Shown here in pieces: positions 1-45,934 of a stretch of DNA of 45,934 nucleotides (position 1 is its first letter; every line of letters starts with the position of its first letter). Location: assembly GCA_947465215.1 (NCBI GenBank), contig CANHZX010000002.1, positions 1 through 45,934 of the forward strand, in the 5' to 3' direction. This stretch comes from Betaproteobacteria bacterium. GTDB lineage: Bacteria; Pseudomonadota; Gammaproteobacteria; Burkholderiales; SG8-41. The position numbers were made by a program, and so were the translations under genes. A model generated the notes under the pieces. It did not search any database. It was given only the letters and a program-made list of their open reading frames with translations, and was not told where the DNA came from.

Positions 1-84
1 CATCGTGGTCTGGCTGTCGCCCAACGTTCTGTTTAATAGACTGATCACCGCCAACAAACTGCCGTAAAAGTCAGGGTTATCGCG

Positions 85-1809
85 CTAGCGTTTGGGAAAC
101 AACTCGAAACACACGCTGCCGTGACGGTTTAATGACAGCACCAGCGTATATCCGGATTGCGCGGCAAACGCCGCGGCCTGGTAAAGACCGACACCCAGCC
201 CGCTTTCCGAAGGCACGGGGCCGCGGAACAGGTCTTCCGCCAGTTCCGCTGGAACCGGTGCGCCGTCATCACAGATGCGCAGGCGCGGACCCGGCAACAG
301 CGACACATGGACACGCTTGGCTTGCCCCTGTGAAACTTTATACAAGGCGTTTTCAATCAGGGTGTCGCTGGTACTGTCGAACAGTTCCGCCATCAGACGC
401 ATGCCCTCGGGTACCGGCTCGGTGCCGAATCCAACTACACGACCGGCGTAGCGCGACTGCAAACCCTGCCACCAGATCGCCCCATCAACATCCCTGCTTG
501 CCGATGCTTCCGGCGACTTGAGCTTTTCCAGCGTGGCACTCAAGCGCTGCGTGATATGCGGCAACTGCCGCTGCACCAGTGAACGGAAAGCCGTGTCATC
601 TGCGCCACGCATTTCCGCTGCAGCACAAATAGAGCGCAGTGACTGCAGCAGATTTTTGACATCATGGGTGAGCCGGGCGCCGGTTTCGTAGATGGCCTGG
701 GTATAGGCAGACTGCTGTCGCTGCTGTTCACGCCGCTGCGCCTCATAAAAATGCCCGACCATCTGCATCAGCAGTTTCTGGTGCAGCAGGATCGCCGGCG
801 TCAACTGCCTGGTTGCATGCATGGTCAGCAGCAACACGCCGGTCTCATGCTGCTCGGCATGCCCCTCTGGATTGCCGACATGACCGGAAGAAGCCGCAGT
901 AACCCAGGAGTAGCCGTTGATCCACGGCAGATCGAGCATATCGGTCAAGGCCGCACGCAGGAAATGCTCGGGCCGGGTTTCGGTTTCGGCAAGTTCGGCC
1001 AATCTGCGCATGCGCTGCTCGAAGGGCAGGCCAAGACCCAACAGATAGCGCGACAACAGGGTGCCAATCCCGCTGAAGCCGGCGCGGGGATTCCACAGCC
1101 AGGCAAGTCCGAGCATCAAGCCCGCCATCACCATCAGCGCCTGGGTAACACCAATCAGGTATTCACCTTGCGATGCCTGGTGGTGATGAATCACAAAACT
1201 GCCCAGCGCCAGAACCACCACCAGCAGAAACAGCACCAGCGTGTAAAACAGGTCGATGATCACCGGTGCACCGCGCAGGCGTTCGCCACCGGGTATCAGC
1301 ATGATTGCCAGCGGAAGCACCGGCATGCCGTAACGCACGAATGGCGCAACCTGGTTGGCAATATAACGGTCACTGAACAGCTGCGGCAGCACCCACATCA
1401 GCAGCATCGTCACCAGATAAATTGCAGCCAGCAAGGCAGCCGCACGCTCTCCCCGTGCATCGGTCGACGGCACACCACCGCCTACCAGTCCGCACAATGC
1501 CGCGATCCATGCCGCAATCAGCCACCAGTTGCCGGCAAACGCAAATAACGTTCCCAGGCCCAGCACCATCAGGGCATGCTGTAACGGAATGCGCCGCCCC
1601 CCGCGCCATACCGGCTGCCAGATCAAAAACAGACCGAAATGGGACATCAGCAGGCCGCGGGCCCACCATTCACCACCACCCCATGCAATGGCGCCATGCA
1701 GCGTAAGCAGTGCGGTTGCCAGCAGCACGTTCTGATGCCGCGGGGACTCCACGGATTTGACCCGCAGCGAAGCGGGGGCGTCTTTGGTATTGATCAAATC
1801 GGCGGGCAT
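85..1809 (-). CDS. Polytopic membrane sensor histidine kinase (HDxKN-type H-box, PrsK-like); no cognate response regulator inside the window
   Basis: 574-aa ORF. The N-terminal ~300 aa is a series of hydrophobic helices. The C-terminal half carries H-box RLTHDVKNLLQSL, N-box IENALYK, G1 ICDDGAPVP and G2 SGLGVGLY. Confidence 0.8.
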   Translation of the reverse strand: MPADLINTKDAPASLRVKSVESPRHQNVLLATALLTLHGAIAWGGGEWWARGLLMSHFGLFLIWQPVWRGGRRIPLQHALMVLGLGTLFAFAGNWWLIAAWIAALCGLVGGGVPSTDARGERAAALLAAIYLVTMLLMWVLPQLFSDRYIANQVAPFVRYGMPVLPLAIMLIPGGERLRGAPVIIDLFYTLVLFLLVVVLALGSFVIHHHQASQGEYLIGVTQALMVMAGLMLGLAWLWNPRAGFSGIGTLLSRYLLGLGLPFEQRMRRLAELAETETRPEHFLRAALTDMLDLPWINGYSWVTAASSGHVGNPEGHAEQHETGVLLLTMHATRQLTPAILLHQKLLMQMVGHFYEAQRREQQRQQSAYTQAIYETGARLTHDVKNLLQSLRSICAAAEMRGADDTAFRSLVQRQLPHITQRLSATLEKLKSPEASASRDVDGAIWWQGLQSRYAGRVVGFGTEPVPEGMRLMAELFDSTSDTLIENALYKVSQGQAKRVHVSLLPGPRLRICDDGAPVPAELAEDLFRGPVPSESGLGVGLYQAAAFAAQSGYTLVLSLNRHGSVCFELFPKR

Positions 1810-1854
1810 CGTGATTGGCTATACTCTCGATTCAGTTAAAAACCGGCAAACGCC

Positions 1855-2619
1855 TTGCACATCACCACTATCGGCAAATACACGGCGCTTGAAGCGCTGC
1901 GCACCCGGGTCCCCGCAACCGCAATGCTGGCACTGGTGCTGCTGGTTTGCGCCAGCCTGTTCATCCGCGAACTTGCCGTCTTCGAAGCGATGCGTTTCCA
2001 GACCGGGTTTTATGCCGCCGCTGCCCGACTGGTCGCCGTATTCCTTACCAGCGTCTACGCACTCGCCAGCATAACGCGGGAATTCAACGACAAAGGCTTG
2101 GAAGTCGTGCTCGCGCTCGACGTGCCGCGCACCCATTATATCTGCGGCAAGCTCGCCGGCTTCATGGTGGTGGCGATGTTCATTGCCGTCGTCATGTCCC
2201 TGCCGCTCTGGATACTGGCTCCCGCCGGAGCAGCCTGCACCTGGACAGCTTCACTGATGATCGAGCTGGCGCTGATCGCAGCGCTGTCACTGTTTTGTGT
2301 GGTCACCTTCAGCCAGTTGCTGCCGGCTGCCGGATTTGTTGCAGCGTTTTATCTGCTGGCACGCTGCATCACCGCCATGCGGCTGATGGGTGCTCACCCG
2401 ATTTCCGGCGAAGACACCCCGTCCCAGCAATTCGCGTCGGCCCTGGTCGAAGGGTTGGGCTATCTGCTGCCTGCACTGGATCAATGGACAGCGACCTCCT
2501 GGCTGGTCGATTCACCGCCGGAACCCGTGCAATTACTGGGCATTTTTCTCCAGGGCATGGTCTACCTCACCTTGCTGACTGCCGCAGCCCTCTTTGATTT
2601 TCATCGCAGGAGTCTTTAG
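1855..2619 (+). CDS. Polytopic integral membrane protein, possibly an ABC-2/NosY-like permease fold; TTG start
   Basis: 254-aa ORF with about 6 hydrophobic helices. The N-terminus (HITTIGKYTALEALRTR followed by TM1) resembles ABC-2 permease N-termini. No ATPase gene is adjacent. It is divergent from the kinase gene with only a 45-bp gap. Confidence 0.55.
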   Translation: MHITTIGKYTALEALRTRVPATAMLALVLLVCASLFIRELAVFEAMRFQTGFYAAAARLVAVFLTSVYALASITREFNDKGLEVVLALDVPRTHYICGKLAGFMVVAMFIAVVMSLPLWILAPAGAACTWTASLMIELALIAALSLFCVVTFSQLLPAAGFVAAFYLLARCITAMRLMGAHPISGEDTPSQQFASALVEGLGYLLPALDQWTATSWLVDSPPEPVQLLGIFLQGMVYLTLLTAAALFDFHRRSL

Positions 2620-3366
2620 GTGAGTGCGCTGTTCCGGGATGGGGAAGAACGGACGCTGCATGCCGTTCCCTTCATGGTGCTACTGCTGCTGGCCCTGGCG
2701 CTGACGCTGCAGATCATCTTCCATGCACAACAGGCAACACCGCAAGCGCGGGCTGAATCCCTCGAGCCGGCGCCCTCCGCAAACGTGCTGCGTACTGCCA
2801 GTTTCGGGGAATCCATCGTAGCCGCCCAATTTTCTGTTCTTTACCTGCAGGCTTTTGATAACCAGCCGGGCATCAGCATTCCGTTCCGTGCGCTGGATTA
2901 CAACCGGGTGATGAGCTGGCTGCAAATCGCGCTGCAGCTCGATCCGCAAAGCGGCTATCCGCTGATGATGGCTTCACAACTCTACGGGCAGGTGAACGAC
3001 GAACCGCGACAACGCATGATGTGCGAATTCGTCCACGCCCGTTTTCTGGAAGCGCCGGACCTGCGATGGCGCTGGCTGGCGCACTGCGCCATCATGGCCA
3101 AACACCGGCTGCGGGACCAACCGCTTGCCCTGCGCTACGCCACCGACATCACCCAATACGCCGGAACTGCCTCGGGATGGGCGCGACAGATGAGGATTTT
3201 CATCCTCGAGGACATGGGCGAACTCGGTAGCGCCAAGGTGCTGTTGGGCGGACTACTAGCCACCGGGGAAGTGACCGACCCCAGTGAACTGCATTTCCTG
3301 ACCGAAAGGTTAAAAACCCTTGAAGAAAGAGAAAATTCCGCGGGTACGACGAAAATTCGACAGTGA
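2620..3366 (+). CDS. Membrane-anchored hypothetical protein (one N-terminal TM, helical-repeat-like soluble domain); GTG start directly after the upstream stop
   Basis: 248-aa ORF with a single hydrophobic segment, VPFMVLLLLALALTLQIIF. The GTG at 2620 abuts the TAG at 2617-2619 of the preceding gene. I recognise no family motif. Confidence 0.5.
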   Translation: MSALFRDGEERTLHAVPFMVLLLLALALTLQIIFHAQQATPQARAESLEPAPSANVLRTASFGESIVAAQFSVLYLQAFDNQPGISIPFRALDYNRVMSWLQIALQLDPQSGYPLMMASQLYGQVNDEPRQRMMCEFVHARFLEAPDLRWRWLAHCAIMAKHRLRDQPLALRYATDITQYAGTASGWARQMRIFILEDMGELGSAKVLLGGLLATGEVTDPSELHFLTERLKTLEERENSAGTTKIRQ

Positions 3367-3458
3367 CGGTCGTAAATTCGACGAAAGTTCCATTGCATAT
3401 TTCAGAAATTAATGAAAATTCACCTTACAAAAACCAAATTTGAAAAAAAGTTTTTTAA

Positions 3459-3471
3459 TATCAATTACTTA
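3459..3471 (+). promoter_or_regulatory. IHF-consensus site (WATCAANNNNTTR) inside an AT-rich leader
   Basis: The sequence tATCAAttacTTa matches every specified position of the IHF consensus. It lies about 70 bp upstream of the -24 element at 3541, within a strongly AT-rich stretch that contrasts with the GC-rich flanks. Confidence 0.4.
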
Positions 3472-3540
3472 TTATTATTTTTATTGGCTCGTTTTGCGCC
3501 TCGCCCTTTGCGATGTTTCTGTTTATTAAGCCTTGCGTGA

Positions 3541-3556
3541 TGGTACGGAGTTTGCA
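3541..3556 (+). promoter_or_regulatory. Sigma54 (-24/-12) promoter for the pilin gene
   Basis: TGGTACGgagtTTGCA compares well with the consensus TGGCACG-N4-TTGCW. The GG and GC have correct spacing, and the element ends about 47 nt before the ATG at 3603. Confidence 0.6.
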
Positions 3557-3602
3557 CAATTTCCAGTGTTAATTTCCGCCATTCGGCGGCAAGGGGATAA
3601 AA

Positions 3603-4322
3603 ATGATGCGTGCTAAAGGTTTTACACTGATCGAAATCGCCATCGTGCTGGTCATTATCGGCCTGCTGTTGGGCGGTGTTCTGAAAGGCCAGGAGCTGAT
3701 CACCAGCGCCCGGGTTCGCAATATGATCTCGACGCAGGACGGTGTGAAAGCCGCTTATTTCGGCTTCCTGGACCGTTTCCGCGCATTGCCCGGCGACTAC
3801 ACCCAGGCCACCACCAACATCACCGGTATGTCCGCCAACTCGAACGGCAACGGCAACGGCCGCATCGAAACGGCTGCTACCCCGGTTGCCAGCAGCGTTG
3901 TCGCCGAAGACATCCTGGTCTGGGAACATCTGTCCAAAGCGGGCTTCATCAACGGCACCTACACTTATGCCGCAACTGCGTCGGCCACCACGAGCCCGAC
4001 CAACCCCTACGGCGTTTACATGCAGGTTGCGTATGACGGAGTCTATGGTGCAGGCACCACGGCTGTTCCTGCCGCCCTGCGCCACAACATCAAGACCGGC
4101 TCCCAAGTACCTGTTGAAATCATCGTTGAAGTCGATCGCAAGATTGATGACGGCGCACCGAATACCGGTGGATTCCAGTTCTCGGAATACCAGGGCAATG
4201 GCGCTGCAGCTCCCACGAGCGGCTCGACCACCACGCCGGCCTGTACCAGCCTGACCACTGCACCAGGCATCTGGAATGCAACGAACGGCAGCACGAACTG
4301 CGGCGGCGCCAGCCTGCTGTAA
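3603..4322 (+). CDS. Type IV pilin-like protein (prepilin-type N-terminal cleavage/methylation domain)
   Basis: Short leader MMRAKG followed by FTLIEIAIVLVIIGLLLGG, giving Gly-1/Phe+1/Glu+5. A C-terminal Cys pair (PACTS...STNCGG) is typical of the pilin disulfide loop. The central region is Ser/Thr/Gly-rich. Confidence 0.85.
   Translation: MMRAKGFTLIEIAIVLVIIGLLLGGVLKGQELITSARVRNMISTQDGVKAAYFGFLDRFRALPGDYTQATTNITGMSANSNGNGNGRIETAATPVASSVVAEDILVWEHLSKAGFINGTYTYAATASATTSPTNPYGVYMQVAYDGVYGAGTTAVPAALRHNIKTGSQVPVEIIVEVDRKIDDGAPNTGGFQFSEYQGNGAAAPTSGSTTTPACTSLTTAPGIWNATNGSTNCGGASLL
3843..3860 (+). repeat. In-frame hexanucleotide repeat (AACGGC)x3 inside the pilin gene
   Basis: Read directly as aacggcaacggcaacggc, encoding NGNGNG. 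Confidence 0.8.
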
Positions 4323-4338
4323 TCGTTACCTGCCCCGT

Positions 4339-4368
4339 AAAAAAGCCCGCTTACAGCGGGCTTTTTTA
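4339..4368. terminator. Bidirectional rho-independent terminator between the convergent pilin and CPA2 genes
   Basis: The sequence is aaaaaaGCCCGCttacaGCGGGCtttttt. It has a 6-bp GC stem and a 5-nt loop, with an A-run on one side and a T-run on the other. Confidence 0.75.
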
Positions 4369-4393
4369 TTGCCGGTGGAATGGCTGCCGCAAA

Positions 4394-6361
4394 TCACCCC
4401 TGCAATAACCGTATTTCAGCAGCGGCCACCGCTGCTTCTGAACCGAGCAGCACAATCACATCACCCTCTTCAATACGCAGTTCGGGACCCGGCGCCGCAG
4501 TCCTGACATTGCGCCGCCGGATTGCAGTCACTTCCACACCGGATTGCAGCAGATTGAGCTCTTCGATGCGTTTACCGATCGACTGGGCCCCCGCAGTCAC
4601 CAGAACCGAGTGCAGGCGCGGCTGCAGCGCCTGATCCTCGCCCTCGGCCGCATCCGTCATGCCGCGATAGAAGCCGCGGAACAGTTCATAACGGCTTTCA
4701 CGGGTTTCGCGGATGCGGCGCAGCACCCTCGTCAGCGGCACGCCGACCAGCATCAGCGTGCTCGAAGCCAGCATCAGGCTGGCTTCCATCAGATCTGCAA
4801 CAACCTCCGTCGCGCCGGCATTACGCAGCTTCTCAACATCGCTGTCATCGACAGTGCGCACGATTACCGGTAATCCGGGCCGGGCTTCCTGCACATGGGC
4901 AAGAATGCGCAGGGCCGATGCGGTATCGGCATACGTCACAATTACCACCCGGGCTCGGGCCAGACCCGCCGCCAGCAGCACCTCGCGCCTTGCGGCATCC
5001 CCGAACACCACACGTTCACCGGCAGCAGTGGCATCACCGATACGCTGGGGGTCATTGTCGAGCGCAATGAAAGGCACCCCCTCCTGATCCAGGAAACGGG
5101 CCAGATTCTGGCCGCTGCGCCCGTAGCCGCAGATCAACACGTGTTCATGCGCGCTCATTGTCTGCACGGCGATGTTGTGCAGTTGCATCGCCCGGTTCAT
5201 CCACTCGGTAGCGCTCCAGCGACGCACGATGGCTTCACTGCGCTCAATAACAAAAGGCGCAATCAGCATCGACAGCACCATCACGGCCAAAACCGGCTGC
5301 AATACCTCCGTTGCAACCAGTCCACTGGCACCGGCATGCGCCAGAATGACGAAACCGAATTCGCCGCAGGCACCCAGAGCAAGGCCGGTACGCATGGCGA
5401 CCCCACTGGAAGCGCCGAACAGGCGGCTCAAGCCGAGAATCAATCCTGTTTTGGCAATGACCAGCGTCACCAGCAATACACTGACCCAGACATTTTCCAC
5501 AACGATGCTGACATCCAGCAGCATGCCGATCGTCACAAAAAACAGGCCCAGCAGCACATCGCGGAAGGGCTTGATGTCTTCCTCGACCTGATACCGGTAT
5601 TCGGTTTCCGAAATCAGCACGCCGGCGACAAAAGCGCCAAGGGCCAGCGACAACCCGGCCATTTCCGTGATGAAGGCGACACCCAGCGTGACCAGCAACA
5701 CGTTGAGCACAAACAGTTCGGATGATTTCTGCCGCGCAACCAGATGGAACCAGGCGCGCATCAGCCGCTGGCCGAAAAACAGCAGAATGGTCAGCACAAT
5801 TGCGGCCTTGAGGAGGGCGTAACCCAGCGTCGCAATCATTTCGTCAGCCGGCGCACCGAGCGCAGGGATCAGGATCAGCAGCGGAACTACGGCAAGATCC
5901 TGAAACAGCAGGATGCCGATGATCTGGCGGCCATGCGGCGAGTTCAGCTCGAAGCGCTCGGCGAGCAACTTGGCAAGAATGGCGGTGGATGACATGGCCA
6001 GCGCGCCACCCAACACAATGCCGTCCCGCCAGGACACCCCGACGGCAACCGCAACACCAACGACCAGTACCAGGGTCGCCAATACCTGCGCAGCCCCCAG
6101 CCCGAACACGATACGACGCATGGTCATCAGCCGGGTCAGACTGAACTCCAGTCCGATGCTGAACATCAGGAAAACCACGCCGATTTCGGCAAGACTGCGC
6201 ACTTCGTCAGTGGTGGTAATCCAGCCCAGCGCATTGGGGCCGATGGCAACCCCGACAATCAGATATCCCAGGAGCGGCGGCAGCCGCAGCGTACGAAACA
6301 CGACCACCACCAGAACGGCGGCCGCGAGCAGTACAAGCACAGGTTGCAGGGTATTGTGCAT
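4394..6361 (-). CDS. CPA2-family monovalent cation:proton antiporter / K+ efflux protein with C-terminal RCK (TrkA-N + TrkA-C) domains (KefB/YbaL-like)
   Basis: 655 aa with about 12 TM helices. A Rossmann motif VLICGYGRSGQNLARFL follows, then a C-terminal TrkA-C-like segment (GKRIEELNL...EEGDVIVLLG). Confidence 0.9.
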   Translation of the reverse strand: MHNTLQPVLVLLAAAVLVVVVFRTLRLPPLLGYLIVGVAIGPNALGWITTTDEVRSLAEIGVVFLMFSIGLEFSLTRLMTMRRIVFGLGAAQVLATLVLVVGVAVAVGVSWRDGIVLGGALAMSSTAILAKLLAERFELNSPHGRQIIGILLFQDLAVVPLLILIPALGAPADEMIATLGYALLKAAIVLTILLFFGQRLMRAWFHLVARQKSSELFVLNVLLVTLGVAFITEMAGLSLALGAFVAGVLISETEYRYQVEEDIKPFRDVLLGLFFVTIGMLLDVSIVVENVWVSVLLVTLVIAKTGLILGLSRLFGASSGVAMRTGLALGACGEFGFVILAHAGASGLVATEVLQPVLAVMVLSMLIAPFVIERSEAIVRRWSATEWMNRAMQLHNIAVQTMSAHEHVLICGYGRSGQNLARFLDQEGVPFIALDNDPQRIGDATAAGERVVFGDAARREVLLAAGLARARVVIVTYADTASALRILAHVQEARPGLPVIVRTVDDSDVEKLRNAGATEVVADLMEASLMLASSTLMLVGVPLTRVLRRIRETRESRYELFRGFYRGMTDAAEGEDQALQPRLHSVLVTAGAQSIGKRIEELNLLQSGVEVTAIRRRNVRTAAPGPELRIEEGDVIVLLGSEAAVAAAEIRLLQG

Positions 6362-6448
6362 AGCCGGATCAACAGGGGGAACCTTCCGAATATTGCCTTT
6401 TCTTCAATGAATTGCAAGCGAATGGCAGCAAATGCCGGGCAGGGTGTT

Positions 6449-6457
6449 TGTTATAAT
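6449..6457 (+). promoter_or_regulatory. Candidate extended -10 promoter (TGtTATAAT) for kdsD
   Basis: A perfect TATAAT at 6452-6457 is preceded by TG at 6449-6450. It ends 7 nt before the ATG at 6465. I see no good -35 element. Confidence 0.35.
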
Positions 6458-6464
6458 TTCGGCC

Positions 6465-7457
6465 ATGACTGCCCCCGCCGAAACGAGCCCCGCCAGTTCC
6501 GCGATTGCGGCGGCCAAAGAAGTACTCGCCATCGAGGCGCAGGCCATCACCGATCTGGCCGACCACCTCGACGAGCGCTTCGGGGAAGCCATCCGCATCC
6601 TTCTACAATGCCGCGGCCGTGTCGTCGTCAGCGGCATCGGCAAATCCGGCCATATCGCCCGCAAAATTGCCGCCACCTTCGCCAGCACCGGTACGCCGGC
6701 GTTTTTTGTGCATCCGGCTGAAGCCAGCCACGGCGACCTCGGCATGGTCACCCGCGACGATGTGTTTGTCGCGCTTTCCAACTCCGGTGAAACCAGCGAG
6801 TTGCTGACCATCATTCCCGTCTTGAAACGGCAGGGCGCAAAACTCGTCGCACTGACCGGCAATCCGGCATCGACCCTGGGACGTGAAGCCGATGTACACC
6901 TTTATGCAGGCGCCAAACAGGAAGCCTGCCCGCTAAATCTCGCGCCGACGGCCAGCACAACAGCAGCGCTCGCTCTCGGTGATGCGATTGCAGTGGCGCT
7001 GATGCGCGCACGCGGCTTCACCCAGGACGAATTCGCGCGATCCCATCCCGGCGGCGCCCTGGGGCGAAAACTGCTGACCATGGTGCGTGACGTGATGCGT
7101 TCAGGCGATGACGCGCCGCGCGTCCCGATCACCGCAACGCTGACCGACGCCCTACTGGAAATGTCGCGCGGCCGCATGGGTATGACCGCTGTCGTCGACC
7201 AGGCACAGACGGTCAAAGGCGTTTTTACCGACGGCGATTTGCGTCGTGCGATCGGCAAGGGTCTCGATCTGCGCAAGACGCCGATCAACGACATCATGTC
7301 GGCCAATCCGCGCACCATCGGACCCGACAGGCTCGCAGCAGAAGCCGTTGAAATCATGGAACGCAGCAAGGTAACGCAATTGCTGGTCGTCGATGAAGGC
7401 GGTCACTTGGTCGGCGCCTTGAATATTCACGACCTGTTCCGCAACAAAGTCGTCTGA
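6465..7457 (+). CDS. kdsD: Arabinose-5-phosphate isomerase KdsD (SIS + tandem CBS domains)
   Basis: SIS motifs GIGKSGHIARKIAATFASTG and SNSGET, with a CBS pair at the C-terminus. It sits first in the kdsD-kdsC-lptCAB-rpoN order. The start is taken at the ATG at 6465; the track ORF begins at 6432. Confidence 0.9.
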   Translation: MTAPAETSPASSAIAAAKEVLAIEAQAITDLADHLDERFGEAIRILLQCRGRVVVSGIGKSGHIARKIAATFASTGTPAFFVHPAEASHGDLGMVTRDDVFVALSNSGETSELLTIIPVLKRQGAKLVALTGNPASTLGREADVHLYAGAKQEACPLNLAPTASTTAALALGDAIAVALMRARGFTQDEFARSHPGGALGRKLLTMVRDVMRSGDDAPRVPITATLTDALLEMSRGRMGMTAVVDQAQTVKGVFTDGDLRRAIGKGLDLRKTPINDIMSANPRTIGPDRLAAEAVEIMERSKVTQLLVVDEGGHLVGALNIHDLFRNKVV

Positions 7458-7476
7458 CATAACCGGCGCACTGACG

Positions 7477-7998
7477 ATGATTCCGCAAGCCCGACTGGTC
7501 CGTGTCGCGATTTTCGACGTCGATGGAGTCCTCTCCGACGGCGGCCTGCACTATGCCGAGGCGGGGGACGCGATGAAAACCTTCGATGTCCGCGACGGCA
7601 TGGGCATGAAGCTGCTGCAGGACTCCGGCATCGAACTGGCAATCATCACCAGCCGCCGTGCAGGCAGTGTGCGCGAACGAGCGGCGGATCTCGGCATCCG
7701 GCATATTCAGCAGGGTGTCGCCAATAAATTCACCGCCTTCGAAACGCTGCTCGCCGAACTGAAATTAAAGCCCGATCAGGCGGCGTTCCTCGGCGACGAT
7801 CTGGTCGACCTGCCGGTATTCAGGCAATGCGGCTTCGCAGTCACTGTCGCTGATGCGCCAGCCGTTCTGAAACGGCACGCTGATTACGTTACCCGGGCCA
7901 GGGGCGGTCACGGTGCGGCGCGAGAATTCTGCGAAATCATCCTGCACAACCAGAACAAGCTCGCCGGGCAGACCGCGCGCTTTCTCGGCGCAGCCTGA
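7477..7998 (+). CDS. kdsC: KDO 8-phosphate phosphatase KdsC (HAD superfamily)
   Basis: HAD motif I is FDVDGVLSDG. The 173-aa size and the position after kdsD also fit. Confidence 0.9.
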   Translation: MIPQARLVRVAIFDVDGVLSDGGLHYAEAGDAMKTFDVRDGMGMKLLQDSGIELAIITSRRAGSVRERAADLGIRHIQQGVANKFTAFETLLAELKLKPDQAAFLGDDLVDLPVFRQCGFAVTVADAPAVLKRHADYVTRARGGHGAAREFCEIILHNQNKLAGQTARFLGAA

Positions 7999-8012
7999 GC
8001 GCCAAGTCCGCG

Positions 8013-8597
8013 ATGAACCGCCTGTCACAGATTTTCCCCCTGCTGCTGCTGGCCGTTCTCGCCACGCTGACCTTCTGGCTGGATCAAGCAGTACAGCAGA
8101 GCGCTCAATCTACGGAAAACGAGCGTGACGATCCCGACTTCATCGTCGACAACGTCGTCGCCCGACGGCTGGATGCGAACGGCAATGTCAAACACACCCT
8201 CTACGCCTCGAAGATGTCGCATTTCCCGCGGGACGACAGCACCCATCTGGTATCGCCGCGATTCGTCAGCAATGCCTCTGCCAATGCACCGGTCACCATC
8301 ACCTCAAGAACGGCGCGGGTCTCCAGTCGCGGCGAAAACGTGTATTTTAAGGATGACGTCAGGGCGATCAGGGCCGCCTATGACAACCGTAGCGAACTGA
8401 TGCTTGAAACCAGTTTTCTCCACGTGCTGCCGGATGAAAGCATCGCGCGCACCGACCGCCCCGTAACCATCACCGACGCCCATACCGTTGCCACGGCGAT
8501 TGGCTTAGAATTGAACAGTGAAGCCCGTACCGTCAAATTCCTCTCCCATTTCCGCGGCACCTATCATGACCCGGCACGTGCAGAAAAACGCCGCTGA
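8013..8597 (+). CDS. lptC: LPS export protein LptC
   Basis: 194 aa with a single N-terminal TM anchor (IFPLLLLAVLATLTFWL) and a beta-rich body. Its position between kdsC and lptA is conserved. Confidence 0.85.
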   Translation: MNRLSQIFPLLLLAVLATLTFWLDQAVQQSAQSTENERDDPDFIVDNVVARRLDANGNVKHTLYASKMSHFPRDDSTHLVSPRFVSNASANAPVTITSRTARVSSRGENVYFKDDVRAIRAAYDNRSELMLETSFLHVLPDESIARTDRPVTITDAHTVATAIGLELNSEARTVKFLSHFRGTYHDPARAEKRR

Positions 8598-9204
8598 CCG
8601 GCGCCTGCGCCCTCTCGCCGGCATTGCCGGCCTGGCGCTGATGCTGCTCATTAATGGCGCCGCCCATGCAGAAAAAGCCGATCGTGAAAAGCCGATCAAT
8701 CTGGAAGCGGACAAGGTTTCCGTCGACGACGCCAAACAAATCTCGAATTTCGAAGGTCGCGTGGTGCTGACCCAAGGCACGCTGACTATCCGCGGCGACC
8801 GCATGGAAGTGCGACAGGACAGCCAGGGCTTCAAAACCGGCACCACCTGGGGAAATCTGGCCTATTTCCGTCAGAAGCGCGAAGGTTATGATGAATACAT
8901 TGAAGGCTGGGCTGAGCGCATTGAATACGACAGCCGCGCCGACAAAATGCAGATGTTCAACCGCGCATCGATGAAAAAGGGCAGCGACGAAGTACGCGGC
9001 AATTACATCTCTTACGATGCCAATACCGAGTTTTTCCAGGTCACCGGCGGCGGCAAGCAGGCCAGCCCGGACAACAGCGGCCGCGTGCGTGCCGTACTGC
9101 AACCCAAACCCAAGGAAAAGCCTGAAGCACAACCGCCGGTACCGCTGAAATCCTCGGCTGAAGTCAATGCGCCGCGGGATGTCACGCCAGACCAGGCGCG
9201 CTGA
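8566..9204 (+). CDS. lptA: LPS transport periplasmic protein LptA
   Basis: The signal peptide ends in AAHA. An OstA-like motif follows ([13 protein letters not shown]...[10 protein letters not shown] pattern). The start is taken at the ATG at 8566, overlapping the lptC 3' end. Confidence 0.85.
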
Positions 9205-9205
9205 T

Positions 9206-9979
9206 ATGGGCAATCTTGCACAGCCGGATCGCCCCGATGCTCCGCCGGCTGCAGGCAGCCATATACTCAAGGCCGAAGGCCTGAAAAAGCGCTATCGCGC
9301 GCGAACTGTCGTCAAAGATGTCTCGCTGGAAGTACGCAGCGGCGAAGTTATCGGGCTGCTTGGCCCGAACGGCGCCGGCAAGACCACCTGCTTTTACATG
9401 ATGGTCGGACTGGTGGCGATGGACGGCGGCGAACTCCACCTTGACGGCACGCGCCTGACGCACATGCCGATGCACAGCCGCGCTCGCCTCGGCCTGAGTT
9501 ACCTGCCGCAGGAAGCCTCGATTTTCCGCAGATTGACTGTTGCAGAAAACGTGCGTGCCATCCTTGAGCTGTATCACAGTGATGACGCGACTATCGAAGC
9601 TCGGCTCGACACGCTCCTGCAGGATCTGCACGTCGAACATCTTCGCAACAACCCCGCCATCAGCCTCTCCGGGGGCGAACGGCGCCGGGTGGAAATCGCG
9701 CGTGCCCTGGCGACGGAACCGCGATTCATCCTGCTTGACGAGCCTTTTGCCGGCGTCGATCCGATCGCCGTCATCGAAATCCAGAAAATCATCGGTTTTC
9801 TGCGCGAAAGGGGCATCGGCGTGGTGATCACCGACCACAACGTCCGTGAAACCCTGGGCATCTGCGACCGCGCCTACATCATCAATGACGGCACGGTGCT
9901 GGCCTTCGGCAAACCCGACGAGATCGTCTATAATGAGCGTGTCAGAAAGGTCTATCTCGGTGAACATTTCCGGCTTTAA
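9206..9979 (+). CDS. lptB: LPS export ABC transporter ATPase LptB
   Basis: Walker [10 protein letters not shown], signature LSGGERRR and Walker B ILLDEP. The ATG at 9206 follows the lptA TGA at 9202-9204. Confidence 0.95.
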
Positions 9980-10045
9980 GACCACAGGGCGCCGCTAGCG
10001 CACAATTACCTGTCCGGGACGCGATTTCCCCCCATCCGGCCCTGC

Positions 10046-11488
10046 ATGAAACATTCCTTACAGCTCAGACTCTCGCAACACCTGACATTGACGCCGCAAT
10101 TGCAGCAGTCGATCAGGCTGCTGCAACTGTCGACGCTTGAGCTCAACCAGGAAATCGAACGTCTGCTACAGGACAATCCGCTGCTCGAAAGAATCGACGG
10201 CGCGTCCGACCCATCATCGCCGCAACGTGAGACGCCGCAATCCGAAAATGCCGAAATGCCCGAGGCAGCGGCCGACAACAGCGTCCAGGAGCCGGCGTCC
10301 GGCGCCGAAGAATCCGCTTCATTCGATGTCGAAGACGGCCCGTCCTACAACAGTATCAGTAGTAACGACAACGAAGATGATGACTACGCGCCGCTGGTCG
10401 AACAGCCGCCGAGTCTGAGCGCACACCTGACGGCACAGTTGTCGCTGCTCCACCTTTCGGAGCGCGACAAGCGCCTGGTTAGCCTGCTGATTGATTCTTT
10501 GAACGACGACGGGTACCTGCCGCAGAGCCTTGAAGAGATCGGCGAGATGCTGCCGCAGGAACTCGATGTCGACCAGGACGACCTGGCCATCGCTTTACAG
10601 CACCTGCAGCACCTTGAGCCGGTGGGTGTCGGCGCACGCAACCTGGCCGAATGTCTGTCGCTCCAGCTTGCTGCCATGCCGGACGACACGCCGCAGCGCG
10701 ACGCAGCACTGGAAATCGTCAGGCATCACCTGGATGTGCTGGCTGCGCGCGACTTCACGCGCCTCAAGCGCACGCTCAAATGCGACGACGACTGCCTGCG
10801 TGTCGTGCAAAAACTGATCACCAGCCTCAACCCCAAGCCGGGCCGCGATTTCTCCTCCGAGGAAACGCGGTTTGTCATCGCCGACGTCATCGTGCGCAAA
10901 ACCAAGGGCCTGTGGCTCGCAACCCTCAACCCCGACGCCATGCCGCGGCTGCGGGTCAACCGCATGTATGCCGACATCCTGCAGCGCAACCGTGGCGGCA
11001 GCGCACAACAGCTGAACTCCCAGCTGCAGGAAGCCAAGTGGCTGATCAAGAACGTGCAGCAGCGTTTCGAAACCATCCTTCGCGTGTCCCAGGCCATTGT
11101 CGACCGCCAGCGCAACTTCCTGGAACACGGTGAAGTCGCAATGCGACCGCTGGTTCTGCGGGAGATCGCGGAAACGCTGACACTGCATGAATCAACAGTG
11201 TCGCGGGTGACCACACAGAAATTCATGCACACGCCACGCGGCATTTTCGAGCTGAAATATTTTTTCGGCAGCCATGTCGCCACCGAAGCCGGCGGCGCGG
11301 CATCCAGCACCGCCATCCGCGCACTGATTAAACAGCTGGTCAGCGCAGAAAACACCCGGTCGCCGCTCAGCGACGGCCAGATTTCGGAATTGCTCGGCCA
11401 GCAGGGTATAGTGGTGGCGAGGCGCACCATTGCAAAATACCGTGAATCGATGCAAATCCTCCCGGTGAATCTCAGAAAAACGCTTTAA
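10046..11488 (+). CDS. rpoN: RNA polymerase sigma-54 factor RpoN
   Basis: Gln/Leu-rich region I ([13 protein letters not shown]), an acidic region II, and a C-terminal RpoN box ([14 protein letters not shown]). Confidence 0.97.
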
Positions 11489-11501
11489 ACAAGGAGAAGC
11501 C

Positions 11502-11831
11502 ATGAACCTGCACCTGACGGGCCACCACCTCCAGATCACTCCTGCGATCCGCGAGCATGTCGCGCACAAACTGGAAAAGATCACCGCCCACTTCGATCAC
11601 GTTATCGACATCAGCGTCATCATGACAGTGGAAAAACTCCAGCATAAAGTCGAAGGAAAGATGCACCTGAGCGGCAAGGAAATTTTCTGCGAAGCCCACA
11701 GCGAGGACATGTATGTCGCCATCGACCATCTCGTCGGCAAACTGGACCGCGCGGTGATCAAGCACAAGGAAAAGAACCTCTCCCATCGTCACGACGGCGC
11801 GCCGATAAAACACCGCGCAGTCGAAGAGTAA
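11502..11831 (+). CDS. hpf: Ribosome hibernation promoting factor (short HPF / sigma54 modulation protein)
   Basis: 109 aa. The N-terminus is MNLHLTGHHLQITPAIREHV, typical of HPF/YfiA. It lies immediately downstream of rpoN. Confidence 0.9.
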   Translation: MNLHLTGHHLQITPAIREHVAHKLEKITAHFDHVIDISVIMTVEKLQHKVEGKMHLSGKEIFCEAHSEDMYVAIDHLVGKLDRAVIKHKEKNLSHRHDGAPIKHRAVEE

Positions 11832-11864
11832 AACCGTCTCACTGAATCGCGACTCCCGCACGCC

Positions 11865-12350
11865 ATGAACCTGATTGCCAAGCTGCTGCCCGCCTCGAAC
11901 ATCCTGCTGGACACCGACCTCACCAGCAAAAAACGGGTTTTTGAGCAGGCCGGCCTGCTGTTTGAAAACAACCAGCAGGTCGCGCGCAACGTGGTCTTCG
12001 ACAGCCTGTTCGCGCGTGAAAAACTCGGCTCCACCGGTCTGGGCCAGGGTGTCGCGATTCCGCACGGCCGCATCAAGGGACTCAAGGCAGCTGCGGGGGC
12101 GATCATCCGCATGCAGAACCCGATCCCGTTTGATGCACCGGACGGCCAGAACGTGCGGCTGGCATTCGTGCTGCTCGTTCCTGAACGCGCCACTGACGAA
12201 CATCTGCAGATCCTCTCGGAACTGGCGCAGATGTTCTGCGACAAGCCCTTCCGCGAAAAACTGTTCACGGCAGCCACGCCGGATGATTTTCTCCAGTTGA
12301 TCACACAATGGGATCCCAATGCCGCAGGTCAGCATAGCCCGGCTGTTTGA
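11865..12350 (+). CDS. ptsN: Nitrogen-PTS enzyme IIA-Ntr PtsN
   Basis: The PTS EIIA type-2 active-site region is GLGQGVAIPHGRI. It sits in the conserved rpoN-hpf-ptsN position. Confidence 0.9.
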   Translation: MNLIAKLLPASNILLDTDLTSKKRVFEQAGLLFENNQQVARNVVFDSLFAREKLGSTGLGQGVAIPHGRIKGLKAAAGAIIRMQNPIPFDAPDGQNVRLAFVLLVPERATDEHLQILSELAQMFCDKPFREKLFTAATPDDFLQLITQWDPNAAGQHSPAV

Positions 12351-13263
12351 CGACACCCGCGATAAGCTGCAGCTGACGTGGGTTGCCGGTCGCGATGGCG
12401 CCGACAAGGGCCTCGACAGCGAGTTGACCAAGGACTCGTCGAAGGGTCTGGTCGGCCACCTCAACTTCATCCATCCCAACCTGATCCAGGTGCTGGGACA
12501 GTCCGAAGTCAATCACCTGAACGGCCTTGATCCGGCCGAGTGCCGGGAACTGCTGAACCGCACAGCCACCCGCGAACTCTCCTGCTTCATCATCGCCGGA
12601 GCCAACGACATACCGCCGGCGCTGCTCGAAGTCGCCGAAGCCACCCATACACCGCTGTTTACCTCGCCGATCCCCAGCGTTGAACTGATGTGGATCCTGC
12701 GTCCGCACCTCGCGCGCACGCTGGCCGATTCCACGACAGTGCATGGCGTGTTCCTCGATGTACTCGGCGTCGGCGTGCTGATCACCGGTGACTCAGGTGT
12801 CGGCAAAAGCGAACTGGCGCTGGAACTGATCAGCCGCGGTAGCGGACTGATCGCTGACGACGTGGTCGAGCTCTATCGCGTCGGCCCGGAAAGCGTAGAA
12901 GGCCGCTGCCCGTCTTTGCTGCGCGACTTTCTTGAAGTGCGTGGCCTCGGAGTACTTAACATCCGCACGATTTTCGGTGAAGCCGCGCTGCGCCCGCGAA
13001 AAAACGTAAAGATTGTCGTCCATCTCGAAAAACCCTCGGGCTCCGATCCGACTTTCCTCGACCGCCTGCCGCTCAAACCTGGTAGCGAATTGCTGATGGA
13101 GGTCGAGATCCGCAAAGTCACGATCCCGGTAGCAGCCGGCCGCAACCTCGCCGTGCTGACCGAAGCTGCAGTGCGCAACCATGTGCTGCAGATGCGCGGC
13201 ATCGACAGCACCCGGGAGTTCGTCGAACGGCAGTCGCAGGCAATGCAGAACCAAGACGACTGA
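12319..13263 (+). CDS. hprK: HPr kinase/phosphorylase
   Basis: P-loop GDSGVGKSELALELI plus the HprK signature LLEVRGLGVLNIRTIFG. It overlaps the ptsN 3' end by 32 nt. Confidence 0.9.
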   Translation: MPQVSIARLFDDTRDKLQLTWVAGRDGADKGLDSELTKDSSKGLVGHLNFIHPNLIQVLGQSEVNHLNGLDPAECRELLNRTATRELSCFIIAGANDIPPALLEVAEATHTPLFTSPIPSVELMWILRPHLARTLADSTTVHGVFLDVLGVGVLITGDSGVGKSELALELISRGSGLIADDVVELYRVGPESVEGRCPSLLRDFLEVRGLGVLNIRTIFGEAALRPRKNVKIVVHLEKPSGSDPTFLDRLPLKPGSELLMEVEIRKVTIPVAAGRNLAVLTEAAVRNHVLQMRGIDSTREFVERQSQAMQNQDD

Positions 13264-13277
13264 ACGGCGCTGATGCG

Positions 13278-14117
13278 ATGCAACTGATCCTGATCACCGG
13301 GCTTTCCGGTTCCGGCAAAAGCGTGGCACTGGCGGTCATGGAAGACGCCGGCTTCTACTGCGTCGACAATCTGCCGGTGAACATGGTCAGCTCGTTGGTT
13401 GAAACACTGCGCAACTCCGGCACTGAACGCGTCGCACTGACCATTGATGTGCGCACCGGCGAAGCCATCACAGGACTGCCCGATCTGGTGACGCGCCTGC
13501 GCGAAGACGGCGTTGAAGTACGCGTGATGTTCCTCGAAGCCAAGTCCGAAACGCTGATCAAACGCTACTCCGAGACCCGCCGCCGCCACCCGCTGTCGGC
13601 GACCGGGCTGACGCTGCCGGAATGCATCGCCCGAGAAAAGGAACTGGTCGCCGGCATTTCCGATATGGCCCACCACATCGATACCAGTGACCTTGCCCCC
13701 AACACGCTGCGCAGCTGGATCAAGGATTTCGCCGCGGCGCCGGTGGCTGGCCTGACCCTGCTGTTTGAATCCTTCGGCTTCAAGCACGGCATCCCGCTCG
13801 ATGCGGACTTCGTGTTCGATGTGCGCTGCCTACCCAATCCCCATTACGACCCACAGCTACGTCCGCTGACCGGCTGCGATGAACCGGTTGCCGCATTCCT
13901 GCGCGCGACTCCTGATGCGATGCGCATGCTGGAAGACATCAGCCGCTTCATCAGCGACTGGCTGCCGGCCTTCGAACGCGATAACCGCAGTTATCTGACC
14001 GTGGCCGTCGGCTGCACCGGCGGCCGTCACCGTTCGGTGTTTTTCGTAGAAACCCTGTCTGCGCGCTTCCGCGACCGCACCCGCACGCTCGCTCGCCACC
14101 GCGAACTCGGCGCATGA
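13278..14117 (+). CDS. rapZ: RNase adapter / nucleotide-binding protein RapZ (YhbJ)
   Basis: N-terminal Walker A GLSGSGKSVAL and a C-terminal GCTGGRHRSV motif. Confidence 0.92.
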   Translation: MQLILITGLSGSGKSVALAVMEDAGFYCVDNLPVNMVSSLVETLRNSGTERVALTIDVRTGEAITGLPDLVTRLREDGVEVRVMFLEAKSETLIKRYSETRRRHPLSATGLTLPECIAREKELVAGISDMAHHIDTSDLAPNTLRSWIKDFAAAPVAGLTLLFESFGFKHGIPLDADFVFDVRCLPNPHYDPQLRPLTGCDEPVAAFLRATPDAMRMLEDISRFISDWLPAFERDNRSYLTVAVGCTGGRHRSVFFVETLSARFRDRTRTLARHRELGA

Positions 14118-14719
14118 GTGACGTTCGCGAAGTACCGCTGTTTCCCCTGGGCACGGTGCTGTTCCCGGGCGGTCTGCTGCCGCTGAAAGTCTTCGAGCAG
14201 CGTTATGTCGACATGACCAAGGCCTGCCTACGCGACAGCACGCCGTTCGGTGTCTGCCTGATCCGCGAAGGCCAGGAGATCGGCCAGCCGGCGACACCGC
14301 AATCCACAGGCTGTCTTGCGACTATTGAGCAGTGGGATGTGCCGCACCCGAATCTGTTCACGCTGATTGCCCGCGGCGGGGAACGCTTTCGCGTTCTCGA
14401 CACCACCGTCAACCGCAGCGGACTGATCATCGGCAAAATTGAAATGCTGCCGCAGGCAACGGCAACCGCTGAAATGGAGGCCGCCTGCGAAGAAGTGTTG
14501 CGCCTGGCAATCAAACGCGCCGGCGCCGACAGCGTCCCAGGCCCCATCCAGCTCGACAATCCGGTGTGGGTCAGCTACCGGCTCGCCGAAATCCTGCCGA
14601 TTACACCGCAAGAAAAACAGGGGCTGCTGGAAATGGATGACACCGACGCGCGCATGGCCCGGCTGCGGGAACTGCTGCTGACCCACGGCATCATCGAAAA
14701 AGTCATCAAAAACAAATAG
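14114..14719 (+). CDS. LON substrate-binding (Lon N-terminal/PUA-like) domain protein
   Basis: The N-terminus PLFPLGTVLFPGGLLPLKVFEQRY is the typical LON N-domain opening. Its ATG overlaps the rapZ TGA in an ATGA. Confidence 0.8.
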   Translation: MSDVREVPLFPLGTVLFPGGLLPLKVFEQRYVDMTKACLRDSTPFGVCLIREGQEIGQPATPQSTGCLATIEQWDVPHPNLFTLIARGGERFRVLDTTVNRSGLIIGKIEMLPQATATAEMEAACEEVLRLAIKRAGADSVPGPIQLDNPVWVSYRLAEILPITPQEKQGLLEMDDTDARMARLRELLLTHGIIEKVIKNK

Positions 14720-14742
14720 TTGCAGAAAACCCGCGACTGAGG

Positions 14743-15822
14743 TCAGCGCTTGCGGGAGCGCGCAGCCAGTTGCTCCAGGATATCGCGCACCGGCGTCGGA
14801 ATCGCTGCCCCGCAGGCTTCTTCGAGCGACAACCAGATCAGGCCGGGCTCGGAAACACGCGGTGGCCAGGCTTTGACCATTGCCGGTTGCGGCAGGATAT
14901 CCAGGTGGTAATGCGTGAAACCATGCGCAATCACCGGCAGCGCCTCGCGCAGCTCCACGCGCGCGCCATAACGCTGCGCACAGACCGCAACGGCATCCGC
15001 ATCCGCATCCGTTTCCGGAAAACACCACAACCCACCCCAGATGCCGGATGACGGTCTTTTCTCCAGCATCACTTCGCCCGCGCGCTGCAGCACCAGCATC
15101 TGTGTGCGCCGTTGTGGCAGTGCCTTGCGCGGTTTGCGCATCGGCAATTCTGCGGTGCGGCCGGTTTTGTGCGCGACACAGAGCGTCTGCACCGGACATT
15201 CGGCGCAGCGCGGGTTGCGCCGTGCACAGACCGTCGCGCCAAGATCCATCAGTCCCTGGGTATAAGCGCGCAAGCCTGTTTCCGGCAGCAGCAGTTCCGC
15301 CTGCGTCCACAACTGCGCGGCGACTGCGCTTTCACCGGGATAACCGGCAATGCCGCGCACGCGGGTCAGCACACGCTTGACGTTGCCGTCGAGAATCGCC
15401 CCGCGCTTTCCGAACGCAAATACCAGAATCGCTGCAGCCGTTGACCGGCCAATGCCCGGCAGCGCCGTCACGGCATCCATCGTATGCGGAAATTTTCCGC
15501 CGTGCTCTGCGACCATGACCTGCGCTGCACGGTGCAGATTGCGCGCACGTGAGTAGTAGCCCAGACCGCTCCACAAGGCGAGCACATCATCGGCGGGGGC
15601 GGCCGCCAAATCAGCAATGGTCGGGAAACGCTCGAGAAATCGCCGGTAATAGGGAATCACCGCCGCGACCTGCGTTTGCTGCAGCATGATTTCGGACAGC
15701 CATACCGCATAGGGGTCGCGCGTCTGTTGCCACGGCAGATCGTGGCGACCATGTATTTTTTGCCATGAAATCAGCGCGGGAGAAAATTCCGAGATAGCCT
15801 CGTCGGCATACGCACTCATCAC
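14743..15822 (-). CDS. mutY: A/G-specific adenine DNA glycosylase MutY
   Basis: HhH-GPD region LWSGLGYYSRARNLH, a 4Fe-4S loop CxxxxxxCxxCxxxxxC (CARRNPRCAECPVQTLC) and a C-terminal NUDIX-like domain. Confidence 0.92.
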   Translation of the reverse strand: MMSAYADEAISEFSPALISWQKIHGRHDLPWQQTRDPYAVWLSEIMLQQTQVAAVIPYYRRFLERFPTIADLAAAPADDVLALWSGLGYYSRARNLHRAAQVMVAEHGGKFPHTMDAVTALPGIGRSTAAAILVFAFGKRGAILDGNVKRVLTRVRGIAGYPGESAVAAQLWTQAELLLPETGLRAYTQGLMDLGATVCARRNPRCAECPVQTLCVAHKTGRTAELPMRKPRKALPQRRTQMLVLQRAGEVMLEKRPSSGIWGGLWCFPETDADADAVAVCAQRYGARVELREALPVIAHGFTHYHLDILPQPAMVKAWPPRVSEPGLIWLSLEEACGAAIPTPVRDILEQLAARSRKR

Positions 15823-15889
15823 AGCACGATCTCGAAAGAGGCCATACGGAATATCGTGCGCAAAATCATCGGTAAATAAGCGGAAGCCG

Positions 15890-15963
15890 TGGAGCGGGTG
15901 AAGGGAATCGAACCCTCGTATGCAGCTTGGGAAGCTGCCGTTCTACCATTGAACTACACCCGC
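15890..15963 (-). tRNA. tRNA-Gly (anticodon CCC)
   Basis: The reverse complement reads GCGGGTGTAGTTCAATGGTAGAACGGCAGCTTCCCAAGCTGCATACGAGGGTTCGATTCCCTTCACCCGCTCCA. It has a cloverleaf, T-loop GGTTCGATTCC, anticodon loop CTTCCCAAG and an encoded CCA. Confidence 0.93.
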
Positions 15964-15985
15964 AGGAGTCGGGATTCTACGCCAG

Positions 15986-18976
15986 TCAGCCCGCCGCGCG
16001 CGACACCCGGCACAGCAGCACCTTGAGATTGGTCTGATCCGACACAGGATCGCGCTGGGTGTTGTCGGTCAGGAAATTCACCGGACGCCAAGGGTTGTAC
16101 GGTTGACGCTCGCCCCAGCCGATGGGGATGAACACCGCAGCCGAACGAATACCGGCATGCACCCAGGCCATGGCCTCGATGCTGCCGTGTGCCGACTCGA
16201 CGCGCACCCGCTCACCATCCTTGATACCGAGCTTTGCCGCCTTGTCGGGATGAATCTGGCAAAACAGGTCCGGCCACATTTCCTGCGACTGCCAGAAATA
16301 ATGCGTCCAGCTGTGGAAATGCGCTGCAGACGGACGCCCCGTCACGAGTTCGGTATCGAAGCCCTGTTCGCGCAACTTCAGCCCCGGGTGATCGGGTCCC
16401 GGAGCAACAATTCGACCGCGCGCACTGCCGGTGGCCGGCGAGCAGAAGGGTGAGATCACGCCGGCTTCGCCGTCGGTTTCCAGTAATTCCATATACGGCA
16501 GATCAATCAGCTGCTCGCGCTCCGAATAAAACTCGGGCAAAGCCGACAGTCCGAGCACATTGAATTTGGCTTCGAGTTCATCCGTCCAGAATTCCAGCTT
16601 GCCCGATTTCGTCGGGAAGCGCCGTCCCGGCGCCCCACCTGGCACCGTCGTGCCTTCGAGGAAAAGCGTTTCGATTTCCGGCGCGTCTTCGGTCGCTACC
16701 GGCTGACGCACCCAGCGGTACGGCACCGAGTGCAGACGCTTCTGTGTACAACCGCGCAGGCCTGGACTGTCGATGCAGACCTCGTCCCAGAATACCGCGG
16801 GGTCCTTGTACTTGTCTTTCAGCACATCATCAAAACCGAAGCGTTTGCCGAGTTCGATCCAGATCCACGTATCCGACTTCGCCTCGCCCGGCGGATCGAT
16901 CATCTTGTCGATCCACACAATGCGGCGGTCGTCGTTGGAGCGGCCAATCTCGCCTTTCTCGATGCCGCTCGCCGCGGGCAACAGGTAGTCGGCAAACGCC
17001 GAGGTTTCATTGGCAAAGAGTTCGATATGCACCATCAACTCGAGTGCAGCGAAGGCTTCACGCGCCTTAGCCTGCCCCGGCCATTGCGCCATCGGGTTGT
17101 TGCAGGTGATCAGCGCACGAATCGGATACGGTTTGCCGTGCAACATCGCCTCGGTCCAGCCTGCCGGACTGCGCCGCACCCGTTGCTTGTTGATTTTCGG
17201 CGCACGGTGTTCCGGCACCTTGGCCGCAATCGGCGTACCCGCGCTCATATTGAAAAAGGCGCCACCGCGCCGGCCCCAGTTGCCGGTGATAGCCGCGACG
17301 AACATCAGCACGCGGTTGGTCTGCGTGCTGTTGGTGTGCTGGTTGACGCCGCGACTGGCGAATATAACGCAGCCGTCGGCTGCAGCAATCTCTTCCGCCA
17401 GTCGTTTGATGTCTGCGGCCGCAATGCCGGTACTCTGTTCGGCCCACTCCGGCGTGTAGTTTTTCTGCAGGATGAAATCCCGCCACTGCTCGAAGCCTAG
17501 CACCCAGTCCGCGCAGAACTTCGTATCGTGCAGATTGTTGGCGATGATGTGCTGCGCCAGTGCCAGCCCCAGGGCCATGTCGGTGCCGGGACGGATCGGC
17601 AGCCAGCGATCCGCTTTCGACGCCGTCGCCGTCAAGCGCGGATCAACGGCCACCATCTTCGCGCCGTTTTTGATGCGCCAGTCATTGATCATGCCGAAAT
17701 ACACAGGCCGGGTCTCTGCCTGGTTATCGCCGATATAAACGTACAACTCGGCTGAACCGAGATCGTTTTCGGTATAACTGTTGCCGCTGCCGATGCTGCC
17801 CAGCGTGATTTCGAAAGCGACGTTTTTGCCGCTGGCGCAGAAGGGATCAGTGCCATCCTTGTTGGGCGTGCCGAACATCTGTGCAAACATTTTGGTGGTC
17901 GCACGGTAATCCAGAATGCCGGTGCGCGTGCCGATGAACATCGCCAGCGCTTCGGCGCCGTACTGATCGCGGATGACTTTCAGCTTGTCGGCAATTTCAT
18001 CGAGCGCCTGATCCCAGGAAATGCGTTCAAACTTTCCTTCGCCGCGCGCGCCGACACGCTTTTGCGGATACAGCAACCGGTGTTCGCTGTGATACATCTG
18101 CAGCGTCAGCTGCGATTTCGGGCAGACCCTGCCTTTCAGCAGCGGATCATCTTCGTTGCCGGTGATCTTTATTAACTTATTGTCTTTAAAGTGAAATTTT
18201 ACCGTGCAGCAGTTGAAGCAGATATTGCAGCCGCCGGGCACGACACGATCAGGCGCCGTGTCCTCCCGCGTTTCGCCATAGGGAAACGCAGGCTTCTGGG
18301 CCTGCACTGCGGTCTGCGCCGCCAACCCGTCCATGAATGACGGCCGCCGCGATTCGCCGGGATGCGCACGCGCGGGCGTAACCGCCGTCGGTGTCGCCTC
18401 GTTGCGAGGCGTGGTGCGCTCCAGATAAATCGTCGCAGGTCCGAGCAGGAAATGATCATTGTCGCGCGGCAGCCGGCCGGACTGTTTGGCATCAGCCAGC
18501 AGCTCGTCGCGTTTGCCGAAACGGATGGCCTGGGTCGGACAGACGCTGGCGCAAGCGGTTGTGGTTGAACCTTCGGCACGGCGCTCCGAACACAGGTCGC
18601 ACTTCACCGCATGATGACCTTTGGCGTCGTAACCCATCGCGCTGTACGGACAGGCGATGACGCATTCACCACAACCAGTGCAGCGCGATTCATCAACACG
18701 CACAACACCGGTGACCGGATCCTTGGAGATGGCTTTCGGATTCACCGGGCAGGCGCGCAGGCAGGCCGGACGCTCGCAGTGCTGGCAGGTCAGCGTCAGG
18801 AAGGCGAGGCCCGCCTCCTCCAGTGCGCTCGCCCACACCACCTTGTTGCGGTACTCGCCGGGGCCAAGGCGGTGCTCGGTCTTGCAGGCGGCCTCGCAAC
18901 TCTTGCAGCCGGTGCAGCGCTCCAGGTCGATCAGCAGCGCAACGCGTTCGGAAGGTCCGTTGTTCACACCATCCAT
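15986..18976 (-). CDS. Fused four-cluster ferredoxin subunit :: molybdopterin (Mo/W-bisPGD) oxidoreductase catalytic subunit; no N-terminal signal peptide
   Basis: 996-aa uninterrupted ORF. Residues ~20-150 carry four Cys groups (CTGCKSCEAAC, CQHCERPACLRAC, CTGCGECVIAC, CDLC-x12-CASVC). Residues ~250-996 are MopB-like, with the FS0 motif CNICFNCC...27 aa...CPK and a C-terminal beta-barrel-like segment (GDRVRVES-type: GERVRVESAHGSIE). Confidence 0.85.
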   Translation of the reverse strand: MDGVNNGPSERVALLIDLERCTGCKSCEAACKTEHRLGPGEYRNKVVWASALEEAGLAFLTLTCQHCERPACLRACPVNPKAISKDPVTGVVRVDESRCTGCGECVIACPYSAMGYDAKGHHAVKCDLCSERRAEGSTTTACASVCPTQAIRFGKRDELLADAKQSGRLPRDNDHFLLGPATIYLERTTPRNEATPTAVTPARAHPGESRRPSFMDGLAAQTAVQAQKPAFPYGETREDTAPDRVVPGGCNICFNCCTVKFHFKDNKLIKITGNEDDPLLKGRVCPKSQLTLQMYHSEHRLLYPQKRVGARGEGKFERISWDQALDEIADKLKVIRDQYGAEALAMFIGTRTGILDYRATTKMFAQMFGTPNKDGTDPFCASGKNVAFEITLGSIGSGNSYTENDLGSAELYVYIGDNQAETRPVYFGMINDWRIKNGAKMVAVDPRLTATASKADRWLPIRPGTDMALGLALAQHIIANNLHDTKFCADWVLGFEQWRDFILQKNYTPEWAEQSTGIAAADIKRLAEEIAAADGCVIFASRGVNQHTNSTQTNRVLMFVAAITGNWGRRGGAFFNMSAGTPIAAKVPEHRAPKINKQRVRRSPAGWTEAMLHGKPYPIRALITCNNPMAQWPGQAKAREAFAALELMVHIELFANETSAFADYLLPAASGIEKGEIGRSNDDRRIVWIDKMIDPPGEAKSDTWIWIELGKRFGFDDVLKDKYKDPAVFWDEVCIDSPGLRGCTQKRLHSVPYRWVRQPVATEDAPEIETLFLEGTTVPGGAPGRRFPTKSGKLEFWTDELEAKFNVLGLSALPEFYSEREQLIDLPYMELLETDGEAGVISPFCSPATGSARGRIVAPGPDHPGLKLREQGFDTELVTGRPSAAHFHSWTHYFWQSQEMWPDLFCQIHPDKAAKLGIKDGERVRVESAHGSIEAMAWVHAGIRSAAVFIPIGWGERQPYNPWRPVNFLTDNTQRDPVSDQTNLKVLLCRVSRAAG

Positions 18977-18977
18977 A

Positions 18978-19838
18978 TCAACCTCCCCATGACCGCAAAT
19001 GCCACCAGGTAATCGGTTCGCCGCCGGCGACGTAACCGGCGAAGAAAGTCACGGTGATCACATGGATCACCACACCCAGCACAAACAGCCAGGCCAGTGC
19101 CATATGCAGCGGCCGCCACCACGCCTGCTTGGCGGAAACCGCAGCACGGGTCCCCAGCAGCAGCGATTCCTCGCGCGCCAGTTTGCGGTAAGCCAGCGCC
19201 AATCCGGGTTTGCGGATGAAATGGGGCAGATTGACCGAGAACGTGCCCTCGTTTGCCTGCGGATCGAGTTGCGCCAGGAGCTCTCGCTTTTCCGCGATCA
19301 ATACGCGCAGCCGCGCCCGTGTTACGGCATCAGGCACTTGAAATGCCGGGGCTTTTGAGGCGAAGGTTGCCGCCATGCGCCGCGAACCACGGACCCGCGC
19401 CCAGACACCCAGCGCGGCCAACGCAACCAGCGTCAGCAACATCAGCGCCGGAGGCCGGCGCAGGAGTCCGCCGGAGTGGATTGCAATCAGCACCATGCCC
19501 AGCAGCGAACAGGCGACGTGGGCGTTGAACCAATTGACGGGATTGGCACCGCTACCGCCACGCTTGGCAATCACAAAAGCCACCGGCACCAGCAGCAGGA
19601 GCACGCCGGCAACGCCGCTCAGATACAACTGAGGGCTGCCGGGCGAACGCCAGGCTTCGGGCAAAAGACCGCGCAGCAAAAACCACAACACGATGGCCGC
19701 AACAGCCGCAACCGTCAGTTGCAGCAGCCTCGCGTCAGGAAGGTCGTTTCGTTGCAAGATGAAGGCGACTCGGCAATGGTTGCAGGGGTTGGGGCAGTTT
19801 ACATCGCCTCCAGCCCTCGCTGTCACGCGTATCCACAA
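18978..19838 (-). CDS. Five-TM membrane protein with two H-x13-H helices (putative di-haem b-type electron-transfer anchor)
   Basis: Five hydrophobic segments. H107-x13-H121 lie in one helix (HVACSLLGMVLIAIH) and H245-x13-H259 in another (HMALAWLFVLGVVIH). The stop at 18978 is 1 nt from the downstream start at 18976. The true start is uncertain, since there is also a TTG at the ILQRN position. Confidence 0.6.
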   Translation of the reverse strand: MWIRVTARAGGDVNCPNPCNHCRVAFILQRNDLPDARLLQLTVAAVAAIVLWFLLRGLLPEAWRSPGSPQLYLSGVAGVLLLLVPVAFVIAKRGGSGANPVNWFNAHVACSLLGMVLIAIHSGGLLRRPPALMLLTLVALAALGVWARVRGSRRMAATFASKAPAFQVPDAVTRARLRVLIAEKRELLAQLDPQANEGTFSVNLPHFIRKPGLALAYRKLAREESLLLGTRAAVSAKQAWWRPLHMALAWLFVLGVVIHVITVTFFAGYVAGGEPITWWHLRSWGG

Positions 19839-19866
19839 CGTGATCAGCCTGGACTTCCTTTGACCT

Positions 19867-22569
19867 TCAGCCGCCCTTCAGTGCCAGCGTCACCCGCTTC
19901 ACCTGCGGATCCTCATTACTTTCGGAAACCACAAAGCCCAGTTCCTGGCACAAATCGAGCATGCCGCGGTTACTGCTCAGGACATGACCGACCATCGCCT
20001 CCAGTCCGCGGCGGCGCGCAACCTCGATCAGCACCATCATCATGCGCCGGCCGAGTCCGCGGCGCTGCCAGTCATCGGCAACCACGATCGCATACTCACA
20101 GGTCACTGCGTCCGGATTGGTGATGTAACGACAGACGCCGACCTCGACCTCCTTGCCGTCGCGCTGCACCGTCGCAACAAACGCCATCTCGCGGTCATAG
20201 TCGATCTGCGTGAAACGCACCAGCATCGTCGGCGTCAGTTCACGCAATGTATCCATAAAACGGAAACGCCGGCTCTCCGGTGATAAGCCTCTTACAAACT
20301 CCTGTTCCATCTCGGCATCTTCCGGCCGGATCGGCCGCAGCGTGACGAGTTCACCTTCCGGCGGCTGCCAGGTGCTGATCAGACGCGCCGGATAGGGGTG
20401 GATTGCCATATGGCCATAGCGGCCACGTATCGGCGCATGCTGGCCAACGACAATTCGTGCATCGGCAACGATGGCGCCGTTTTCGTCAACAATCAGCGGA
20501 TTGATATCGAGTTCCTCGATCCACGGCAGTTCGCAGACCATTTCCGAAATACGCAGCAGCACTTCTTCCAGCGCCTCCCGGTTCACCGCCGGCATCCTGC
20601 GGAAAGGTCCGAGCAGCTTCGATACCCGCGTGCTTGCAATCATCTCCGCAACAAGGAATGAGTTTAGCGGCGGCAGCGCCACGGCACGGTCCTTGTGCAC
20701 CTCAACCGCCACGCCGCCCGAACCGAAGGCAATCGCCGGGCCGAACACCGGATCTCGGATCACGCCGACCATCAGTTCGCGACCGTTGCGCCGGACCACC
20801 ATGGGCTCGACAGCAACACCGGTCACGCGTGCCTGCGGCTGCTTGCGCGCCACGGAATCAATAATCTGCTGATAGCCGGTCAGCACCGCCTGCGCGGAGT
20901 TCAGGTTCAACAGCACGCCGCCGGCATCCGTCTTGTGGGTAATGTCGGGCGAATCGATTTTCAGCGCCACCGGATAACCCAGTTCACCCGCGATCAGCAT
21001 CGCCTCATGGGCGCTATGCACGATAACTGTCTTTGCCACCGGCAGCAGGAACGCCGACAGCAGCGCCTTCGATTCAATTTCATTGAGGACGCTGCGGCGA
21101 TCGGTCAGCACCGAATCAATGATCAGCCGCGCCGCTTCGAGATCCGGGGCCGATCGGAGAGCCTGCGGACCCGGGGTCTGCATTAGTGCGCGCTGGTTAC
21201 GGTAGAACGACGATACATGCGCGAACGTTTCGACCGCGGGCTCCGGCGTGCGAAACACCGGAATACCGGCTTCGGCCAGACGACGTCGTCCGTCAATCAC
21301 CGAGGCATCACCCATCCAGCAGGCAAGCACGGGTTTGGAACGGCCGCGCGCCGCCTCGACCACGGCATCGGCAACGGCGGATGGTTCGGTCATCGCCTGC
21401 GGTGTCAGCATCACCAGTGCACCGTCGACATTTTCATCGGCGAGGCAGGCGGTAAGCCCGGCACGGTAACGCTCGGCATCGGCGTCACCGATCAGGTCCA
21501 TCGGATTGCCGTGGGACCAGTTCGACGGCAATACGGTTTGCAATGACTCAATGGTCGCCGGCGACAGATCGGCGAGCGGTATACCCAGATCCGCAGCACG
21601 ATCCGCAGCCATCACGCCCGGGCCGCCGCCGTTGGTGATGATCGCCAGGCGGTCGCCACGCGGCCGGATATGCGAGGACAAGGCCTGCGCCGCAGCCACT
21701 AACTGGCCGATGGTCGTTACCCGCACCGCACCGGCGCGATGGATCGCTGCGTCAAACACGTCGTCAGCGCCGACAATGGCACCCGTATGCGACACCGCAG
21801 CGCGTGAACCCACCGGATGCCGCCCGACTTTCATCAGGATCACCGGCTTCAGTCGCGCCGCTGCGCGCAGGCTCGACAGGAAGCGTCGCGCATCGCGCAC
21901 GCCTTCAATGTAGAGCAGGATGTGCTCGGTCTTGGGGTCGTTGACCAGATAGTCAATGATTTCGCCGAAGTCGATGTCCCGCGACCCCCCCATAGAGATG
22001 ACGCTCGAAAAGCCGATCTTGTTGGGCCCGGCCCAGTCGAGCATCGCCGTACACAACGCACCCGATTGCGACACCAGCCCGAGCGACCCCGGAAGGGCAT
22101 TGCCACGCGCGAAAGTGGCATTCAGGCCGACGCCCGGACGCATCACCCCCAGACAGTTGGGTCCGATCACCCGGACCCGGTGACGGCGCGCGTTTTCCAA
22201 CAATTCCCGCTCAAGCCTCGCCCCTTCCGGGCCGACTTCGGAAAAACCGGCGGTAATCACCACCACCGAACGCACGCCGGCCATGCCGCACTCGGTAATC
22301 AGCTGGGGTACCGTCTCGGGCGGCGTGGCGATGACCGCCAGATCCACACGCTGCGGCACCTTGTCGATGCCGGGAAAACACGGCACCCCTTTGATGCTGG
22401 TCTGCTTCGGATTGACCGCGAACAGCGCGCCGCGATAACCGGCGGCCAGCATGTTGTCGATCAGCACCGCACCGATGGAGCCCGCCCGCGTGCTGGCGCC
22501 GATGATGGCCACCGACGCCGGTTCGAACAGGGGGGTCAGATAGTGACGGTCCAGCAGGTTTGAGGCCAT
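19867..22569 (-). CDS. pat: Pat/PatZ-type protein acetyltransferase (NDP-forming acyl-CoA synthetase-like domains fused to C-terminal GNAT)
   Basis: 900 aa. It has an N-terminal CoA-binding domain (VAIIGASTRAGSIG), succinyl-CoA-synthetase-like and ATP-grasp regions, and a C-terminal GNAT motif QRRGLGRRMM. Confidence 0.88.
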   Translation of the reverse strand: MASNLLDRHYLTPLFEPASVAIIGASTRAGSIGAVLIDNMLAAGYRGALFAVNPKQTSIKGVPCFPGIDKVPQRVDLAVIATPPETVPQLITECGMAGVRSVVVITAGFSEVGPEGARLERELLENARRHRVRVIGPNCLGVMRPGVGLNATFARGNALPGSLGLVSQSGALCTAMLDWAGPNKIGFSSVISMGGSRDIDFGEIIDYLVNDPKTEHILLYIEGVRDARRFLSSLRAAARLKPVILMKVGRHPVGSRAAVSHTGAIVGADDVFDAAIHRAGAVRVTTIGQLVAAAQALSSHIRPRGDRLAIITNGGGPGVMAADRAADLGIPLADLSPATIESLQTVLPSNWSHGNPMDLIGDADAERYRAGLTACLADENVDGALVMLTPQAMTEPSAVADAVVEAARGRSKPVLACWMGDASVIDGRRRLAEAGIPVFRTPEPAVETFAHVSSFYRNQRALMQTPGPQALRSAPDLEAARLIIDSVLTDRRSVLNEIESKALLSAFLLPVAKTVIVHSAHEAMLIAGELGYPVALKIDSPDITHKTDAGGVLLNLNSAQAVLTGYQQIIDSVARKQPQARVTGVAVEPMVVRRNGRELMVGVIRDPVFGPAIAFGSGGVAVEVHKDRAVALPPLNSFLVAEMIASTRVSKLLGPFRRMPAVNREALEEVLLRISEMVCELPWIEELDINPLIVDENGAIVADARIVVGQHAPIRGRYGHMAIHPYPARLISTWQPPEGELVTLRPIRPEDAEMEQEFVRGLSPESRRFRFMDTLRELTPTMLVRFTQIDYDREMAFVATVQRDGKEVEVGVCRYITNPDAVTCEYAIVVADDWQRRGLGRRMMMVLIEVARRRGLEAMVGHVLSSNRGMLDLCQELGFVVSESNEDPQVKRVTLALKGG

Positions 22570-22686
22570 GGCGGAAACACTCCCGTCGAAAAGACGCTTG
22601 CGGAAAGGTAAAATGTCATTCTAGTCTTAACCGGTAACGCTTCTATGCCGAAGCGCAGTAATGTTGATTTGCAACAAACCATTCCC

Positions 22687-22890
22687 ATGATCGCCCTGAC
22701 CATCAACGGCAGCCCGCGCACTTTTGAGCGCCCGCTGAACTGCGCCGAACTGATCGGCGAACTGGATCTGACCGGCAAACGCATCGCCATGGAACGCAAT
22801 GGCGAAATCGTCCCGCGCAGCCAGTTTTCCCATTGCATACTGCAGGATGGCGACCACCTGGAAATCGTCGTCGCCGTCGGCGGCGGCTGA
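22687..22890 (+). CDS. thiS: Sulfur carrier protein ThiS
   Basis: The 67-aa product MIALTINGSP...VVAVGGG ends in the diagnostic C-terminal GG. It lies directly upstream of thiG. The start is taken at the ATG at 22687. Confidence 0.85.
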   Translation: MIALTINGSPRTFERPLNCAELIGELDLTGKRIAMERNGEIVPRSQFSHCILQDGDHLEIVVAVGGG

Positions 22891-22977
22891 AGCAGCGACT
22901 TGACCGCAGTCATTGCCCGGCGCCCCGCAGCGGTGCACACTGAATCCCCTGAAAACGCCCGTTAAACCCCATAAGCC

Positions 22978-23781
22978 ATGAAATCCAACGAAAACCTCGA
23001 CCCGCTGGTCATCGGCGGTAAGTCCTACAGCTCCCGACTGCTGATCGGCACCGGCAAATACAAGGATTTCGCCGAAACCAAGGCTGCGGTGGAAGCCAGC
23101 GGCGCACAAATCGTCACCGTGGCGATCCGCCGCACCAATATCGGACAAAACCCCGGCGAGCCCAATCTGCTCGACGCCATCCCGCCGTCGAAATACACGC
23201 TGCTGCCGAATACCGCCGGCTGCTACACCGCCGATGACGCGGTGCGCACGCTGCGCCTCGCACGCGAACTGCTCGACGGCCATGATCTGGTCAAGCTGGA
23301 AGTGCTGGGCGACCCGAAAACCCTATACCCGAACGTGGTCGAAACCATCGCTGCCGCCAAAACACTGGTCAAGGACGGCTTCAAGGTCATGGTTTACACC
23401 TCGGACGACCCGATCATCGCCAAACAACTGGAAGAGATCGGCTGTGTTGCGGTGATGCCGCTGGCTTCATTGATCGGCTCAGGCATGGGCATCCTCAATC
23501 CCTGGAATCTGCAGATCATCATCGAGAGCGCGAAAGTGCCGGTGATCGTCGATGCCGGCGTCGGTACCGCCTCGGATGCCGCGATTGCCATGGAACTCGG
23601 CTGTGACGCCGTCCTGATGAACACCGCCGTTGCCGCTGCAAAAAATCCGGTGCTGATGGCCACAGCGATGTGCAAAGCCGTGGAAGCCGGTCGCGCCGCC
23701 TTCCTTGCCGGACGCATGCCGAAAAAACTCTATTCCGCCTCTCCGAGTTCGCCCACCGGCGGCATGATCGGCAAGTCCTGA
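22978..23781 (+). CDS. thiG: Thiazole synthase ThiG
   Basis: Conserved ThiG sequence throughout (LLIGTGKY..., [28 protein letters not shown]). Confidence 0.95.
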
Positions 23782-23812
23782 GCCCGCCGGCTCTCCGGCA
23801 ATTCACTGCATC

Positions 23813-24490
23813 ATGACCACAGAACAACAGCGAATCCGCAGCTATGTGCTGCGCCAGGGTCGCGTTTCGAACGCTCAGCGCCGCGCCCATGACACGCTGC
23901 TGCCTCGCTTCGGCATTACATTCGGCGAAACACCCCTCGACCTTGATACCGTATTCGACCGCCAGGCACCGCGCATCCTGGAAATCGGCTGCGGCATGGG
24001 TGAGACCACGGTTGCCATTGCGGCGGCACATCCCGATACGGATTACATCGGCATCGAAGTGCATACACCCGGCGTCGGCAGTCTGTTGAAGCAGATTGAT
24101 GAAGCAGGTCTGAGCAATGTGCGCGTCATCCAGCACGATGCCGTAGCCGTGATGGATACAATGATTCCGCCGGCCAGCCTTGACGGCCTGCACATTTTCT
24201 TCCCGGACCCCTGGCCGAAAAAACGCCAGCAGAAACGCCGGCTGATTCAGTCACCATTCATCGCGCTGGCTGTATCACGCCTCAAACCCGGCGCTTATCT
24301 GCACGCAGCCACCGACTGGCAGGAATACGCGGAACAGATCCTCGCCGTATTCAGCGCCGAACCGACACTGGTCAATACAGCGAGCGGTTACGCCGAAAAA
24401 CCAGCTTATCGGCCGCAAACCAAATTCGAGACCCGCGGCCTGAAACTCGGTCACGGCGTCTGGGACATCGTGTTCCAGCGCAAACCGTAA
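23813..24490 (+). CDS. trmB: tRNA (guanine46-N7)-methyltransferase TrmB
   Basis: SAM motif LEIGCGMGE and the signature [15 protein letters not shown]. Confidence 0.92.
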
Positions 24491-24503
24491 TGCGGCACGA
24501 ACC

Positions 24504-24535
24504 AAAAAAAACGGCGGCCTGCAGGCCGCCGTTTT
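24504..24535. terminator. Bidirectional rho-independent terminator between trmB and the convergent Bug gene
   Basis: The sequence is aaaaaaaACGGCGGCCtgcaGGCCGCCGTtttt. It has a 9-bp GC stem and a 4-nt loop, flanked by an A-run and a T-run. Confidence 0.8.
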
Positions 24536-24552
24536 AATGTTAAAGACTGCGC

Positions 24553-25527
24553 TTACTGGTTGCCGCTGATGCCAGCCTCCTTGATCAGCTTACCCCAGCG
24601 GTCACTTTCCAGCTTGAGGAATTCGCCGTACTGCTGCGGCGTGCTGTAGACCGCTTCCACGCCGTAAACCGCCAGTTTGTCTTTCACATCCTGCGTCGCC
24701 AGCGCGCGACCGAGATCGGCCGACACCTTGTCGATGATCGGCTTTTGCACGCCGGTCGGGAACAGGATGCCCCACCAGTTGGCCGCGGCAAAACCGGTAA
24801 TACCTTCTTCGGCCAGCGTCGGCAGCTCCGGCGTGAACGGCGTGCGCGTTTCGCTGGTCACCGCCAATGCGCGCAGCTTGCCGGCCTTGATGTTGGCCAT
24901 CACCGGCTGGGCATCGGAGAACATCATCATGATGTGGCCGCCCTGCACTGCCGCAATCGAAAACACGCCGCCCTGGTAAGGCACGGTGGTGATATCGACT
25001 TTAGCGAGACGCTTGAACATTTCACCGGCGAGGTGCGACATGCTGCCCGCGCCGCTGGTGCCATAGGTCAACTCGGCAGGACGCGCCTTCGCCAGCGCCA
25101 CCAGCCCCTTGACGTTTTTCACCGGCAGCGTCACCGGCACCACCAGAATGTTGGCGGCGCGCGTGATCTGACCCACCGGCACAAAATCCTTCTCGACGTT
25201 GTAACGGACCTTGGTCATCAACGGATTGGCGGTCACCGGACCGAAATTGCCGAGCAGGAAGGTGTAACCATCGGCGGGTTGTTTGGCGGCGTATTCCATG
25301 CCCACCGCACCCGCGGCGCCGGGACGCGATTCCACCAGCACCTGCTGTCCCCAGTATTCGGTCAGCTTGACGCCGACAATGCGCGCCATTGCATCGGAAC
25401 TGCCGCCGGCCGGATAAGTCACGACAAAACGCACCGGTTTGGTCGGATAGGCCTGCGCATGCACCAGGCCACTGGCCAGCGCGGTAACGGCAAGGCAGGA
25501 CGCAATAAGACTGTTCTTGATACTCAT
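24553..25527 (-). CDS. Bug/TctC-family tripartite tricarboxylate transporter substrate-binding protein
   Basis: A signal peptide ending in VHAQA, followed by YPTKPVRFVVTYPAGGSSD, the typical Bug-family N-terminus. Confidence 0.9.
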   Translation of the reverse strand: MSIKNSLIASCLAVTALASGLVHAQAYPTKPVRFVVTYPAGGSSDAMARIVGVKLTEYWGQQVLVESRPGAAGAVGMEYAAKQPADGYTFLLGNFGPVTANPLMTKVRYNVEKDFVPVGQITRAANILVVPVTLPVKNVKGLVALAKARPAELTYGTSGAGSMSHLAGEMFKRLAKVDITTVPYQGGVFSIAAVQGGHIMMMFSDAQPVMANIKAGKLRALAVTSETRTPFTPELPTLAEEGITGFAAANWWGILFPTGVQKPIIDKVSADLGRALATQDVKDKLAVYGVEAVYSTPQQYGEFLKLESDRWGKLIKEAGISGNQ

Positions 25528-25651
25528 CGATCTCCTCCGATCATGATGGGTCTGGTTATGTGCCTGGTCTGTGCCCGGTTAAATCCGGAGCTACGAATCA
25601 GGAAGCGTAGTTATTCTAGCCCTGCAAACGGCAAACGCAACGGGCAAAGCT

Positions 25652-26836
25652 TCAGTCCAGGAACAAACCAATCAGGTCGTTGAGGAAACGGCGGCCCAGC
25701 GGCGTGGGCGTCGCACGGCGATGATCGCGGATCAGCAGGCCCCGCGCTTCTGCGGCGTCGAGCTGCGGCAGGATGCGGGTGAGGTCGAGGCCGGCGCGTT
25801 GCCGGAACAATTCGAGATCGAAACCGGCATTCAGGCGCAGCGCATTCATCATGAATTCACCGGGCAATTCGGCCGGAGTGACGTCTCGGCGCTCGTTGAT
25901 CACGTCGGCGTCGCCGGCGCGTTCCAGATAGGCCTTCGGCTGCCGTGTGCGGGATTCCCGCAAAACATTGTTTTTAAATGATAATTTTGCATGCGCGCCA
26001 GCGCCGATACCGAGATAGTCGCCGAACAGCCAGTAGTTGAGGTTATGCCGGCTCTGCCGGCCCGGTCGTGCAAAGGCGGAGGTTTCATAGTGTTCGAATC
26101 CGGCCGCCGCGAGTTGCGCCTCCACCGTGTCCTGCATCGTCGCCGCAGTATCGTCATCGGGCACGGTTGGCGGGTAACGGTGGAACCAGGTGTTCGGCTC
26201 GATCGTCAGGTGATAGGCACTGAGATGCTGCGAACCAAGGGCGATGGCCGCGGCAAGATCAGCCTCGGCTTCGGTCACTGTCTGCCCCGGCAAGCCGTAC
26301 ATCAAATCCAGATTCACGTTATCGAATGTGGCCAGCGCCAGTTCTGCGGCGCGGCGCGCTTCCTGCGCGTCATGGATACGGCCGAGCGCTTTCAGGTGCC
26401 GGTCATTCAAACTCTGGATGCCCAGCGACAGGCGGTTCACGCCGGCCGCGCGGAATCCGGAAAATTTTTCCGCTTCGACCGTACCCGGATTGGCTTCCAG
26501 CGTGATCTCCGCATCCGCTGCCAGCGGCAACCGTGCGCGGACACCGGACAACAGTGCATCCATCGCGGGCACCGACAACAGGCTCGGTGTGCCGCCGCCG
26601 ATGAACACCGTAAGCACCGGCCGCCCCCACACCTGCGGCAGGGCCATCTCGAGATCGGCGAGCAGCGCGGCAACATAAGCATCTTCCGGCAGCTCGCCAC
26701 GCGCCTCATGCGAATTGAAATCGCAGTAAGGACATTTGCGCACGCACCACGGCACGTGGATGTACAGCGACAGCGGCGGCAGCGCATCAAACTGCGGCGC
26801 CGACAATGAACCGGGGGCAAGCTTCAGGGAAGACAC
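25652..26836 (-). CDS. hemW: Radical SAM haem chaperone HemW (HemN-like, oxygen-independent coproporphyrinogen oxidase family)
   Basis: Radical SAM motif CVRKCPYCDF and the GGGTPS motif. The start is set at the GTG at 26836 (394 aa), because the ATG-initiated track ORF (to 27028) would overlap rdgB by 176 nt. Confidence 0.85.
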   Translation of the reverse strand: MSSLKLAPGSLSAPQFDALPPLSLYIHVPWCVRKCPYCDFNSHEARGELPEDAYVAALLADLEMALPQVWGRPVLTVFIGGGTPSLLSVPAMDALLSGVRARLPLAADAEITLEANPGTVEAEKFSGFRAAGVNRLSLGIQSLNDRHLKALGRIHDAQEARRAAELALATFDNVNLDLMYGLPGQTVTEAEADLAAAIALGSQHLSAYHLTIEPNTWFHRYPPTVPDDDTAATMQDTVEAQLAAAGFEHYETSAFARPGRQSRHNLNYWLFGDYLGIGAGAHAKLSFKNNVLRESRTRQPKAYLERAGDADVINERRDVTPAELPGEFMMNALRLNAGFDLELFRQRAGLDLTRILPQLDAAEARGLLIRDHRRATPTPLGRRFLNDLIGLFLD

Positions 26837-26852
26837 TTGATTGTGCTGTGAG

Positions 26853-27458
26853 TTACTGACTGGCGCGCAAACGCGCCACCAGTTGCGCCAGTGCACGCCC
26901 GCGATGACTGACACGGTTTTTTTCTTCGGGCTGCAGTTCTGCGCCAGTACGGCCGAATTCCGGCACCAGGAACAGCGGGTCGTAACCGAAACCGCCGCTG
27001 CCGCGCGGCTCGCGCAGAATCTCGCCATGCCATTCGGCTTCAGCGATCAGCGGCTGCGGATCATCGGCATGGCGCACCAGCACGATCACACAGTAATAAT
27101 GCGCGCTGCGATCGGTTGCTGATGACAGCGCCTGCAACAGTTTTACATTGTTGCGGCGATCCTGTTCGTCCCGTCCCGATGGGGCATCTTCGGCATAACG
27201 TGCCGAATGCACGCCGGGTTCGCCACCCAGCGCATGCACGCATACACCGGAATCGTCAGCGAGCGCGGGCAACCCCGTAATGCGGCTGGCGTGGCGCGCC
27301 TTGGCCAGCGCGTTTTCAATGAAGGTGCAGTGAGGCTCCTCGGCCTCCGGCACGCCGAGAGCACCCTGCGTGACTACTTCAATCGCCAGCGGCGCGAGGA
27401 TTGCAGCAATCTCGCGCAGCTTGCCCGGATTGTTGGAAGCGATGACGAGTTTGTTCAA
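26853..27458 (-). CDS. rdgB: Non-canonical purine NTP pyrophosphatase RdgB (dITP/XTP)
   Basis: The N-terminus KLVIASNNPGKLREI, with FGYDPLF and SHRGRA motifs. Confidence 0.92.
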   Translation of the reverse strand: MNKLVIASNNPGKLREIAAILAPLAIEVVTQGALGVPEAEEPHCTFIENALAKARHASRITGLPALADDSGVCVHALGGEPGVHSARYAEDAPSGRDEQDRRNNVKLLQALSSATDRSAHYYCVIVLVRHADDPQPLIAEAEWHGEILREPRGSGGFGYDPLFLVPEFGRTGAELQPEEKNRVSHRGRALAQLVARLRASQ

Positions 27459-27469
27459 CGCAGACCGTT

Positions 27470-28183
27470 TCAGCCGAGCGCAGCCCGCTGCGCAGCGATC
27501 AGCTGCGTAATACCGCTCTGCGCGAGGTCGAGCATGGCCTGCATTTCGGCGCGACTAAACGGCGCACCTTCCGCAGTGCCCTGCACTTCGATGATGCCAC
27601 CGGCTTCGGTCATCACCACATTCATGTCGGTGTCGCAATCGGAGTCTTCGGCATAGTCGAGATCCAGCACCGGCTGGCCCTGATAGACGCCGACAGAAAC
27701 CGCCGCGACGGCTTCACGCACCGGCGTCGCCGCCACGCGTTTTTCGCGGATCAGGAAATTCACTGCATCGGTCAGCGCCACATAAGCGCCGGTGATGCTC
27801 GCCGTGCGCGTGCCGCCGTCAGCCTGCAACACGTCGCAGTCGAGATGGATGGTGCGCGGTCCGAGCTTGTCGAGATCGACCACCGCACGCAGCGAGCGGC
27901 CGATCAGGCGCTGGATTTCCTGGGTACGGCCGGACTGCTTGCCGCGTGCCGCCTCACGGTCGGTACGGGTGTTGGTCGAACGCGGCAGCATGCCGTACTC
28001 GGCGGTCACCCAGCCACGTTCGGTCCCGCGCAGGTGGGGCGGCTGTTTTTCAAGCACGCTCGCCGTGCACAGCACCTTGGTGGCGCCGAATTCGATCAGC
28101 ACCGAGCCTTCGGCATGGCAGGTGAAATTGCGGGTGATACGGATGGCGCGAAGTTCATCGGGCCGGCGCTGGCTGGGTCGCAC
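27470..28183 (-). CDS. rph: Ribonuclease PH
   Basis: Conserved RNase PH sequence ([12 protein letters not shown]..., [28 protein letters not shown]). Confidence 0.95.
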
Positions 28184-28251
28184 GGGACTCCTTCAATATG
28201 CTATGTTCAACGGTCCGCAATTATACGGCCCGCAGCAGGGGCCAACGCGCA

Positions 28252-29145
28252 ATGACCCGCAACACAGCCCTCGGTTCCACCATCTGCAGCATGACCGGTT
28301 ATGCCACCGCCGCGCGCGAACTCGCCTGGGGTTCGGTCAGCGTCGAATTGCGTTCGGTCAACCACCGCTACCTTGATGTCTCGTTCCGCATGCCCGACGA
28401 GCTGCGCCCGGCGGAAACCGCACTGCGGGAAGCAATCGCCGCTACGGTGACCCGCGGCAAAGTCGAGTGCCGCGTCGCTTATGCCCTGCGCAGCGGGGCA
28501 CAGAACAGCACCGACCTCGACGCCACGCTGCTCGCCCAGCTGCTGGAACTCAACAGCAAAGTCCGTAGCGCACTGCCCGAAGCCCGTACGCTGACCGTCG
28601 CCGACATCCTGCGCTGGCCCGGCATGCTGGGCGCCGATGAACTGCCGGTCGATGAGCTGCGCACCACTGCCAGCGAACTGATGCCGGAAGTGCTGCGCGA
28701 ATTCGGCGCGGCTCGCGCCCGTGAAGGCGAAAAACTCGCCGCTGTCATCCTCGAACGCGCCGCCGACATGCGCACGCGCATTGCCGTGGTACAGCCGCGG
28801 ATGCCGGGCATCATTGCCGCCTTCCAGGACAAGCTTAATGCCCGTCTGAAGGACGCGCTGGTGTCCGCGGATGATGAACGCGTGCGTCAGGAAATCGCGC
28901 TGTTCGTCAACAAGATCGACGTCGATGAGGAACTGTCGCGGCTGGCCACCCACCTCGATGAACTCGAGCGCATCCTCAAAAAAGGCGGCGCAGCCGGCAA
29001 ACGCCTCGACTTCCTGATGCAGGAACTCAACCGTGAAGCCAACACGCTGGGTTCCAAATCCGCGGACATCGAGGTCACCCGGGTCGCAATGGACCTCAAA
29101 CTGCTGATCGAGCAGATGCGCGAACAGATCCAGAACATCGAGTAA
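28252..29145 (+). CDS. yicC: YicC-family stress-induced protein
   Basis: The SMTGYA N-terminal motif, SVNHRYLD, and the C-terminal DVxEELxRL and REANTLGSK motifs. The start is ambiguous among 28198 (track), 28252 and 28291 (MTGYA). Confidence 0.85.
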   Translation: MTRNTALGSTICSMTGYATAARELAWGSVSVELRSVNHRYLDVSFRMPDELRPAETALREAIAATVTRGKVECRVAYALRSGAQNSTDLDATLLAQLLELNSKVRSALPEARTLTVADILRWPGMLGADELPVDELRTTASELMPEVLREFGAARAREGEKLAAVILERAADMRTRIAVVQPRMPGIIAAFQDKLNARLKDALVSADDERVRQEIALFVNKIDVDEELSRLATHLDELERILKKGGAAGKRLDFLMQELNREANTLGSKSADIEVTRVAMDLKLLIEQMREQIQNIE

Positions 29146-29152
29146 AACGGAA

Positions 29153-29761
29153 ATGAGCGGCAATCTTTACATCGTCAGCGCGCCCTCTGGCGCCGGCAAA
29201 ACCAGTCTGGTGGCCAAACTGCTCGAAAACGACGCCCGGATCCGCAAATCGGTGTCTTACACCACCCGCGGACCCCGCCCGGGCGAAACTGACGGCCAGC
29301 ATTACCACTTTGTGACCCCGGAAACCTTCGAAAAGAGAGCCCAAGCGGGGGATTTTCTGGAATCCGCGACCGTCCACGGCAACCGCTACGGCACTTCCCG
29401 CCGCTGGGTTGAAGAACAGCTGGCCGGGGATACCGACATCGTGCTCGAAATCGACTGGCAGGGCGCCGCCCAGGTCCGCGGGCTGATGCCCGCCGCGATC
29501 AGCATATTCATCCTTCCGCCCTCTTTTGAGGCCTTGCTGCAAAGGCTCAATTCCCGTGCCCAGGATGCCCCGGAAGTCATTGCGACCCGGCTCAGCAACG
29601 CGCGTGAGGAAATCAGCCATGTCCATGATTTTGATTATGTTATTATCAACGCTGAATTCAAGGCCGCGGCGGCGGAACTGCAGGACATCGTCCGCGCAGA
29701 ACGTTTGCGCACCGCACACCAGCTGGCCCGGCACACCGCGTTGATCAACCGACTCAAGTAG
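29153..29761 (+). CDS. gmk: Guanylate kinase
   Basis: P-loop [11 protein letters not shown] and YHFV; 202 aa. Confidence 0.95.
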
Positions 29762-29768
29762 GACATCC

Positions 29769-29975
29769 ATGGCCCGCATTACCGTAGAAGATTGCATGAA
29801 GATCATCCCCAACCGCTTCGAAATGACGCTGGCGGCCACCTACCGTGCCCGGCAGCTCGCCAACGGCGCGCAGACGATGATCGATTCGACCCGTGACAAA
29901 CCGACGGTTGTGGCGCTGCGCGAACTCGCAGCGTCGAAATTCGGCGCCGAAATCCTCAACAAGAGCCCCACGTAA
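29769..29975 (+). CDS. rpoZ: DNA-directed RNA polymerase omega subunit
   Basis: The N-terminus is [30 protein letters not shown], the canonical RpoZ opening. Confidence 0.93.
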
Positions 29976-30012
29976 CAGGCGCATGCGCCCGCGGCTGAGG
30001 CGCGGCCCCTGA

Positions 30013-32196
30013 TTGCGGACGGCAAGATCCACCGTACGCATGAGCCCTTCAGCCCCCATCCCCATACCTGAAACAACCGCGCTGCCCACAGCGCCGGCGC
30101 TGTTTCAGGAATGGTCGGCTTACCTGAAGCCCGAGGATCTGTCGCAGATCCAAGCGGCTTACCATTTCAGCGAGTCAGCCCACGAGGGCCAGTTCCGCAA
30201 GTCGGGCGAGCCGTACATCGCCCACCCCCTGGCCGTGGCCAGCATCCTCGGCAAGTGGCATCTGGATTCACAGGCGCTGACCGCGGCGCTGCTGCACGAC
30301 GTCGTCGAAGACACCGAAGTCACCAAGAACGAGATCGCCGAGCAGTTCGGCCGTCCGGTGGCCGAACTGGTCGACGGCGTATCCAAACTCGATCGCATCC
30401 AGTTCGACACCCAGGAAAAGGCGCAAGCGGAAAACTTCCGCAAGATGCTGCTGGCAATGGCACGCGACGTACGCGTGATGCTGATCAAGCTCGCCGACCG
30501 TCTGCACAATATGCGCACACTGGATGCCGTGCATCCGGAAAAACGCCAGCGTATCGCGCGCGAAACCCTGGAAATCTACGCACCGATCGCCAACCGCCTG
30601 GGCCTGAACAGCATCTACCAAGAGATGGAGGACCTGTCCTTTCGCCACCTCTTCCCCGACCGTTTCCGCGTGCTGGCCAAGGCGGTACGCACCGCTCGGG
30701 GTAACCGACGTGAAGTGGTCAGCAAGGTGCTCGACGGCATCGAACGCAAGCTGCGCGAACACAACATTGAAGCGCAGGTCCAGGGTCGCGAGAAACACCT
30801 GCACTCGGTCTACCGCAAGATGCGCGAAAAGCATCTGTCCTTCGCGCAAGTGCATGACGTGTTCGGTTTCCGCATCATCGTGCGCGACAACATGGCCTGT
30901 TATGTCGCGCTGGGCCTGTTGCACAGTCTGTACAAGCCCATCCCCGGCAAGTTCAAGGATTACATCGCGATACCCAAGGCCAACGGCTACCAGTCGCTGC
31001 ACACCACGCTGTTCGGCCCCTTCGGCAGCCCGATCGAGATCCAGATCCGCACCGCCGACATGCACAAGATCGCCGAGGCCGGCGTCGCCTCGCACTGGCT
31101 CTACAAAAGTTCCGACACTTCGCTGTCGGACCTGCAGCAGAAGACCCACCAGTGGCTGCAGAGCCTGCTCGAGATGCAGTCCGAATCCGGCGACTCCATC
31201 GAATTTCTAGAACATCTGAAAGTCGACCTGTTCCCGGACGAGGTCTATGTGTTCACGCCCAAGGGCAAGATCATGTCGCTGCCGCGAGGCGCCACCGCAG
31301 TCGACTTTGCCTACGCGGTACACACCGACATCGGCAACCGCTGCGTTGCGGTCAAGATCAACCAGGAACTGACGCCGCTGCGCACCGAGCTGCGTAACGG
31401 CGACCGCGTTGAGATCATCACCGCCTCGCACGCCAAGCCCAACCCGCTGTGGCTGAACTTCGTCGCCACCGCAAAAGCACGCGCCCACATCCGCCATTTC
31501 CTGAAAACGATGCATTTTTCGGAATCGGTGCAACTGGGTAGCCGCCTGCTGCAGCAGGCCCTGTCGAATTTCAAGTTCACGCTGACCGAAGTCAGCGACG
31601 GCAAGTGGGATAAGCTGGTGCGCGACTCCAGCGCAAAATCTCGAGAGGAAATTCTTTCCGACATCGGCCTCGGCAAACGGCTGGCGGTGGTGGTCGCCCA
31701 CCAGCTGCTGGCGCGGAGCGAGCCGCTGCCCGACGAAACACGCTCCGGCGGTGCCGTGATCGTGCGCGGCTCTGAAGGTTTTGCGGTGCAGTTCGCGCGC
31801 TGCTGCGGGCCGATCCCCGGTGACCCGATCATCGGCATCATCAGCAAGGGTCAGGGCATGGTGATCCACACCCATGACTGCCCGGTTGCCGCCAAAGGCA
31901 ACCGCGACCCGGATCGCGTGCTCGACGTGCAATGGGATGCCAACCCAACCAAACTCTTCGACGTCGGCATCCGGCTTGTCGTCGCTAACCAGCGCGGCGT
32001 GCTGGCCAAAGTCGCTGCCGAAATCGCAGCGGCAGAATCGAACATTCAGAACGTCGCCGTCGATCCCGATGACGGCGGTACCTATACGGTCATGCGTTTC
32101 ACGGTGCAGGTGATGAACCGTATGCACCTGGCGCGGATCGTGCGCGATTTGCGCAAGATTCCGGAAGTGGTGCGCATCAGCCGTATCAAGGGTTGA
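30013..32196 (+). CDS. spoT: Bifunctional (p)ppGpp synthetase/hydrolase SpoT/Rel
   Basis: An intact HD hydrolase motif (HPLAVASIL...LLHDVVEDT), a RelA/SpoT synthetase domain, and TGS and ACT domains. The track start is the TTG at 30013; the ATG at 30040 is an alternative. Confidence 0.93.
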   Translation: MRTARSTVRMSPSAPIPIPETTALPTAPALFQEWSAYLKPEDLSQIQAAYHFSESAHEGQFRKSGEPYIAHPLAVASILGKWHLDSQALTAALLHDVVEDTEVTKNEIAEQFGRPVAELVDGVSKLDRIQFDTQEKAQAENFRKMLLAMARDVRVMLIKLADRLHNMRTLDAVHPEKRQRIARETLEIYAPIANRLGLNSIYQEMEDLSFRHLFPDRFRVLAKAVRTARGNRREVVSKVLDGIERKLREHNIEAQVQGREKHLHSVYRKMREKHLSFAQVHDVFGFRIIVRDNMACYVALGLLHSLYKPIPGKFKDYIAIPKANGYQSLHTTLFGPFGSPIEIQIRTADMHKIAEAGVASHWLYKSSDTSLSDLQQKTHQWLQSLLEMQSESGDSIEFLEHLKVDLFPDEVYVFTPKGKIMSLPRGATAVDFAYAVHTDIGNRCVAVKINQELTPLRTELRNGDRVEIITASHAKPNPLWLNFVATAKARAHIRHFLKTMHFSESVQLGSRLLQQALSNFKFTLTEVSDGKWDKLVRDSSAKSREEILSDIGLGKRLAVVVAHQLLARSEPLPDETRSGGAVIVRGSEGFAVQFARCCGPIPGDPIIGIISKGQGMVIHTHDCPVAAKGNRDPDRVLDVQWDANPTKLFDVGIRLVVANQRGVLAKVAAEIAAAESNIQNVAVDPDDGGTYTVMRFTVQVMNRMHLARIVRDLRKIPEVVRISRIKG

Positions 32197-34311
32197 TTGC
32201 CGATGAACGTGTCTGCACTGCCGACCCGCCTGCTGCTCGTCGAAGACGACGAAAACGACGCGATCCTGATTCTCGCTTCGCTGCGCCACGGTGGTCTGCA
32301 GATCAGCCATCGCCGGGTCTGGAGCAAGGCTGAATTGCAGGAAGCACTGACCCAGGAATCCTGGAGTGCCGTGCTCTGCGACTACAACCTGCCGCAATTT
32401 GACGGTCTCGCCGCACTGAAACTGGTGCGCGCGCATGACGCCGACATTCCCTTCATCATCGTCTCCGGCGCCATCGGCGAGGAAACCGCAGTGGCGGCAA
32501 TGCGCAGCGGCGCCCAAGACTTTGTAATGAAGCAGAGCCTGGGCCGGCTCGGCGCCGTACTGGTTCGCGAATTGAGCGAAGCCGAAATTCGCCGCGCCGC
32601 GCGCCTCGCCAGCAGCCAGCTCCAGGCCAAAGAAGCCCTGCTCGATTCCATCGTCACCACCGCGGCCGACGGCATCGCCGTGGTCAATGCCTCAGGCCTG
32701 ATCGAGTTCTCCAACCCGGCGCTGGCCACACTGACCGCGTACACGCCGGGGGAGTTGCTCGGCCTTCCGGTGAAGCAGCTGCTGCGTCCCGCGGCGGCGG
32801 CAGGCGCGGGATTCTGGGATGTGTTGTGTGAATCCACCAGCGCCATCCGTGCCGACACTACCAATCTGCAGATGCACGCGCATACCCGTAACGGCACCGT
32901 CATCCCGGTGGAAATCAAGGTCAGCCGGATGACGCTGGATGGCGCCCCAAAACTCACAGTGGTGGTGCGTGACGTCAGCGAACGTGCACGCTCCGAGGAA
33001 CGGATGTGGCGGCTGGCGCATTTCGATGAACTGTCGGGGCTACCCAACCGGTTGCTGTTCCGCCAACTGCTCGAACAGGCCATCCGCGACGCCAACCGCG
33101 AACGCAAGTCGATTGCCGTGCTGTTCATAGACCTTGACCGCTTCAAACTGATCAACGACACCGTGGGCCATGACAGCGGCGACATGGTGCTGCGCCAGGT
33201 CGCTGGCCGGCTGCGCCAGTGCCTGCGCGAAGCCGACCTGCTGTCGCGCTTCAGCGGCGACGAATTCGCCGCGCTGCTTCGCGAGATCGATGACCCGGAA
33301 GCTGCGCGCGCCAGCGCGCAGCGGGTGCTCGCCGCAGTGGCGCAGCCTTATGAGATCAACGGCGAAACCTATCACCTCTCGGCCAGTATCGGCATCAGCA
33401 TCTACCCCGGCGACAGCCCCGACGCCACCGCGCTGCTGCGCAATGCCGAACTGGCGATGTACCGCGCCAAGGACCAGGGCAAGAACAATTTCCAGTTCCA
33501 TTCACCGCAGATGAACGCGCGTTCGCTCGAATACGTGGTGTTGGAGCGCTCGCTGCGCCGTGCCATCGAACTCGATGAATTCATGGTTCATTTCCAGCCG
33601 CAATTTGATCTGACGGACGGCCGCATCGTCGGCGCGGAAGCGCTGCTGCGCTGGAATCTGCCCGAGGTCGGCATGATCCCCCCGGTCAAATTCATCCCGC
33701 TGGCCGAAGAAACCGGGTTGATCGTGCCGATCGGCCGCCTGGTGCTGATGCGCGCCTGCATGGCCGCGAAGAAATGGCAGGAATCAGGGCTCAGCAACTT
33801 CCGTGTAGCAGTGAATCTGTCGCCGCGGCAGTTCAACCAGAGCGAACTGGTCATCGACATCATCAACATCCTCAAAGATACCGGCCTGCCGCCGGAAAAT
33901 CTTGAACTGGAAATCACCGAAAGCATGGTGATGGCCAATCCGGAGGGTGCGACGGCGATCCTGCGCGAACTTCGCGCAGTCGGCGTTCATCTCGCCATCG
34001 ACGACTTCGGTACCGGATACTCTTCGCTTGGCTACCTGAAGAGTTTCCCGGTACATACGCTGAAGATCGACGGCTCCTTCATCAAGGACATCCCCGCCGA
34101 CCCCGACGACGTCGCCATCACCCAGGCGATCATCGCCATGGGCCATAGCCTGCGACTGGAAGTCGTCGCCGAAGGTGTGGAAAGCGCGGCGCAACTCGAT
34201 TTTCTGCGCAATAACGGCTGCGATTTCCTACAGGGTTATCTGGTCGGCATGCCGATGCCGGCGGAAGAATTCAACGTTCTGCTGGCCGAACGCACGCACT
34301 GGTCGCTGTAA
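32197..34311 (+). CDS. Response-regulator receiver - PAS - GGDEF(SGDEF) - EAL c-di-GMP turnover protein
   Basis: REC domain (LLLVEDDENDA...CDYNLPQFDG...FVMK) and a PAS domain. The GGDEF domain has READ-x5-SGDEF at 33226-33267. The EAL domain has the EAL motif at 33637-33645, plus DDFGTGYSSL, KIDGSFI and EGVE. It starts at the TTG at 32197 or the ATG at 32203, immediately after the spoT TGA. Confidence 0.9.
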   Translation: MPMNVSALPTRLLLVEDDENDAILILASLRHGGLQISHRRVWSKAELQEALTQESWSAVLCDYNLPQFDGLAALKLVRAHDADIPFIIVSGAIGEETAVAAMRSGAQDFVMKQSLGRLGAVLVRELSEAEIRRAARLASSQLQAKEALLDSIVTTAADGIAVVNASGLIEFSNPALATLTAYTPGELLGLPVKQLLRPAAAAGAGFWDVLCESTSAIRADTTNLQMHAHTRNGTVIPVEIKVSRMTLDGAPKLTVVVRDVSERARSEERMWRLAHFDELSGLPNRLLFRQLLEQAIRDANRERKSIAVLFIDLDRFKLINDTVGHDSGDMVLRQVAGRLRQCLREADLLSRFSGDEFAALLREIDDPEAARASAQRVLAAVAQPYEINGETYHLSASIGISIYPGDSPDATALLRNAELAMYRAKDQGKNNFQFHSPQMNARSLEYVVLERSLRRAIELDEFMVHFQPQFDLTDGRIVGAEALLRWNLPEVGMIPPVKFIPLAEETGLIVPIGRLVLMRACMAAKKWQESGLSNFRVAVNLSPRQFNQSELVIDIINILKDTGLPPENLELEITESMVMANPEGATAILRELRAVGVHLAIDDFGTGYSSLGYLKSFPVHTLKIDGSFIKDIPADPDDVAITQAIIAMGHSLRLEVVAEGVESAAQLDFLRNNGCDFLQGYLVGMPMPAEEFNVLLAERTHWSL

Positions 34312-34503
34312 CAGCCGCCACGGTCATTAATGATCGCGGCAGCCTGATTGTCGAAGGCTATCCGGATGACAAATCACTGACGCACTGCAGACTGCGCAAG
34401 ATGACCCGCCCGACTGCTACAGTGATGTCATCAAACCGGAGACCTGCGAAGACCATATCGAGGCCTCGCGCCGGAATGCCGAATACCGCCTGGTGCCGAC
34501 CTG

Positions 34504-34773
34504 TCAGCGGCGCATCCTGGAACAGGCGCTGCGCCCGTCGTTCCAGCCCATCATGTAATCGGCTTCGTCGCGAAACAGGCGGTCATCTCGACGCTGCACG
34601 CAGCCGTCCGAGTGGCCTTTTTTGTACTGTGCGGAATACCCTGCGAGATTAAAGACCGGCGGCGGATTCTGCGCGCCAGACGTGCCGCGGTTGCCGGTAG
34701 TGGTCGCACCGCAGCCAGCGAGCAGCAGCACCAGCAGGGAAGCGGCCCCGAAGCGCAGGCGCATCAACCGCAT
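34504..34773 (-). CDS. Small lipoprotein (about 89 aa)
   Basis: An internal ATG gives MRLMRLRFGAASLLVLLLAGCGATT, with a lipobox LLAGC. This ATG lies 1 nt after the upstream gene's TGA (TGAgATG). The track ORF extends further upstream and overlaps the neighbouring gene. Confidence 0.6.
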   Translation of the reverse strand: MRLMRLRFGAASLLVLLLAGCGATTTGNRGTSGAQNPPPVFNLAGYSAQYKKGHSDGCVQRRDDRLFRDEADYMMGWNDGRSACSRMRR

Positions 34774-34774
34774 C

Positions 34775-35410
34775 TCAACCGGCGACAACGAGCCGTCCGT
34801 CCCGTACGCTGATCCGCTGACCGACTCCGACTTCGGGCTGACTGGAACGGAAGGTGCGGACGGTCTGATCATCCATGCGCACGCGGATTTCATAACTGAT
34901 GGTGCGTTTCATGTTTTTCTCGATCTCGTTGCCGGCATAAGCGCCGGCACCGGCGGCGACCACGGTCATCGCCGTACGGCCATTGCCGCCACCGACCTGA
35001 TTACCCAGTATGCCACCGACAACGCCACCGGCAACTGCGCCGACTCCAGAACCCTGACCCTTGGCCTCGACCGCGTGCACCGACTCGACCACACCGCAAT
35101 CTTCGCAGCGCGCCGCTGGAGTTTTATCGTCGCCGCTGCGCTGCACCGCCGGTTTCGCGACTGCGGTTTTTTTCGGCGCCTGATGCGCCATTTCAGAATC
35201 AACAACTACCCTGCCGATTGGCGCTGCAGTCATCACCGGCTGCGATTGCGCCTGCGGCAGCAAGCCAGTCATCGCCGCAATCCCCAGCAGGCTGGCAATG
35301 ATCACGCTGATTCCTACGACCAGCAGCAACGGATACAACAGAGGCGATACCGGCCGCGCGGACAGTTGAGTGACCGGCTTACGGGTTGCGATGCTGCTGT
35401 TCATGGCCAT
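34775..35410 (-). CDS. Glycine-zipper (SlyB/17-kDa-antigen-like) domain membrane protein
   Basis: An N-terminal TM anchor (LLYPLLLVVGISVIIASLLGIAAM). The Gly-zipper GSGVGAVAGGVVGGILGNQVGGGNGRTAMTVVAAGAGAYAG is followed by a beta-rich tail (YEIRVRMDDQTVRTF). Confidence 0.8.
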   Translation of the reverse strand: MAMNSSIATRKPVTQLSARPVSPLLYPLLLVVGISVIIASLLGIAAMTGLLPQAQSQPVMTAAPIGRVVVDSEMAHQAPKKTAVAKPAVQRSGDDKTPAARCEDCGVVESVHAVEAKGQGSGVGAVAGGVVGGILGNQVGGGNGRTAMTVVAAGAGAYAGNEIEKNMKRTISYEIRVRMDDQTVRTFRSSQPEVGVGQRISVRDGRLVVAG

Positions 35411-35472
35411 CTCTCCAATGCAATAAACACGTTCGGCGACGCCCGCTAAGGGCTAAGCCTGAAGGAGTTATC

Positions 35473-35487
35473 GCAAGTAGAGTGCCA
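35473..35487 (-). promoter_or_regulatory. Sigma54 (-24/-12) promoter driving the glycine-zipper/lipoprotein pair
   Basis: The minus strand reads TGGCACtctacTTGCg, matching TGGCAC-N5-TTGC at every conserved base. The -12 element lies about 60 nt upstream of the ATG at 35410. Confidence 0.7.
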
Positions 35488-35537
35488 AAAAAATACTATT
35501 TATAAACAATTAGTTACATGGAACGTGAAATGCGGTC

Positions 35538-35555
35538 TGTCGCCGGCAAACGACG
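35538..35555. promoter_or_regulatory. Candidate enhancer-binding-protein site 1 (TGTC-N10-GACG)
   Basis: TGTCgccggcaaacGACG. The published GlrR/QseF site consensus is TGTC-N10-GACA. The site lies about 50-70 bp upstream of the -24 element. Confidence 0.45.
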
Positions 35556-35603
35556 CCGGCGTGATGACACATCCCAAGCCGCTGTTTTTAATGCCGTATT
35601 TGC

Positions 35604-35621
35604 AGTCGGCAAACAACGACG
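35604..35621. promoter_or_regulatory. Candidate enhancer-binding-protein site 2 (AGTC-N10-GACG)
   Basis: aGTCggcaaacaacGACG has the same GTC-N10-GACG architecture and the same GGCAAAC core as site 1. The two sites are 66 bp apart centre to centre. This site lies just after the activator gene stop. Confidence 0.45.
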
Positions 35622-35633
35622 CAGGGTGACCAT

Positions 35634-37013
35634 TCAGGCGCGTTGCGGTTTGAACAGCCGCGGGTCGAGCTGATGCCGCTGCAGCAATTTGTAAAACTCG
35701 GTACGGTTGCGCTTGGCCATGCGCGAAGCGTTGGTCACATTGCCCTCGGTGATTTTCAACAATTGAGCGAGGTATTCGCGTTCGAATTTGCGCCGCGCCT
35801 GCTCAAAGGAAGTGAGTTCGGTCTCCTCGTTCCGGATCGCCTGCTGCACCAGACTTGCCGGCATCAAAGGGGTTGTCGCCAGCGCCACCGACTGCTCAAT
35901 CACGTTGTAGAGCTGGCGCACATTACCTGGCCAGGCCGCGCTGACCAGTTGCTCGATCGCCTCCGGTGCGAATCCGCTGAGCACTTTTTTGTAACGTGAG
36001 GTGAGTTCATTGAGAAAATGTCCTGCGAGCAGGGGTACATCTTCACGGCGCTCGGCCAGCGACGGCAGCCGCAGCGCGACCACCTTAAGCCGGTAATACA
36101 GATCCTCGCGGAAGTTGCCCGCCGCCATTTCCTCCTCGAGATCGCGGTGCGTGGCCGAGATCACCCGAACATCCACCGGCGTGTGCTGCATGCCGCCAAC
36201 CGGCCGCACCTGCCGCTCCTGCAATACGCGCAGCAGCTTGACCTGCAGGGCAGCCGGCATGTCGCCGATTTCATCGAGCAACAGCGTGCCGCCGTCGGCC
36301 GCCATGAACAAGCCGCGGTTATCGCGTACGGCACCGGTAAACGCGCCTTTGACATGGCCGAACAGTTCGGATTCGAGCAGCGGCTCGGGAATGGCGCCGC
36401 AGTTGATCGCCACAAACGGGCGGCCGCTGCGCGGACTCGCGGCATGAATCGCACGCGCCAGCAATTCCTTGCCGGTACCGGACTCGCCCTGAATCAGGAT
36501 GGACGCGTCACCTGCGGCAACCAGCCGCGCCTTGGCCAGCACTTCCTCCATTGCCGGATTGCGGGTGATGATCGCCGAACGCCAGGACGCATCGTCATTG
36601 CCCGATTGCCCGGGTGCACCGGAGGTGGCCAACGCGCGTTCGATCTCGTCGAGCAGCGTCTTTGCATCAAAGGGTTTGGTCAGATAACCGAACACGCCGC
36701 CCTTCATCGCAGCCACCGCATCGGGAATCGTGCCATGGGCTGTAAGGATGATCACCGGCAGCGCCGGATTTTCAGCACGGATCGCCTCGAACAGCGCGAT
36801 GCCGTCCATGCCGCCCATCTGCAGATCGGTGACCACGACCTGCGGCCGCGACACTGCCAGCTGCGCCAGCGCGCGTTCACCGCTGTCCACCGCCGTCACG
36901 CCGTAGCCGGCCGCCTCGAGCCGCAGCTGCATCAGGCGCAACAACCCGGGATCGTCATCCACCACCAGTATCCGTGCACTACCCTGCGTTTTGCCATTGA
37001 TCATCGTATTCAC
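35634..37013 (-). CDS. Sigma54-dependent response regulator (REC-AAA+-HTH), QseF/GlrR-like
   Basis: REC ([11 protein letters not shown]...[12 protein letters not shown]), Walker A GESGTGKE, the GAFTGA motif, Walker [10 protein letters not shown], and a C-terminal Fis-type HTH. Confidence 0.9.
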
Positions 37014-37525
37014 CGTTTCCGTTGGACGCCGCTTTCACGCCCGGTCATGCTCCGCTCGAGTTCGAGCATCGCGTCCAGTTTCTGCTGTAATGTCTGCGCC
37101 TGACTATCCAGCCGGCGCTGTTCCTGCAGCAATCCCGTCATCAATAACGCCAAGGCCTGCAGCGGACTCGCCGCATTGCGTGTCAGTGGCTCCAGCGTTT
37201 CCAGCGCACGGATGTCATCGGCCGCCGGGGCACCGGGAACCGTCAGCGCCAGCGCATAACGCATGCGGTTGCCATCGGAGCGTGAGCGCATCAGCGCTCG
37301 ACGCGCAGCTTCCTGTTCACGCTGCAGGTCTACGCCACCGAGCCTGCGAACCTTCGCGTAGTAGGTGAGTGCGGCGCCGGGATCACCCGTGTCGACCCGC
37401 TGATCGCTGCGCAGGTCAGCAACGGCAGCCGGTTCTTCTGCAGCCTCGTTGCCGCGAAACACGCCGCAAGCGGACAGCATTAAAACCAGCAATCCTGTAC
37501 TCAGCCCTTTCAAGAACAGGCTCAT
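37010..37525 (-). CDS. Lipoprotein encoded between the kinase and regulator genes (QseG/YfhG-like position)
   Basis: Lipobox LMLSAC at the N-terminus and a helical, Gln/Leu/Arg-rich body. Four-nt ATGA overlaps occur at both ends, with the kinase stop at 37522 and the regulator start at 37013. Confidence 0.6.
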   Translation of the reverse strand: MSLFLKGLSTGLLVLMLSACGVFRGNEAAEEPAAVADLRSDQRVDTGDPGAALTYYAKVRRLGGVDLQREQEAARRALMRSRSDGNRMRYALALTVPGAPAADDIRALETLEPLTRNAASPLQALALLMTGLLQEQRRLDSQAQTLQQKLDAMLELERSMTGRESGVQRKR

Positions 37526-38967
37526 ACCGTATCCCCCTGCTGCAGCGGCAGCGTCACCCGCAGCCGTGCACCATTGCGCGACGGGTCATCCACCACCTCC
37601 ACCGTACCGCTGTGGGCCTGCGCATAATCGCGCACGATCGACAGGCCGATGCCTGACCCCGGCAGTCGCCCGCCCGAGGTATTGCGCCCGCGGTAGAACG
37701 GGTCGAAGACGCGTTCGCGTTCAGCGGGCGGAATGCCCGGTCCGTCGTCTGCGACTTCAAGCACCATCTGACCGTTCAGTGCATGGCACTCAATCACCAG
37801 CGCACTACCCTCCGGTGCGAACTTGGCTGCATTCGACACCAGGTTATCGAGCATGATCCGAACTTTTTCAAAATCCGCCTCCAGCACCACCTCGTCGATG
37901 TGCGGTGCGATGCGCAGTGCCCGTGCCCGCAAGGCCAGATTCTGATCATCAATAACACGCGCCACCACACGGCGCATTTCCACTTTGGCATAACGCACTT
38001 CGCGGCGATTGAATTCTGCTGCGCCGTACGACAGCAGGTCTTCAATCAGTCGCTGTAGCTCGATGCTGTTGGCGCGCAGAATTCCTGCAACCTCGTGCTG
38101 CTGCGGCGTCAGTTTTCCCAGCGCTTCCTCAGCAAGCAGTTCCGATCCCTCGCGCAGCGCGGTCAGTGGGGTTTTCAGTTCGTGGGACACCTGGCGCAGG
38201 AAGCGGTTCTTCTGCTGCTCCAGTTCCGTCAGGCGGTGGCGCAACCATTCGATGCGCCGGCCGAGCAGTTGCAGATCGCGCGGGCCGCTGACGCCGACAG
38301 GCGCGGAAAAATCACCGCCGCCCATGCGTCGCAGCGCGGCATCAATCTGGCGAATCGGCCGCGCGATCAGTACGGTAAATCCCGCCGCTAGCAGAAATGC
38401 CACCGGCACCAGCGCCAGCATCTGCCAGAAGGTGATGCGCTGCGCACGCCCGGCCATATGCCGCATCGCCTCGATTTCGCGGTCGATAACCCGGTCGCCA
38501 TGGGCAATGATTTCGACGGCGTGAGTATTCAGCCTGGCGTAGGCGCCTGCAGCACGTGCGACATCCGCAGTCGCCGCTGCCGGGTTACCCAGCACCGCGT
38601 AACTCTCCGCCTCGCCGCCGACGATCGCGGTCAAGGCCACCCTTTGCTCCTCATCGAGCGGCAATGCGCCGAACTCGGCAGCGGCCTGAAGAAAGGAATC
38701 GCGATTGGCCTCATAGGCCTTCAGTGGCGTGCGGTTGCCGAGAATCACCACCTGGCGCGCGTTGCGCTCCAGCGCAGCCAGCAGTTCGGCCAGACGCCGG
38801 CTCGACTGTGTTGACTGCACGGCCTGGTGGACGGCATGCTGGCTGCGGTTGGCAAACTGGTCGATCGAAATAGCGTTGTTGATCAGCGCGATGATCAGCG
38901 GTAACGCCACCATCGCAAAGCCGATGACAAGCAGCTTGGGGAATGAGTCAGGCTGCAGCAGACGCAT
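37522..38967 (-). CDS. Sensor histidine kinase (2 TM, periplasmic domain, HAMP, HisKA, HATPase), QseE/GlrK-like
   Basis: H-box SHELKTPLTAL, N-box DNLVSNAAKFAP, G1 VADDGPGIP and G2 GSGIGLSIV. Two TM segments flank a domain of about 150 aa. Confidence 0.88.
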   Translation of the reverse strand: MRLLQPDSFPKLLVIGFAMVALPLIIALINNAISIDQFANRSQHAVHQAVQSTQSSRRLAELLAALERNARQVVILGNRTPLKAYEANRDSFLQAAAEFGALPLDEEQRVALTAIVGGEAESYAVLGNPAAATADVARAAGAYARLNTHAVEIIAHGDRVIDREIEAMRHMAGRAQRITFWQMLALVPVAFLLAAGFTVLIARPIRQIDAALRRMGGGDFSAPVGVSGPRDLQLLGRRIEWLRHRLTELEQQKNRFLRQVSHELKTPLTALREGSELLAEEALGKLTPQQHEVAGILRANSIELQRLIEDLLSYGAAEFNRREVRYAKVEMRRVVARVIDDQNLALRARALRIAPHIDEVVLEADFEKVRIMLDNLVSNAAKFAPEGSALVIECHALNGQMVLEVADDGPGIPPAERERVFDPFYRGRNTSGGRLPGSGIGLSIVRDYAQAHSGTVEVVDDPSRNGARLRVTLPLQQGDTV

Positions 38968-39038
38968 GATTTATTGTTGTTTCAATCCGGTCGCGACGCG
39001 GCGAATACTGCCGGCGGCGCGCAATGCTGCGGGCACTG

Positions 39039-39647
39039 TCAGGCGCCCGACTTGTTCTTTTCTTCCAGCACCTTGATCAGGCCGTCAATGCCGGAGCGCG
39101 TGATCTCGCTGTTGAACGTACCGCGGTAATTGATCACCAAGCTGGCATTTTCAGCAACGATGTCGGTCACTTTCCATGCCTTGTCGACCAGTGCCATGCG
39201 GTAATCGATGGCCAGCGGCGGACGCCCGGATTCTTTGACCACGGTACGCACCGTCGCGTAATCCTCACCGGGTTTCATCTGCAGCGGCTTGACTTCGACC
39301 TTGCGCTCGACACCGGCGGTTTCAGCCAGTGCGGTGGTATAGGTGCGGACCAGCAGCGTGCGGAAAGCATTTTCCAGCGCCTTCTGTTGCGCCGGCGTTG
39401 CGTCCCGCCAGGCTTTTCCCATCGCCAGCTGGGTCATCGCACGAAAATCAAAATGCGGGAGCACTTTCTTTTCGACAATATCCTGCAGCCCGCGGCGGTC
39501 CTTGTTCTGCTTGAGTACGCCAAGTACGTCCTCGACCGTCGTGCGGACCAGCACATCCGGCGCAGTCGGGACCGCAGTCTGTGCATGTGCGAGCGGCGCA
39601 AACAGCGAAACCGCCGCCATCAACAGCGTGGTAATCAGTTTTTTCAT
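39039..39647 (-). CDS. MlaC/Ttg2D-family phospholipid-binding periplasmic protein (orphan, with no mlaFEDB nearby)
   Basis: Signal peptide MKKLITTLLMAAVSLFAPLAHA, then FDFRAMTQLAMGKAW...WKVTDIVAENASLVINYRGTF, the typical MlaC pattern. A GGGGAGA Shine-Dalgarno sequence precedes the ATG at 39647. Confidence 0.8.
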   Translation of the reverse strand: MKKLITTLLMAAVSLFAPLAHAQTAVPTAPDVLVRTTVEDVLGVLKQNKDRRGLQDIVEKKVLPHFDFRAMTQLAMGKAWRDATPAQQKALENAFRTLLVRTYTTALAETAGVERKVEVKPLQMKPGEDYATVRTVVKESGRPPLAIDYRMALVDKAWKVTDIVAENASLVINYRGTFNSEITRSGIDGLIKVLEEKNKSGA

Positions 39648-39816
39648 GATGAGTCTCCCCCTGCCCGTTAACGATACGCGGATTAGGCAGGCGCACACCA
39701 TGAATTGTTCCACAAGCGGGAAAAAAGACTTGCCCGGAAGGTGCGGAATATCACGTTACAGCCTGTCCAGAACCGGCCGCAGCGTTAAAGTGTCGCCGTC
39801 AGGCAACAAATCGCGC

Positions 39817-40884
39817 TTAACGAGCTAGTTTGGTGATCTTCAGGTCAGCGGCCAGCTGATCAAGCGCTGCGAGCAGCGCCTGCGGCATCGGAACGCCGTT
39901 CTTCTCGCGATCAGCACGTGCAGTGTGCGTACCTTCGCCAGGAAGGCGGATGCGGTCGACATTAGGCAGGCGCTGTGAATTGCGGATATCACGGATCAGC
40001 GTATCCATGCCCTGCTTGAATTCCTTCAGGTCCTGGAAGGCTTCAACATTGATCGCCACAATCGTGTGACCGGTGTTGGTTTCGGTGGTGTCGTCGTTGT
40101 TGAAATCAACAACATCCTTGCCCATCGAAGCGGCATTGAGATTGCCGGCGAGCAAGCCCATGACCAGCGCGAGACCATAACCCTTGTAGCCGCCGATCGG
40201 CAGCAGGAACCCTTCATTGGCGCGTTTCGGATCAGTCAGCGGATTGCCCTGACGATCCATCATCCACCCTTCAGGCATCATTTCGCCGCGCTGTGCCTTG
40301 GTTTTGACCTTGCCGTAGGCCGCCACGGTAGTCGCCATGTCGAGAATGATCGCCGGCTCTTCACCGGCCGGCACCGCTACCGCAATCGGGTTCGTCGACA
40401 GCAGCATGTCGAGACCGCCCCAAGGCGGCAGATGGTTGGCGCTGCCCACGGCCATGTAAAGACCGATCATGTTATGCGCCAGAGGCATGCTCGCATACAG
40501 CGAAGCCGGCCCGGCGTGATTGCTCCAGCGCGCACCGACCCAGGCCACGCCCGCAGTCTTCGCTTTTTCAATGGCTTTTTCAGTGGCGAATTTCATCACC
40601 AGATGGCCCATGCCGTTGTCGCCATGCACCAGCGCCATGCCGGCCATTTCGCGCTCGACGCGGATGTTCGGCTTCACATTGACTGCACCGCCCTTGATGC
40701 GGCGGATGTACTGCGGCAGACGGAAAATGCCGTGGCCCTCTGAGCCATTGATGTCGGCCTGCGCCATCAATTGCGCAATGGCTTTGGCATCGTCGCGCGG
40801 AATTGCAACTGCTTCGAAGGAGGCCGCGATGAAGGCGCGCAGTTTGTCGCCGGAAATCCGCTGTTGCTGTTTCTGTTCAGCCAC
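39817..40884 (-). CDS. Ldh_2-family (malate/L-lactate/sulfolactate dehydrogenase type 2) oxidoreductase
   Basis: The motif GSEGHGIFRLPQYIRRIKGG and the overall 355-aa pattern are typical of the Ldh_2 family. Confidence 0.85.
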   Translation of the reverse strand: MAEQKQQQRISGDKLRAFIAASFEAVAIPRDDAKAIAQLMAQADINGSEGHGIFRLPQYIRRIKGGAVNVKPNIRVEREMAGMALVHGDNGMGHLVMKFATEKAIEKAKTAGVAWVGARWSNHAGPASLYASMPLAHNMIGLYMAVGSANHLPPWGGLDMLLSTNPIAVAVPAGEEPAIILDMATTVAAYGKVKTKAQRGEMMPEGWMMDRQGNPLTDPKRANEGFLLPIGGYKGYGLALVMGLLAGNLNAASMGKDVVDFNNDDTTETNTGHTIVAINVEAFQDLKEFKQGMDTLIRDIRNSQRLPNVDRIRLPGEGTHTARADREKNGVPMPQALLAALDQLAADLKITKLAR

Positions 40885-41293
40885 TGTGCTCCTCCAGTTC
40901 GATCAATGCCCCGAGAAAATCCTTCGGGTGCACAAAGGCGATACGTTCGCCATGGACATTGAGTTGCACCTTACCGGCGCCGAGCACCTGCACGCCGGCG
41001 GCAGTCAGGGTATTCGTGGCCTGCTCGACGCTATCGACACCGAGGCAGAAATGATGAATGCCCCCCTTCGGATTGCGCTCGAGAAACTTGGCAATCGGTG
41101 AATCCGGACGCGACGGTTCCATCAGTTCGATCTTGGCATTGCCGAGATCGATATAGGTCATGCGCACACCCTGCTCGTCATTGACCTTGATCTCGCTGGC
41201 CGTCAGTCCATAGGTCGCACGCATTTTTTCCAGTGCGGCTGTCAGGTCGGGCACCACTATGGAAACATGACTGAGTCCGGTGATCATATGCAA
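40877..41293 (-). CDS. VOC-superfamily protein, methylmalonyl-CoA epimerase-like
   Basis: SHVSIVVPDL...IELMEP...PIAKFLERNPKGGIHHFCLGVD...VHPKDFLGALIELEE matches the MCE pattern. Confidence 0.8.
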   Translation of the reverse strand: MHMITGLSHVSIVVPDLTAALEKMRATYGLTASEIKVNDEQGVRMTYIDLGNAKIELMEPSRPDSPIAKFLERNPKGGIHHFCLGVDSVEQATNTLTAAGVQVLGAGKVQLNVHGERIAFVHPKDFLGALIELEEHSG

Positions 41294-41302
41294 GTATTTG
41301 TT

Positions 41303-42505
41303 TTAAATCACTTTTTCTGCACGCAATTCGGCGATGCGAGTATCGCTGAATCCCAACTCTTCGCGCAGCACCGCCTCGGTGTGCTGGCCCAGCAGGGGCG
41401 GCGCGCGACGGATGCTCGCCGGCGTGTCGCTGAAACGGAAGGGGATGCCGAGCATTTTGACGGTACCGGCGGTCGGATGTTCGACCGTGGTCACCATCTC
41501 GCGCGCAATCGCGTGCGGTGCCGCGAGTGCCTGGGCGACGTTGTTGATACGGCCACAGGGAATACCCGCCGCCATCAATTGCTCGATCCAGGCTTCAGCA
41601 CTTTCGCGCTGCAGTTCGGTCTTGATCAAGGCATCCAGTGCATCGCGGTTCATCACGCGATCAGGATTCCTGGTGAAGCGTGCATCGCTAACCCATTCGG
41701 CATGACCAAGGACAGCAGAAAACTTCGCGAACTGGCCGTCATTGCCCACGGCTACGGCAATCATGTCGTCGCGCGTCGGATAAGCGGTATAGGGAACGAT
41801 GTTCGGATGACCGTTGCCGAAACGGCCGGCATTTTTACCGGAGACCAGATGATTGGCCGCGACATTGGCGAGCATCGCCAGACCGGAATCAAACAGCGAC
41901 ACCTCGACATGCTGGCCGCGCCCCGTGCTGTGGCGCGCATTGAGCGCCGCGAGTACGGAGTTGCAGGCGAGCATGCCGGTGCAGATGTCGACAATGGCCA
42001 CACCGTATTTCATCGGCGTGCCGTCGGGCTCACCGGTGATGCCCATCAGGCCCGATTCGGCCTGCAGGATGAAATCGTAACCGGGCAATCCGGCTTTGGG
42101 TCCGACTGAACCGTAACCGGTGATCGAACAACGCACGACGCGCGGCGCATTGGCCTTGAGCCATTCATTGTCAAAGCCCCATTTCTCCAGCGTTCCGACC
42201 TTGAAATTCTCGACCAGCACGTCAGCCTTGCGGATCAGCCCGGCAAGCACTTCCTGACCGGACTTCACCGCCATGTTCAGCGTGATCGACCGCTTGTTGC
42301 GGTTGACGCCGAGGTAGTACGCCGATTCACCGGCGGCAAACGGCGGCCCCCAGCTGCGCGTGTCGTCGCCCGAGCCGGGCGGTTCAACCTTGATCACATC
42401 GGCGCCCATGTCGCCGAGCATCATCGTGCACAGCGGACCGGCCAGAATGCGCGTCAGGTCAAGCACGCGCACGCCGGCCAGCGCGCCCTGTGGAGTCTCC
42501 GCCAT
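41303..42505 (-). CDS. Family III (CaiB/BaiF) CoA-transferase
   Basis: GVRVLDLTRILAGPLCTMMLGDMGADVIKVEPP plus a GYDF(I)LQA motif; 400 aa. Confidence 0.92.
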   Translation of the reverse strand: MAETPQGALAGVRVLDLTRILAGPLCTMMLGDMGADVIKVEPPGSGDDTRSWGPPFAAGESAYYLGVNRNKRSITLNMAVKSGQEVLAGLIRKADVLVENFKVGTLEKWGFDNEWLKANAPRVVRCSITGYGSVGPKAGLPGYDFILQAESGLMGITGEPDGTPMKYGVAIVDICTGMLACNSVLAALNARHSTGRGQHVEVSLFDSGLAMLANVAANHLVSGKNAGRFGNGHPNIVPYTAYPTRDDMIAVAVGNDGQFAKFSAVLGHAEWVSDARFTRNPDRVMNRDALDALIKTELQRESAEAWIEQLMAAGIPCGRINNVAQALAAPHAIAREMVTTVEHPTAGTVKMLGIPFRFSDTPASIRRAPPLLGQHTEAVLREELGFSDTRIAELRAEKVI

Positions 42506-42526
42506 TGAGGTTCCGGTGATGTTGCG

Positions 42527-43426
42527 TTAGCGCTTCTTGCGGCGCATCGAAGGCGGCGCGTTGAGATCACGCTCGAAACCATCGACGTAATTCTCGAGCT
42601 CCTTCTTCGCCTGCATGCGGAATTTCTGGAAGTTCGGCTTGCGGCCGGCGAGGAAAGCGTCCATGCCTTCATTCGCCTCGGGCGAGCCCCAGACATGCGC
42701 CAGCAGTTCCATGCCCTGCTGCCAGGACGAATACAGGTTATCGGATTCGAAGTTCAGCGACTTCTTGGTCATGCGGATGGTCAGCGCGCTGTGGCCCTTC
42801 ATGGTTTCACACCACTTCAGCGTTTCCTTCAGCAGATCCTTCTGCGGCACGCATTTGTTGATCAGGCCGACTTCAACGGCCTCTTTCGCCGGGAAACGGC
42901 GGGCGCAGAAAATCATTTCGCGCGCCAGACGTTCGCCGATGATGCGCGGGATGTACTGGGTAGCGCCGACAGTCGGGCAGGCGCCGACTTTCGCACCGGT
43001 CTGGCCGAGCACGGCATTTTCCGAGGCAATCACCAGGTCGCACCACAGCGCCAGTTCGTGTCCACCGCCCATGCACCAGCCGTTGACCATCGCGATCACC
43101 GGGATCGGCAGACCACGGATGGTCATCGCCAGACCGAGCATGCGGTCATTCCACATATAGGCGTTAGTGAAGTTGAGGCGTTTCATCGCATAAAAATCAC
43201 CGCCGGCGGAAAAGGACTTGTTGCCCTTGCCCGTAATTACGGCGCAGACGATGGACGGATCTTCGCGGGTGTATTTCAGCGCGTCGATCATTTCGTCGAG
43301 GGTCTGCTCGCGGAAGGCATTCAGCACTTTCTCGCGATTGATGGTGATCCAGGCCACCTGATCCTTCACTTCAAACAGAATGTCGGTGTACTTCCGCTTT
43401 GCGGACTTTTTCAGCTTTGCAGCCAT
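42527..43426 (-). CDS. Crotonase-superfamily enzyme of the MenB/BadI subgroup (candidate acyl-CoA C-C hydrolase), with a basic C-terminal tail
   Basis: VAWITINREKVLNAFREQTLDEMIDAL, GWCMGGGHELALWCDL and GQTGAKVG resemble MenB/BadI. There is an extra C-terminal ~35 aa ending in RRKKR. Confidence 0.85.
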   Translation of the reverse strand: MAAKLKKSAKRKYTDILFEVKDQVAWITINREKVLNAFREQTLDEMIDALKYTREDPSIVCAVITGKGNKSFSAGGDFYAMKRLNFTNAYMWNDRMLGLAMTIRGLPIPVIAMVNGWCMGGGHELALWCDLVIASENAVLGQTGAKVGACPTVGATQYIPRIIGERLAREMIFCARRFPAKEAVEVGLINKCVPQKDLLKETLKWCETMKGHSALTIRMTKKSLNFESDNLYSSWQQGMELLAHVWGSPEANEGMDAFLAGRKPNFQKFRMQAKKELENYVDGFERDLNAPPSMRRKKR

Positions 43427-43488
43427 GGTTTGCCCTCGTTTAATGATGATGCGAAAGCCTGTGATTTTAACAGATGCCGCAGGGAAGA

Positions 43489-43517
43489 TTGACAGGGCCG
43501 TGACGGCTAACTAATGT
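43489..43517 (+). promoter_or_regulatory. Candidate sigma70 promoter for the Bug/hydrolase operon
   Basis: A perfect -35 TTGACA (43489-43494), a 17-bp spacer, and -10 TAATGT (43512-43517). Confidence 0.35.
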
Positions 43518-43527
43518 GCGGCAACAA

Positions 43528-43542
43528 GCATGCACAGTGCCC
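43528..43542 (-). promoter_or_regulatory. Weak candidate sigma54 promoter for the crotonase operon
   Basis: The minus strand reads GGGCACtgtgcATGC. The GG-N10-GC spacing is correct, but there is one mismatch in each element. No activator gene is adjacent. Confidence 0.3.
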
Positions 43543-43589
43543 ACCGCCAAGGTGTTCACCATGTGACACGCAAACCTCCGGAGGAGCCC

Positions 43590-44555
43590 ATGAAACCCGC
43601 AACACTGTTCGGCGTTCTGGCATCGGCTGTTTTCGCAGCCTCGGCTGCAGCGCAAAACTATCCTTCAAGACCGGTACGCATTGTCGTGCCCTTTGTCCCC
43701 GCCGGCCCCACCGACAACCAGGCGCGCTGGGCGGCGCAGCAACTCACTACCGCCACCGGCCAGCAGTTCATTGTCGACAACCGGCCGGGCGCCGGCGGCG
43801 TGCCCGGCACAGAAGCCGTAATCAAAAGCCCGCCCGACGGCTATACGCTACTCGCCGGCAATCCCGGGCCGCTGACCATCGCCCCCAGCGTGCGCAACGC
43901 CATGCCCTATGACACCCTGCGCGATCTCATCCCCATCGTGCTGATCGCGCGCAGCGCCAGCTGTGTCTGCCTGCACCCGAGCCTGCCCGCACGCAACGTC
44001 AAGGAATTCGTCGCCCTGGCTAAGGCGCAGCCCGGCAAGATCAACTACGGTTCGCCGGGCGTCGGCACTGTCGGCCATTTCGCTACCGAACTGTTCGCCT
44101 TTCAGGCCGGTGTCAAACTCAACCATATCCCGTATAAGGGCGCTGCGCAGTACACCATCGACCTGATCGCCGGCAACATTGAGTTGGCAATCAACCAGTT
44201 CGCCATCGCCACACCGCATGTCAACGCAGGCAAACTGCGCTGCCTCGGAGCGACGTCTCGGGACCGTTCTCCGTTGCTGCCCAATGTGCCGACCATTGCC
44301 GAGCAGGGCATCAAGGATTTTGAAAGCTATAACTGGAACGGCGTGCTGGCGCCTGCCGGTACACCCGCAGCAGTGGTCAACCGCATTGCCGAGGTCGTCT
44401 CGAAACAGCTCGCCACACCGGAAGCAAAGGCCCTGTATTCCGGGCAGGGGCATGAAGCCAGCGGCATCATCACCACCGCATACGCCGACTTCATCAAAGC
44501 CGAAACCGAAAAATGGGCAAAAATCGCCCGCGTTGCCAATATCCCAAAACAATAA
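43590..44555 (+). CDS. Bug/TctC-family substrate-binding protein
   Basis: Signal peptide MKPATLFGVLASAVFAASAAA followed by QNYPSRPVRIVVPFVPAGPTD. A GGAGGA Shine-Dalgarno sequence precedes the ATG at 43590. The track ORF starts earlier, at 43530. Confidence 0.9.
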   Translation: MKPATLFGVLASAVFAASAAAQNYPSRPVRIVVPFVPAGPTDNQARWAAQQLTTATGQQFIVDNRPGAGGVPGTEAVIKSPPDGYTLLAGNPGPLTIAPSVRNAMPYDTLRDLIPIVLIARSASCVCLHPSLPARNVKEFVALAKAQPGKINYGSPGVGTVGHFATELFAFQAGVKLNHIPYKGAAQYTIDLIAGNIELAINQFAIATPHVNAGKLRCLGATSRDRSPLLPNVPTIAEQGIKDFESYNWNGVLAPAGTPAAVVNRIAEVVSKQLATPEAKALYSGQGHEASGIITTAYADFIKAETEKWAKIARVANIPKQ

Positions 44556-44564
44556 GGAACCGTC

Positions 44565-45737
44565 ATGACCGTGAAGAAGGAATCCACCTATTTCATGTAC
44601 TTCCCCGGCAACTACCGGTGGTCGTCGGCATTCATCAACATGATGAGCTCCGCGCCGTACGGCGGCTCAGAAATCAGCGAACTGCACAAGATCGGCATAC
44701 AGCTCAAAGACAAGGACCCGGAAGATGACGAGGCCTGGTTCCATGCCTGCGTCAATGTTGCCGACAAAGTGCGCGCGCATGCCGAGCGTTTTGAAGCCTC
44801 GAAACATGCAACATCCGCTGCCCACGCCTATCTGCGCGCCTGCAACTACTACCAGATGGCCGAGCGCTTCCGCACGCCGAAGGACGACATCGCGCTGGCC
44901 GCCTACAAGAAAGGCGTCGACTGTTTCCATCGCCATGTCGCACTGACCGACGTCAAGATCGAGATCGTCGAGATTCCGACCGCAGCTGGCCCCATCCCCG
45001 GTTATTTCGTGCACGCGCAGAATGCCAAATCCAAGAAATCGCCCTGCGTGGTGTATTTCGACGGCCTCGACGTCACCAAGGAAATCCAATACGTGCGCGG
45101 CGTGCCCGACCTGATCAAACGCGGTATTTCAGTGCTGGTGATGGACGGCCCCGGCACTGGCGAAGCGATCCGCTTCCGAGGCCAGTACCTGCGCCACGAC
45201 TATGAAGTCGCCGGATCTGCATGCGTCGACTGGCTGGAGAAACGCGATGACGTCAACGCCAAGAAAATCGGCGTGGTCGCCATCAGCCTCGGCGGCTATT
45301 ACGCGCCGCGCATGGCATCAATGGAACCGCGCTTTGCCGCCTGCATCGCCTGGGGCGCAATCTGGGATTACCACGCGACCTGGAAAAAACGCATCGATGC
45401 CAAATTCAAGACTTCGCTGTCGGTGCCCGGCCACCACATCACCTGGATCCTCGGCGTCGATACACTTGAAGAAGCACTGAAAAAACTCGAGCCGTTCAAG
45501 CTCGACGGCGTCGTGCAAAAAATGAAATGTCCCTTCCTGATCGTGCATGGTGCCGAAGACGAGCAGGTTCCGCTGGCAGACGCCCAGGCGCTGTTCAACG
45601 CATCAGGCTCGCCGGACAAGAAGCTGCGCGTATTCACCGCAGAAGAAGGCGGGGCGCAGCACTGCCAGCGCGACTACCTGACACTGGGTGTCGCGGAGAT
45701 GTGGAACTGGTTCGAGGACAAGCTGCTGCGGTCCTGA
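44565..45737 (+). CDS. Alpha/beta hydrolase with an N-terminal helical domain (FrsA / 2,6-dihydropseudooxynicotine-hydrolase-like)
   Basis: Nucleophile elbow VAISLGGYY, acid candidate HGAEDEQVP, and His candidate GGAQHCQRD. An N-terminal region of about 120 aa precedes the hydrolase core. Confidence 0.8.
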   Translation: MTVKKESTYFMYFPGNYRWSSAFINMMSSAPYGGSEISELHKIGIQLKDKDPEDDEAWFHACVNVADKVRAHAERFEASKHATSAAHAYLRACNYYQMAERFRTPKDDIALAAYKKGVDCFHRHVALTDVKIEIVEIPTAAGPIPGYFVHAQNAKSKKSPCVVYFDGLDVTKEIQYVRGVPDLIKRGISVLVMDGPGTGEAIRFRGQYLRHDYEVAGSACVDWLEKRDDVNAKKIGVVAISLGGYYAPRMASMEPRFAACIAWGAIWDYHATWKKRIDAKFKTSLSVPGHHITWILGVDTLEEALKKLEPFKLDGVVQKMKCPFLIVHGAEDEQVPLADAQALFNASGSPDKKLRVFTAEEGGAQHCQRDYLTLGVAEMWNWFEDKLLRS

Positions 45738-45862
45738 TGCGATATTGCGAGCTGCGCCGCTGCCACGAGTGCAACCAGCCCGTCGGCAGCAGGGACAAAT
45801 TCTGCGTGCGTTGCGGGGCGAAGCTGCCCCGTGACCCCCGCGGGATTACAATCAGACCTTAA
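45737..45862 (+). CDS. 41-aa zinc-ribbon micro-protein, translationally coupled to the hydrolase gene
   Basis: MRYCELRRCHECNQPVGSRDKFCVRCGAKLPRDPRGITIRP contains CxxC-x10-CxxC. Its ATG shares the A of the hydrolase TGA (TGATG at 45735-45739). Confidence 0.45.
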   Translation: MRYCELRRCHECNQPVGSRDKFCVRCGAKLPRDPRGITIRP

Positions 45863-45934
45863 GCTTTCGAAAACCCTGCCGTTGTAGCCACACAGCAGAG
45901 TCAACATAGGCACCCTATGCTCTACGCCAAACGC

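Follow-up and report, generated by a model that had tools for sequence, protein, structure and literature searches.

On the reverse strand of the window (the whole stretch of DNA analyzed here, 45,934 nucleotides), two abutting genes encode a complex iron-sulfur molybdoenzyme (CISM) and a membrane protein. CISM enzymes account for much of the anaerobic cycling of nitrogen, sulfur, arsenic and selenium, and the range of their subunit plans is regarded as well documented. The classic plan of three separate A, B and C polypeptides does not apply here, as B and A form one ORF in the studied genome and in all 121 close homologues; one chain holds a four-cluster B module and an A module of the Mo/W-bisPGD type that is complete, with all cofactor ligands present. 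The main features of the locus are as follows.

15986..18976, reverse strand: B::A fusion gene, 996 aa, ATG start, product lacking a signal peptide or transmembrane (TM) segment
18422..18976, reverse strand: B module, residues 1-185, PsrB/DmsB-type four-cluster ferredoxin with 16 Cys (Fer4_11 and PsrB matches)
18242..18421, reverse strand: linker, residues 186-245, rich in Pro, Thr and Ala, the least conserved region
15986..18241, reverse strand: A module, residues 246-996, Mo/W-bisPGD catalytic part (Pfam matches)
18974..18988, reverse strand: gene junction, with Shine-Dalgarno sequence, partner stop, one spacer base and B::A start
18978..19757, reverse strand: membrane partner ("C" subunit), 259 aa, five TM helices, predicted N-in/C-out (hydropathy, K/R counts, homologues)

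A four-cluster ferredoxin and a catalytic module in one chain

The original prediction had read a single-polypeptide B::A fusion from one uninterrupted 996-codon ORF and had suggested separate profile searches with ferredoxin and molybdopterin models; in Pfam, both modules were indeed recovered. Fer4_11 matches residues 58-156 (77.7 bits), Molybdop_Fe4S4 residues 244-292, the Molybdopterin domain residues 300-712 (E 7e-48) and Molydop_binding residues 877-986. The four ferredoxin Cys groups, expected from the outset, lie at positions 21/24/27/31, 64/67/72/76, 99/102/105/109 and 126/129/142/146. The catalytic module is complete, as had been proposed, with its three Pfam domains, and opens with the FS0 motif C250-x2-C253-x3-C257-x27-C285 (codons spanning 18229-18122, reverse strand). 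Across 122 family members, the 16 B-module cysteines and those of FS0 are 99-100% conserved. The metal ligand Cys380 (17839-17837), which aligns with PsrA Cys173, and Arg542, which aligns with PsrA Arg332, are each 100% conserved in 122 sequences. The residue after Cys380 is Ala381 (96% conserved among family members), and Thr350 (Thr 98% conserved) occupies the position of PsrA His145.

The linker, of about 60 residues as previously noted, has the lowest identity in the B::A alignment of 122 family members (0.42-0.50, with gaps). Its C-terminal part is conserved among family members and ends in "FPY", which in unfused A relatives is part of the N-terminus, as a comparison with P0122 and P0124 shows. 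One could suppose that the fusion is an artefact of assembly or sequencing, in which a stop was lost or a frame was shifted between ordinary B and A genes, the very split that the original prediction had named as its refutation. This explanation is effectively refuted: nothing was found in its favor, the conserved C-terminal part of the linker speaks against it, and the uninterrupted fusion recurs as a protein of 970-1020 aa in more than 120 clusters (90%-identity sequences) from independent assemblies (NCBI, ENA, JGI and Logan) and is intact at 80/80 genome loci examined.

The lack of a twin-arginine or Sec signal at the N-terminus, also part of the original reading, extends to the homologues: a Tat signal was detected in 0/121, none of the 121 examined has a Sec signal, and the first Cys group begins after a median of only 18 aa. 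No hydrophobic segment was found in the 996-aa chain (maximum KD19 = 1.35). The absence of an export signal in 121 homologues and of any TM segment in B::A is in line with the proposed cytoplasm-facing enzyme.

Relatives, distribution and neighborhood

None of the NCBIfam cutoffs is reached by B::A: the scores are 324 bits for Fdh-alpha (TIGR01591; cutoff 666), 311 bits for PhsA (NF012032; cutoff 694) and 216 bits for DMSO_red_II_alp (TIGR03479; cutoff 985), and a SoeA model is not among the NCBIfam matches listed. Neither the curated families nor the solved structures searched cover B::A or its partner, and literature searches returned no description of either. The system is thus, as first supposed, uncharacterized and outside the characterized clades. 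Formate dehydrogenase (FdhF/Fdh-alpha) was rejected on the score below the TIGR01591 cutoff and the missing Sec/Cys-His dyad, and Psr/Phs membership on the missed PhsA cutoff and the lack of a Tat signal in 121/121 homologues. The NarGHI/type II DMSO reductase family was set aside because of the Cys ligand, the missed TIGR03479 cutoff and the lack of a NarI match.

Among solved structures, both modules match best with the PsrABC/PhsABC-type enzyme of Thermus thermophilus (PsrABC, PDB 2vpw), at only 225 bits for PsrA, and 80 bits for PsrB (2vpw_B) against the B module. The two systems share the Cys metal ligand, the conserved Arg, the FS0 cluster and the 16-Cys four-cluster protein. However, Psr consists of three separate polypeptides, its PsrA is Tat-exported and periplasmic and has His145 where B::A has Thr350, and its anchor is the haem-free, 8-TM NrfD-type PsrC in place of the predicted 5-TM di-haem partner. 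Psr-like catalytic subunits without export, proposed to act on the cytoplasmic side, have been described in the Campylobacterota (Sulfurimonas psrA2B2 and Sulfurovum psrA3B3C3; PMC10045233); by their description, these cytoplasmic polysulfide reductases are set apart by separate subunits, a PsrC-type anchor or none, and a different lineage. The one well-known single polypeptide that joins MopB-like and four-cluster modules is ActB of alternative complex III, which is periplasmic and from which Mo-bisPGD and three clusters have been lost (PMC10100899). Membership in ActB was also rejected: its order is A::B, while here the order is B::A and all Mo-bisPGD and cluster ligands are kept.

Phylogenetic placement, which the original prediction had called for with the catalytic part, was done with a distance tree, in which the fused clade is nested in unfused relatives without Tat signals, and these in turn in Tat-exported relatives. 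The nearest outgroups have clear RR signals, so that export has been lost specifically in this lineage. In one unfused relative (locus L090), A, a partner homologue and B are three adjacent genes in the order A-C-B; this partner homologue is 36% identical to the partner and is joined to it at an hhalign probability of 99.5%. In P0122 (locus L009), the nearest relative without the fusion, B-A lies beside 2-oxoacid:ferredoxin oxidoreductase genes, and no partner homologue was found within the locus.

The fusion is present in 291 species-level genomes, and its hosts so far are all uncultured bacteria of fresh water and the sea (80/80 genomes examined are from uncultured lineages). The paired loci span the Burkholderiales, Alphaproteobacteria and Nitrospinota, and the hosts look aerobic (e.g., Nitrospinota nitrite oxidizers and lake Burkholderiales). 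A survey of co-occurrence, likewise suggested at the start, finds the partner directly upstream and on the same strand at 77/77 testable loci. Across the loci examined, no conserved neighbor other than the partner was found, nor was any conserved regulator or maturation chaperone seen near the pair across lineages, and the neighborhood thus gives no hint of a substrate or of anaerobic control; the earlier statement that no accessory gene adjoins the pair thus holds in the neighborhood comparison. In the studied genome, the pair sits among housekeeping genes, with no adjacent regulator gene found.

The predicted order of C then B::A, with tight coupling, is borne out at the junction. A GGGGAGG Shine-Dalgarno sequence (18988-18982) lies inside the 3' end of the partner gene, whose TGA stop (18980-18978) is separated by one base from the B::A ATG (18976-18974). 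It might be argued that this adjacency is merely operonic: B::A would be a soluble enzyme of the cytoplasm that works with ferredoxin or some other soluble carrier, and the role of the membrane protein would be unrelated. The ferredoxin-linked setting of P0122, without a partner homologue in its locus, would fit this reading. We consider it very improbable: the pair stays together at all 77 loci across phyla while other neighbors change, the genes are translationally coupled, the partner family is found only beside this MopB clade (the unfused A-C-B form included), and the partner has four invariant His residues.

The membrane partner as a candidate di-haem cytochrome b

The partner has three further features of interest.

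19476..19520, reverse strand: TM3, with an H-x13-H pair of His80 (19520-19518) and His94 (19478-19476), proposed axial haem ligands
19062..19106, reverse strand: TM5, with an invariant H-x13-H pair of His218 (19106-19104) and His232 (19064-19062)
19122..19391, reverse strand: 90-aa TM4-TM5 loop, rich in K/R, predicted to be helical, proposed docking surface for B::A

The open frame of the partner extends back to 19838 (286 aa), where the original prediction had placed its start. The start is most likely TTG 19757 instead (259 aa), as homologues are 257-259 aa long and mostly have ATG at the aligned position. The histidine-pair membrane protein with five TM segments was otherwise described correctly, with five hydrophobic segments and two His pairs spaced 14 apart. 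His80, His94, His218 and His232 are invariant in 28 diverse partner sequences, and the pairs are also kept in the L090 homologue. In the predicted topology, with 20 K+R inside versus 4 outside, TM3 and TM5 both run from in to out, which would place the His pairs in register for two stacked haems. The loop carries 16 K+R versus 7 D+E and conserved EGTFS and REE..LGTR motifs, and a low-confidence model places helices within it at 144-164 and 177-201. From these patterns we infer the membrane topology and haem binding of the partner, which fits a di-haem cytochrome b.

No known anchor type accounts for this protein: models for NarI, Ni_hydr_CYTB (FdnI/PhsC), NrfD (PsrC) and DmsC gave no Pfam match even at E up to 1, and a profile search found no sequence relative in the PDB. 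DUF4405 (PF14358; gathering cutoff 26.7) scores 27.4 bits with the 286-aa ORF, 23.0 with the 259-aa protein and 16-24 bits in four partner homologues, and its alignment covers only the last helix (TM5). Predicted structures are poor (pLDDT 60.6 for the partner and 43 for B::A), and a Foldseek search with these low-confidence models returned nothing. Binding of haem b has been shown for one DUF4405 protein whose four His residues lie centrally, and DUF4405/MsrQ-type di-haem cytochromes are presumed to act in transmembrane electron transfer (PMC11334425). The partner has, like them, four conserved His residues placed centrally on two helices, and haem binding is predicted from this pattern. They differ in having 6 TM segments, as against five predicted segments and a 90-aa cytoplasmic loop in the partner, and in being tied to ApbE/flavinylation genes, while the partner is tied to a Mo enzyme. 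The partner sequence points to a previously unnamed anchor type that is only marginally DUF4405-like.

The same likeness suggests another role, in which the cytochrome would be a pure transmembrane wire of the MsrQ/NOX/DUF4405 style that links B::A to a partner in the periplasm or outside the cell, encoded at another locus, and bypasses the quinone pool. The ferric-reductase/MsrQ/DUF4405 group is marked by two H-x13-H pairs carried on two helices, and its members are presumed to pass electrons across the membrane to extracytosolic acceptors. The conserved periplasmic motifs PGS and WWH would serve as readily for protein docking as for a quinone site. Yet in none of the lineages does the pair have a conserved neighbor that encodes a periplasmic redox protein, ApbE or a flavinylation function, and the two-gene module looks self-sufficient at 77 loci, making such a wire improbable.

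Proposed electron flow and implications

We propose, at about even odds, a Nar-like, cytoplasm-facing enzyme that is coupled to the quinone pool, oxidizes quinol and reduces a cytoplasmic substrate. In this scheme, two b haems would sit in the partner between TM3 and TM5, with His80 and His218 holding the haem near the cytoplasm and His94 and His232 the one near the periplasm, and a soluble B::A would dock on the 90-aa cytoplasmic loop. Quinol would be oxidized at the conserved periplasmic face, where the predicted surface has the motifs PGS, H-S, RRPP and WWH, with release of protons outside. The electrons would then pass across the membrane via the two haems, through the B module by way of its four [4Fe-4S] clusters and over FS0 to the Cys380-ligated Mo/W center, at which the cytoplasmic substrate would be reduced. 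The result would be an energy-conserving redox half-loop like that of NarGHI, in which, however, the catalytic module is Psr/Phs-like and the cytochrome is of another kind. NarGHI follows the same logic: its Mo-bisPGD subunit faces the cytoplasm and is joined by a four-cluster subunit and an anchor with 5 TM helices and two b haems, a layout that allows a redox loop with quinol oxidized at the outer face. However, NarG belongs to the type II enzymes and has an Asp ligand in place of the Cys of B::A, NarI has a different His spacing and the opposite (N-out) topology, and Nar needs the chaperone NarJ, with no chaperone being linked to the B::A pair. Complex formation between B::A and the partner, and coupling to quinone, are predictions of this scheme.

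The reductase direction is only a lean. It is favored by the nearest characterized catalytic relatives, which are mostly reductases (PsrA, PhsA, Nas and Dms), and by Cys380 being followed by Ala and not by the His of formate dehydrogenases; the hosts look aerobic, and a quinol-consuming reductase would not be obviously useful to them. It is possible, if on balance unlikely, that the same architecture works as a dehydrogenase, with a cytoplasmic donor oxidized at Mo and electrons delivered via the Fe-S clusters and haems to quinone; candidate donors are sulfite (compare SoeABC), formate (compare ForCE) and arsenite, and a weak donor may be assisted by the membrane potential. Aerobic hosts would gain by feeding electrons into the quinone pool, MsrQ/NOX-type di-haem proteins with a similar His pattern carry electrons outward, and the setting among housekeeping genes with no adjacent regulator gene found would suit this direction too. 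Moreover, cytoplasm-facing MopB dehydrogenases exist: ForCE/YjgC (PDB 8rqz), which is among the PDB matches of B::A, is a formate:menaquinone oxidoreductase with a cytoplasm-facing MopB enzyme and Fe-S domains fused at its N-terminus that passes electrons to the quinone pool (PMC8808070). Its N-terminal domains are NuoG-like where B::A has a PsrB-type four-cluster protein, its partner ForE is non-haem, and its active site is of the formate-dehydrogenase type. Against a dehydrogenase, formate is an unlikely donor given the lack of a Cys/Sec-His dyad, the best-scoring characterized relatives are reductases, and no sulfur- or arsenic-related gene is linked to the pair across lineages. SoeABC has the NrfD-type SoeC; no NrfD-type gene adjoins B::A.

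The original prediction had rated the pair as the best candidate in its window for an uncharacterized respiratory or redox system. The respiratory label goes slightly beyond the data; a respiratory role is plausible, and the hosts look like ordinary aerobes. More speculatively, and with considerable doubt, the pair could represent an unrecognized class of energy-converting membrane enzyme, in which a cytoplasmic Mo/W enzyme wired via an MsrQ/NOX-like di-haem cytochrome acts on a substrate new to CISMs or moves electrons between its Mo site and the cell exterior. Such an enzyme would have a housekeeping function in aerobes that are abundant but uncultured, among them Burkholderiales of lakes and Nitrospinota of the sea.

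Taken together, B::A and its partner are a real, widely conserved CISM variant, with a subunit plan that we did not find described: a cofactor-complete B::A chain, a new predicted haem-b anchor family and a cytoplasmic orientation. With two genes and no apparent dedicated chaperone, the system is small enough for heterologous expression, so that the substrate turned over on the inner side of the membrane is directly testable. It is present in about 290 species-level genomes, and the hosts examined belong to lineages common in lakes and oceans. The nested tree, leading from Tat-exported enzymes through cytoplasmic three-gene forms to the fused one, offers an example of how a respiratory enzyme can be re-oriented and rebuilt.

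The fused protein and its membrane partner

The original prediction described a two-gene redox module in which a 5-TM histidine-pair membrane protein accompanies B::A, a cytoplasm-facing fusion of a four-cluster ferredoxin (B) module to a Mo/W-bisPGD catalytic (A) module. Our analysis confirms this observation, save for the start of the membrane-protein gene, and the predicted Cys positions in the B module and in FS0, the [4Fe-4S] cluster of the A module, are an exact match. The gene and the Pfam domains of its product are as follows.

15986-18976, minus strand: B::A ORF, 996 codons
Residues 58-156 of B::A: Fer4_11, four-cluster ferredoxin domain
Residues 244-292 of B::A: Molybdop_Fe4S4
Residues 300-712 of B::A: Molybdopterin (E 7e-48)
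Residues 877-986 of B::A: Molydop_binding

The B module holds 16 Cys in four groups (residues 21-146), and FS0 reads C250-x2-C253-x3-C257, then 27 residues, then C285; when 122 family members are aligned, conservation at each of these Cys reaches 99-100%. FS0 also displays an extra Cys (Cys256; window 18208-18210) that forms a doublet with Cys257 in the motif CNICFNCC, lies outside the standard C-x2-C-x3-C pattern, and is conserved in 99% of the family. In the 122-member alignment, residues 181-240 are gapped and show the lowest conservation, which fits a linker. B::A has no hydrophobic segment, and its 121 full-length homologues all lack a twin-arginine signal, with only 18 residues (median) ahead of the first Cys group. 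A single cytoplasmic polypeptide carries a full electron wire: four [4Fe-4S] clusters, FS0, and a Cys-ligated Mo/W-bisPGD. An AlphaFold2 model of the fusion, built from an 8-sequence alignment, was of low confidence (mean pLDDT 43).

A search of 5.8 billion proteins yielded 1947 matches to B::A, of which the top 120 range over 948-1093 aa, are 69-94% identical to it, and share its domain set; they are named only “molybdopterin-dependent oxidoreductase” or bear a COG0243/COG0437 double label. The recurrence of the same full-length fusion in these 120 rejects a frameshift artefact.

The membrane partner is obligatory and translationally coupled to B::A, and it has four invariant His. All 77 of the loci with upstream DNA (80 loci minus 3 ending at a contig edge) have a homologue (50-95% identity) immediately ahead of B::A in the same orientation, and the junction in the window comprises GGGGAGG, the TGA of the partner (18980-18978), one base, and the ATG of B::A (18976). 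A scan for promoters and terminators near the operon found nothing exceeding background. The partner gene most likely starts at TTG 19757, giving 259 aa, rather than at 19838 as predicted, because its homologues span 257-259 aa and an ATG opens most of them at the corresponding position.

The partner has five hydrophobic helices and a 90-aa TM4-TM5 loop with 16 Lys and Arg, these residues numbering 20 on the predicted cytoplasmic side versus 4 outside. Two H-x13-H pairs account for the four His that never vary across 28 diverse sequences: His80/His94 lie on TM3 and His218/His232 on TM5. In the predicted topology both helices would run from inside to outside, with His80 opposite His218 near the cytoplasm and His94 opposite His232 near the periplasm; such an arrangement would be the geometry required for two stacked bis-His haems. 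The sole Pfam match is to DUF4405, at or under the cutoff and covering only the last helix. An Oscillospiraceae DUF4405 protein with four central His has been found by experiment to bind haem b, and the family is presumed to comprise transmembrane electron carriers (PMC11334425). All 649 database relatives of the partner are labeled “hypothetical” or “DUF4405 domain-containing.” A profile search of PDB sequences recovered no relative better than E 0.5, and a profile including the divergent member from locus L090 recovered only close family members among the matches listed. The structure model of the partner is of low confidence (pLDDT 60.6), and a Foldseek search with it against the PDB was uninformative, with no match at E < 0.5.

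Placement of the catalytic module and its relatives

None of the NCBIfam models reached its own cutoff on B::A.

Best partial NCBIfam scores on B::A
Fdh-alpha: 324 bits (cutoff 666)
PhsA: 311 bits (cutoff 694)
DmsA/YnfE: 238 bits (cutoff 778)
NasC: 227 bits (cutoff 1100)

The nearest solved structure is Thermus PsrA (2vpw; 225 bits), and the best B-type match is PsrB. In the alignment to PsrA, Cys380 corresponds to the Mo ligand Cys173 and Arg542 to Arg332, while PsrA His145 is replaced by Thr350. Formate dehydrogenases have a His after the ligand Cys; in our family the residue after Cys380 is Ala in 96% of members, and a formate dehydrogenase is rejected on the lack of this His. A Nar-type enzyme is rejected on the Cys ligand and a low type II score. 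ActB, too, is rejected: it has the opposite A::B order and has lost its cofactors (PMC10100899), whereas B::A keeps them all. The active site of B::A resembles neither that of FDH nor, in any clear way, that of Psr.

When 1.84 billion representatives at 50% identity were searched exhaustively, the fused family collapsed to a single full-length representative, P0121, and the next matches were unfused A-only proteins. None of these relatives from P0122 to P0135 reached a curated cutoff; their signal peptides were read from sequence.

Unfused A-only relatives: identity and signal peptide
P0122: 55%, none
P0124: 46%, none
P0126: 44%, Tat
P0128: 40%, Tat
P0133, P0135: 34-36%, Tat

A neighbour-joining distance tree of the catalytic domains (703 columns, 60 bootstraps, built without named reference enzymes) is nested, with the Tat-type relatives branching first, followed by P0124 (95%) and P0122 (100%), and the fused clade innermost (100%). 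The gene contexts are in keeping with this series. At the locus of the Tat-type relative, A and B are joined by genes for a NarJ/TorD-like chaperone and another Fe-S protein. The P0124 locus (L090, 2141-6930) has A, a 277-aa partner homologue (hhalign 99.5% probability, E 2e-23) with both H-x13-H pairs kept, B, and a URO-D-family gene, A and B being unfused; at the P0122 locus, B immediately precedes A. We consider it likely that export was lost, the cytochrome was then recruited, and B was finally fused to A. Two other B::A fusions, P0147 (Dehalococcoidia) and P0266, are placed elsewhere in the tree and have no partner, and are therefore of independent origin.

In locus L007 (3413-13471), the operon of the Tat-exported P0126, with genes for a Cu_amine_oxidN1-domain protein and a chaperone of NarJ/TorD type, adjoins a second, ordinary Psr-like B/NrfD/A operon. 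The sister group to which P0126 belongs is likewise uncharacterised.

Distribution and gene neighbourhood

In a scan limited to one genome per species, 291 had a relative; the top 80 are, without exception, metagenome-assembled and belong to Burkholderiales and other Betaproteobacteria, Alphaproteobacteria and Rhodospirillales, and Nitrospinota; the closest is a Burkholderiales MAG (isolate name “ME2005...”; 99% identity). The source names retrieved are likewise all those of MAGs. The B::A proteins of Nitrospinota, Alphaproteobacteria, and Burkholderiales are still 66-71% identical (L060-L089 being Nitrospinota and unclassified “bacterium” MAGs), a high level for phyla so far apart, which suggests that the two-gene module spread horizontally. 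Three MAGs possess two diverged copies of the whole module (L023/L036, L024/L035, L016/L068); one copy is ~77-78% and the other 88-93% identical to the window protein, and each is accompanied by its own partner gene.

ORF clustering across 80 loci found no neighbour conserved across lineages besides the partner; synteny is lineage-local only (Pat-like ACS/GNAT, mutY, greA, iscSU, cysE). The module in the window is flanked on one side by rpoN, ptsN, hprK, rapZ, a LON-domain gene, and mutY, and on the other by a 900-aa acyl-CoA-synthetase/GNAT gene, thiS, thiG, trmB, and tctC.

10046-14117, plus strand: rpoN-ptsN-hprK-rapZ regulatory cluster
15890-15963, minus strand: tRNA-Gly(CCC), 22 nt downstream of the B::A stop, before mutY
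19867-22569, minus strand: 900-aa NDP-forming acyl-CoA synthetase fused to a GNAT acetyltransferase (Pat-like)

Synteny of the Pat-like gene with the module extends to 18 loci, all from Burkholderiales. In Nitrospinota-type loci, greA immediately precedes the module, and a downstream cluster of cysE, iscS, and iscU runs on the opposite strand. Close Burkholderiales relatives likewise have the tRNA-Gly after B::A, and since its distance from the operon ranges from ~25 nt to ~4 kb (L010 versus L023 and L033), the intervening stretch may be a variable insertion spot. L005 (4332-11066) alone has the TRAP transporter genes dctP, dctQ, and dctM immediately ahead of the pair in the same orientation; the tail of dctM runs into the start of the partner gene, so that the pair looks like part of an uptake operon. 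URO-D genes are confined to L005, at a distance of 3 kb from the module, and L090, where one follows B.

Proposed electron flow and relation to known systems

We infer the partner to be a di-haem cytochrome b, which would dock B::A on its cytoplasmic loop and link it to the quinone pool. Our preferred reading, to which we give about an even chance, is a Nar-like half-loop: quinol would be oxidised outside, at the conserved outer face of the partner, electrons would traverse the membrane via its two haems, and B::A would reduce a cytoplasmic substrate. The main rival is the reverse direction, in which a dehydrogenase in the cytoplasm would feed electrons into the quinone pool; it would suit the hosts, which look aerobic, but we regard it as distinctly less probable. 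Alternatively, the pair might act like MsrQ and NOX as a quinone-independent wire to a periplasmic partner, which seems improbable.

The fused system is akin to NarGHI in predicted topology and to Psr/Phs in catalytic fold, but tests of membership place it in neither. Campylobacterota have cytoplasmic Psr enzymes with separate subunits (PMC10045233), and ForCE is an Fe-S/MopB fusion of a different kind (PMC8808070). We found no description of the B::A fusion family in the literature, including that on DUF4405/molybdopterin, CISM fusions, and Nitrospinota, and no dedicated chaperone near the two-gene module. By cofactor content the fused system is a complex iron-sulfur molybdoenzyme (CISM), but one that departs from the textbook plan in its single B::A chain with all cofactors, its new anchor family, and its cytoplasmic orientation.

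Follow-up and report, generated by a model that had tools for sequence, protein, structure and literature searches.

Architecture of the locus

Two neighbouring genes on the reverse strand of the window, the whole 45,934-nucleotide stretch of DNA analysed here, encode an oxidoreductase of 996 amino acids (aa), in which a ferredoxin subunit (B) is fused in front of the catalytic subunit (A), and its membrane partner. Their features, with residue numbers referring to the 996-aa chain, are as follows.

18978–19838, reverse strand: membrane partner, dihaem-cytochrome-b-like, matched only by DUF4405 (Pfam)
15986–18976, reverse strand: fused B–A subunit of a Mo/W-bisPGD oxidoreductase, 996 aa (ORF, Pfam domains, full-length homologues)
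18482–18949, reverse strand: B module, residues ~10–165, ferredoxin of the PsrB/NrfC/DmsB type (Fer4_11; match to PsrB, 2vpw_B)
18347–18421, reverse strand: variable, probably disordered linker, residues 186–210, including S209 and R210 (indels, AlphaFold)
18329–18346, reverse strand: conserved core R211-P212-S213-F214-M215-D216 (aligns with R-R-x-F-L-K of genuine Tat leaders)
18287–18328, reverse strand: Ala/Gln-rich stretch, residues 217–230, in place of the Tat hydrophobic core and cleavage region
18230–18286, reverse strand: start of the mature A module, residues 231–249, F-P-Y...R237...D243-R244-V-V-P-G-G (conservation)
18122–18229, reverse strand: FS0 [4Fe-4S] cysteines C250, C253, C257 and C285 (Molybdop_Fe4S4; Cys invariant)
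16019–18121, reverse strand: rest of the catalytic module, Molybdopterin and Molydop_binding, with the putative Mo ligand C380 (Pfam)

Pfam analysis of the 996-aa chain located Fer4_11 at residues 58–156, Molybdop_Fe4S4 at 244–292, Molybdopterin at 300–712 and Molydop_binding at 877–986. The B module contains four Cys groups for four [4Fe-4S] clusters, with 16 of 16 Cys residues invariant, and PsrB (2vpw_B) matches it at residues 11–158 (E = 1.1e-21). In the A module, C380 is invariant and aligned with Cys173 of Thermus PsrA. A fold search with the AlphaFold model matched MopB structures, confirming the MopB fold; the FS0 Cys motif, the Molybdopterin and Molydop_binding domains and the Cys metal ligand are those of the MopB class, in its Psr/Phs-like branch. 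Among the named equivalogs of NCBIfam, none scored above its cut-off, the best being Fdh-alpha with 324 bits (cut-off 666) and PhsA with 311 (cut-off 694). By its sequence, the catalytic module is of the polysulfide/thiosulfate-reductase-like Mo-bisPGD type, with no assigned equivalog.

A homologue search at E ≤ 1e-10 yielded 1947 matches, and the fused domain set was found in all of the best 120 listed, nearly all of them 967–1021 aa long. A near-full-length relative is encoded at 80 genome loci from independent assemblies of several phyla, and none of the 79 loci spanning the B–A joint showed an in-frame stop there. The B–A fusion is real and not an assembly artefact.

The stop codon of the membrane partner gene and the start of the fused gene are 1 nt apart, and the real start of the partner is probably near codon 24–28. 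The protein has four invariant His residues, 14 residues apart in two helices. Its last two helices, TM4 and TM5, are separated by a long basic loop of about 90 residues, a feature typical of the cytoplasmic side. In 77 of the 80 loci the partner gene immediately precedes the fused gene, and the window copy has homologues in the partner genes of L001, L006 and L087. A link to thiG was also considered and set aside, given that thiG occurs within 3 kb in only 8 of the 80 loci and its proximity reflects local synteny.

A conserved tail at the B–A joint

The first-pass annotation had described residues 209–229, SRRPSFMDGLAAQTAVQAQKP, as a relic twin-arginine signal peptide buried at the fusion joint, and the sequence and coordinates (18352–18290 in the 996-aa ORF) are as it gave them. 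The codons leading up to the Arg pair read GTT ACG CCC GCG CGT GCG CAT CCC GGC GAA TCG CGG CGG. As it had also pointed out, M215 is the first ATG at the joint and comes after the Arg pair; the next candidate, TTG at L218, likewise follows the pair, and no in-frame ATG, GTG or TTG occurs in the 15 codons before the motif. An internal start at M215 or L218 is thus ruled out, and the segment, being internal and lacking an upstream start codon, is indeed unable to act as an independent N-terminal signal. The 996-aa chain also lacks an N-terminal Tat leader, and the sampled homologue N-termini are all short and without an RR motif.

The proposed location of the segment at the N-terminal edge of the A subunit is supported in two ways. 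C250 aligns with residue 44 of Thermus PsrA, so that a stand-alone A subunit would begin at about residue 207; and P0122, an unfused relative, has an A gene that starts MWRVIGRPTVLAAAGFPY, a short way ahead of the same R-P...FPY. R211 precedes C250 by 39 residues, and RR precedes the first Cys by 40–49 residues in P0125, P0127, P0217, P0235 and P0260 and up to about 70 in P0130–P0132. As in NarG, the tail directly precedes the FS0 domain, where exported relatives carry their leader.

Sequence analysis revealed a boundary within the joint. The linker at residues 186–210 is rich in indels, with most positions gapped in at least one third of 121 sequences and with 3–9 different residues per position among 33 close loci; its AlphaFold pLDDT is below 50 at residues 191–200 and 202–210. 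Predicted order starts at R211, after this disordered linker, with helices at 213–216 and 218–225 (pLDDT 60–66, as over the whole of 211–230). R211 is found in 105 of 105 non-gap sequences, P212 in 120/121, F214 in 103/108 and D216 in 92/108, and each of these four positions uses 2–4 synonymous codons among the 33 close loci. The twin arginine itself is not the conserved feature, R210 being Arg in only 63 of 105 members. The consensus of the fused family is R-P-x-F-M-D. This core is common to Burkholderiales, Nitrospinota (P-S-R-P-R-F-V-D) and Alphaproteobacteria members; divergent versions are RKQPAVVD and RRDGPALMD, and L086 has no clear motif. The V-Q-A end is present in the window copy, with A226 in only 32 of 121 homologues. 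Further downstream, P232 is present in 121/121 and Y233 in 119/121 sequences, and the exported relatives P0125, P0131 and P0132 have an FPY-like motif (QPY, YPF) behind their Tat leader.

Residues 211–249 are therefore the N-terminal tail of the catalytic module: R211, P212, F214, D216, F231-P232-Y233, R237 and D243-R244 are near-invariant, whereas the preceding 25 residues vary freely. The near-invariant core, the synonymous codon changes and the onset of order at R211 argue against the passive relic initially envisaged. Judged by these patterns, the tail is under selection for some non-export role and is not an inert fossil.

Comparison with genuine Tat leaders

The Tat motif consensus is S/T-R-R-x-F-L-K, followed by an uncharged hydrophobic core of about 12–20 residues and, at the end, an A-x-A type signal-peptidase site. 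The window motif, S-R-R-P-S-F-M-D, has its F one residue too far along and D instead of K; hence the reported S-R-R-x-x-F core is present, though one residue off the S-R-R-x-F-L-K consensus. Twenty-nine genuine leaders from the nearest homologues were used to build a position matrix, and were themselves scored by leave-one-out. The window segment reached –2.5 bits with R211 as the first Arg and –8.0 bits in the register of the first-pass annotation, whereas the genuine leaders scored 14.6–38.9 bits. The segment is thus at least 17 bits below the weakest of them, and the statement that it closely resembles Tat leaders was too strong. Within the 996-aa protein it ranks second of 972 windows, about 3.3 sd over the mean. 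In 200 family members, scores of the best window at the joint are mostly negative, with a median of –7.1 bits against a background 99th percentile of –10.4. This window ranks first in 31 members and among the top three in 90, and its best register places P at the second-Arg position in 135 members and D at the Lys position in 113.

The 12 residues past the motif have a mean Kyte-Doolittle hydropathy with a family median of –0.03 (–1.50 to 1.27), compared with 1.17 (0.66 to 1.78) in the 29 real leaders, and the would-be core, polar and about 11 residues long, contains a median of two charged residues versus none. The segment accordingly lacks the N-terminal location, the twin-Arg consensus, the hydrophobic core and the leader-like score of a Tat signal. 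It is too polar and too short for a Tat core and cannot act as an export signal.

Alignment with stand-alone homologues, whose leaders had been expected to fall on this segment, bore out the expectation in part. Of the 29 pairwise phmmer alignments, three (P0217, P0235 and P0260) run into the leaders, pairing F214 with F and M215 with L/M, and in P0235 and P0260 also R211 with the first Arg and G217 with G. Another 25 end before residue 224, short of the motif, and the one further alignment does cover the motif but matches it to residues beyond the leader of the relative concerned. In global mode, hhalign aligns RPaFmd with SRRxFlK, in a low-confidence register, whereas in local mode its alignment between the fused-family joint and Tat-bearing N-termini starts at FPY without entering the leader; the score drops from 279 to 274 when the extension is forced. 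Position 5 of the NCBIfam PhsA model aligns at residue 211. The register thus agrees across phmmer (3/29), global hhalign and the PhsA model, against the unextended local hhalign and the negative matrix scores; two registers compete, as R211 can be paired with the first Arg of the Tat motif or with the second. When the joint region alone was compared with solved structures, the PDB alignments began at or just before the FS0 cysteines and none reached into a leader, a search that is uninformative because many deposited chains carry no leader. By these comparisons, no statistical case can be made for homology between the segment and Tat leaders. As a separate observation, phmmer pairs the post-leader PGEGRR of P0130 with PGESRR of the window, an unexplained match that we treat as chance.

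Phylogeny and the order of events

In a neighbour-joining (distance-based) tree, the fused clade has a bootstrap of 100, as does its grouping with the unfused B-A-C members, followed by 87 upon inclusion of P0124. The Tat-bearing P0125/P0127 join next (100) and then the Tat-bearing P0130–P0132 (100), with more Tat-bearing lineages outside. Three layers of Tat-bearing lineages surround the Tat-less clade on this tree (bootstrap 87–100), a topology which, within the limits of a distance-based method, makes the clade a non-exported lineage from Tat-exported ancestors, as for NarG. The exported ancestor proposed in the first-pass annotation is thus the parsimonious reading.

The metagenomic P0125/P0127 type, sister to the Tat-less clade, is 40–44% identical over the whole A module and shares with the fused family the Q/F-P-Y start of the mature protein. 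Unlike the fused family, it has its own genuine S-R-R-T-F-L-K leader and hydrophobic core. Its genes are unfused, with A before B, in an operon A-B-x-NarJ/TorD-like (PF02613) chaperone; P0125 accordingly combines a genuine leader with an operon-encoded NarJ/TorD-type chaperone. No DUF4405-type partner was seen adjoining these genes.

The unfused Tat-less members, namely the Rokubacteria/Methylomirabilis type (P0272–P0287), P0294, P0122/P0271 and P0124, are 46–62% identical and have the cytochrome-b-like partner in common with the fused enzyme (38% and 33% identity), but their B and A genes are separate, in the order B-A-C or A-C-B. All lack a functional leader, and most bear a short Arg-containing tail before FPY that differs in sequence from the R-P-x-F-M-D of the fused family. 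P0294 starts MRRFGSGTTAVLKGLF, P0271 starts MTRSRGMLALAGRLI and the Rokubacteria type has GPG[RQ]RTGEHLLKTAW, each about 20–27 residues before FPY; P0124, inside the Tat-less clade, has almost no tail or none. In the same list, cytoplasmic MopB proteins of the usual kind have no such tail and begin about 5–15 residues before FS0.

The unfused loci without a Tat leader are arranged as B-A-C in L087 and L088, A-C-B in L006 and B-A in L003. A gene of similar size adjoins A in three of these four, and the two that were compared are both homologous to the window partner. L087 has a TGATG in which the stop codon of B overlaps the start codon of A. Since a Tat leader is already missing from unfused relatives that have the same dihaem-b-like partner, export was lost before the fusion. 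By this comparison the fusion did not cause the move to the cytoplasmic side, contrary to what had first been suggested, as L087, L088, L006 and L003 are unfused and have no leader.

A putative model for the origin and role of the tail

The present data enable us to propose a putative model. The enzyme would be a cytoplasm-facing complex, in which a dihaem-b-type membrane anchor is combined with a four-cluster ferredoxin fused to a Psr/Phs-like Mo-bisPGD module. Initially, the ancestor would have been exported. Export would then have been lost and the cytochrome-b partner adopted in unfused B-A-C or A-C-B operons. Finally, the adjacent, translationally coupled B and A genes would have fused, burying the remnant inside the chain. 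Along this path, the n-region S-R-R-x-F-L-K would have turned into x-R-P-x-F-M-D, and the hydrophobic core would have been shortened and made polar, leaving an ordered, partly helical connector that starts where the floppy B-to-A linker ends. Descent of the tail from a Tat leader is most likely, supported by the nesting of the Tat-less clade among Tat-bearing lineages and by the degenerate Arg-Arg tails of the unfused Tat-less relatives. On balance we favour, with some reserve, the full reading that residues 211–249 are a Tat-leader-derived connector, repurposed and no longer a signal, of a cytoplasm-facing enzyme that had lost export before fusion.

The main competitor, which we consider a serious if less probable account, is that the tail has no Tat ancestry and is a conserved inter-module connector or N-terminal strap resembling a Tat n-region by chance. 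Chance would fit the negative matrix scores, the local profile–profile alignment that stops short of the segment, the mere 3 of 29 pairwise alignments that reach it, a consensus with R-P rather than R-R and with Asp where Tat has Lys, and the divergent or missing motifs of RKQPAVVD, RRDGPALMD and L086; a structural role alone could also account for the strong conservation. It would fit less well with a segment placed exactly at the leader site in a clade nested among Tat-bearing relatives, with one register recovered by three independent methods, with the different RR-containing tails of several unfused Tat-less relatives at the same spot, and with ordinary cytoplasmic MopB proteins, which have no such tail.

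Two further accounts remain. It is very improbable that an internal start or cleavage near residue 205 frees a Tat-exported A subunit, even though the window copy has S-R-R and an A-rich stretch ending in V-Q-A: the only candidate starts, M215 and L218, follow the RR, the family has an R-P consensus, a first Arg in about 60% of members and an unconserved V-Q-A, and the charged, polar core of about 11 residues goes with a score at least 17 bits under the weakest real leader. Moreover, the electron path needs the ferredoxin module beside FS0, and the basic TM4–TM5 loop of the partner, about 90 residues long, is typical of the cytoplasmic side. A sequencing or assembly frameshift merging separate B and A genes is hardly credible at all; unfused relatives in which the B stop overlaps the A start do exist, but the frame is continuous in the best 120 homologues listed and in 80 independent assemblies of several phyla, the joint region holds no start codon, and the fused clade is monophyletic with 100% bootstrap.

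Taking the tail as a repurposed connector, by analogy with NarG it probably either docks on one of its neighbours, the ferredoxin module or the membrane anchor, or is a handle used in cofactor insertion. The genomic neighbourhood gives no support to a maturation handle, as a Pfam scan of 32 ORFs of the window turned up no gene for a NarJ/TorD-type chaperone (PF02613), and the chaperone of an exported relative, used as a tblastn query, had no match within 3 kb in the 80 loci. A bolder extension, which we hold to be possible but doubtful, is that the R-P-x-F-M-D helix may be a working recognition element, either a docking peptide that fastens the soluble chain to the membrane anchor or the handle for a proofreading chaperone while the Fe-S and Mo cofactors are inserted, in an undescribed class of cytoplasm-facing, quinone-linked molybdoenzymes made up of a dihaem-b DUF4405 anchor and a fused ferredoxin-catalytic chain. 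This class is so far found only in uncultured freshwater Burkholderiales, Nitrospinota and marine Alphaproteobacteria.

Comparison with known systems

Remnant Tat peptides are the main sequence evidence for an exported origin of cytoplasm-facing respiratory enzymes such as NarG, and the window locus would add a further case from a different branch of the family. Its living relatives allow the steps to be ordered, from exported with a chaperone, through unfused and non-exported with a new cytochrome-b anchor, to fused, with a remnant that would have outlived the gene fusion and still be under selection. This bears on the evolution of enzyme sidedness, hence on redox-loop bioenergetics, and on the roles of Tat-leader-derived peptides after the loss of export; if the helix does act as a recognition element, such peptides can keep an assembly role away from the chain end. 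A further outcome is a two-gene molybdoenzyme module, widespread and uncharacterised, in uncultured bacteria that are abundant in freshwater and the sea. We found no description of the fused family, or of DUF4405-linked molybdoenzymes, in the literature.

Among solved structures, PsrA of Thermus PsrABC (PDB 2vpw) is the best match to the A module (E = 1.5e-65). PsrABC and PhsABC share with the fused enzyme the three-component layout with a membrane subunit bearing the quinone site and the Cys ligand of Mo. Unlike the fused enzyme, Psr and Phs are Tat-exported, with a genuine leader on A and separate A and B chains, and PsrC is an NrfD-type anchor without haem, in contrast to the dihaem-b-like DUF4405 partner.

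For NarG, a precedent attributed to Ize et al. 2009 and described in the review PMC10609526 is a remnant Tat peptide that is helical when bound by NarJ and that, in the assembled enzyme, is embedded between subunits and touches NarI. The tail of the fused enzyme differs in that it is internal, about 210 residues into the chain behind a fused ferredoxin subunit, with no NarJ-family chaperone gene found nearby; its catalytic module belongs to the Psr/Phs-like branch rather than to Nar, and its anchor is of the DUF4405 type rather than NarI. It is known from sequence and a predicted model, whereas the NarG peptide comes with binding and structural data; helical propensity is accordingly reported for the one and predicted for the other. 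The two enzymes nevertheless appear alike as cytoplasm-facing complex iron–sulfur molybdoenzymes with a cytochrome-b anchor. Just before the FS0 cysteines of each catalytic module stands a degenerate Tat-like motif, in the fused enzyme a putative remnant; both enzymes have exported relatives with intact leaders, and both motifs are conserved rather than decaying.

Results

The fused protein joins a ferredoxin module (B) to a Mo-bisPGD catalytic module (A), whose N-terminal tail (residues 211-249) leads to the FS0 [4Fe-4S] cysteines. The features of the gene are as follows.

15986..18976, minus strand: fused-protein ORF, 996 residues
18352..18290, minus strand: residues 209-229, SRRPSFMDGLAAQTAVQAQKP
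Residues 58-156: four-cluster ferredoxin domain (Pfam)
Residues 244-292: FS0 domain (Pfam)
Residues 300-712: Molybdopterin domain (Pfam)
Residues 877-986: Molydop_binding domain (Pfam)

Its top solved-structure relatives are Thermus polysulfide reductase PsrA (residues 250-994) and PsrB (residues 11-158), with C250 aligned to PsrA residue 44 and C380 to the Mo ligand PsrA Cys173. The ORF, codons, Pfam domains and this alignment show that the first-pass annotation, which placed a relic Tat signal at the fusion joint, had described and located the segment correctly. Its statement that no start codon precedes the Arg pair is also borne out: the 15 codons ahead contain no ATG, GTG or TTG, and the earliest candidate starts, M215 and L218, both lie past the pair. 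An identical domain set was found in all 120 homologues among the matches listed, nearly all of 967-1021 residues, and 80 genome assemblies (best matches) encode a relative matching nearly the whole length. The fusion is therefore genuine, and an assembly artefact as its source is effectively excluded. The entire fused family forms one cluster at 50% identity.

All 80 best genome matches (L007-L086) are metagenome-assembled genomes, with no cultured isolate among them, from freshwater Burkholderiales, Nitrospinota, Rhodospirillaceae, Thalassobaculaceae and Rickettsiales-labelled bins. A Burkholderiales MAG from Lake Mendota (JBIIZE010000014.1) shares 99% identity with the window.

Alignment of 121 fused proteins (69-100% identity) revealed that residues 186-210 form a variable linker with many insertions and deletions, and that the conserved chain starts at R211, which is Arg in 105/105 non-gap members. 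P212 is kept in 120/121, F214 in 103/108 and D216 in 92/108, and A/S at 213, M215, A220 and P229 are also conserved. Conservation continues through the FPY motif (F231; P232, 121/121; Y233, 119/121) and R237, D243, R244, P247, G248, G249 and C250 up to FS0. The twin arginine itself is not the conserved feature, as R210, which opens the annotated pair, is kept as Arg in just 63 of 105 members. Distant members retain a basic-Pro-x-hydrophobic-hydrophobic-Asp core, which reads P-S-R-P-R-F-V-D in Nitrospinota, E-R-R-R-P-A-V-V-D, E-R-K-Q-P-A-V-V-D or A-R-R-D-G-P-A-L-M-D in Alphaproteobacteria, and G-R-T-R-P-A-F-T-K in others. In 33 close loci, R210, R211, P212, F214 and D216 are invariant with 2-4 synonymous codons each, and linker positions upstream of the motif show 3-9 different residues each; these loci were picked with a motif regex that pre-selected the core, so the codon result is supportive, not independent. 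The AlphaFold model of the fused protein (mean pLDDT 74.7, pTM 0.84) is disordered (pLDDT below 50) at residues 191-200 and 202-210 and ordered from near residue 211 onward; residues 213-216 and 218-225 are modelled as short helices (pLDDT 60-66). The segment is thus a selected part of the protein and no decaying fossil; the core conserved from R211, its predicted order and the synonymous codon changes speak against a passive leftover, as "relic" had implied.

We took the 150 cluster representatives (50% identity) closest to the A module, built a position matrix from the 29 genuine Tat leaders they contain, and scored the segment with it.

Position-matrix scores
Real leaders, leave-one-out: 14.6 to 38.9 bits
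Window segment, R211 as first Arg: -2.5 bits
Window segment, R210 as first Arg (annotated register): -8.0 bits
200 family members, best joint window: median -7.1 bits
Background windows: mean -30.7, sd 8.5, 99th percentile -10.4 bits

Among 972 windows of its own protein, the segment ranks second with R211 as first Arg and sixth with R210. In the 12 residues past the motif, hydropathy has a median of -0.03 and there are two charges, against 1.17 and none in real leaders. Judged by these scores, ranks, hydropathy and charge, the segment is clearly enriched in Tat-like character for its position, yet clearly not a signal peptide. The annotated S-R-R-x-x-F core is off by one, the Tat consensus Phe lying two residues past the second Arg. 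A working internal export signal is effectively excluded, given scores below those of real leaders, a polar core and no start codon before the Arg pair.

A phmmer search with residues 201-996 reached the leaders of three distant Tat-bearing homologues (P0217, P0235 and P0260) in a single register, in which R211 matches the first Arg (P0235 and P0260; the P0217 alignment begins at S213), P212 the second Arg, F214 the Phe, M215 Leu/Met, D216 Lys and, in P0235 and P0260, G217 Gly. Global hhalign gave the same register at low confidence, and the NCBIfam PhsA model aligned from its position 5 onward starting at residue 211. The other 26 pairwise phmmer alignments never paired the motif with a leader, 25 of them ending before it and that of P0130 matching it to residues beyond the leader, and local hhalign began only at FPY, without the leader, forced extension lowering the score from 279 to 274. 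In unfused relatives, by contrast, the pattern G-[R/Q]-R would assign R211 to the second Arg. As this pattern competes with the phmmer and global hhalign register, R211 may correspond to either the first or the second Arg. Tat-bearing P0130 carries V-P-G-E-G-R-R after its leader (residues 30-40), which phmmer pairs with H-P-G-E-S-R-R of the window (residues 205-211; 18346..18364), either by chance or as a second conserved element.

Relatives of the A module
P0122 / P0271: 55% to A module; B then A; N-termini MWRVIGRPTVLAAAGFPY; MTRSRGMLALAGRLI...
Rokubacteria/Methylomirabilis type: 57-62% to P0122; B-A-C, TGATG overlap of B stop and A start; MSRITGPGRRTGEHLLKTAWR...FPY
P0294: 56% to P0122; B-A-C; MRRFGSGTTAVLKGLF...YPY
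P0124: 46% to A module; A-C-B; tail almost absent
P0125 / P0127: 44% / 40% to A module; genuine leaders S-R-R-T-F-L-K / N-R-R-E-F-I-K plus hydrophobic core

The N-terminal Tat motif is absent in all sampled homologues of the fused protein. In a bootstrap neighbour-joining tree (677 columns, 60 replicates), the fused proteins form a clade (100%) that is successively joined by the unfused B-A(-C) proteins (100%), P0124 (87%), Tat-bearing P0125/P0127 (100%) and Tat-bearing P0130-P0132 (100%), and further Tat-bearing lineages lie outside. Parsimony places a Tat leader on the common ancestor's A subunit and has it lost once; the annotated Tat-exported ancestor thus fits the tree, the Tat-less clade being nested among Tat-bearing lineages. 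On the same tree, the fusion is a later, single event in a lineage already Tat-less and already using a cytochrome-b-like partner (C). The proposed relocation of the enzyme by fusion is therefore not supported, as both the Tat loss and this partner predate it. In the unfused lineages, the Arg-containing tails differ from one another and resemble leaders that decayed independently. Ordinary cytoplasmic MopB proteins from the same hit list start only 5-15 residues ahead of FS0.

The same enzyme occurs in four layouts: C-BA fused, B-A-C with TGATG overlap, A-C-B, and B-A without adjoining C (L087, 4450-8166; L088, 3327-7131; L006, 2141-5860; L003, 3791-6732; compared with window 15986..19838). 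They offer a natural series for the study of subunit fusion. The C genes of L087 and L006 are homologous to the membrane partner of the window (38% and 33% identity). At the P0125 locus, the order is A-B-x-chaperone, the chaperone being of NarJ/TorD type (PF02613); no such gene was found in the 32 window ORFs scanned with Pfam or within 3 kb at the 80 loci.

18978..19838, minus strand: membrane partner, matched only by DUF4405, directly upstream of the fused gene, its stop 1 nt from the fused gene's ATG

Of the 80 loci, 77 have this gene immediately ahead of the fused gene; the remaining three are truncated. Because its homologues start at about codon 24-28, the TTG at 19838 is unlikely to be the true start. 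The product has a long basic loop from TM4 to TM5 and five predicted helices, two of which each carry a pair of invariant His (four in all) spaced 14 residues apart; this pattern is suggestive of a dihaem cytochrome b anchor.

The gene just upstream of the two-gene module, 19867..22569 (minus strand), encodes 900 residues with CoA-ligase, ATP-grasp and GNAT domains (Pat-type protein acetyltransferase layout), and stays beside the module in 20 of the closer loci. thiG (22978..23781, plus strand) is close to the module in the window, lies within 3 kb of it in 8/80 loci and, at alphaproteobacterial locus L001, at 874-1656, about 6 kb away; its proximity most likely reflects local synteny, not a functional link. 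At the start of the window, three ORFs without Pfam match (85..1809, minus; 1855..2619 and 2620..3366, plus) adjoin a pilin-like protein with an N-terminal methylation motif (3603..4322).

Discussion

During maturation, NarJ binds the remnant Tat peptide of NarG as a helix; once the enzyme is assembled, the peptide lies embedded between subunits and touches NarI, and its deletion impairs membrane anchoring (PMC10609526). By analogy, we propose that the conserved tail is an exapted leader remnant; by inference only, it would serve as a structured connector or for docking, and perhaps as a handle during maturation. The main rival, to which we give a likelihood of about one third, is a chance Tat resemblance within a conserved connector; the alignments that stop short of the motif stand on its side, and the matrix rank of the segment and its pairing with three real leaders on the other. 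The exapted remnant remains our preferred reading. The finding is an evolutionary detail, to which the series of living intermediates adds usefulness.

Neither the fused family nor an internal Tat remnant was described in the literature searched. Among known enzymes, PsrABC and PhsABC are the nearest relatives, but the fused protein scores under every curated NCBIfam equivalog threshold. The layout parallels that of NarGHI, where a dihaem-b anchor carries a cytoplasmic catalytic dimer, and the closest known phenomenon is NarG, in which a non-exported enzyme carries a remnant Tat peptide.

Follow-up and report, generated by a model that had tools for sequence, protein, structure and literature searches.

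To our knowledge, work on the QseE/QseF (GlrK/GlrR) system has been confined almost entirely to Enterobacteriaceae, in which the known direct targets of QseF/GlrR are glmY, glmZ, and an rpoE promoter. In Enterobacteria, the gene for the glycine-zipper protein SlyB is activated by PhoPQ, PhoP being a regulator of the OmpR type. The glmY and glmZ promoters of E. coli and Yersinia are governed by GlrR/QseF and sigma-54 together with IHF. For E. coli glmY, the activator-binding sites ABS2 and ABS3 are reported to be the essential ones, and IHF to be required (PMC3045617). In glmY of E. coli K-12, ABS1, ABS2 (TGTCGCTTTCTGGCGACA; TGTCGC-N6-GCGACA), and ABS3 are placed at -221.5, -188.5, and -125.5, respectively, IHF-type sites are found at about -177 and -58, and the promoter reads TGGCAC-N5-CTGCA. 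Clusters of qseEGF are widespread in Beta- and Gammaproteobacteria and Acidithiobacillia; their flanking genes have been treated as non-conserved, and no promoter or target was described for them (PMC12691602). A literature search on QseF/GlrR targets outside Enterobacteriaceae and on rpoN-dependent glycine-zipper genes, incomplete in coverage and hence absence of evidence only, returned nothing relevant.

The present analysis concerns a window of 45,934 nt, i.e., the whole stretch of DNA analyzed, to which all coordinates refer. Its source is an uncultured lineage of Burkholderiales, known from metagenome bins alone. The window harbors a locus on the minus strand in which a kinase, a lipoprotein, and a regulator are encoded in this order (Table 1). 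The kinase showed 33% identity to E. coli GlrK over 454 residues (E 5e-64), and the sensor-domain arginines corresponding to GlrK R70 and R73 were found to be retained (ERNARQ vs. ERSYRQ). These residues have been reported as QseG contacts in a structural study (PMC12691602). For the lipoprotein, Pfam gave no family and a plain BLASTP comparison with QseG was negative; a profile of 19 orthologues aligned with the C-terminal part of E. coli QseG (hhalign 84.6%, E 6.8e-6), including the motif QQKLDAL..LER. The regulator had been described in the initial annotation as a QseF/GlrR-like protein encoded directly upstream of the promoter. This assignment was borne out by the protein comparisons: GlrR was the best NCBIfam family with 636.6 bits, which lies below the equivalog cut-off of 763, followed by NtrC with 422, and the full-length protein shared 59% identity and an identical recognition helix with E. 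coli GlrR. On the basis of the gene order, the GlrK-like kinase, and the QseG-like lipoprotein, the locus could be classed as a qseE-qseG-qseF-type locus, and the synteny supports the probable orthology of the regulator to GlrR. The described qseEGF clusters (PMC12691602) are similar in gene order, in the QseG-contact arginines, and in the C-terminal QseG motif; the difference is that the flanking gene in the window carries the predicted operator of the regulator itself.

Table 1. Coordinates of the features of the locus and of rpoN, numbered on the 45,934-nt window.
Feature	Position	Strand	Remarks
rpoN (sigma-54)	10046..11488	plus	Pfam Sigma54_AID, CBD, DBD; NCBIfam RpoN 721.7 bits, above the cut-off of 621
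Sensor histidine kinase, QseE/GlrK-like	37522..38967	minus	Pfam HAMP, HisKA, HATPase_c; 33% identical to E. coli GlrK
171-aa lipoprotein, QseG-like, between kinase and regulator genes	37010..37525	minus	Lipobox LSAC; profile match to QseG
Sigma-54-dependent response regulator, QseF/GlrR-like, probable activator	35634..37013	minus	Pfam Response_reg, Sigma54_activat, AAA lid
Regulator stop TGA	35636-35634	minus	Sequence read
Distal activator site (site 1), cGTC-gttgtttgcc-GACt (cGTC-N10-GACt)	35604..35621	minus	Putative; centre about -151.5; GTC and GAC invariant in the 24-sequence alignment
IHF-like site 1, AAACAGCGGCTTG	35575..35587	minus	Centre about -120; between both activator sites; conserved island in the alignment
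Proximal activator site (site 2), cGTC-gtttgccggc-GACa (cGTCG-N8-CGACa)	35538..35555	minus	Putative; centre about -85.5; GTCG and GAC invariant in the alignment
IHF-like site 2, AAACAATTAGTTA	35504..35516	plus	Centre about -49; inside the AT-rich stretch
Sigma-54 promoter, TGGCAC-tctac-TTGC (-24/-12)	35473..35487	minus	Exact TGGCAC-N5-TTGC; GG and GC ten bases apart
Shine-Dalgarno GGAGAG	35411..35416	minus	GGAGA majority fraction 0.89; 7 nt before ATG 35404
ATG codons	35410 and 35404	minus	Second is the conserved start
Predicted target gene 1, 209-aa SlyB-like glycine-zipper protein with N-terminal membrane helix	34775..35404	minus	Pfam PF05433, 33 bits (cut-off 24.2)
Predicted target gene 2, 89-aa predicted lipoprotein	34504..34773	minus	Lipobox LLAGC; start 1 nt after gene 1 stop

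The gap downstream of the regulator stop (35411-35633, 223 bp, read on the minus strand) had been annotated with four elements, namely, two activator sites, an AT-rich stretch, and a near-perfect -24/-12 promoter. Every coordinate proved right on reading the sequence. The promoter is the sole exact match to TGGCAC-N5-TTGC in the window, is correctly oriented, and lies 68 nt upstream of the conserved ATG; the predicted start, by spacing borrowed from E. coli glmY, is 35460-35461. The presence of rpoN in the same window, also claimed initially, was confirmed by Pfam and NCBIfam matches. Two conserved IHF-like sites had been overlooked. Comparison with the IHF consensus WATCAR-N4-TTR placed one of them, AAACAGCGGCTTG, which fits except at position 3, between the two activator sites, and the other, AAACAATTAGTTA, inside the AT-rich stretch (35525-35488), which is itself present as described. 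As to the activator sites, the spacing of the E. coli operator TGTC-N10-GACA had been recognized correctly: both match the GTC-N10-GAC core without deviation, with just one outer T/A base out of four retained. The sites had been noted in plus-strand reading, which is immaterial because they are inverted repeats. The proposed common GGCAAAC core did not hold: the heptamer, GTTTGCC on the gene strand, occupies spacer positions 4-10 in site 1 and 1-7 in site 2, and in site 2 it is not kept in relatives. It was rejected as a functional element and ascribed to a coincidence of register.

The two predicted IHF sites complete a site-IHF-site-IHF-promoter order similar to that of E. coli glmY, in which ABS2, IHF, ABS3, IHF, and the sigma-54 promoter follow one another, and in both cases the IHF-type sites flank the proximal activator site. 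The centres of the window sites (-151.5 and -85.5) are 66 bp apart, comparable to the 63 bp between ABS2 and ABS3. The GTC-N10-GAC inverted-repeat core is common to both systems, as is the position of the promoter next to a kinase-lipoprotein-regulator locus whose regulators share the same recognition helix. In contrast, E. coli has three activator sites and the window two, and the window sites are nearer to the promoter (-151/-86 vs. -188/-125 in E. coli). The module is placed after the regulator gene (qseF) in the window and before the kinase gene (qseE) in E. coli. Unlike E. coli glmY, where a sigma-70 promoter overlaps, no such promoter was found in the window module. The product also differs, being a protein-coding envelope operon in the window and a small RNA in E. 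coli.

Conservation was examined by scanning the regulator protein against one genome per species, which returned 79 loci, mostly of uncultured freshwater and soil Burkholderiales. A module, defined as TGGCAY-N5-TTGC with at least one exact GTC-N10-GAC site upstream and following the regulator gene, was present 3' of the regulator gene in 41 of the 79 loci, with regulator identities of 58-98%. It was absent from all of the 11 loci with regulators that are 39-46% identical (paralogues). Across the 42 loci including the window, TGGCAY-N5-TTGC is kept, and the consensus of the proximal site, yGTCGyy-N4-rGCGACr, resembles and is fitted by ABS2 of E. coli glmY. Of the 37 two-site loci, the window being counted, 31 have their sites 65 or 66 bp apart. 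An IHF-like site was observed at -49 to -52 in 32 of the 42 loci and at the position of IHF-like site 1 (about -120) in 23 of 37, a strong enrichment at both positions over a background of 0.013 per 48 bp. More distant relatives carry the canonical AATCAA/TATCAA-N4-TTA at IHF-like site 2.

The window was further aligned with 23 close relatives, giving 24 sequences picked for carrying exact sites. The mean column identity was 57%, and 29 of the 30 invariant intergenic columns fell inside the named elements. The majority fraction was 1.00 for the half-sites, where it is inflated because the aligned loci were picked for exact sites, and likewise 1.00 for TTGC, followed by 0.92 for TGGCAC, a mean of 0.85 for IHF-like site 2, and 0.54 for the remaining intergenic columns. 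The selection for exact sites does not build in the invariance of the promoter, in which TGG, A, and TTGC are invariant, or that of the IHF-like islands and the ribosome-binding site. Relative to the predicted start, the site centres lie at about -151 and -86 in the 24 aligned sequences, and at about -150 to -154 and -86 to -89 in relatives with at least 84% regulator identity. In the latter group, the distance from the regulator stop to the first site varied from 3 to 70 nt. As the distance to the promoter is fixed and that to the stop codon is variable, the sites are part of the promoter and not of the regulator gene's 3' end. In the initial annotation, a lack of conserved half-sites in orthologous intergenic regions had been named as an outcome speaking against the promoter; the half-sites were instead found to be conserved at a fixed distance from it. 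Deviating loci also followed the pattern in part: among the close relatives, L044 has no exact site, yet both sites are there with one mismatch each at the expected offsets, and L020 and L066 have lost the distal site; in L023, L024, and L025, the proximal site was found with one mismatch where expected. The comparison supports the presence in the gap of a real, evolutionarily conserved sigma-54 promoter with two predicted regulator sites and two IHF-like sites.

On the evidence of sequence and its conservation, it is very likely that a two-gene envelope operon is transcribed from an enhancer-dependent sigma-54 promoter in the gap, activated by the QseF/GlrR-like regulator with the help of IHF. 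In this scheme, sigma-54 RNA polymerase would bind TGGCAC-N5-TTGC as a closed complex. The QseE-like kinase, modulated by the QseG-like lipoprotein, would phosphorylate the regulator, which would bind both GTC-N10-GAC repeats at about -151 and -86. IHF would bend the DNA at the IHF-like sites at about -120 and -49, and the AAA+ ATPase of the regulator would then open the promoter, with transcription of the envelope operon from about 35460-35461. The inducing signal is presumably envelope stress.

An alternative explanation is that the promoter is real and is activated by a different enhancer-binding protein, the repeats being bound by an unrelated factor or idle. Such a reading would accommodate the window half-sites, in which three outer bases out of four depart from TGTC/GACA, as well as the score of the regulator under the GlrR equivalog cut-off (636.6 vs. 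763). However, the repeats are linked to the regulator family across lineages, being placed 3' of the regulator gene in most and beyond the kinase gene in Rhodocyclaceae-type loci, and are missing beside the 11 paralogues of 39-46% identity, the recognition helix matches that of E. coli GlrR exactly, and E. coli ABS2 fits a consensus derived from these loci. In addition, no second enhancer-binding protein gene was found among the window ORFs examined. Activation by another protein is hence considered improbable.

The palindromes could also be viewed not as DNA sites for a protein but as hairpins in RNA that terminate or stabilize the regulator transcript at its 3' end, a reading prompted by their location directly after the stop codon and by the complementary CGCCGGC/GCCGGCG arms that window site 2 happens to hold. 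This appears very improbable, as conservation is limited to the outer GTC/GAC and adjacent bases and the 10-nt spacers are non-complementary. There is no T-run after the palindromes, and a terminator scan of the minus strand between 34200 and 35700 found no terminator-like site. The variable distance from the stop codon in close relatives, set against the fixed distance from the promoter, argues in the same direction, and in some lineages the pair is located upstream of the kinase gene and not 3' of the regulator gene. The missing terminator between the regulator gene and the promoter implies that read-through could also express the operon.

Taken singly, the listed elements are statistically weak, and it is the conservation that decides. 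For the exact promoter sequence, one match was counted in the 45.9-kb window and 0.32 were expected, with at least one match being obtained in 28 of 100 shuffles. By itself, within one window, the match is not significant. For GTC-N10-GAC, 14 matches were seen in the window against 10.8 expected; two of the 14 fall in the 223-bp gap, for which about 0.05 are expected. The joint chance of two sites and a correctly oriented promoter in this gap is near 1e-6 by arithmetic on the window counts. Chance matches in an ordinary intergenic gap, which the 28% of shuffles giving a promoter match per window and the unexceptional whole-window GTC-N10-GAC count would allow, are a negligible explanation given that 41 related loci show all the elements in a fixed arrangement amid diverged flanking sequence. 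One further match, GTCGCCGCTCAGCGAC at 11359-11374 (plus strand), lies inside rpoN at the 3' end and agrees with the extended operator consensus. It was rejected as an operator, being a single site in coding sequence, at chance rate and without a sigma-54 motif nearby; the other matches outside the gap, likewise single coding-sequence sites at chance rate, were also rejected.

The operon predicted to be under sigma-54 and QseF/GlrR-like control begins with a glycine-zipper gene, the start of which had been placed at the ATG at 35410. The alignment of the 24 relatives keeps GGAGA-N7-ATG at 35404 instead, so the protein is probably 209 residues long and not the 211 of the mechanical ORF listing. 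It consists of a short cytoplasmic tail of 20 residues, a hydrophobic helix, a linker, a CEDC motif at about residue 100 that provides the first cysteines, a glycine-zipper 2TM domain, and a C-terminal domain. Residues 103-199, comprising the zipper and the C-terminal domain, matched the solved structure of SlyB (7ojf) with an E-value of 7e-11. As no lipobox was found in the N-terminal sequence, the protein is SlyB-like, yet not a SlyB-type lipoprotein. The second gene, for a predicted lipoprotein, has no Pfam family; it directly follows the glycine-zipper gene in close relatives, in which the pair is kept 3' of the regulator gene. Relatives whose regulators are as little as 64% identical still have the glycine-zipper gene after the regulator gene. 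The arrangement is similar to PhoPQ and slyB in combining a two-component system, in the window one presumed to sense the envelope, with a glycine-zipper protein of the SlyB type. It differs in that the regulator is a sigma-54 enhancer-binding protein and not of the OmpR type, and in that the lipoprotein signal is replaced in the window protein by a membrane helix at the N-terminus and a CxxC motif.

A small RNA of the GlmY/GlmZ type was considered as the product of the promoter and rejected, as there was no Rfam match and the predicted transcript begins a protein-coding operon. Rfam gave no match over 34000-40000 even at E-values up to 1, and at gathering thresholds the whole window contained one tRNA only and no GlmY/GlmZ-like RNA. 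The 57-nt 5' leader showed no structure beyond that of shuffled sequences (z 0.06). On the plus strand, a 275-aa ORF (34622-35449) overlaps the glycine-zipper gene in antisense. Since the Pfam domain and the conserved homologues belong to the minus-strand frame, this ORF is probably a spurious one of high-GC sequence. At 30013-34311 (plus strand), a 727-aa ORF of RelA/SpoT length and, directly after it, a gene for a response-regulator-PAS-GGDEF-EAL protein (32197-34311) converge on the glycine-zipper operon.

The genes behind the module were observed to vary among lineages. At 71-79% regulator identity (L023:5561-6058, L024:5644-6138, L026:3634-4140, and L030:5593-6087), another first gene, encoding a secreted protein of about 165 residues with two EF-hands and a BON domain, is located between the promoter and the glycine-zipper gene. 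The module precedes genes for family-2 glycosyltransferases in L040 and L056 and for a GNAT/FeeM-like protein in L043. In seven loci of the Rhodocyclaceae/Propionivibrio/Accumulibacter type (L041, L047, L051, L052, L053, L055, and L065), two sites 65-66 bp apart are present about 2.3 kb upstream of the regulator start, on the opposite strand, upstream of the kinase gene and pointing away from it (divergent). Five of the seven (L041, L047, L052, L055, and L065) carry the promoter TGGCAC-N5-ATCGC, and the target is a protein of about 210 residues beginning with MFNKS..FNRNDP.

In four loci of Nitrococcus and Arhodomonas (L034:5850-6040, L036:5850-6039, L037:5842-6041, and L048:5530-5660), no ORF was found behind the QseF-type sites and the sigma-54-like promoter located after qseF. 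What comes next is a stretch, 100-165 nt long, that closes with a 13-bp stem, its C-rich loop, AGCCCCGTCACCCCCTCATTCCGG, being invariant, and with a T-run. Neither GlmY/GlmZ nor any other family was matched in Rfam. With four sequences and no covariation, the stretch is a candidate for a QseF-dependent small RNA outside Enterobacteriaceae. Similarly, in L033:3868-4070, L039:3643-3870, and L068:5541-5690, the module is followed 100-215 nt downstream by a terminator-like hairpin with no convincing ORF; these may be further non-coding targets.

Overall, the distribution links the operator with the regulator family and suggests that the regulon is local and lineage-variable. The cargo in the loci examined includes the SlyB-like protein with the small lipoprotein (window), the EF-hand/BON protein, and family-2 glycosyltransferases, and in Ectothiorhodospiraceae-type genomes an apparently non-coding predicted transcript with a conserved C-rich terminal hairpin, unrelated to GlmY/GlmZ. 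It could be proposed, tentatively and with the odds slightly against it, that QseE-QseG-QseF systems outside Enterobacteriaceae have as their direct, and possibly ancestral, output a self-adjacent sigma-54/IHF module whose cargo varies with lineage and is always envelope-related or a small RNA. If true, the enterobacterial GlmY link would be one lineage-specific version of an older envelope-stress circuit.

The element belongs to a fully known type; the novelty concerns its target and lineage, together with a hint on qseEGF control where GlmY/GlmZ are absent. As the mechanism is textbook, the gain lies in regulon content and evolution and not in a new principle. The window and its relatives provide a concrete predicted QseF target, the operon of a SlyB-like envelope protein, along with a refined operator consensus, i.e., yGTCGyy-N4-rGCGACr in two sites 65-66 bp apart with two IHF sites. 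With this consensus, QseF regulons could be predicted across whole genomes, both in uncultured freshwater Burkholderiales and more widely.

Two neighborhoods in the window deserve mention. The cluster at 10046-14117 (plus strand) comprises rpoN, a ptsN-like EIIA gene (11865-12350), hprK (12319-13263), and a RapZ-like gene (13278-14117), the last being present though no GlmY/GlmZ is detectable within the window. RapZ of E. coli is described as signaling to QseE/QseF (PMC7073468). An MlaC-family gene (39039-39713, minus strand) directly precedes the kinase gene, as it does in L023. A motif scan of the window found no second module ahead of the kinase gene or the MlaC-like gene. The MlaC-like gene of L023, in contrast to its window equivalent, has its own two-site sigma-54 module (L023:1023-1190), which suggests autoregulation of the whole operon in that locus.
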